Shown here: in pieces, positions 1 through 32,000 of the stretch | Numbering within the stretch: the first letter of the stretch is position 1 | How the letters are laid out: each line of letters starts with the position of its first letter | NCBI RefSeq assembly: GCF_000012805.1 | Contig: NC_007484.1 | Span: forward strand, 3,180,001-3,212,000 | DNA length: 32,000 nucleotides | Direction of reading: 5' to 3' | Source of the DNA: Nitrosococcus oceani ATCC 19707 | Lineage (GTDB): Bacteria; Pseudomonadota; Gammaproteobacteria; Nitrosococcales; Nitrosococcaceae | Made by a program: the position numbers and the translations under genes | Notes under the pieces: generated by a model | What the model was told of the DNA's origin: nothing | Database searches by the model: none | Seen by the model: only the letters and a program-made list of their open reading frames with translations

Positions 1-1112
1 AAAGCCCCTCCACCCGTGGAAATATAAGAGACCTGATCGCCCACTCCATATTTTGCTACAGCTGCTAAAGTATCGCCGCCACCCGCGATGGAAAAGGCGG
101 GGCTTTCAGCAATTGCCAATGCCAGAGCCTTGGTGCCTTCCCCGAATTGATCGAACTCAAATACGCCCACCGGGCCATTCCAGACGATGGTCCCCGCACC
201 CTTCAATATTTCTGCAAAATGCTTCGAAGTCTCAGGCCCGATATCAAAAATCATGTCTTCATCCGTAACCTTGCCTATCCGCTTAAGGACGGCCTCTGCG
301 TTCTCGGAAAATTCCTGACCGCAAACCACATCCACCGGCAGTGGGATATCCCCTCCTCCTTCCTGCGCCGCGGTTCTAAGTTGCTTGGCAGTCCCAACTA
401 AATCCGCTTCATAAAGAGATTTACCCACATTGTAATCCGCGGCTGCAATAAAGGTATTAGCGATGCCGCCACCTACAATCAACTGATCCACCACCTGGGA
501 TAGGCTTTCCAGTACGGTTAATTTGGTGGAGACCTTGGAACCGCCCACAATAGCCACTAAAGGCCGGGCAGGATTTTCCAAAGCCTTACCTAAAGCCTCT
601 AGTTCCCCCGCCAGTAAAGGTCCCGCGCAGGCAACTGGGGCATACTTTGCCACCCCATGGGTTGAGGCTTGAGCCCGGTGGGCGCTGCCAAAGGCATCCA
701 TCACATAAATATCACAAAGGGCCGCCATCTTTTTGGCTAGAGCCTCATCGTTCTTTTTCTCTCCCCGGTTAAACCGGACATTTTCGCATAACACGAGCTG
801 ACCCTTCTCAACCGCCATCCCCTCCAGCCAATCCGGAGCCAAACGAACTTCCTGTCCTAATAGGTGAGATAAATATCCCGCTACTGGAGCCAGAGAAAAA
901 GCAGCATCGAATTCCCCTTCGGTAGGACGGCCAAGGTGGGACATCACCATGACCTTAGCCCCCGCCTGCATCGCCTGTTGAATCGAGGGCAACGATGCCC
1001 GGATACGGGTATCATCGGTAATCTCACCATTTTTCAAGGGTACATTAAGGTCTTCACGGATAAGAACGCGCTTCCCGGCAAGATCCAGCTCGGACATCTT
1101 TAAAATAGGCAT
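1..1112 (-). CDS. pgk: phosphoglycerate kinase; the 3' end runs off the left window edge, so it is missing from the ORF track
   Basis: Hand translation of the minus strand from the ATG at 1112-1110 gives [78 protein letters not shown]...[11 protein letters not shown]...[10 protein letters not shown]...ISTGGGAF. The frame stays open to position 1. These are canonical PGK motifs, and the gene follows gap. Confidence 0.92.
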
Positions 1113-1204
1113 GGAACTTACTCCTTCAGTAGAGCTCTTTTCATCTAAAGACGAGCCGTCCGCCTAGGTAGACTAAAAGCAGGCGCCTCTCGCTTTACAA
1201 TGGG

Positions 1205-1243
1205 ATGAAAAAGGTTAGGGCCGCCCGTCCAACAAGCGGCCCC
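1205..1243 (-). terminator. candidate rho-independent terminator after gap
   Basis: There is a 7-bp GC stem, GGGCCGC (1218-1224) paired with GCGGCCC (1236-1242). On the minus strand it is followed by TAACC and TTTTT (the plus-strand A-run at 1208-1212). It lies 20 nt downstream of the gap stop. Confidence 0.5.
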
Positions 1244-1261
1244 ACATCCCGCTATCCTGCT

Positions 1262-2275
1262 TTACTTGGCATTCATTAGGGCCACAGTGGCATCCAACAT
1301 GCGATTGGAGAAGCCCCATTCATTGTCATACCACGCCAAAACTTTGACCAAATTGCCTTCCATTACCTTGGTCAAGCTAGCCTCATAAACAGAAGATGAA
1401 GGATCATGATTGAAGTCCATGGAGACAAGCGGTTTGTCATTGTAAGCAAGCACCCCCTGCAAGTCACCCTCAGAGGCTTCTCGCATCATCCCGTCAACGT
1501 TTTCTTTGGTGGTATTGCGGGAGGCCACGAAAGTAAGATCCACTAGGGAAACGTTGATGGTCGGTACTCGAATCGCAAAACCATCCAGCTTGCCATTAAG
1601 TTCCGGCAATACTAGCCCAACCGCTGCGGCTGCACCCGTTTTGGTGGGGATCATCGACTGAGTGGCGGACCGGGCCCGGCGAAGATCCGTATGATAAACG
1701 TCCGTCAGTACCTGATCGTTGGTATAGGAGTGGACTGTCGTCATCAAACCATGCTCAACCCCAATATTATCTTGGAGCACCTTTACCAGCGGTGCCAAGC
1801 AATTGGTGGTACAAGAGGCGTTGGAAATGACAGTATGGGAAGCTTTTAGAGAATCATGATTGACACCGTAGACAATAGTGGCGTCAACGTCCCCGCCCCC
1901 CGGGGCCGAAATAATTACTTTTTTAGCCCCCGCTTGAAGGTGGGCTGAGGCTTTTCCCTTGCTAGTGAATAACCCCGTACATTCGTGCACTACATCCACG
2001 CCTAGTTGATCCCAGGGTAATTTAGCCGGGTCCCTTTCGGCCAGCACACGAATTTTGTCACCATTGACGATCAAGTAGTCGCCATCGACGGAAACCTCTC
2101 CCGGAAATTTACCGTGTACAGTGTCATACTGGGTTAAATAGGCATTGGTATTAGCATCTCCTAGATCGTTAATGGCAACAATCTGGATCTCGCTGTTGCG
2201 GTTATGCTCATACAAAGCCCGCAAAACATTGCGGCCAATACGACCGTAACCATTAATTGCGACTTTAATCGCCAT
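1262..2275 (-). CDS. gap: glyceraldehyde-3-phosphate dehydrogenase, type I
   Basis: 337 aa with [10 protein letters not shown] at the N-terminus, the [12 protein letters not shown] active site, and [11 protein letters not shown] at the C-terminus. Confidence 0.97.
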
Positions 2276-2377
2276 GGCTCTATCTCCATTGTTTCAAAAA
2301 ATTACGCTAGCGCTGCAGGAAATGACCTAACTACTTTTCCAGACAGCAAAATGACTAAATAGAAAAAACTTACTCGT

Positions 2378-4375
2378 TTAAGAAACCATATCTTCGGCGA
2401 TCTTAGCCAAATTCTCCGCAGTCAGGCCAAAATGCCGGAATACATCCTCAGCTGGAGCTGATTCTCCAAAGGTATCAATGCCTAATACTTTACCCTCAAG
2501 CCCCACATACTTCCGCCAGTAATCGGTGATTCCCGCTTCCACCGCCACGCGAGCCCGCACTTCAGGGGGCAGAATCGCTTCCCGGTAGGCTTTACTCTGA
2601 GCATCGAAGACATCCGTGCAAGGCATAGAAACTACCCGCGCCTGGACACCCTTGCTTCCCAAAGTTTCAGCCGCTTCCATCGCCAGCGCCACTTCGGAAC
2701 CGGTAGCCACTATAATGACATCGGGCTTACCCTCCGTATCGCGCAGGATATAGCCACCGCGGCGGATATTTTCAATTTGCTCAGGAGTTCGCTCCTGGGG
2801 AGGCAACCCCTGGCGGGAAAATAGCAAGGACGTTGGCCCCTCTTGACGCTCAATAGCCGCTCTCCAAGCAACCAGGCTTTCTACCGCATCACAGGGGCGC
2901 CATACTGACATACGGGGAATATAGCGCAAGGTCGCCGCTTGCTCTACCGCTTGGTGAGTAGGCCCATCTTCACCTAATCCGATAGAATCATGGGTATAGA
3001 CAAAAATACTTTGCACCCCCATGAGCGCAGCCATCCGCACCGCGTTACGGGCATATTCGGAGAACATTAGAAAGGTCCCGCCATAGGGAATAAAGCCGCC
3101 ATGCAGGGCAATTCCATTCATAATGGCCGACATCCCAAACTCCCGCACACCATAGTGGATGTAATTACCTTCAGGGGCAGCTTTACCGAGCACTTTTGAA
3201 CCTGACCAATGGGTAAGGTTAGAGCCGGTCAAGTCCGCCGATCCTCCCAATAGCTCTGGCAAGACTGGCGCGTAAGCTTCGAGAGCATTTTGAGATGCCT
3301 TGCGAGTAGCAATTTTTTCGGCCTTGACAGCAGCCGCCTGAATAACTTCAGCGGCGGTCGTTTCCCAATTTTCAGGAAGTTTACGCTGGAGACGACGCTT
3401 AAATTCCGCTGCCAATTCTGGATAAGTAGCTTTATAGGCAGCAAACTTTTCATCCCAAGCTGCCTCCGCCGCCTTGCCTTTTTCAGCCCCATTCCAACCC
3501 TCATAAATTTCCTCTGGAATTGCAAAAGGGGGGTGAGGCCAACCTAATTTGTCACGGGTAGCCACAATCTCATCTTCTCCAAGCGGTGCCCCATGACAAT
3601 CATGGCTTCCCGCTAAATTAGGAGCACCATAGCCAATCAATGTCTTACAGCAAATGAGGGTAGGTTTATCGATGACTGAGCGCGCCTCTTCAGTGGCTTG
3701 GCGCACAGCCTCTGAGTCGTGTCCATCCACATCCCGTATAACGTGCCAATCATAAGCCTCGAAACGCTTCGGCGTATCGTCGGTAAACCATCCCGCCACA
3801 TCTCCATCAATGGAAATACCATTGTCGTCATAGAAAGCAACCAGCTTCCCTAATCCCCAAGTACCCGCCAAGGCGCAGGATTCATGGGAAATCCCTTCCA
3901 TCAAGCAGCCATCTCCGAGGAATACATAGGTATAATGATCAACGATTTCATGACCATCTCGGTTGAACTGGCCCGCCAATACTTTCTCAGCCAGGGCCAT
4001 GCCGACAGCATTACTAAGACCTTGACCCAATGGCCCGGTGGTTGTCTCAATACCAGGGGCATATCCATATTCTGGATGGCCTGGTGTCTTGGAATGAAGC
4101 TGGCGGAACTGCTTGAGATCCTCCATGCTCACGCCATAACCGCTCAAGTGGAGTAAGGAATAGAGCAGCATGGAGCCATGCCCATTGGAAAGCACGAATC
4201 GATCCCGGTCCACCCAGTGGGGATTGTTAGGATTATGCGTGAGAAAATCATTCCATAATACTTCAGCGATATCTGCCATCCCCATAGGTGCCCCAGGGTG
4301 GCCAGATTTCGCCTTTTGCACTGCGTCCATACTAAGCGCACGGATAGCATTAGCCAGTTCTCTGCGAGAAGGCAT
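2378..4375 (-). CDS. tkt: transketolase
   Basis: 665 aa with [14 protein letters not shown] and the TPP-binding [12 protein letters not shown] motif. An AGGAGG Shine-Dalgarno lies 6 nt upstream of the ATG. Confidence 0.97.
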
Positions 4376-4573
4376 TGCTTACCTCCTAATGGTTGAATTA
4401 ACTTTGTCTTAAATCTCGCTCTGACACGGAGGGTTACCCTACTGCGCTCCTTACGCCAGACAATGATTTCAAGAATTCTATAGGCCCAAGCCTTCTAAAA
4501 TGCCCTTGCCCTTAACATAACGTAACGGGGCGCGATACTCTAGCAGAGAAGCGCCAAGAACGCGAAAAAATTC

Positions 4574-5419
<846 letters not shown>

Positions 5420-5430
5420 TTAGGTGTAAA

Positions 5431-5479
5431 TAAAAATAACAATCCCGAGGGGGAAAGCATACTCTAAGCCGCCTCGGGG
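5431..5479 (-). terminator. candidate terminator after dnaJ
   Basis: On the minus strand, the stem CCCGAGG/CCTCGGG (plus 5444-5450 and 5472-5478) has a large loop of about 21 nt and is followed by ATTGTTATTTTTATTT. The large loop lowers confidence. Confidence 0.4.
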
Positions 5480-5513
5480 ATAAGATTTACCCTGTTTTAG
5501 GAAGATAAAGGTA

Positions 5514-6656
5514 TCAAAACTTCATGTCTTCAAAGAAGCGTTTTACCCCTTCCAACCAGGAATGATGTTTAGGACTATGTTTTTTATTTCGATTCATGGA
5601 AGCTTCGAATTTTTCCAGCAACTCCTTTTGCTCTTGGTTTAAATTCACCGGCGTTTCCACCATTACCCGGCACAGGAGATCGCCTGCCGAACCGCCGCGA
5701 ACAGGCGATACACCCTTACCTCTTAAACGAAAAACCTGCCCCGACTGAGTTCCTGCAGGAATTTTTAGCTTTGCCCGGCCCGTTAAGGTCGGTACGTCTA
5801 ACTCCCCGCCTAAAGCCGCAGCGACGAAACTAACCGGTACTTCGCAGTGTAAAGCATCTCCCTCTCGGGAAAAAATTGAATGGGCTTTAATTTGTACCTG
5901 AACATACAGATCACCCGGTGGACCACCGCTTTCCCCTGCTTCTCCTTCGCCGGTTAAACGGATTCGATCCCCTGTATCCACCCCAGGCGGAATCTTTACC
6001 GAGAGCGTTTTATGCTCCCGGACTCGCCCTTCGCCGCGGCATGTGGAGCAAGGAGAATCGACAATTTGACCACTACCATGGCAACGTGGGCAAGTCTGTT
6101 GCAGAGAAAAAAAGCCCTGTTGCATTCGGACCTGACCATGCCCACCGCAAGTAGGGCAAGTAATGGGTGAGGTTCCTGGCTTAGCGCCACTCCCCTCACA
6201 AGCCTTGCAGGCCACATAAGTGGGAATACGGATCTTGGCCGTGGTGCCCGCAACCGCTTCTTCCAGGGTTAAATCCAGATTATAGCGAAGATCGGCCCCC
6301 CGGTAGGCTTGCCGTCTACCGCCACGACCTGCGGCAGCTCCAAAGATATCGTTAAAAACGTCGCCGAAGATATCGCCAAAATTAGAGCCGCCCTCAAAAC
6401 CATGCCCCCCGGGGCCAGCGCTTGCACCCGCCCCTACGCCAGCGTGCCCGAACTGATCATAGGCCGTACGCTTTCTCGCGTCAGAGAGAACATCGTAAGC
6501 CTCTTGAATCTCTTTAAAATGTTCCTCGGCCGCCTTGTCATCAGGATTGCGATCCGGGTGATATCTCATCGCCAGACGCCGGTAGGCCTTCTTGATTTCA
6601 GCGTCAGAGGCGTTCCGCGCAACCCCTAAAGCCTCATAGTAATCTCGCTTTGCCAT
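5514..6656 (-). CDS. dnaJ: molecular chaperone DnaJ
   Basis: 380 aa with a J domain (HPDRNP), a G/F-rich linker and four CxxCxGxG zinc-finger repeats. Confidence 0.97.
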
Positions 6657-6715
6657 TCTCCGAATTCAGCTATTCGCCTTTGCACCATCAACCTATCTTG
6701 GCACACCACACGCCT

Positions 6716-6733
6716 GCACTTACACTTAAGTGC
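6716..6733 (-). other. intercistronic hairpin between dnaK and dnaJ
   Basis: GCACTTA-cact-TAAGTGC forms a perfect 7-bp stem with a 4-nt loop in the 171-nt dnaK-dnaJ spacer. No T-tract follows, so it is more likely an mRNA processing or stability element than a terminator. Confidence 0.4.
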
Positions 6734-6827
6734 ACGCCGTCATGCCCCCCTCTGGGATGGCCTAATATACCAAGGCCCAGGCCCCCCGTAGATTAGCCTG
6801 AGCCCTCCTCAGTGAGTATCGTCTTAA

Positions 6828-8750
6828 TTATGACGCCTTATTTTTGTCTTCTTTGACTTCCTCAAACTCAGCGTCTACAACATCCTCTTCCGCCGCCTTG
6901 CCTTCTTCCTTTTGAGGCTGGGGCTCTTCGGCTTGTTGCGTATAAAGGCGTTCGGCCATCTTAGCAGAAGCATCGGTCAAATCCTTGATTCGAGCCTCAA
7001 TAACCTCTTTGTTATCCTCCTTCATGGCGGTCTTGAGTTCTCCAATCGTTTTCTCAATCTCGCTTTTCTCGTTGGCCTCAAGCTTATCGCCTAATTCCTC
7101 CATGGATTTTTCCGTAGCATGAATTAAGTTATCGCCTTGGTTACGGAGATCAACTAATTCCCGGAATTTGCGATCTTCTTCCACATGAGCCTCGGCATCC
7201 GAGACCATGCGCTCGATTTCACCTTCTGCCAACCCGCTGGAGGCCTTAATAACAATGGATTGCTCCTTACCCGTAGCCTTGTCTTTGGCAGAAACATTCA
7301 GGATGCCATTGGCATCGATATCGAAGGTAACCTCAATTTGGGGCATACCGCGATGAGCAGGCGGAATGCCTACTAGGTCAAAACGACCGAGGGATTTATT
7401 ACCCACTGCTTGCTCCCGCTCACCCTGGAGCACATGCACGGTTACAGCCGTTTGATTATCCTCCGCGGTAGAAAACACTTGCGTTTTCCGGGTAGGAATG
7501 GTGGTATTCTTCTCAATTAGCTTGGTCATGACACCTCCCAAAGTCTCGATACCCAGAGACAGGGGCGTCACATCCAGCAACAACACTTCCTTGACCTCAC
7601 CCCCCAGGACTCCCGCCTGAATAGCTGCACCCACGGCAACCGCTTCATCGGGATTGACATCTTTACGAGGCTCCTTGCCAAAGAATTCTTTAGCTGCCTC
7701 CTGCACCTTGGGCATCCGGGTTTGGCCACCCACCAAGATGACTTCGTCAATATCCGAGGCGCTGAGCTTGGCATCCTGAAGCGCAGTTTTGCAAGGTCCG
7801 ATAGTGCGGTTAATCAGATCCTCCACCAACGATTCCAGCTTAGCCCGGGTGATTCGGACATTGAGATGCTTGGGACCGCTGGCATCCGCCGTGACGTAGG
7901 GTAAATTAACTTCCGTTTGTTGACTAGAAGAGAGTTCGATTTTAGCCTTTTCTGCTGCATCCTTAAGGCGCTGCATCGCTAACGGATCGCCCCGCAAGTC
8001 GATACTTTGCTCTTTCTTAAATTCCTCTGCAATATAGTCAATAATCCGTTTGTCGAAGTCCTCACCGCCAAGGAAGGTATCCCCATTGGTGGACAGCACC
8101 TCAAACTGATGCTCTCCTTCCACCTCTGCGATCTCAATAATAGAAACATCAAAAGTGCCGCCGCCTAAGTCATAGACTGCGATTTTTTGATCGCCCCGCT
8201 TTTTATCCAGGCCATAGGCCAAAGCCGCCGCCGTGGGTTCATTAATAATGCGTTTGACTTCAAGACCGGCAATCCGGCCCGCATCCTTAGTGGCTTGACG
8301 CTGGGAATCATTAAAATAAGCAGGAACCGTGATAACGGCTGCTTCTACTTCTTCGCCCAAATAGTCTTCCGCCGTTTTCTTCATTTTGCGGAGCACGTTG
8401 GCCGAGACTTCCGGTGGGGCCATTTTTTTACCCGTGGCTTCCACCCAAGCGTCTCCATTGTCGGCCTTAACAATTTTATAGGGCACCATTTTAATGTCCC
8501 GCTGCACCACTTCCTCATCAAAGCGACGGCCAATCAGGCGCTTAATCGCATAAAGCGTATTTTGAGGATTAGTGATTGCCTGCCGCTTAGCAGACTGGCC
8601 CACCAATGTTTCACCCTCTTTGGTAAAGGCCACCACCGAGGGGGTGGTCCGGTCGCCTTCCGCATTCTCAATCACCCGGGGCTTATTCCCTTCCATAAGG
8701 GCCACGCAGGAATTGGTGGTCCCTAGATCAATACCGATAATCTTTCCCAT
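6828..8750 (-). CDS. dnaK: molecular chaperone DnaK (Hsp70)
   Basis: 640 aa with the [18 protein letters not shown] and [11 protein letters not shown] signatures. Confidence 0.98.
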
Positions 8751-8834
8751 GATTACGTTACTCCAAAAACTTGGTATTCATTTTCCACCGGCGGCTGCTC
8801 CCACCGGCACCTTATGCTGTACACTACGTCTAAC

Positions 8835-8861
8835 TATTGGGGCATACCCGCTAATTTCAAG
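8835..8861 (-). promoter_or_regulatory. sigma32 (RpoH)-type heat-shock promoter for dnaK
   Basis: The minus strand reads CTTGAAA-12 nt-CCCCAATA, against the E. coli-type consensus CTTGAAA-N13-15-CCCCATNT. The -35 element overlaps the grpE stop codon, and the -10 element lies about 85 nt upstream of the dnaK ATG. Confidence 0.6.
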
Positions 8862-9489
8862 CTTGAGTATCCACCCCTGCTGTGGTTTGTTCACCCGGTT
8901 TGGAAACTACGACCATGGCCGGACGTAACAGGCGGCCATTTAAAGCATAGCCTTTACGAACAACGGTAAGCACAGTGTCAGGGGCAGCCTCACTGCTCTC
9001 CTGGGTAGATATAGCCTGGTGAAAGTCAGGGTTAAAGGCTTCTCCTTGGGGATCAATCGTCTCAATGCCAAATCGGGCTGCAACTTCATTGAACATCTTA
9101 AGAATTAATTCAGTCCCTTCCCGCAAAGCAGTCACATTGGCATCTTCAGCCTGGGCTGCCGCTAATCCCATCTCTAGACTATCCTTAACCGGTAATAAAT
9201 CCTGGGCAAATTTCTCCAAGGCATACTTGCGGCCCTTTTCCAATTCCCGTTCATGGCGCCGACGCTGATTCTCCAGCTCAGCTCGCGCGCGCAGCAACTC
9301 ATTCCAATGTTCATCCGCCTTGCTGCGGGCATCCTCCAAAAGTTGCTGGACAGCCTCCAGCTCAGCAGTCTCGGGGGCTGCCTCCTGGATTTGCTCGCCG
9401 CCCTCGGCTCGCGTCTGGGATTCTACCGGATCTTCCGGCCGTTCAGACGCGACATTAGTCTCCGGAATAGTTCTCTCTTCGTTGGCCAT
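8857..9489 (-). CDS. grpE: nucleotide exchange factor GrpE
   Basis: This is a GrpE family protein (coiled-coil ...ELENQRRRHERELEKGRKYALEKFAQDLLPVKDSLE..., C-terminal beta domain ...GYALNGRLLRPAMVVV). The ORF-track start at 9504 is a TTG. The ATG at 9489 (MANEE...) has a GGAGA Shine-Dalgarno 8 nt upstream. Confidence 0.93.
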   Translation of the reverse strand: MANEERTIPETNVASERPEDPVESQTRAEGGEQIQEAAPETAELEAVQQLLEDARSKADEHWNELLRARAELENQRRRHERELEKGRKYALEKFAQDLLPVKDSLEMGLAAAQAEDANVTALREGTELILKMFNEVAARFGIETIDPQGEAFNPDFHQAISTQESSEAAPDTVLTVVRKGYALNGRLLRPAMVVVSKPGEQTTAGVDTQA

Positions 9490-9536
9490 ACCGATATTCT
9501 CCAAAATTGCTAGAGGCTTCTACCTAAAACCACAAC

Positions 9537-9565
9537 AGTTGGGGATTGTTTACTTTGAATTCAAG
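9537..9565 (-). promoter_or_regulatory. second sigma32-type promoter, for grpE, embedded in the 3' end of hrcA
   Basis: The minus strand reads CTTGAAT-14 nt-CCCCAACT. The -35 element lies inside the last hrcA codons, and the -10 element is about 50 nt upstream of the grpE ATG. Confidence 0.5.
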
Positions 9566-10599
9566 GCCGCACCCAACAACCGGGCTGTGGCATCTACTAG
9601 AGAAATTACCTGCTCATAATTCATCCGAGTGGGACCAATCACGCCAAGCACGCCCAATGCCCCTTCGGAAGAGCCATAACGGGCGGTAACTACACTGCAA
9701 TTGTCAAAGACTTGGTAGCCTGATTCTTCACCAATAAAAATTTGTATCCCCCCGGCATTCAGGCACTGATCAAGTAAGTGCAAAATATCCTGTTTCTCAT
9801 TGAAGGCATCAAACAATAGGCGCAAGCATTCTTTATCCGATAAATCTAAATAGTCCAATAAATTGGTCTGCCCTGCTACTACGCAATCTTCCGTTTCTTC
9901 TCCAGGAATAAATGCCTGTTTAGCAATTTCCAACGCCGTTTGCATGATTCGGTCCATATCTTCACGTACTTCACCCATCTCAGCCAGGAGACGGCTACGA
10001 ACAGCATGAAGATCCTTGCCTTTAAACATGGCGTTAAGATAGTTGGCCGCCTGCTGCAATTCCGCAGGGGAATAGGAGCGACCGGGATGAATAATGCGGT
10101 TTTGCACTTCTTGCTCATTCAACACTAGAATTGCCAACACGCGATTTTCTGATAGAGGCAAGAATTCCACCTGACGCAGGGCTCGGCACTCTCGCCGCGG
10201 CAACATGACTACCCCCGCAAAGCGGCTGATTTCAGACAGTAAATGGGAAGCCGTAGTCAGCAAGGCTCGAGGCTCCGCTTCAACATCAAACTGGATCTCT
10301 AGCTCGCGAATGGCGGTTACCCCTAATTGCTTAGGCCTCAGCAAAGCATCAATAAAGAAGCGATAACCTTGAACCGTCGGCACTCTACCCGCTGAAGTGT
10401 GGGGAGAAAAGACCAGTCCCAATTCTTCCAGATCGGCCATGACATTACGAATAGTCGCGGGACTAAGGTCCAACTGACTCTCTCGAGACAAAGTCCGGGA
10501 ACCCACGGGTTCCCCATCACGAATATAGCACTCCACCATGGCCTTGAGCAGGTGTTGAGAACGCTCGTTTAATACCAGTGAGTTGTTGAATTGCGCCAT
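9550..10599 (-). CDS. hrcA: heat-inducible transcription repressor HrcA
   Basis: 349 aa. The N-terminal winged helix (ERSQHLLKAMVECYIRDGEPVGSRTLS) and overall length match HrcA. The hrcA-grpE-dnaK-dnaJ order is the classical arrangement. Confidence 0.93.
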   Translation of the reverse strand: MAQFNNSLVLNERSQHLLKAMVECYIRDGEPVGSRTLSRESQLDLSPATIRNVMADLEELGLVFSPHTSAGRVPTVQGYRFFIDALLRPKQLGVTAIRELEIQFDVEAEPRALLTTASHLLSEISRFAGVVMLPRRECRALRQVEFLPLSENRVLAILVLNEQEVQNRIIHPGRSYSPAELQQAANYLNAMFKGKDLHAVRSRLLAEMGEVREDMDRIMQTALEIAKQAFIPGEETEDCVVAGQTNLLDYLDLSDKECLRLLFDAFNEKQDILHLLDQCLNAGGIQIFIGEESGYQVFDNCSVVTARYGSSEGALGVLGVIGPTRMNYEQVISLVDATARLLGAALNSK

Positions 10600-10803
10600 G
10601 AACTAGATAACACCTTGGAGTTAAATAATGAATGTTGCATGATTCCTGAGCGAGTCCGCGAATCGATGTGCCTTGCGCAGGAGCCCCGTGAAAGTTAGCC
10701 CCCGGCAGCTAACTCACCCAGCAGGGTTAGCTGCTGCTTCGAGGCATGAGAACTTCAGTCAAATTAGAAGCTCCATGATGCCAGCGCTCATGCTTATAGC
10801 AAG

Positions 10804-11535
10804 TTAATCTGGCGACGAATCAAGCTGGCGCCACAAACAAGCGCCGCCACTTGCCTTATCAATAGCCGTAAGACGAGCGTCATGAGCCATCCGTTCCTCT
10901 CTGCTTGCCCGCGCTATCGTAAGTGACGCTCGCTCGGCAGAAACAGGCCGATAATTCCCCCCTCCTACACGAAATGGAAGGCCATTGTCACCATACTCGT
11001 GCAGACTTAAACTGACCTGGCCACCCGTCATGGCTAAATATACTCCGGCCAGGATTTCCGCATCGAGGAGAGCACCATGCAGATCCCGACGAGAGTTGTC
11101 GATCCCATAGCGCTTGCAAAGAGCATCTAAGTTATTTTTTTGGCCGGGATGACGCTGCCGCGCTAGCTGCAATGTGTCCAACACTTGGCAATCAGTGCTT
11201 ATTTTCCCCCATTTAGAACCGAGCAAACACAACTCATGATCCAAAAAACCAACATCGAAAGGGGCATTATGAATCACCAACTCTGCCCCTTCAATAAACG
11301 CTAAAAATTCTTCGGCAATCTCTATAAAACGGGGTTTATCGGACAGAAATTCATTGCTCAGGCCATGGATTTTCAACGCTCCTTTATCTACCTCCCGTTC
11401 CGGGTTTAGATAACAATGAAAAGTTCGTCCCGTGCGGCGTCGGCAGCTCAGTTCAACACCGCCAATCTCAATGATTCGGTGCCCCTCTTTAGGTTCCAAT
11501 CCAGTGGTCTCGGTATCGAGTATAATCTGACGCAT
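10804..11535 (-). CDS. dnaQ: DNA polymerase III subunit epsilon (3'-5' proofreading exonuclease)
   Basis: It carries the DEDDh exonuclease motifs (ILDTETTGL, HNAPFDVGFL, HGALLDAEILA). The ATG at 11535 overlaps the rnhA TGA by 1 nt. The ORF-track start at 11538 is a GTG. Confidence 0.93.
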   Translation of the reverse strand: MRQIILDTETTGLEPKEGHRIIEIGGVELSCRRRTGRTFHCYLNPEREVDKGALKIHGLSNEFLSDKPRFIEIAEEFLAFIEGAELVIHNAPFDVGFLDHELCLLGSKWGKISTDCQVLDTLQLARQRHPGQKNNLDALCKRYGIDNSRRDLHGALLDAEILAGVYLAMTGGQVSLSLHEYGDNGLPFRVGGGNYRPVSAERASLTIARASREERMAHDARLTAIDKASGGACLWRQLDSSPD

Positions 11536-11978
11536 CACTTTTCCTCCCCGTTCGTTATTGCGCTCCGAGCCAAAGCATCAGCACGCTCGTTTCCTGGGTG
11601 TCCCTCATGTCCCCGGACCCAAAACCACTCTATCCGATGTTGGGCCGCGACCTGATCCAAACGCTGCCACAAATCTATATTCTTGACGGGTTGCCGGTTA
11701 GCTGTTTTCCAACCCCGCCGCTTCCAATTCGACAACCAGCAGGTGATCCCCTGGCGCAGATACTGGGAGTCCGTGGTCAGATGAACCCGGCATGGCCGCT
11801 TGAGCGTCTCTAGAGCCCGGATAGCAGCCATCAACTCCATTCGGTTATTAGTCGTCTTCGATTCGGCACCCGATAGAGTTTTTTCACGCCCTTGATAGCA
11901 CAACAAGGCGCCCCAACCCCCAGGACCGGGATTCCCGCGGCATGCCCCGTCGGTAAAAATCTCCACGATCTCAGTCAC
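11535..11978 (-). CDS. rnhA: ribonuclease HI
   Basis: It is collinear with E. coli RNase HI ([54 protein letters not shown]). The GTG start overlaps the upstream gene by 8 nt. Confidence 0.95.
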
Positions 11979-12741
11979 GACAACGCTCCCGAGTCGTCGG
12001 TTCTGCCAGGGCAGGCATATTTAAACTTTCCTCCTCACGCCAAAGAGGGTCTATCGGATTTAAGCGCATCACCTGCTTTTTAGCCACCACCAAATAACTT
12101 CCTGCAAAAAAAGGGTACCAGCGCCGTCCCACCTCCTCCAGGAAGCGTAAGCGCCGCATTAATCGTGGCTGCCGCAAAGGGGGACGAAATAAAAAATACC
12201 GTAATTCTACTGTTTTGAAACCCAATAAGGCCAACCAGTCCTGAATGCGTGTGAGGCTATAGAAACGGCCACACCAGGGCATACTTCCCCGCCGACATAA
12301 AATAAACCGCCAAAGCCCCCAAAAACTCCAGGGATTGAAACCTAAAATAGCCAGCGTGCCATAGGGCACCAACACCCGCTGGGCCTCCCGCAGCACCTGA
12401 TGGGGAGCCGCTTCATACTCCAAGACATGGGGCAAAATTATTCCATCCACGGTTGCATTAGCAAAGGGCAAAGCATCTATACGGGACAACAAACTAGGCG
12501 ACTGAGCCTCCGGCCAAACCTCCGCTTCCAATACTATTCGGTGCCAAATGCAGCTAGAGGAGAGCAAATCCGTTCCTCTACGTACCGCCCCTAGCTGAAC
12601 CAAATGGTAACCGAATAAATCAGGTAGAATTTTTTCCAGCTCCGCCTGTTCAGCTTTCAGCAGGCGCCTTCCGAGAGACTCATCTAACCAAGCGCAAAAA
12701 GCTTGACGAGATGAATAGTCTCTCTTATGCAAGGTATTCAT
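11971..12741 (-). CDS. class I SAM-dependent methyltransferase; the conserved gene found upstream of rnhA-dnaQ in many gammaproteobacteria
   Basis: 256 aa. It has a methyltransferase-11-like core ([11 protein letters not shown]...[16 protein letters not shown]) and is translationally coupled to rnhA. Confidence 0.75.
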
Positions 12742-13067
12742 TGCTTAGGGTAGATAGAAATTAAAAACAAGCCGTACTTACATAATCCTTCTGGAAATGA
12801 ACAATCGATGGGAATAGCCATAATCATGAATTATTTGCCTATCTATAAGGTTTAAACCGCCGAAGCAGATTTAAGCTTTTATAACGTTAGGTGATAGGAA
12901 AATCGTAGAAGGAATCCGGGAAGGCATCTTCATCCAACCTCGGTTTTGATCATTAGGGTAATCAGTCAAGCTGCGCTGCTAACCAGGGTTGATAGTGGCG
13001 ATAGCGAAAATTAAGCCATGCTCCCCACCAAGACCGGCAAGTAAGGCAGCTTTAAACATAAAATGAA

Positions 13068-13820
13068 CTATCCCTTTTTTTCTGTCAAGTAACCGCTCTT
13101 TTTTAAATACCGTGCGATGGCGAAAATCGTGGTCAGGAGGACAAATATAACACATAAGCCGTTGATCCAGAAGATATCTTTCTCGGTTAAAGGCAATGGG
13201 AGCGATTCATAGCCCATGACCAACAGAGCTAACACCATCCAGCTATAAGTACTGGCATAATCCTTGGCTACAGCCCGGCGCCAGTTAAACTGCATGCTCC
13301 GCAGCGTTTTTCTGAGTCCCCTCAATTGGGGCAGCCAGCGGTTTACCCGACGACAGTAATCCTGGTAATCAGCGCCAAATTTCCCTTCTAGATAGAACTC
13401 TTCAGCCATCACAATGGCTGCATAGGCGGTGAGGAAAAAACCAAGCCCCAAAATGTAGACCCACGGGTTATTGTGGATAAGAAAAAGTCCAAATAGTATC
13501 AGCAAATTGCCCAGATAAAGGGGATTTCGGCAGTGGGCGAAGATTCCCTCCCGCACTAAGGTATCGGCATGGACCCGTTTATTCAGTCCTCCCCGCTTAA
13601 TATAAGCGAGACCAATCACGGCAATGCGTACGCCCTCTCCCATGGCAGAGATGAAAAATCCAAGAATATCCATCCCCAGGCCATCATCCGTATTATCCAG
13701 CGGCGGCAAGGGGCGAAAACCAAACAGCAAGGCCACTAATACCAAAGGGAAAACAACATTACGATATTTAAAGAGAAAATTGCCATAATGGATAACAAAG
13801 GATTGGCAGGATGCCTTCAT
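13068..13820 (-). CDS. integral-membrane methyltransferase, isoprenylcysteine carboxyl methyltransferase / phospholipid methyltransferase (ICMT/PEMT) family
   Basis: It has multiple hydrophobic helices and the family signature LVREGIFAHCRNPLYLGNLLILFG...IVMAEEFYLEGKFGADYQDYCRRVNRWLP. I take the ATG at 13820 (MKASCQSF...) as the likely start. The longer ORF-track start (13988) would overlap the cmoA-like gene by about 150 nt. Confidence 0.8.
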   Translation of the reverse strand: MKASCQSFVIHYGNFLFKYRNVVFPLVLVALLFGFRPLPPLDNTDDGLGMDILGFFISAMGEGVRIAVIGLAYIKRGGLNKRVHADTLVREGIFAHCRNPLYLGNLLILFGLFLIHNNPWVYILGLGFFLTAYAAIVMAEEFYLEGKFGADYQDYCRRVNRWLPQLRGLRKTLRSMQFNWRRAVAKDYASTYSWMVLALLVMGYESLPLPLTEKDIFWINGLCVIFVLLTTIFAIARYLKKSGYLTEKKG

Positions 13821-13833
13821 GGTAGGTTTGGCC

Positions 13834-14658
13834 TCATTTAACCGCGAGAATGCCGCTGAAATTATACCAGCGGAAAAACTCCTCAACATGGCTAAATCCA
13901 ACGCTTGCCAGCAGCTCGTAGTTCTCCTCGGGACGGTAAGGAATGAGCACATTCTCCAAAGCTTCCCGTTTCCGAGCAATCTCCACATCGGAATAGCCCT
14001 GGCGCTTTTTCATATTGTAGTAGTAGCGAATAAACAGGCGATTAAACAGGCTGTCGTTCAAGGTCACTTTCTCAAAGATGATAAGACAGCCTTGCTCATT
14101 CATCCCTTCGATAAGACCTTGGAGCATCCGAGTACGGTGCAGCGGACGGATAAACTGCAGAGTCAGTATCATGATGACCACAGAAGCATCTTCGATAATC
14201 CGCTCGCGATGCAAATCAGCAGCCATAAATTCGCAGCGGCGAGTACTCTTCCGCGCCAGGAACTTTTGCCGCCCTTTCTCCAGCATTTCCAGGGAATTAT
14301 CCACGCCGATGAAGTGGACCCTGGGATCGAGGGCTGCATCGAGTCTTAAAAGCGTGGTTCCGGTCGCGCATCCTAAATCAAAAAGATTAGTCCCTGGTAC
14401 GGCAAAATCAGCAGTAATTTCCTCGGTCATCCGCTGCATTTCATCGTAGAAAGGAACAGAACGATGCACCATATCATCGAACACGGAGGCAGTGGCCCCG
14501 TCAAAACGAAAATCTTCAATAGCCGAGTTGCTTTCCGCAAATAGCTGATCGTGAAATACTCTGGAACCTTCCCCCGCGCTATCCGGTACCAGATCGGTAT
14601 CATCCACTCCTTTCATCGGTAGTCCTCTCGCAAGCGAACGCCTGAACAAACGGGACAT
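13834..14658 (-). CDS. cmoA: carboxy-S-adenosyl-L-methionine (Cx-SAM) synthase, CmoA family
   Basis: It is collinear end to end with E. coli CmoA: [62 protein letters not shown], and C-terminal [10 protein letters not shown]. An alternative start at 14616 (MKGVDD...) has a better Shine-Dalgarno (AGAGGA, 6-nt spacing) than the ATG at 14658. Confidence 0.85.
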
Positions 14659-14678
14659 TATTTTTAGACTTATTCAGA

Positions 14679-15923
14679 TCAAGGAAAAAAAACACGGATA
14701 CCCGCTGTTAGGGAGACGAACTCTGGCGATAACGTTTCGGATTGGCCGTTGATCTTGACCTGGGTGTTAAAAAAGGCAGCCCGCTTGACCTCAAGGTTAA
14801 AAGCTACATTATAGCCGATAAAGTAATCAACTCCAGCACCGAAGATGGCCACAATAGAATTATCCTGACCACCAGAAAGTCCGGTGACGGAAAGCGGTTG
14901 ATCCGGATCGCCTATCTCGGCGAAACCAAGACCGGGACCTGCTAATAGATAGGGACTAAGTTTGTCATTAAGCAAAGGATAGCGAAAACGCCCTAGGGCT
15001 GAGATAGTCCATATGGGATATCCTGTAATTTTGCCAAGGACGGGCGATCGCAACTGGGTTCGGCCATAATCGCCAGCAAGCTCCACGCCCCAATGCTTAT
15101 TGAAATTCATGCCTATTGACCCACTGGGCCAAGGTCCAGATGTGCTATCGAAACTGGCCTCTGGAACAGCATTTCTATCGGTAAGAAAAGCAACGCCACC
15201 TCGCAAGCTAAGATAACCTCGCATGGCATCCTTATCCCGAGCCGGTCGCTGCTCTCCAAGCCAAGCATACTTACCCGTCGCTAGCTGATCAAGATAAACA
15301 CGCATGTTGGCCGTGACACCAACAGCATCCAAGGTAAGTTCCCGCTCCTCTGTGGAAATTGAGATTTCAGGATGAAAGCCGAAATAATATTTTGCTTCGA
15401 CTCCAAGGGCAATATTATCTGTTATAAAATATTCAGCGCCGCCACCAACCACCCCCAGAGGCACTGTGTCGCTACCGCCCCCCGTAAAGGAGAAATCCTC
15501 ACGGCCGCTAAATTCTCCGATACCGATACCACCACCCGCCAATAAGTAGGGAACCAGCCGATCCTGGAGTAACGGGTAGCGGAATCTTAACTGGCCTAGC
15601 CAAGTCGTTGTAGCGTAGTCCCCTGCCTTTTTGCCAGAGGTTTGCAAAAGGTTGGTTTTAATATAATCGTAGGCAAATTCAATGCCCCAGTAGCGCCCTA
15701 GATCCGCGCCTAAGGTGGCACCAATATGGGGTTCTTCCGAGGGGGATTCAAGGCGCACATCAGAGACCGCATCGGGTTTCGTATAATTATAAAAAGAGTT
15801 TTCGAACCCCAATCGAGGTTGTAAATAAGGGCGGATACCAGCTAGCTCGTTAGCTTGAACGGTTAGTGGCATCAATACAAGCAGCAAAATCGTTATGGAA
15901 AATAGATTATGTTTACTACTCAC
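14679..15923 (-). CDS. outer-membrane beta-barrel protein (OmpA/OmpW-like OMP_b-brl type) with an internal tandem duplication
   Basis: It uses a GTG start and has the signal peptide SSKHNLFSITILLLVLMPLTVQA/NE. Alternating-hydrophobic beta-strand patterns run through the protein, and the C-terminus (RVFFP) ends in aromatic residues. The two halves align with each other (see findings). Confidence 0.8.
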   Translation of the reverse strand: MSSKHNLFSITILLLVLMPLTVQANELAGIRPYLQPRLGFENSFYNYTKPDAVSDVRLESPSEEPHIGATLGADLGRYWGIEFAYDYIKTNLLQTSGKKAGDYATTTWLGQLRFRYPLLQDRLVPYLLAGGGIGIGEFSGREDFSFTGGGSDTVPLGVVGGGAEYFITDNIALGVEAKYYFGFHPEISISTEERELTLDAVGVTANMRVYLDQLATGKYAWLGEQRPARDKDAMRGYLSLRGGVAFLTDRNAVPEASFDSTSGPWPSGSIGMNFNKHWGVELAGDYGRTQLRSPVLGKITGYPIWTISALGRFRYPLLNDKLSPYLLAGPGLGFAEIGDPDQPLSVTGLSGGQDNSIVAIFGAGVDYFIGYNVAFNLEVKRAAFFNTQVKINGQSETLSPEFVSLTAGIRVFFP

Positions 15924-16060
15924 AAATACTCTCTTTATTTTTCATCTTCTACCATTTGTTCACTATAGGATAGCCTATTTATTATTAATACTTTGGATTT
16001 CTTGCTACAGCTCTTTGCCATGTGATCGCGTAAAGCTTGTGTTATTCGTTGGTAAGCCTT

Positions 16061-16264
16061 TTATCCTTCCCCCTCCCGGTCCAGAAATCTACAATCAAGC
16101 GGTGTATTAAAAGTGATTGTAATGAATGTCCGCAGCCGGGGTAGTTGTTTTCCCATGAGGAGCGATTGGGAAGAGCCTTTTATCAGCACCGGAATGATGG
16201 GGATTGGAAAATCCTCTAACAGTAGGCCGATTCCTTGCTTATTTAAAGAGTTGAAATTTGCCAC
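16061..16264 (-). pseudogene. relic of the C-terminal third of a lysophospholipid (PlsC-type) acyltransferase
   Basis: The 67-aa GTG-initiated ORF contains ...KQGIGLLLEDFPIPIIPVLIKGSSQSLLMGKQLPRLRTFITITFNTPLD. This resembles the K-G-hydrophobic...PI(I/V)PV.I.G...G...PR...V.F..P block at the C-terminal end of PlsC-family enzymes. The upstream sequence shows no HxxxxD or FPEGT N-terminal part in any frame. Confidence 0.4.
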
Positions 16265-16828
16265 TAACTAAATAGGCAGAACAATAAATCGAAAAACCCG
16301 AGGGCTAAGATTAGTGCTGAGCATGTAGGGATCAGGATGAATTCACCGGAAGCCCAAAACCAAAATTCAAGAATAAAACCTGAAGCCGTAAACTAGCCAA
16401 ATTAGTCGTTTTTAGGTAGTCAGGTACTATAAAAAAGCTTAGGTGAGAGCAAAATAATAGCTAAATGAGGTTATTTTTAGAGGACGGAAAACCAATTTTC
16501 CCCTCATGGCCTAAAAAAATGAGGCCGTCACGGGCCAGTATCGGATACCGGGTAAGTTTAAGATTAAGAGCATCCGCTCCAAGGGGATGAATATTCGTTC
16601 TCACGCGGTAGGGATTCGCTATGAAGATGGTGAACGCAGGCTGAAGACAGGCTGATTATTTTTCATTCTGGCGAGGATAAATTCTCACCGAAGTTAACGT
16701 CCTCGACCTCTGTCTCAGACTCATCCGAAACCAAATATATTAATATTCTTAACATTCTATATAAAATTGAAACTGCAGCTCTCTTAAAACGCGCTATACT
16801 TTCACTAAAATCTACAGCAAAATCCGCC

Positions 16829-17470
16829 ATGGAGAAAATAGCGAGCACCTCTGATATCATTCTTGATACTGCCTTGGAACTGGCCGAAGAAACTTCTTGG
16901 GAGAATGTGCGCCTGTATCACGTTGCCCAACGGGCAGGATTGACTTTAAACCATATTCGCCGCTATTTCAGGGAGAAAGAAGAACTGGTGGACGCATGGC
17001 TGGATCGAGCTGACCGGGCCATGCTGGATGAAACAAACTGTCCTCACTTCTTGGCCCTCTCTCCTCGAGAGCGCCTAAATCAGCTATTTATGGCATGGCT
17101 GGAAGCTCTCTCTCCACACCGCCCGGTGATGCGCCAAATGGTATTTAACCGGCTCGAACCAGGCCACCTTCATATGCAGGTGGCAAGCCTATTACGCATC
17201 AGCCGCACGGTGCAATGGGCTCGGGAGGCCGCTCAACGGGAGCAAACCTTTCTATTTCGGGCGTTTGATGAAACTGCTTTGACCTCCACCTACCTGGCCG
17301 CTTTTCTCTGTTGGCTAAATGATTCCACCCAAAATTATCAAAGAACCCGTCGATTACTCGATAGAATACTGTATCTAGGCGAAGTCATAGAGTCTCTTAA
17401 ACCCTCGTTCCTGCGACCCTACCAACCGGAAGAAAATTTCACGCCGGCTCCGCCCCAAGAGGCCCGTTAA
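16829..17470 (+). CDS. TetR/AcrR family transcriptional regulator
   Basis: 213 aa with an N-terminal TetR HTH (ILDTALELAEETSWENVRLYHVAQRAGLTLNHIRRYFREKEELVDAW). Confidence 0.85.
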   Translation: MEKIASTSDIILDTALELAEETSWENVRLYHVAQRAGLTLNHIRRYFREKEELVDAWLDRADRAMLDETNCPHFLALSPRERLNQLFMAWLEALSPHRPVMRQMVFNRLEPGHLHMQVASLLRISRTVQWAREAAQREQTFLFRAFDETALTSTYLAAFLCWLNDSTQNYQRTRRLLDRILYLGEVIESLKPSFLRPYQPEENFTPAPPQEAR

Positions 17471-17543
17471 AAATATAAGGAAATCCAATACCCTATCCTT
17501 TTTCCAAGCAAAATTGAGCGCATCCGATACCCTTATCTAGTAA

Positions 17544-18593
17544 ATGGACACACTCACCCATGCTTTAAGTGGTGCGCTGCTAGCTCGCGCCACTGCCTCT
17601 TCCAAGCAACCAACCGGCCAGCTCAGGGTAGGAGAGCGAGTGCTCCTGGGCGCCTTGGCTGCGACTTTTCCGGATAGCGATTTTATTCTCCGTTGGACTA
17701 CCGACCTGCTTACTTATCTTAATCTGCATCGAGGAATTACCCATTCCGTAGTCATGCTTCCCATATGGGGAGCGCTGCTAGCTACCCTATTTTGGCGGCT
17801 TCGGGGAAAGCAAAAACCTTGGCAAGTATATTTCGGCGTGTCCCTATTAGGAATAAGCATTCATATCGCCGGAGATGTTATCACCGCTTATGGCACCCAA
17901 ATTTTCGCCCCTCTCTCCAATTACAAAGCAGCTTGGCCCACTACTTTCGTCATTGACCCTTGGTTTACCGGTATTATTGTCATTGGATTATTGGGCTGCT
18001 GGTATTGGCGCCATTCCCGTCTACCCGCAGTAATAGGCTTAGCTATATTGGCAGTCTATGTGGGATTTCAGGGGATGCTTCGAGCGCAAGCGCTAGCATT
18101 GGGTCATGAGTATGCCCGCCAACAATCACTAGCCAACATCCGAGTTCATGCTCTACCTCAGCCCCTGTCCCCTTTTAATTGGAAAATTGTGGTAGCGGCG
18201 CCTCAAAAATATTACGTTAGCCAGGTTAACCTTCTGCGCAAACAGATCCCGGTTCCTGCGCTGCCCAATTCCCCTTTTTGGGTTGGCCTTTATACAGCCT
18301 ATCCGCCGCTAACTGCTATGAAGTGGACGCAGTACCAACGGTACGGGAATTCCAATGAAGAATCTTTGGCCCGCACCGTTTGGCAGCAGGAGATTTTGCA
18401 AGGTTACCGCCAATTTGCGCAGCTCCCAACTCTTTATGCCATCGACCGGAAGGCTGGCCGCCTGTGCGTCTGGTTTGTAGATTTACGCTTTATTCTCCCT
18501 AACCTTATTCCACCGTTCCGTTATGGAGGTTGCCGCCAAGCGCAAGACTCTGGTTGGGAGCTACGCCAATTACCCGGAACTCCTGGCGCTTAG
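17544..18593 (+). CDS. membrane-bound metal-dependent hydrolase, YdjM/YbcI (DUF457) family
   Basis: The N-terminus reads MDTLTHALSGALLA...FPDSDF...HRGITHS, with His/Asp metal ligands. Four to five TM helices are followed by a soluble extension of about 150 aa. It lies 73 nt downstream of the TetR gene, so the two probably form an operon. Confidence 0.8.
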   Translation: MDTLTHALSGALLARATASSKQPTGQLRVGERVLLGALAATFPDSDFILRWTTDLLTYLNLHRGITHSVVMLPIWGALLATLFWRLRGKQKPWQVYFGVSLLGISIHIAGDVITAYGTQIFAPLSNYKAAWPTTFVIDPWFTGIIVIGLLGCWYWRHSRLPAVIGLAILAVYVGFQGMLRAQALALGHEYARQQSLANIRVHALPQPLSPFNWKIVVAAPQKYYVSQVNLLRKQIPVPALPNSPFWVGLYTAYPPLTAMKWTQYQRYGNSNEESLARTVWQQEILQGYRQFAQLPTLYAIDRKAGRLCVWFVDLRFILPNLIPPFRYGGCRQAQDSGWELRQLPGTPGA

Positions 18594-19585
18594 CCACTCA
18601 CAACACAGTCCGAGACTTCCTCCGCTAAACGCAAGCTGCCCGTCAATTGCGCCACCGCTCTCAAGTCATGGCGCTTGAGGTAAGCTACAATTTCCGCGTT
18701 GATTTTGGCGCAAAGCAAAGGGTCATAAAACAAGGCGGTACCTACTCCCACCGTAGTAGCGCCCGCAATGAGAAATTCCAGAGCATCTTTGCCAGAAGCG
18801 ACTCCCCCCTGCCCAATAATTGGGATGCCATGCGCCCGGCATGCCTGATAGACTTGACGCACCTTGAGTAAGGCAATCGGCTTTATGGCGGGCCCCGACA
18901 ATCCCCCCTGGATATTTCCGAGAAGCGGAGTGCGCTGCTCTATATCAATGGCCATTCCCATCAAGGTATTGATGACGGCAAACCCATCCGTTCCCGCTTC
19001 GATACAGCGACGGGCATTTTCTTCTATTGAGGTTTGGTTAGGGGAAAGCTTGGTGATCAGGGGTTTACGGGTCACCTTTCGACAGGCCTCCACCACCCGC
19101 GCCGACATATGGGGATCGTTGCCAAAAGCAACGCCCCCTTCTTTTACATTAGGGCAAGAAATATTGATTTCTATGGCATCAATTGGGGAATTGTCGAAGC
19201 GGCGGGTGACTGCCGTATACTCTTCAATAGTGGAGCCAGAAACATTGGCGATATAGCGGGTTTCGCTAAAGTCAAGCGCTGGCAAGATATGATCGACTAC
19301 ATAATCTACGCCGGGATTTTGCAGGCCAATGGCATTGAGCATGCCCATGGGCGTTTCATAAATCCGATGGAGGGCATTTCCCAAGCGGGGAGCCGCCGTG
19401 GTTCCCTTGAGACATACCGCTCCCACCTCCCGGTTGGAGAAACCCACTACCCGAGTATATTCTTCCCCAAAACCGACGCAACCTGAAAGCAATACTAAGG
19501 GGCTTTGCAGCTCCAGCCCACAAAAATCAACCTTTAGCCTTGCCCAATCGGTATCACTTAAGTCAGTATTGAATGTTTCAGCCAT
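18590..19585 (-). CDS. pyrD: dihydroorotate dehydrogenase catalytic-subunit homologue, class 1B type (or a related dihydropyrimidine-dehydrogenase-like flavoprotein)
   Basis: It is strongly collinear with Bacillus PyrD-B: GLELQSPLVLLSGCVGFG, GMLNAIGLQNPG, EINISCPNVKEGGVAFG (the Cys base marks class 1), INTLMG, GGLSGPAIKPIAL, and IIGQGGV. I prefer the start at 19585 (MAETF...). The alternative ATG at 19657 would overlap trmL head to head. Confidence 0.85.
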   Translation of the reverse strand: MAETFNTDLSDTDWARLKVDFCGLELQSPLVLLSGCVGFGEEYTRVVGFSNREVGAVCLKGTTAAPRLGNALHRIYETPMGMLNAIGLQNPGVDYVVDHILPALDFSETRYIANVSGSTIEEYTAVTRRFDNSPIDAIEINISCPNVKEGGVAFGNDPHMSARVVEACRKVTRKPLITKLSPNQTSIEENARRCIEAGTDGFAVINTLMGMAIDIEQRTPLLGNIQGGLSGPAIKPIALLKVRQVYQACRAHGIPIIGQGGVASGKDALEFLIAGATTVGVGTALFYDPLLCAKINAEIVAYLKRHDLRAVAQLTGSLRLAEEVSDCVVSG

Positions 19586-19601
19586 TTCTTGCCATACCGC
19601 A

Positions 19602-20087
19602 ATGTTCCATGTCGTATTACTTGAACCTGAAATCCCGCCCAACACAGGCAATATCATACGCCTTTGCGCTAATACCGGGGCTATTCTTCATTTAGTACAG
19701 CCACTGGGGTTTGAATTGGACGATAGGCGCCTGCGCCGTGCCGGGCTAGATTACCATGAATGGGCGAAAGTTAAGGTGCACCCCAGCCTGGAGCATTTTT
19801 TGGATAAAACCCAGCCGAGGCAACTGTGGGCCTGCTCTACCCGAGGGCAACAACCCTACGATAAGGCCAATTTCCACCCGGGTGACGCGCTCTTATTTGG
19901 CCCAGAAACCCGTGGTCTCCCCAGGGAATTGCTTGAAACCTTGCTTTCACGGCAAGTGCTGCGAATTCCCATGGAACCCACTAGCCGCAGCCTTAATCTT
20001 TCCAATGCGGTTGCGGTCGTGCTCTATGAAGCCTGGCGTCAGCAAGGTTTTGCTAAAAAAAGTAAGCCAGCTACCCAAAAAACTTAA
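19602..20087 (+). CDS. trmL: tRNA (cytidine/uridine(34)-2'-O)-methyltransferase TrmL
   Basis: MFHVVLLEPEIPPNTGNIIRLCANTGAILHLVQPLGFELDDRRLRRAGLDYHE... is near-identical in pattern to E. coli TrmL (YibK), a SPOUT-fold enzyme. The ORF-track N-terminal extension (19398) is antisense to the pyrD-like gene and unlikely to be real. Confidence 0.9.
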   Translation: MFHVVLLEPEIPPNTGNIIRLCANTGAILHLVQPLGFELDDRRLRRAGLDYHEWAKVKVHPSLEHFLDKTQPRQLWACSTRGQQPYDKANFHPGDALLFGPETRGLPRELLETLLSRQVLRIPMEPTSRSLNLSNAVAVVLYEAWRQQGFAKKSKPATQKT

Positions 20088-20108
20088 TTTCACAGGATAA
20101 AACGCCCC

Positions 20109-21080
<972 letters not shown>

Positions 21081-21104
21081 TTAGTGCGGATATATCAACT
21101 AGCC

Positions 21105-21662
21105 TTATCGAAGTCGCTGTCCGGTTCTTCCATCGCGAATCTCGCTGGGACCAGCTCGCTTCCCCGTGATGCCGGGAAGAATATAGTCAAGGCTCGATCC
21201 GAAGGATCGGCGCACCTGTAGAGTCGTCTGTGCCGGAGGACGACCGGCACGATTGGCGCTAGTAGAGACCAGAGCATGGCCCAGCGTTCGGCAAAGACAC
21301 GCTGCCAGGGGATGCGCGGTGACCCGAACAGCAAGGGTATCATAGCGGCCTCTCAGCCAAGGAGGAACATCTCCTCGGGCCGGTAACAACCAAGTGACCG
21401 GCCCTGGCCAGGTCACTTCAAGACGGCTCCGGGTTGAGGCAGTCAAAGGCAATAAATAAGATTGCAGCTGAACAAAATCAGCCGCGATCAGAATGAAACC
21501 CTTACTGATAGAACGCCCCTTGAGTTGAAGGATCCGCTCAATGGCCGCCTTTCGCCCTGGATCGCAACCAAGACCAAAGACCCCTTCCGTCGGGTAGGCG
21601 ATCACACCGCCCCCACGGATAATACGGGCAGCTAATCGCACTCGCCAGTTGGGGCAAGCCAT
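21105..21662 (-). CDS. tsaC: L-threonylcarbamoyladenylate synthase (t6A), TsaC/YrdC type
   Basis: VIAYPTEGVFGLGCDP, KGRSISKGFILIAA, WPGPVTWLLPA, LAVRVTAHPLA and LVSTSANRAGRPP are collinear with E. coli TsaC. The ATG at 21662 is preferred because the 21668 start is a TTG. Confidence 0.9.
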   Translation of the reverse strand: MACPNWRVRLAARIIRGGGVIAYPTEGVFGLGCDPGRKAAIERILQLKGRSISKGFILIAADFVQLQSYLLPLTASTRSRLEVTWPGPVTWLLPARGDVPPWLRGRYDTLAVRVTAHPLAACLCRTLGHALVSTSANRAGRPPAQTTLQVRRSFGSSLDYILPGITGKRAGPSEIRDGRTGQRLR

Positions 21663-21671
21663 CAGCAACCC

Positions 21672-22544
21672 TTAGCCACGGACGCGCTTTTTCTCCATGA
21701 TGTCATGAATAACCGGAGTGAGTACGATCTCCATGGCCAGTCCCATTTTACCTCCAGGCACCACCAAGGTATTAGCCCGCGACATATATGAGTCTTTCAG
21801 CATGTTTAAATAATAGGGAAAATCTGCCATATGAGGATCACGGAAACGGATAACCACCTTGCTCTCATCGGGTGTTGGAATATCCCGGGCGATAAAAGGA
21901 TTGGAGGTATCGACCAAAGGCACCCGCTGAAAATTAATATGGGTATGGGAAAACTGGGGAGTAATATAATGCACGTAATCCGGCATACGCTTGAGAATAA
22001 TCTGAACCACGGCTTCCGAGGAATAGCCCCGGTTGAGGCAATCCCGGTGAATTTTCTGAATCCATTCCAGATTCACCACCGGCACCACTCCTACCAGCAA
22101 ATCCACATACCGGGCGACATTAACCTGATCCGTTACCACCCCTCCGTGAAGCCCTTCATAAAAAAGCAAATGACTATTCGAGTCAATAGGCTCCCAAGGC
22201 GTAAACGTGCCTGGCGCCTGGCCGTAGGGCTCCCCCTCCTCCTCATTGTGAATATAAAGCCGCTTTTTGCCGGTGCCGCGCTCCGAGTATTCGCGAAATA
22301 GAGCTTCTAGCTTCTCTAACTCATTGGCTTCTGGACCGAAATGAGTCAAAATCTTGCTCTGAGCTTCATATTCCGCTGTTTTCTCCTTCATGGTCTGACG
22401 GTCATAACGATGGAAACTATCTCCTTCGATGACTACCGGCCGGATACCTTCACGTCGGAACATATCGCTGAAAGCCTGTTTAACCGTAGAAGTACCGGCC
22501 CCAGACGAGCCAGTTACTGCAATAATAGGATGTGCTACGGACAT
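21672..22544 (-). CDS. prk: phosphoribulokinase (Calvin-Benson cycle)
   Basis: 290 aa with a P-loop (IAVTGSSGAGTST) and bacterial PRK-type sequence throughout. A GAGGAG Shine-Dalgarno lies 6 nt upstream. Confidence 0.93.
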   Translation of the reverse strand: MSVAHPIIAVTGSSGAGTSTVKQAFSDMFRREGIRPVVIEGDSFHRYDRQTMKEKTAEYEAQSKILTHFGPEANELEKLEALFREYSERGTGKKRLYIHNEEEGEPYGQAPGTFTPWEPIDSNSHLLFYEGLHGGVVTDQVNVARYVDLLVGVVPVVNLEWIQKIHRDCLNRGYSSEAVVQIILKRMPDYVHYITPQFSHTHINFQRVPLVDTSNPFIARDIPTPDESKVVIRFRDPHMADFPYYLNMLKDSYMSRANTLVVPGGKMGLAMEIVLTPVIHDIMEKKRVRG

Positions 22545-22631
22545 TGCGCTCTCCTCAGTGCTAATTTATTAAAAATCGCTTTATCTCGAATCGAAATCAG
22601 TGTAAAACTTATGCTTACAGAATTTTGCCTA

Positions 22632-23945
22632 CTACTTCAGATGCTCGCTCCCCTCCATTGGACTTGCCTCCCGAGCAATGGCGCGATAACCAATATCGCC
22701 CCGGTAGTAGGCTTCTTTCCAGGTAATCTGTTGAACAAGGCCATAAGCCGTCGCGTGGGCCTCAGTGACAGAATCGCCCAGGCCACAGACACAAAGCACC
22801 CGGCCTCCGGCAGTCACAATGCGGCCTTCCTTTTCGGCCGTTCCCCCATGGAACACTTTACGATCTTCACGTTCTGGGGCAGGCAGACCATAAATAGGAT
22901 CGCCAAAGGAATAGGACCCTGGATAGCCCTTCGCCGCCATCACTACCCCCAAAGCAGCACGGGGATCCCAATCCACGCTAACCTCGTGCAAACGCCCCGC
23001 CAAGGCGGCCTGACATAAATCAACTAGATCCGATCGCAGCCGCATCAGAATGGGCTGAGCTTCCGGATCTCCAAAACGGCAATTATACTCCAGGACCTTG
23101 GGAGAGCCATCCTCGGCAATCATTAGGCCGGCATACAAAAAACCCCGGTATGGATAACCTTCCTCCGCCATCCCACGCACCGTGGGCACGATGACTTCTT
23201 GCATGACACGCTCATGCACCGCCTTTGCCAGTATTGGCGCAGGAGAATAAGCGCCCATCCCTCCCGTATTAAGTCCCCTATCCCCCTCCTCTCGGGCTTT
23301 ATGATCCTGAGCGCTAGCAAGAGGCAAAATGTGCTCGCCATCGCTCATGACAATAAAACTGGCTTCTTCTCCCGTTAAAAACTCTTCCACTACCACTCGG
23401 CATCCAGCTTCGCCAAAGACACCATCCCCTAGCATACGATGAACAGCGGCAATAGCTTCCTCCTCGGTCTGGGCAACCACCACCCCTTTGCCCGCAGCTA
23501 ACCCATCAGCTTTCACTACGATGGGAGCGCCTTCGGTTCTAATATAGGCGATAGCCGGCTCCACCTGGCTAAACGTCTGGTAACGGGCAGTGGGAATCCC
23601 CCAGCGAATTAAAAACTCCTTGGCGAAGGATTTAGACCCTTCAAGGCGCGCGGCTCCATGCCGAGGACCCCAGCAGGGCAACCCTGCTTCCTCAAAGGCG
23701 TCTACGATACCCAATACTAAGGGGGCTTCCGGACCTACCACGGTCAACTCGATTTGCTCTGCTGAGGCAAAAGCCACCAAGGCGGGAATATTATCTGATT
23801 TGATAGCGACATTTTCCGCTTTAGGCTCCCTTGCGGTGCCAGCATTACCCGGCGCCACATAAATCTGATCAACCTGGGACGACTGGGCTAGTTTCCAAGT
23901 CAGGGCATGCTCCCGGCCTCCTCCTCCAATCACCAAAACTTTCAT
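22632..23945 (-). CDS. purD: phosphoribosylamine--glycine ligase
   Basis: It has the MKVLVIGGGGREHAL N-terminus and an ATP-grasp core (GPLVVKADGLAAGKGV-like IVVKADGLAAGKGVVV, NTGGMGAYSP, EYNCRFGDPE). The ORF-track start at 23978 is a TTG. Confidence 0.95.
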   Translation of the reverse strand: MKVLVIGGGGREHALTWKLAQSSQVDQIYVAPGNAGTAREPKAENVAIKSDNIPALVAFASAEQIELTVVGPEAPLVLGIVDAFEEAGLPCWGPRHGAARLEGSKSFAKEFLIRWGIPTARYQTFSQVEPAIAYIRTEGAPIVVKADGLAAGKGVVVAQTEEEAIAAVHRMLGDGVFGEAGCRVVVEEFLTGEEASFIVMSDGEHILPLASAQDHKAREEGDRGLNTGGMGAYSPAPILAKAVHERVMQEVIVPTVRGMAEEGYPYRGFLYAGLMIAEDGSPKVLEYNCRFGDPEAQPILMRLRSDLVDLCQAALAGRLHEVSVDWDPRAALGVVMAAKGYPGSYSFGDPIYGLPAPEREDRKVFHGGTAEKEGRIVTAGGRVLCVCGLGDSVTEAHATAYGLVQQITWKEAYYRGDIGYRAIAREASPMEGSEHLK

Positions 23946-24144
23946 ATTTAACTGCGCTGCTTGTAAAAAAATGCCCAAATAATAGCCTAGGAAAGCTTAA
24001 AGCCCAAATAGGCGACCCTAGTTCTGCCCTAATTTTTTATATAAACTAACGCTTTTCGAAAGCGCTCCGCATTCGAGGTAGTAAAATGAACTCAAATAGC
24101 AGCGAGCCGTTGCAAGAAACTGCGCAATCCTTTATTGTCACGGG

Positions 24145-24232
24145 ACAGTAGCTAGGGGTGCCGTGGAATTACCCGGCTGAGAGAGTCCCTCTGAACCTGA
24201 TCCGGTTGGTACCGGCGTAGGGAAGCTGAAAA
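24145..24232 (+). promoter_or_regulatory. TPP (THI-box) riboswitch controlling thiC
   Basis: The sequence AGCTAGGGGTGCCGTGGAATTACCCGGCTGAGAGAGTCCCTCTGAACCTGATCCGGTTGGTACCGGCGTAGGGAAGCT contains the invariant GGGGTGC...CTGAGA...ACCTGATC.GG.T.ATACC.GCGTAGGGAA core. It lies about 65 nt upstream of the thiC ATG. Confidence 0.88.
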
Positions 24233-24270
24233 ACCTAGGCGCCTACGTCCTCAATGCCGCCGGTCATTAG

Positions 24271-26172
<1,902 letters not shown>

Positions 26173-26205
26173 GCTCTTTGCCTTTGCTCAAAGGTATAGA
26201 AAAAC

Positions 26206-26232
26206 GGGGCCTCTAAAAGGCCCCCTACTTCT
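26206..26232 (+). terminator. candidate thiC terminator hairpin
   Basis: GGGGCC-tctaaaa-GGCCCC (26206-26224) is followed by CTACTTCTT, a weak U-tract. It lies 34 nt after the thiC stop. Confidence 0.5.
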
Positions 26233-26666
26233 TAAGCACTACCAAACAAAAAACCTTCTCTTAACCTCTGCTCCGCTGTGGACAACACCGACGTTACCCG
26301 CAAACCAATAAAGGGGATCTGACTAATCAGCAAGGATATTGTCACCCCCTACAATCAAGCGAGAAAGCTGGCAAACCAAGCAAACAGTTTTTCAATAACA
26401 CCTGTACAATGAAGGCGGTGCGCTCAGCGAGGTGCCAGGCAACATGCTTATGGGAATCAGGAGACGGCCTCAATCGTCACCGCGCACAAGGCGATCGTAT
26501 ATAGCACCGGATTGGACCATCGCCCGCTGCCGGCAAGGTTTCCCTTAGAGTTTATCGAGGCCGATTTTAATTTTGTTTCTACAAAACTTCATCCATCCGA
26601 CAAATTTGCATTTCTTGGTAGTCTTTGGCGGTGGTTTTTCCACAGCTTCAGTTTTTTTACTACGCC

Positions 26667-28216
26667 ATGCACGCTTTAAATACCTGGAAAATACTTCTTG
26701 GCTTACAGACAATAATCTTAAGCACCAGTCTTTTGATGGGATGCCAAGAACTGCCACCGCCTGATGCGCGCATCCCTTCACACGCCTTTGGTCACGATGA
26801 GGCATCCAACACTGCGCTCAGCCGCGAAATTGCGCGCGACACGGCGGCACATCCGGATGAGAGTGGAGTGTTCGCGCTCACCGAACCGCGCGGCGCGTTT
26901 GCCGCGCGCGCCATGCTTGCCGCAACTGCCGAGCACACGCTGGATGTCAGTATTACATCTGGCGCCACGACATCACTGGTACGCTCATGCTCAAAGCATT
27001 GCTCGAAGCGGCGCGTCGTGGCGTGCGCGTGCGGCTGCTGCTCGATGATATGACTACCGCCAGCCTTGATCCCATGCTCGCCGCGCTCGATACGCATGAA
27101 AACGTCGAGGTGCGGCTATTCAATCCCTTCATGCACCGTAAATTTCGCTTCGTCGATTTTATCACCGCGTTTGCGCGTGCCAACCGACGCATGCACAACA
27201 AGTCGTTCACAGCGGACAACAGCGCCACCATCGTGGGCGGGCGCAACATCGGCGATGAATATTTTGGCGCCAATGAGCATCTCATGTTCGCCGATGTCGA
27301 TGTGCTTGTGGTTGGACCCATAGTCAAAGCCGTATCATGGGATTTTGACCGTTACTGGGCAAGCGCCTCGGCCTATCCAGCGGCCTCGTTATTGCCGCCG
27401 TCTTCCGCCTCGGCGCAGGCGGAAATCTTCGCCGCGGCCGCGCGCGTCGCAAACGGACCCGAGGCAAATAAGTATCTCGACGCACTACACGAGGATGGCA
27501 CCATTGATGCGCTGCTCACACATAATCTACCCTTCATCTGGGCGCCGACCCAGATGCTCAGCGACGATCCGGCCAAGGGTGTTGGTAAGGCGCCACCCGA
27601 GGCATTGCTAGTCACGCGCTTACGCAAGATCATCGGTGCCGCTGTCGGACGCTTCACGTTGATATCCGCCTATTTTGTACCGACCCAGGCTGGAACCGAC
27701 GCCCTCGTGGCCCTGGCCCGCAGAGGTGTTGATATCACGATTCTTACCAATTCGCTCGAGGCAACTGATGTCGCCGCGGTACATGCCGGTTATGCGCGCT
27801 ACCGCAAGACGCTGCTTGAAGCCGGTATCGTGCTGTATGAGATGCGCAGCGGCAATGCCAAAACCAACATGGCCGTGTTCGGCAGTTCAGCCGCCAGCTT
27901 GCATGCCAAGACCTTCAGCATCGATGGCGAGCGCGTGTTCGTCGGCTCGTTCAACTTCGATCCGCGTTCGGCGCAGCTCAATACCGAGTTAGGTTTCGTC
28001 ATTGAGAGCGCCATACTCGCGCAACGTATCGCCACGCAATTCAATACCGCGCCGCGATACGCGTATCGCGTCATGTTATCGGAGGATGGCGACGTGTACT
28101 GGCTCGAACAATGCGACGGTAAAACATTGCGCCACGACGAAGAGCCTTACACCAGTATTTGGAAACGCATGGGTGTTCGGCTTCTGTCAATCATGCCCAT
28201 CGAGTGGTTATTGTAG
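26667..28216 (+). pseudogene. phospholipase D / cardiolipin-synthase-like lipoprotein with two HKD motifs, interrupted by a 1-nt frameshift near 26948
   Basis: The N-terminal piece (frame of ORF 26625-27053) reads MHALNTWKILLGLQTIILSTSLLMGC (lipobox) ...GVFALTEPRGAFAARAMLAATAEHTLDV. The downstream piece (frame of ORF 26987-28216, open from at least 26948) reads QYYIWRHDITGTLMLKALLEAARRGVRVRLLLDD...HNKSFTADNSATIVGGRNIGDEYF...HAKTFSIDGERVFVGSFNFDPRS. The two frames abut at GAT GTC|AG TAT TAC, sharing the C at 26948. Confidence 0.8.
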
Positions 28217-28361
28217 AGAATTCCCGCAATCTTCTCGGTATCGTCGCAAATAACCCAGTCCTGCTTTCCAGTGCTTATAGTTTAGCCTCCAGTACGCGAC
28301 AGAAGATCATAGGTTTTGATCACCACAACGCTCAAACTAGGTGAAACGCCACACCGCCCTC

Positions 28362-28766
28362 CTATGGCGCACCCCGCGCCTCCCAAAAACACTCTAAGCG
28401 CCTTAAGGCCGTCCCGGCGGGAGTACGGGCTAGCAGGCATCCACCTACTACCCCCAGCATATTGGCCAGCATATCTCCGTATTCGAAGTAGCGATCACCC
28501 ACGAGATCTTGCAAAAATTCCAGAGCAATCCCTAACAGGGCCAGAAAAAGGCCAAAAAAACCATGCAGCCGTGCAGGATAAGTTTGACTAAACCACCACG
28601 CTAGCAGCGCATAAGCCGTAAAATGTCCCAACTTATCCTGGTCCTGGATGCCTAGTTTCACATCCGGTAGCGATGAGGTAAGGCTCAAGTAAACCACGAC
28701 AGCTACCAGTAGCCACCCCAGGAAACGCCAAAACCATATAAACTGCAAATGCCCCATTAGCTTCAT
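28362..28766 (-). CDS. VanZ-like family membrane protein
   Basis: About 134 aa from the ATG at 28766 (MKLMGHLQFIWFW...). It has four hydrophobic helices and the VanZ-type block DKLGHFTAYALLAWWF...LEFLQ...R..E..D.LAN.LGV..G. The ORF-track extension to 28943 overlaps mutH. Confidence 0.7.
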   Translation of the reverse strand: MKLMGHLQFIWFWRFLGWLLVAVVVYLSLTSSLPDVKLGIQDQDKLGHFTAYALLAWWFSQTYPARLHGFFGLFLALLGIALEFLQDLVGDRYFEYGDMLANMLGVVGGCLLARTPAGTALRRLECFWEARGAP

Positions 28767-28785
28767 TTTAACTCTCGGAAAAAGA

Positions 28786-29463
28786 TTAGGTAGCGTAATA
28801 ACGCCCGAGCAGAGCGGCCGTAAAACTGGAACGCAAATAGAAACCGCGGGGAAGAGTCCGAATCCGCGCGCCATCTTCTCCGATTCCTTCGCATAGGGCG
28901 TGTCCGTTGGCTGCCTTGGGACGTATCTGGAGATAAATTCCATAGTGAGCAGTAATCATTTCTAGCTCTCCAAGGCAAACCATATCCATCAACTCTTCCC
29001 AATCCGCTCTTAGTATCGCTTCTTCTTCAGAATTGGGACTCCAAAGTAAAGGCATCCCTACCCGGCGCACCGATAAGGGCATTCCTGCCTGGGCTTCCAC
29101 AGGCAGCCACAATACCCGGTTAAGTTTACGCCGAATCCAGCTAGTCTCCCAACAGGCTTCAGAGTCCGTTAGCGGCACGGTACAAACATAGGTGGATTCT
29201 TTAGGCCGGCCATCTGCCTGCAGAGGGAGGGTTTTCATTTCCACGCCAAGCGCGGGAAAGTCAGGCACAGCTTGGGAGCCAGAAGTCGCCCCTAGGGCCA
29301 GTTCCAACAATTCCCCGACCCACCCTTTGGCACGCCGTAAATCCTGGGGCACCCGCCGATCAAGGCGGGCAGCAATCTGCTCAAGAGACGATCCCGCTAA
29401 TGCCTGGGCCCGCGCTAATAGTTCACTCTCATTAGCGGGAGGAGGCAACGAAAATATTGTCAT
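28786..29463 (-). CDS. mutH: DNA mismatch repair endonuclease MutH
   Basis: It is collinear with E. coli MutH: KGWVGELLELALGA, DFPALGVEMKTLP, TYVCTVPLT, RKLNRVLWLPVE, LLWSPNSEEE, DWEELMDM, YLQIRPKAAN and TLPRGFYLR. The start is the ATG at 29463. Confidence 0.92.
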   Translation of the reverse strand: MTIFSLPPPANESELLARAQALAGSSLEQIAARLDRRVPQDLRRAKGWVGELLELALGATSGSQAVPDFPALGVEMKTLPLQADGRPKESTYVCTVPLTDSEACWETSWIRRKLNRVLWLPVEAQAGMPLSVRRVGMPLLWSPNSEEEAILRADWEELMDMVCLGELEMITAHYGIYLQIRPKAANGHALCEGIGEDGARIRTLPRGFYLRSSFTAALLGRYYAT

Positions 29464-29561
29464 AATAAAAGCCAATTATGGGCAATGACCCGCGCTCTGT
29501 CGAGACCTTACCGTCCAAGCATGGTAGGATATTTGCTCCAAGCAATGACTGTTCACGAGCA

Positions 29562-30488
29562 ATGAAAGCACTGGTCATCGAAAATCTGCAAAAAACCTAC
29601 AGCAACCATTTTGTAGCTCTAAAAGGAATAGATCTAGAGGTAGAACAAGGCGATTTTTTCGCCCTGTTAGGCCCCAATGGGGCAGGAAAATCCACCACTA
29701 TCGGCATTATCTCCTCCTTGATTACCAAAAGCGCCGGAAAAGTATCGGTCTTTGGCATGGACCTGGAGCGGGAACCGGAAGAAGCCAAGCGGATCATTGG
29801 CCTCGTCCCTCAGGAATTTAACTGTAACGGCTTTGAAAAAGTTTTTAACATCTTGGTTACCCAGGCCGGGTATTACGGGATCGAGCCCAGAATCGCCCGC
29901 ACTCGCGCCGAACAACGGCTAAAGCAGCTGGGCCTGTGGGATAAACGCGACGAGTGCGCCCGCACCCTTTCCGGGGGAATGAAGCGCCGCCTGATGATCG
30001 CCCGCGCCCTGGTGCATGATCCCCGCCTCCTGATCCTAGATGAGCCCACGGCCGGAGTCGATATTGAGCTGCGCCGCTCCATGTGGCAATTTCTCCAGGA
30101 AACCAACACTGAAGGGACTACGATCATTTTAACCACCCACTACCTGGAGGAAGCTGAAAGACTCTGCCGCAACATTGCCATTATTGACCGCGGTGCCATC
30201 ATTGAGCATAACTCCATGAAAACCTTACTGACCAAACTCAACCGAGAGACCTTCATCCTCTACCTTAAAGAACCGCTGAATTTTACCCCCGCTCTCCCCA
30301 ACTATCCTCTCCATCGCGTGGATGACACGACCCTGGAAGCGGAAGTCCGCAAGGAGGAGGATCTTAATACCCTCTTTGCAGCCCTTTCCAAGGAAGGGAT
30401 TCGGGTGCTAAGCATGCGGAATAAAGCCAACCGGCTGGAAGAGCTCTTTATAGACCTCATCACCCCTAGCGATACGCTTGCCGCATGA
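29562..30488 (+). CDS. yadG: ABC transporter ATP-binding protein, YadG type
   Basis: It is near-collinear with E. coli YadG: Walker A GPNGAGKSTT, IGLVPQEFN, signature LSGGMKRRLMIARAL, Walker B LLILDEPTAGVD, TTHYLEEAE, and C-terminal SMRNKANRLEELF. I take the start at 29562 (MKALVIENL...). Confidence 0.92.
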   Translation: MKALVIENLQKTYSNHFVALKGIDLEVEQGDFFALLGPNGAGKSTTIGIISSLITKSAGKVSVFGMDLEREPEEAKRIIGLVPQEFNCNGFEKVFNILVTQAGYYGIEPRIARTRAEQRLKQLGLWDKRDECARTLSGGMKRRLMIARALVHDPRLLILDEPTAGVDIELRRSMWQFLQETNTEGTTIILTTHYLEEAERLCRNIAIIDRGAIIEHNSMKTLLTKLNRETFILYLKEPLNFTPALPNYPLHRVDDTTLEAEVRKEEDLNTLFAALSKEGIRVLSMRNKANRLEELFIDLITPSDTLAA

Positions 30489-31261
30489 GCCGCGCACAAC
30501 GTCATTATATTGCCTTCAAGACCCTAGTTATCAAGGAAGTCCGGCGCTTCACCCGCATTTGGGTCCAAACCCTGCTGCCGCCAGCGGTTACCATGACATT
30601 GTATTTCATTATTTTCGGCAGCCTCATTGGCGCTCGTATTGGCCCCATGGAAGGTTTTAGCTACATGGAATACATTGCCCCCGGCCTGATCATGATGGCG
30701 GTTATTACCCATTCTTATTCCAATGTGGTGTCCTCCTTTTTCAGCGCCAAATTCCAACACTATGTGGAAGAGCTGCTGGTTTCGCCAACCCCCCATAGCA
30801 TTATTCTGGCGGGTTATGTGGTAGGTGGTGCGGTGCGAGGATTAATGGTCGGCTTGCTTGTTCTGTTCATAGCACTTTTTTTTACTCACCTGAAGGTAGA
30901 GCATCCCCTCATTACCTGCGCCGTCGCCGTACTAACCGCCATCGTGTTTGCGCTGGGAGGATTTATTAACGCTACGTTTGCTAATAACTTCGACGATATT
31001 TCTATCGTCCCCAATTTCATCCTGACCCCATTGACCTACCTAGGGGGCGTTTTTTATTCTATCAACCTGATGCCCGAATTTGGCCAAACCCTTTCTCTCT
31101 TTAACCCTATTCTCTATATGGTCAACGCCTTCCGCTATGGTATTTTGGGTGTATCGGATATTAACGTCTGGACAGCTTTCGCCCTTATCCTGATATTTCT
31201 GATAGGGCTGACGGGGTTGGCTCTCTATTTACTGCACAAGGGAGTAGGGATAAGAACCTAA
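30485..31261 (+). CDS. yadH: ABC-2 type transporter permease, YadH type
   Basis: It is collinear with E. coli YadH (RIWVQTLLPPAVTMTLYFIIFG, PGLIMM, LTPLTYLGGVFYS, FNPILYM..FRYG). Its start overlaps the yadG stop in an ATGA arrangement. Confidence 0.92.
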   Translation: MSRAQRHYIAFKTLVIKEVRRFTRIWVQTLLPPAVTMTLYFIIFGSLIGARIGPMEGFSYMEYIAPGLIMMAVITHSYSNVVSSFFSAKFQHYVEELLVSPTPHSIILAGYVVGGAVRGLMVGLLVLFIALFFTHLKVEHPLITCAVAVLTAIVFALGGFINATFANNFDDISIVPNFILTPLTYLGGVFYSINLMPEFGQTLSLFNPILYMVNAFRYGILGVSDINVWTAFALILIFLIGLTGLALYLLHKGVGIRT

Positions 31262-31290
31262 ACCGTGCGCTCCTCCCTGTATACCATCCC

Positions 31291-32000
31291 ATGCATCCCT
31301 TCAAATATTACACCATCCGACGTTTAAACCCCTATCTGGGCGTTCTTCAGGTGATTGATGCCGGCAAGGTGCGGGTCTATTCCAGCGAGGGTAAAACCTG
31401 GCGGCCACGACGGGTTGCGGGTAGCGAACGTTTCTGGTCTGAAACAGATATCGGCGGTAATGGCTATGACCGCGCCGAGGTTTCTAAAAGCGCTCTCACC
31501 AAAGCCATTGAGCATCACCCACCGCTCCCTTTTCCAGCCGGCGATCGCCTTGAACTATGGCTGCTGCGCAAAGCAACTGGCTTGCCCTTAGCGCTGCTCA
31601 ATAGCTGCCACTGGGAGCACGATATGGCAGCCGTCACCGATCCGGCTTGGCGGGCATTCCCCCCGGGCGCTACGGACTTTGAAGTCCCTGGCCTAGCGGC
31701 CACCCGCGGGGCGCGCCATCGAGACATGCTGGAATGGTGGATTAACGATGCGGCCCGGCCACTACCCGCTGCTCAATGGTTCCAGCGTGACTCCAATGGG
31801 GCAGGCACGGGACTAGACGGACTCCGGATCGAACCCGCCTGGCGAGGGCGAATCTTGCCAGCCTTGGCCTTCCCGGAGCTTTTGCTGGATGAACGCTGGG
31901 AAAGAGAGGAAGCCACCCAGTTAGTCCAAGGCTACCATGACTGGCACGGGGCTCTGCTCCTGGCCCATGGAAACCTGCCACGGAATACCCGGCAGCGGCT
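31291..32000 (+). CDS. hypothetical protein; the 3' end runs off the right window edge, so it is not in the ORF track
   Basis: Hand translation from the ATG at 31291 gives MHPFKYYTIRRLNPYLGVLQVIDAGKVRVYSSEGKTWRPRRVAGSERFWSETDIGGNGYDRAEV...WEREEATQLVQGYHDWHGALLLAHGNLPRNTRQR, with no stop through 32000 (236 codons). I recognise no family. The three minus-strand ORFs listed here look like GC-driven shadows. Confidence 0.55.
   Translation, partial: MHPFKYYTIRRLNPYLGVLQVIDAGKVRVYSSEGKTWRPRRVAGSERFWSETDIGGNGYDRAEVSKSALTKAIEHHPPLPFPAGDRLELWLLRKATGLPLALLNSCHWEHDMAAVTDPAWRAFPPGATDFEVPGLAATRGARHRDMLEWWINDAARPLPAAQWFQRDSNGAGTGLDGLRIEPAWRGRILPALAFPELLLDERWEREEATQLVQGYHDWHGALLLAHGNLPRNTRQR

Follow-up and report, generated by a model that had tools for sequence, protein, structure and literature searches.

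The locus lies on the minus strand of a 32,000-nt stretch of Nitrosococcus oceani ATCC 19707 (NC_007484.1, positions 3,180,001 to 3,212,000), here called the window, in whose coordinates all positions are given. Its features are as follows.

15924..16828, no strand assigned: intergenic region from the OMP gene to a divergent tetR-like gene, AT-rich (GC 0.43 vs ~0.51 for the window), presumed from its position only to be the promoter region of the OMP-cmoA-PEMT unit
14679..15923, minus strand: outer-membrane beta-barrel (OMP) gene (Pfam OMP_b-brl, 86.7 bits, in two stretches)
13834..14658, minus strand: cmoA, predicted Cx-SAM synthase, a 274-aa ORF (TIGR00740 and crystal-structure alignment)
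14616, minus strand: NCBI start of cmoA (M15), which gives 260 aa
13821..13833, minus strand: spacer of 13 nt from the cmoA stop TGA to the membrane-gene ATG, read from the sequence
13068..13820, minus strand: membrane gene of predicted ICMT/PEMT fold, LmtA-like, 250 aa, ATG at 13820 (PEMT and fold match)

Reading of the open reading frames bore out the coordinates, the minus strand, the 13-nt gap and the membrane protein of about 250 aa given in the original prediction. The junction between the two genes reads TGA-ggccaaacctacc-ATG, and because the spacer has no strong Shine-Dalgarno sequence, cmoA and the membrane gene are probably translationally coupled. A 306-aa ORF at 13068-13988 is a mere mechanical upstream extension of the membrane gene, whose product is 250 aa also in the independent gene calls of four other N. 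oceani assemblies. The outer-membrane barrel gene, placed earlier at 20-60 nt before cmoA, indeed stops 20 nt from the ORF start or 62 nt from the NCBI start. A terminator scan gave no terminator-like site between cmoA and the membrane gene or between the OMP gene and cmoA, and the OMP gene is probably co-transcribed with the other two. Promoter and terminator scans of the locus yielded no signal above chance, with promoter-like matches in 15924..16828 no commoner than in shuffled sequence. The order of the three genes is syntenic in N. watsonii, and no OMP homologue lies beside the pair in the 80 other genomes surveyed. The association of the OMP gene is thus Nitrosococcus-specific, and the gene was rejected as a member of the module. 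The downstream class I methyltransferase gene (11971-12741), equally absent from the other loci, was rejected as well; it belongs with an rnhA-dnaQ cluster.

The first gene of the pair appears to encode a genuine CmoA-type Cx-SAM synthase, a view supported by its sequence and from which its catalysis is predicted. The protein passes the NCBIfam model TIGR00740 with 220 bits (cut-off 193.3) over model positions 2-239 of 239, as do, against the same cut-off, the pair-linked CmoA proteins of Brocadia (246.5) and Adhaeribacter (261.1) and a CmoA copy linked to a chorismate mutase fusion (219.9 bits). It fails the E. coli-type model NF011995 (150.7 bits vs 285), and the pair-linked CmoA clade shares 32-41% identity with E. 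coli CmoA. The protein matches the NCBI entry 'CmoA [Nitrosococcus oceani]' at 100% identity, and it is collinear end to end with YecO of H. influenzae (1IM8, E 2.4e-44) and with E. coli CmoA (4GEK, E 1.5e-41), the KRxxLENV block being present in these alignments. The TIGR00740 match and the two structure alignments thereby sustain the original assignment, which had named collinearity with E. coli CmoA and the KR..LENV block; a C-terminal 'NF.S..A.K' had been cited too, which fits NFGSLVALK of E. coli but not N. oceani, where the residues are NFSGILAVK, a trivial slip. Arg199 (E. coli numbering), which forms a salt bridge to the Cx-SAM carboxylate and is missing from ordinary methyltransferases (Byrne et al. 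2013, PMC3663124), corresponds to R231 in N. oceani and is Arg in all 77 aligned pair-linked CmoAs. The SAM-moiety contacts taken for the test were Y39, D62, G64, S66, D89, N90, D117, N132, F137 and E164. Six of them (Y39, D62, G64, D89, F137 and E164) do not vary among the 78 pair-linked CmoAs; D117 is conserved, S66 is replaced by A, and the position of N132, occupied by I in N. oceani, varies between I, V, L and T across the pair-linked proteins. Set against the CmoA structures, the residues for Cx-SAM formation are thus retained as had been anticipated, with Arg199 and cofactor contacts kept.

The membrane protein carries the motif pair REGIFAHCRNPLYLGNLL...EEFYLEGKFGADYQDYCRRVNRWLP and passes Pfam PEMT (PF04191, 39.9 bits vs 25), although only residues 85-150 (66 residues) are matched. 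The cut-offs of Pfam ICMT PF04140 (17.8 bits vs 24) and of NCBIfam ICMT NF040696 (43.8 bits vs 160) are not reached, and the best NCBIfam match is LmtA (TIGR04571), which covers ~190 of the 250 residues with 88.3 bits against a cut-off of 325. Across the family, 39 of 39 members tested match PEMT and have LmtA as their best NCBIfam match, with scores of 88 bits or less, none of them near 325. The AF2 model is confident and all-helical, with six helices (pLDDT 86, pTM 0.83), and Foldseek gave as its top PDB match Ma-ICMT 4A2N (probability 1.00, target-normalised TM-score 0.54); steroid 5-alpha-reductases and sterol reductases were also returned, with ICMT ranked higher. The PEMT match, the helical model and the 4A2N match agree with the polytopic ICMT/PEMT-type protein that had been predicted. 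A profile match to the ICMT cofactor region (4A2N residues 113-193, E 3e-8) was obtained, and the cofactor core is kept at R65, G92, R98, P100, Y102, E140/E141 and R161, the motif reading RNPLY...AEE (RHPxY...EE in ICMT). From the ICMT fold and this core, the protein is predicted to be a SAM-type transferase, and since the loops bearing the conserved motifs are K/R-rich, they are predicted to be cytoplasmic. RNPLY in place of RHPxY was considered as a family signature and discarded because unlinked downstream paralogues have it too. Invariant positions peculiar to the family are N21, a YIxR insert at 73-76, H96, N105, A139, W180, K186 and Y188, and the family-specific, invariant residues R76, H96, K186 and K240 are candidate binders of the extra carboxylate. 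The family is tight, with 326 clusters at 50% identity; one Bacteroidota-centred homology search alone returned 3206 proteins.

The pair is conserved far beyond Nitrosococcus. The survey covered 80 GTDB species genomes, and in 77 of them, spread over at least 11 phyla, cmoA immediately precedes the membrane gene on the same strand, the two genes overlapping or being 4-42 nt apart. Of the other three loci, one is cut by a contig end and one has no room for the partner, which leaves a single true exception. When metagenome contigs were surveyed from cmoA, the pair was present on 55 of the 61 that could be assessed, and the other six have unlinked cmoA copies, so that the adjacency in related genomes, on which the original prediction had staked itself and for which a neighbourhood survey had been proposed, is firmly established. 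The pair occurs in Gamma-, Alpha-, Beta- and Deltaproteobacteria, Gemmatimonadota, Nitrospirota, Planctomycetota and Acidobacteriota, as well as in Eisenbacteria, Verrucomicrobiota, Bacteroidota, Armatimonadota, Hydrogenedentota and Krumholzibacteriia. Neither chance nor vertical inheritance can explain such conservation with frequent gene overlap over at least 11 phyla. The CmoA type is not exclusive to the pair, since closely related CmoAs (65-69% identity) are solitary in genomes of Methylospira and Methylococcaceae. Unlinked copies are scattered within the linked radiation of a neighbour-joining tree built from 160 CmoAs, in which the CmoB-linked references are those of E. coli and H. influenzae only. 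Across the 80 genomes, the pair has no third gene family as a conserved companion, and most loci consist of the two genes alone. In some loci, another ICMT/PEMT paralogue follows immediately downstream, and one protein (P0378) is a tandem fusion.

Where further genes do accompany the pair, several concern prephenate, the co-substrate of CmoA, which with SAM gives Cx-SAM in E. coli. In 11 loci, which represent at least four phyla, the gene immediately before cmoA encodes a CM_2 + DAHP_synth_1 fusion (chorismate mutase and DAHP synthase) and heads the operon. At one further locus (L072), the membrane gene and chorismate mutase are present and cmoA is absent within 10 kb; there, the CM_2 + DAHP_synth_1 fusion gene is directly upstream of the membrane gene. 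Moreover, the membrane domain is itself fused to a C-terminal chorismate mutase in P0423, P0426, P0430, P0432 and P0467 (CM_2 56-66 bits), each of which represents a 50%-identity cluster, and in two loci (L173 and L174) such a fusion gene is followed by cmoA 31 nt on. Chorismate mutase, as the prephenate source, in the operon or in the fusion is further evidence, unforeseen in the original prediction, for the carboxymethylation proposed below, and the fusion ties the membrane enzyme itself to Cx-SAM production.

We propose that the membrane protein is a Cx-SAM-dependent carboxymethyltransferase, and consider it fairly probable that the two genes form a module for Cx-SAM-dependent carboxymethylation of a membrane or envelope lipid, the cofactor use of the membrane enzyme being deduced from gene linkage alone. 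The conserved adjacency, the absent cmoB and the kept Cx-SAM residues speak for the idea of envelope carboxymethylation as originally put forward, with the activity itself an inference. It could be argued that CmoA feeds a CmoB encoded elsewhere in ordinary tRNA cmo5U biosynthesis and that the membrane gene is an unrelated neighbour, since NCBI and HAMAP-style pipelines annotate the protein as CmoA, cmoA and cmoB are not always adjacent and solitary cmoA genes exist. This explanation is close to refuted by the adjacency in 77 of 80 genomes and at least 11 phyla, where the stop and start frequently overlap, and by the fusion of chorismate mutase to the membrane enzyme. In the window, no cmoB was found by tblastn with E. 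coli CmoB (best E 0.74), as had been noted before, and none of 160 related loci contains a CmoB-like ORF. That the N. oceani genome as a whole has no cmoB is taken from a published database profile (Sakai et al. 2019, PMC6599085, Suppl. Data 2), in which the organism is scored CmoA 1, CmoB 0, TrhO 0 and TrhP 0, with TrhP1 and TrhP2 0 too, and is one of only 5 CmoA-without-CmoB organisms among 584. A canonical cmoB, which could have accounted for CmoA function, is therefore not in evidence, and since CmoB and both ho5U hydroxylases are reportedly missing from the organism, the pair cannot serve tRNA cmo5U in N. oceani. In the same table, Rhodopirellula, Gemmatimonas and Acidobacterium have no CmoB, and the pair occurs in the phyla that they represent. 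Chitinophaga pinensis and Dyadobacter fermentans are other CmoA-without-CmoB organisms (PMC6599085); both are absent from the best 120 matches obtained with a Bacteroidota seed, which include Chitinophagaceae and Adhaeribacter.

Two further explanations keep the membrane enzyme in the pathway of CmoA or close to it. The enzyme could use ordinary SAM, as an O-methyltransferase of the ICMT/LmtA type, and act in the same pathway without consuming Cx-SAM, for instance by methyl-esterifying a carboxymethyl group placed by an unlinked carboxymethyltransferase, as CmoM does on cmo5U. Carboxylates or phosphates are the typical targets of SAM-dependent methylation by ICMT-family enzymes, the cofactor core of the protein equals that of SAM-dependent ICMTs, the conversion of cmo5U to mcmo5U provides a precedent, and the downstream paralogues and the tandem fusion indicate that two such enzymes can act serially. 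However, a third enzyme would be required, whereas no other family is conserved with the pair in 80 genomes, the 160 loci hold no candidate resembling CmoB and most have two genes only; the chorismate mutase fusion, in addition, ties the membrane enzyme itself to Cx-SAM production, and we regard this possibility as unlikely. Another is that the chemistry differs: the CmoA clade may turn prephenate into something else, be it another SAM derivative or a different product, or the membrane protein may itself draw on prephenate or on material derived from chorismate. The ICMT fold is common to NADPH-dependent membrane reductases, and steroid 5-alpha-reductases and sterol reductases do appear in the fold search; chorismate mutase is fused to the membrane protein and not to CmoA; and N132 of E. 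coli is unconserved (I, V, L or T) in proteins of which that of N. oceani failed NF011995 (150 bits vs 285). Yet the remaining cofactor contacts and the diagnostic Arg199 are invariant, TIGR00740 is passed, the membrane protein keeps the SAM-binding RxPxY...EE core, ICMT outranks the reductases, and the fusion to the membrane partner has the look of a membrane-localised metabolon channelling a scarce cofactor, all of which makes a different chemistry very unlikely.

The proposed carboxymethylation module would resemble the CmoA/CmoB system of E. coli and other Proteobacteria in having the same first enzyme, for Cx-SAM synthesis from SAM and prephenate, and after it a transferase dedicated to that donor, often translationally coupled to the synthase (cmoA and cmoB overlap in E. 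coli). In contrast, the N. oceani partner is an integral membrane protein of ICMT fold, while CmoB is soluble, with a Rossmann fold and the CmoB N-terminal domain, and ho5U-tRNA cannot be the substrate in N. oceani, where TrhO and TrhP are scored 0. The original prediction took CmoB for the sole characterised consumer of Cx-SAM, which no longer holds, as TglF, MccB-CTD and phage CmoX are known as well, and every one of these consumers is encoded beside a CmoA homologue. Hence the present case would not be a second use of Cx-SAM, as had been suggested, but the first membrane-embedded, non-Rossmann one. The TglE/TglF (3-thiaglutamate), MccS/MccB-CTD (Bacillus McC-like antibiotic) and phage CmoA/CmoX (DNA 5-carboxymethylcytosine) systems are similar as non-tRNA Cx-SAM cascades in which a CmoA homologue adjoins a non-CmoB or CmoB-like transferase, and they were found by gene-neighbourhood reasoning. 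They differ in that TglF, MccB-CTD and CmoX are soluble class I Rossmann enzymes acting on peptide, nucleotide or DNA, whereas the N. oceani transferase is predicted to be membrane-embedded with an all-helical ICMT fold and its acceptor is presumably a lipid. The carboxylate of Cx-SAM is bound by K91/R315 in CmoB and by a key Arg in CmoX. According to PMC7496830, ordinary methyltransferases can also accept Cx-SAM.

Among membrane enzymes, the closest characterised family by HMM is LmtA, the Leptospira lipid A Kdo2 1-phosphate O-methyltransferase, which is likewise polytopic and ICMT/Ste14-like. The N. oceani protein is not an orthologue, its 88 bits being far under 325, and its family has its own invariant positions (N21, YIxR 73-76 etc.). 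LmtA uses SAM and is not known to be linked to cmoA. ICMT/Ste14 (4A2N, 5V7P) has the same fold and C-terminal cofactor core RxPxY...EE...R, but an obligate linkage to cmoA and chorismate mutase is foreign to ICMT or PEMT; bacteria are generally without CaaX-prenylated proteins.

In the mechanism that we envisage, cytoplasmic CmoA would convert SAM and prephenate into Cx-SAM, as in E. coli, and the co-translated six-helix membrane enzyme, with its cofactor pocket on the cytoplasmic face, would bind Cx-SAM in place of SAM and carboxymethylate a nucleophile of an inner-membrane lipid (+58 Da). The acceptor would most likely be an anionic oxygen (phosphate) of lipid A, which would give a phosphoglycolate-type diester; this is the weakest step, suggested by LmtA as the closest characterised relative and by the occurrence of the pair in some lipid A modification operons. 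An amine of an aminolipid or of undecaprenyl-phosphate-Ara4N may serve as acceptor instead. A carboxymethyl group on phosphate leaves the negative charge unreduced, unlike known lipid A modifications. In the literature searched, we found no carboxymethylated lipid A or other carboxymethylated lipid, and no prior description of CmoA with an ICMT-type membrane partner or with lipid A; an apparent mention of 'cmoA' in a paper on Coxiella lipid A proved to be the medium 'cMoAb'.

The rare cofactor Cx-SAM has four known uses, in the modification of tRNA and of phage DNA and in two natural products, and soluble Rossmann-fold enzymes carry out all of them. A membrane-embedded consumer of ICMT fold would extend Cx-SAM chemistry to lipids, and envelope biology would gain a kind of head-group or lipid A change not seen before, with 58 Da and a new carboxylate added. 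It would also explain why CmoA is retained in organisms without CmoB, and thousands of genes that carry the automatic labels 'tRNA (cmo5U34)-methyltransferase', 'CmoA', 'Ste14' or 'lipid A phosphate methyltransferase' would have to be annotated anew. The groups concerned, such as Nitrosococcus, Brocadia, Nitrospira and Methylobacter, are environmentally important and their envelope chemistry is poorly known. The broader reading, which we hold to be a little better than an even bet, is that the pair stands for a widespread, unrecognised envelope modification in at least 11 phyla, in which an integral membrane transferase uses Cx-SAM to carboxymethylate an envelope lipid, most likely at a phosphate of lipid A. 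Its hosts would then include nitrifiers, anammox bacteria, methanotrophs, Gemmatimonadota, Acidobacteriota and soil Bacteroidota, some lineages would have their own prephenate supply, and outside Proteobacteria Cx-SAM would serve mainly for lipid carboxymethylation rather than for tRNA modification. The new carboxylate could be a handle for further derivatisation, as with phage CmoX/CmoY.

As to the envelope context, neighbours such as Arn, LAB_N, LpxR and ArnT-like genes are found in only ~10% of the loci, mostly in Planctomycetota, and the assignment to lipid A is weak for that reason. The fullest example is the complete genome of Ca. Brocadia pituitae, in which the order is RR-HK-LAB_N-cmoA-PEMT, two ArnT-like genes, then ArnB-ArnC-ArnA-ArnD, with both ArnA (1092 bits, cut-off 777) and ArnD (401, cut-off 382) passing their models. 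At another locus (L088), LpxR adjoins the pair, and two-component systems lie within 10 kb of it in 14 of the 80 loci.

The cmoA gene and its membrane-protein partner belong to a run of three consecutive genes on the minus strand:

14679-15923, minus strand, outer-membrane beta-barrel protein (OMP) gene, first of the three
13834-14658, minus strand, cmoA, second of the three
13068-13820, minus strand, gene for a membrane protein of 250 aa, third of the three

At NCBI, the entry 'carboxy-S-adenosyl-L-methionine synthase CmoA [Nitrosococcus oceani]' matches the CmoA-like protein with 100% identity, and an N. oceani 'methyltransferase family protein' has the same sequence as the membrane protein. 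The ATG at 13820 is the start chosen by gene calls in four other assemblies, the ORF at 13068-13988 being only a mechanical upstream extension of 13068-13820. The cmoA stop is separated from the membrane-gene ATG by 13 nt (TGA ggccaaacctacc ATG), and a scan of the three-gene stretch showed no terminator-like site between the OMP gene, cmoA and the membrane gene. The window holds a single cmoA, and nothing similar to E. coli CmoB was found in it (tblastn, best E 0.74). The layout described in the original prediction, including the lack of cmoB in the window, was confirmed in every material respect, and the same OMP-cmoA-membrane gene order occurs in N. watsonii.

With one genome scanned per GTDB species, at least 561 relatives of the membrane gene were confirmed, the best 80 of which were taken with 10-kb flanks. 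These 80 come from Gamma-, Alpha-, Beta- and Deltaproteobacteria, Gemmatimonadota, Nitrospirota, Planctomycetota (including Brocadia), Acidobacteriota, Eisenbacteria, Verrucomicrobiota, Bacteroidota, Armatimonadota, Hydrogenedentota and Krumholzibacteriia. At 77 of the 80 loci, one of which (L047) carries a frameshift, the membrane gene is immediately preceded by a cmoA on its own strand, which overlaps it or ends no more than 42 nt before it, and the encoded CmoAs share 48-67% identity with N. oceani CmoA and 32-41% with that of E. coli. As for the remainder, cmoA is cut by the contig start at locus L053, there is no room upstream of the membrane gene at L061, and L072 is the only true exception. 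From the other side, a JGI metagenome scan for relatives of the N. oceani CmoA type returned 80 contigs: the membrane gene follows directly or within 500 nt on 55, 17 end too early to judge, 2 are ambiguous, and 6 lack the membrane gene although 600 nt or more follow cmoA. No CmoB-like ORF was found at any of the 160 genome and metagenome loci. The pair is also intact, with a 4-nt gap, in the cultured Bacteroidota isolate Adhaeribacter radiodurans. The adjacency is therefore conserved, at 77 of the 80 best genome loci and on 55 metagenome contigs. A few close CmoA relatives (65-69% identity) are found on their own in genomes of Methylospira and Methylococcaceae, and in a neighbour-joining tree such copies are dispersed inside the linked radiation and form no clade of their own. 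In Methylospira mobilis (L005:6514-9807, CP044205.1) the stand-alone cmoA begins on the final base of glgA, and the next gene encodes a PPK2 polyphosphate kinase; another PPK2 gene lies 7 kb from the pair at a different locus (L088:1269-2141).

On sequence grounds, the N. oceani cmoA product is predicted to be a Cx-SAM synthase. It passes TIGR00740, the curated CmoA equivalog model of NCBIfam (220 bits, cut-off 193.3), and stays below the cut-off of NF011995, a narrower model of the E. coli type (150.7 vs 285); it aligns over its full length with the crystal structures 1IM8 (H. influenzae YecO), 4GEK and 4IWN (both E. coli CmoA). The residues of CmoA that hold the cofactor have been listed by Byrne et al. 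2013 (PMC3663124), according to whom Arg199 forms a salt bridge with the Cx-SAM carboxylate and is not conserved in ordinary methyltransferases. In an alignment of N. oceani CmoA with the 77 CmoAs encoded beside the membrane gene, Arg199 is kept in 77/77 sequences covering that column and Y39, D62, G64, D89, F137 and E164 are invariant, N132 being variable (Ile in N. oceani).

The genes of the tRNA xo5U pathway have been tabulated for 584 organisms by Sakai et al. 2019 (PMC6599085, Supplementary Data 2), with N. oceani scored TrhO 0, TrhP 0, TrhP1 0, TrhP2 0, CmoA 1, CmoB 0, TrmR 1 and CmoM 0. Given the zeros for CmoB, TrhO and TrhP in this published profile, N. oceani appears to be without a tRNA carboxymethyltransferase and without the enzymes that make its ho5U substrate. 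CmoA without CmoB occurs in only 5 of the 584 organisms, the other four being Dyadobacter fermentans, Chitinophaga pinensis, Ochrobactrum anthropi and Methylobacterium nodulans; several Alphaproteobacteria have CmoB 1 and CmoA 0, and no CmoB is recorded for Rhodopirellula, Gemmatimonas and Acidobacterium, which represent phyla carrying the pair (PMC6599085). With the pair conserved across phyla and this profile in N. oceani, incidental adjacency combined with a canonical tRNA role for CmoA is essentially excluded.

The N. oceani membrane protein matches Pfam PEMT with 39.9 bits, covering only its C-terminal cofactor region, and is under the threshold for Pfam ICMT. In NCBIfam, this protein and each of the 39 family members tested match best to the Leptospira lipid A 1-phosphate O-methyltransferase LmtA, which is thus the closest characterised relative; with 88 bits (cut-off 325), the protein is not an LmtA orthologue. 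A confident AlphaFold2 model built from 39 homologues is all-helical (pLDDT 86, pTM 0.83), with the ICMT structures 4A2N and 5V7P as its top PDB matches, followed by membrane steroid reductases of the same fold, and a profile of the family can be aligned with the SAH-binding region of 4A2N (E 3e-8). The loops bearing the conserved motifs are strongly K/R-rich (6 K/R in residues 72-99, 10 in 145-182 and 4 at the C-terminus), the remaining loops being neutral or acidic, which would put the active site at the cytoplasmic side of the membrane, the side on which Cx-SAM is produced. Known Cx-SAM users bind the extra carboxylate through basic residues: CmoB uses K91, Y200 and R315, and CmoX a key Arg. 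We compared the linked family and its chorismate mutase fusions with seven unlinked paralogues and two ICMTs. R65, G92, R98, P100, Y102, E140/E141 and R161 form a core common to all; N21, G78, H96, N105, W180, K186, Y188 and K240 are invariants specific to the family, as is a motif Y73-I74-x-R76 inserted in the basic loop, and position 139 is Ala or Gly in the family versus Arg, Lys or His in its relatives. These family-specific positions are candidates only for Cx-SAM selectivity. The RNPLY variant of the ICMT motif was ruled out as a family diagnostic because it also occurs in paralogues.

CmoA requires prephenate, the product of chorismate mutase. When all neighbouring ORFs of the 80 genome loci were clustered, a recurrent neighbour besides the pair was a gene that fuses chorismate mutase (CM_2) and DAHP synthase (Pfam 62-76 and 247-256 bits, respectively). 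At 11 loci from Gemmatimonadota, Acidobacteriota, Eisenbacteria and Krumholzibacteriia, this fusion gene immediately precedes cmoA in the same orientation. In L072 (MAG 'bacterium STL-ARS1'), with no cmoA within 10 kb, it is directly upstream of the membrane gene and abuts it (L072:8682-10726). Furthermore, a profile search of 1.84 billion cluster representatives yielded 326 membrane-family clusters at E <= 1e-30, and in 5 of the best 150 of these (P0423, P0426, P0430, P0432 and P0467) the membrane domain is fused to a C-terminal chorismate mutase (56-66 bits, cut-off 27). Both contigs encoding P0426 have, 31 nt after the fusion gene, a cmoA whose product scores above the TIGR00740 cut-off (219.9 bits) and retains the arginine of RKREALENV. 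A C-terminal, cytoplasmic chorismate mutase domain agrees with the predicted topology. On the metagenome contig L153, one of the ambiguous ones with 328 nt after cmoA, BLAST matched the fusion-type chorismate mutase domain and no membrane domain was detectable, which may represent another arrangement of the three functions. In loci encoding the membrane enzyme-chorismate mutase fusion, a FabA/FabZ-like hotdog-fold gene directly follows cmoA (L173:3118-3867), its top NCBIfam matches being FabZ and the LpxC/FabZ fusion, both under their cut-offs.

In public annotation the pair appears as 'CmoA' or 'tRNA (cmo5U34)-methyltransferase' with 'Ste14' or 'lipid A phosphate methyltransferase'. The main rival explanation is that the membrane enzyme is a SAM-dependent methyltransferase in the same pathway as CmoA. 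There is no evident reason for an ordinary SAM-dependent methyltransferase to be fused to a prephenate-forming enzyme, whereas a Cx-SAM-dependent one has such a reason, and we regard this rival as rather improbable. The membrane protein is, in our judgement, quite probably a Cx-SAM-dependent carboxymethyltransferase, and the comparative evidence supports the predicted Cx-SAM carboxymethylation of a membrane or envelope substrate. The accompanying statement that CmoB is the only characterised consumer of Cx-SAM is outdated, since a dedicated carboxymethyltransferase beside a CmoA homologue is established for TglF, MccB-CTD and phage CmoX as well as for CmoB. The N. oceani-type module follows the same logic as these cascades but differs in its partner, an integral membrane ICMT-fold enzyme that presumably acts on a lipid. 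This partner, the breadth across phyla and the module's own prephenate supply are new, and no earlier description of the module was found in the literature searched. Cx-SAM is made natively by E. coli.

The acceptor is the weakest point of this reading: if the enzyme is indeed such a carboxymethyltransferase, there is perhaps an even chance that lipid A is its acceptor. The complete Ca. Brocadia pituitae genome has, one after another, genes for a response regulator, a histidine kinase and a LAB_N protein, then cmoA and the membrane gene, then two ArnT-like GT39 genes and those for ArnB, ArnC, ArnA and ArnD; ArnA (1092 vs 777 bits) and ArnD (401 vs 382) pass their cut-offs, and ArnB (597 vs 631) and ArnC (521 vs 529) fall short. 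The Arn gene order and the ArnA and ArnD scores indicate that this pair heads a genuine arn lipid A modification operon. Similar ArnT-like, LAB_N, GT2 and DegT neighbours are found in other Planctomycetota and at a few other loci (~10% overall), one lineage of Gammaproteobacteria has an LpxR homologue beside the pair, two-component systems lie within 10 kb of the pair at 14 of the 80 genome loci, and the OMP gene precedes it in N. oceani and N. watsonii. One member of the membrane family (P0442, 442 aa) contains an additional hydrophobic segment and ends in an OmpA-family (peptidoglycan-associated) domain, a further envelope link. Together with the kinship to LmtA, which methylates lipid A 1-phosphate, this context suggests the envelope as the site of action, with lipid A as a tentative acceptor. 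The acceptor could instead be an amine (an aminolipid, PE or undecaprenyl-phosphate-Ara4N), and we keep this as a live alternative; our literature searches turned up no carboxymethylated lipid.

In A. radiodurans (L171:11026-20723, CP055153.1) the genes downstream of the pair include a LEA_2-like one, one for an AMP-binding (adenylate-forming) ligase, TamB-like genes and one for Omp85; of these, the ligase is reminiscent of phage CmoX/CmoY, where the carboxymethyl group is a handle for amide ligation. At some loci (L025:1551-2210, L055:10719-11378, L069:1888-2547 and L035:10727-11425) a divergent second ICMT/PEMT paralogue lies directly downstream of the linked one and overlaps its end, and P0378 (507 aa) is a tandem fusion of two ICMT/PEMT domains. 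By analogy, the second paralogue could perform a second modification step, for example methyl-esterifying the new carboxylate as CmoM does for cmo5U. The L055 contig (CAMCBY010000007.1) is titled 'MAG: Klebsiella pneumoniae', shares its cmoA-PEMT-PEMT2 arrangement with the Pseudomonadota MAG loci L025 and L069, and is probably mis-binned or mislabelled.

Downstream of the pair in the window, a class I methyltransferase gene (11971-12741, minus strand) overlaps rnhA (11535-11978, minus strand), which in turn overlaps dnaQ (10804-11538, minus strand), a run that we take to resemble the E. coli yafS-rnhA-dnaQ neighbourhood. No homologue of this methyltransferase was found near the pair in other genomes, and it was therefore ruled out as a member of the module. 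On the other side, a divergent TetR-family gene (16829-17470, plus strand) shows weak similarity at its C-terminus to the lipid- or quinone-binding domain COQ9 (PF08511, 19.1 bits vs a cut-off of 20.5; TIGR02396, 34.9 bits); it is followed by a gene for a YdjM inner-membrane protein (17544-18593), and the synteny of these two genes is kept in N. watsonii.
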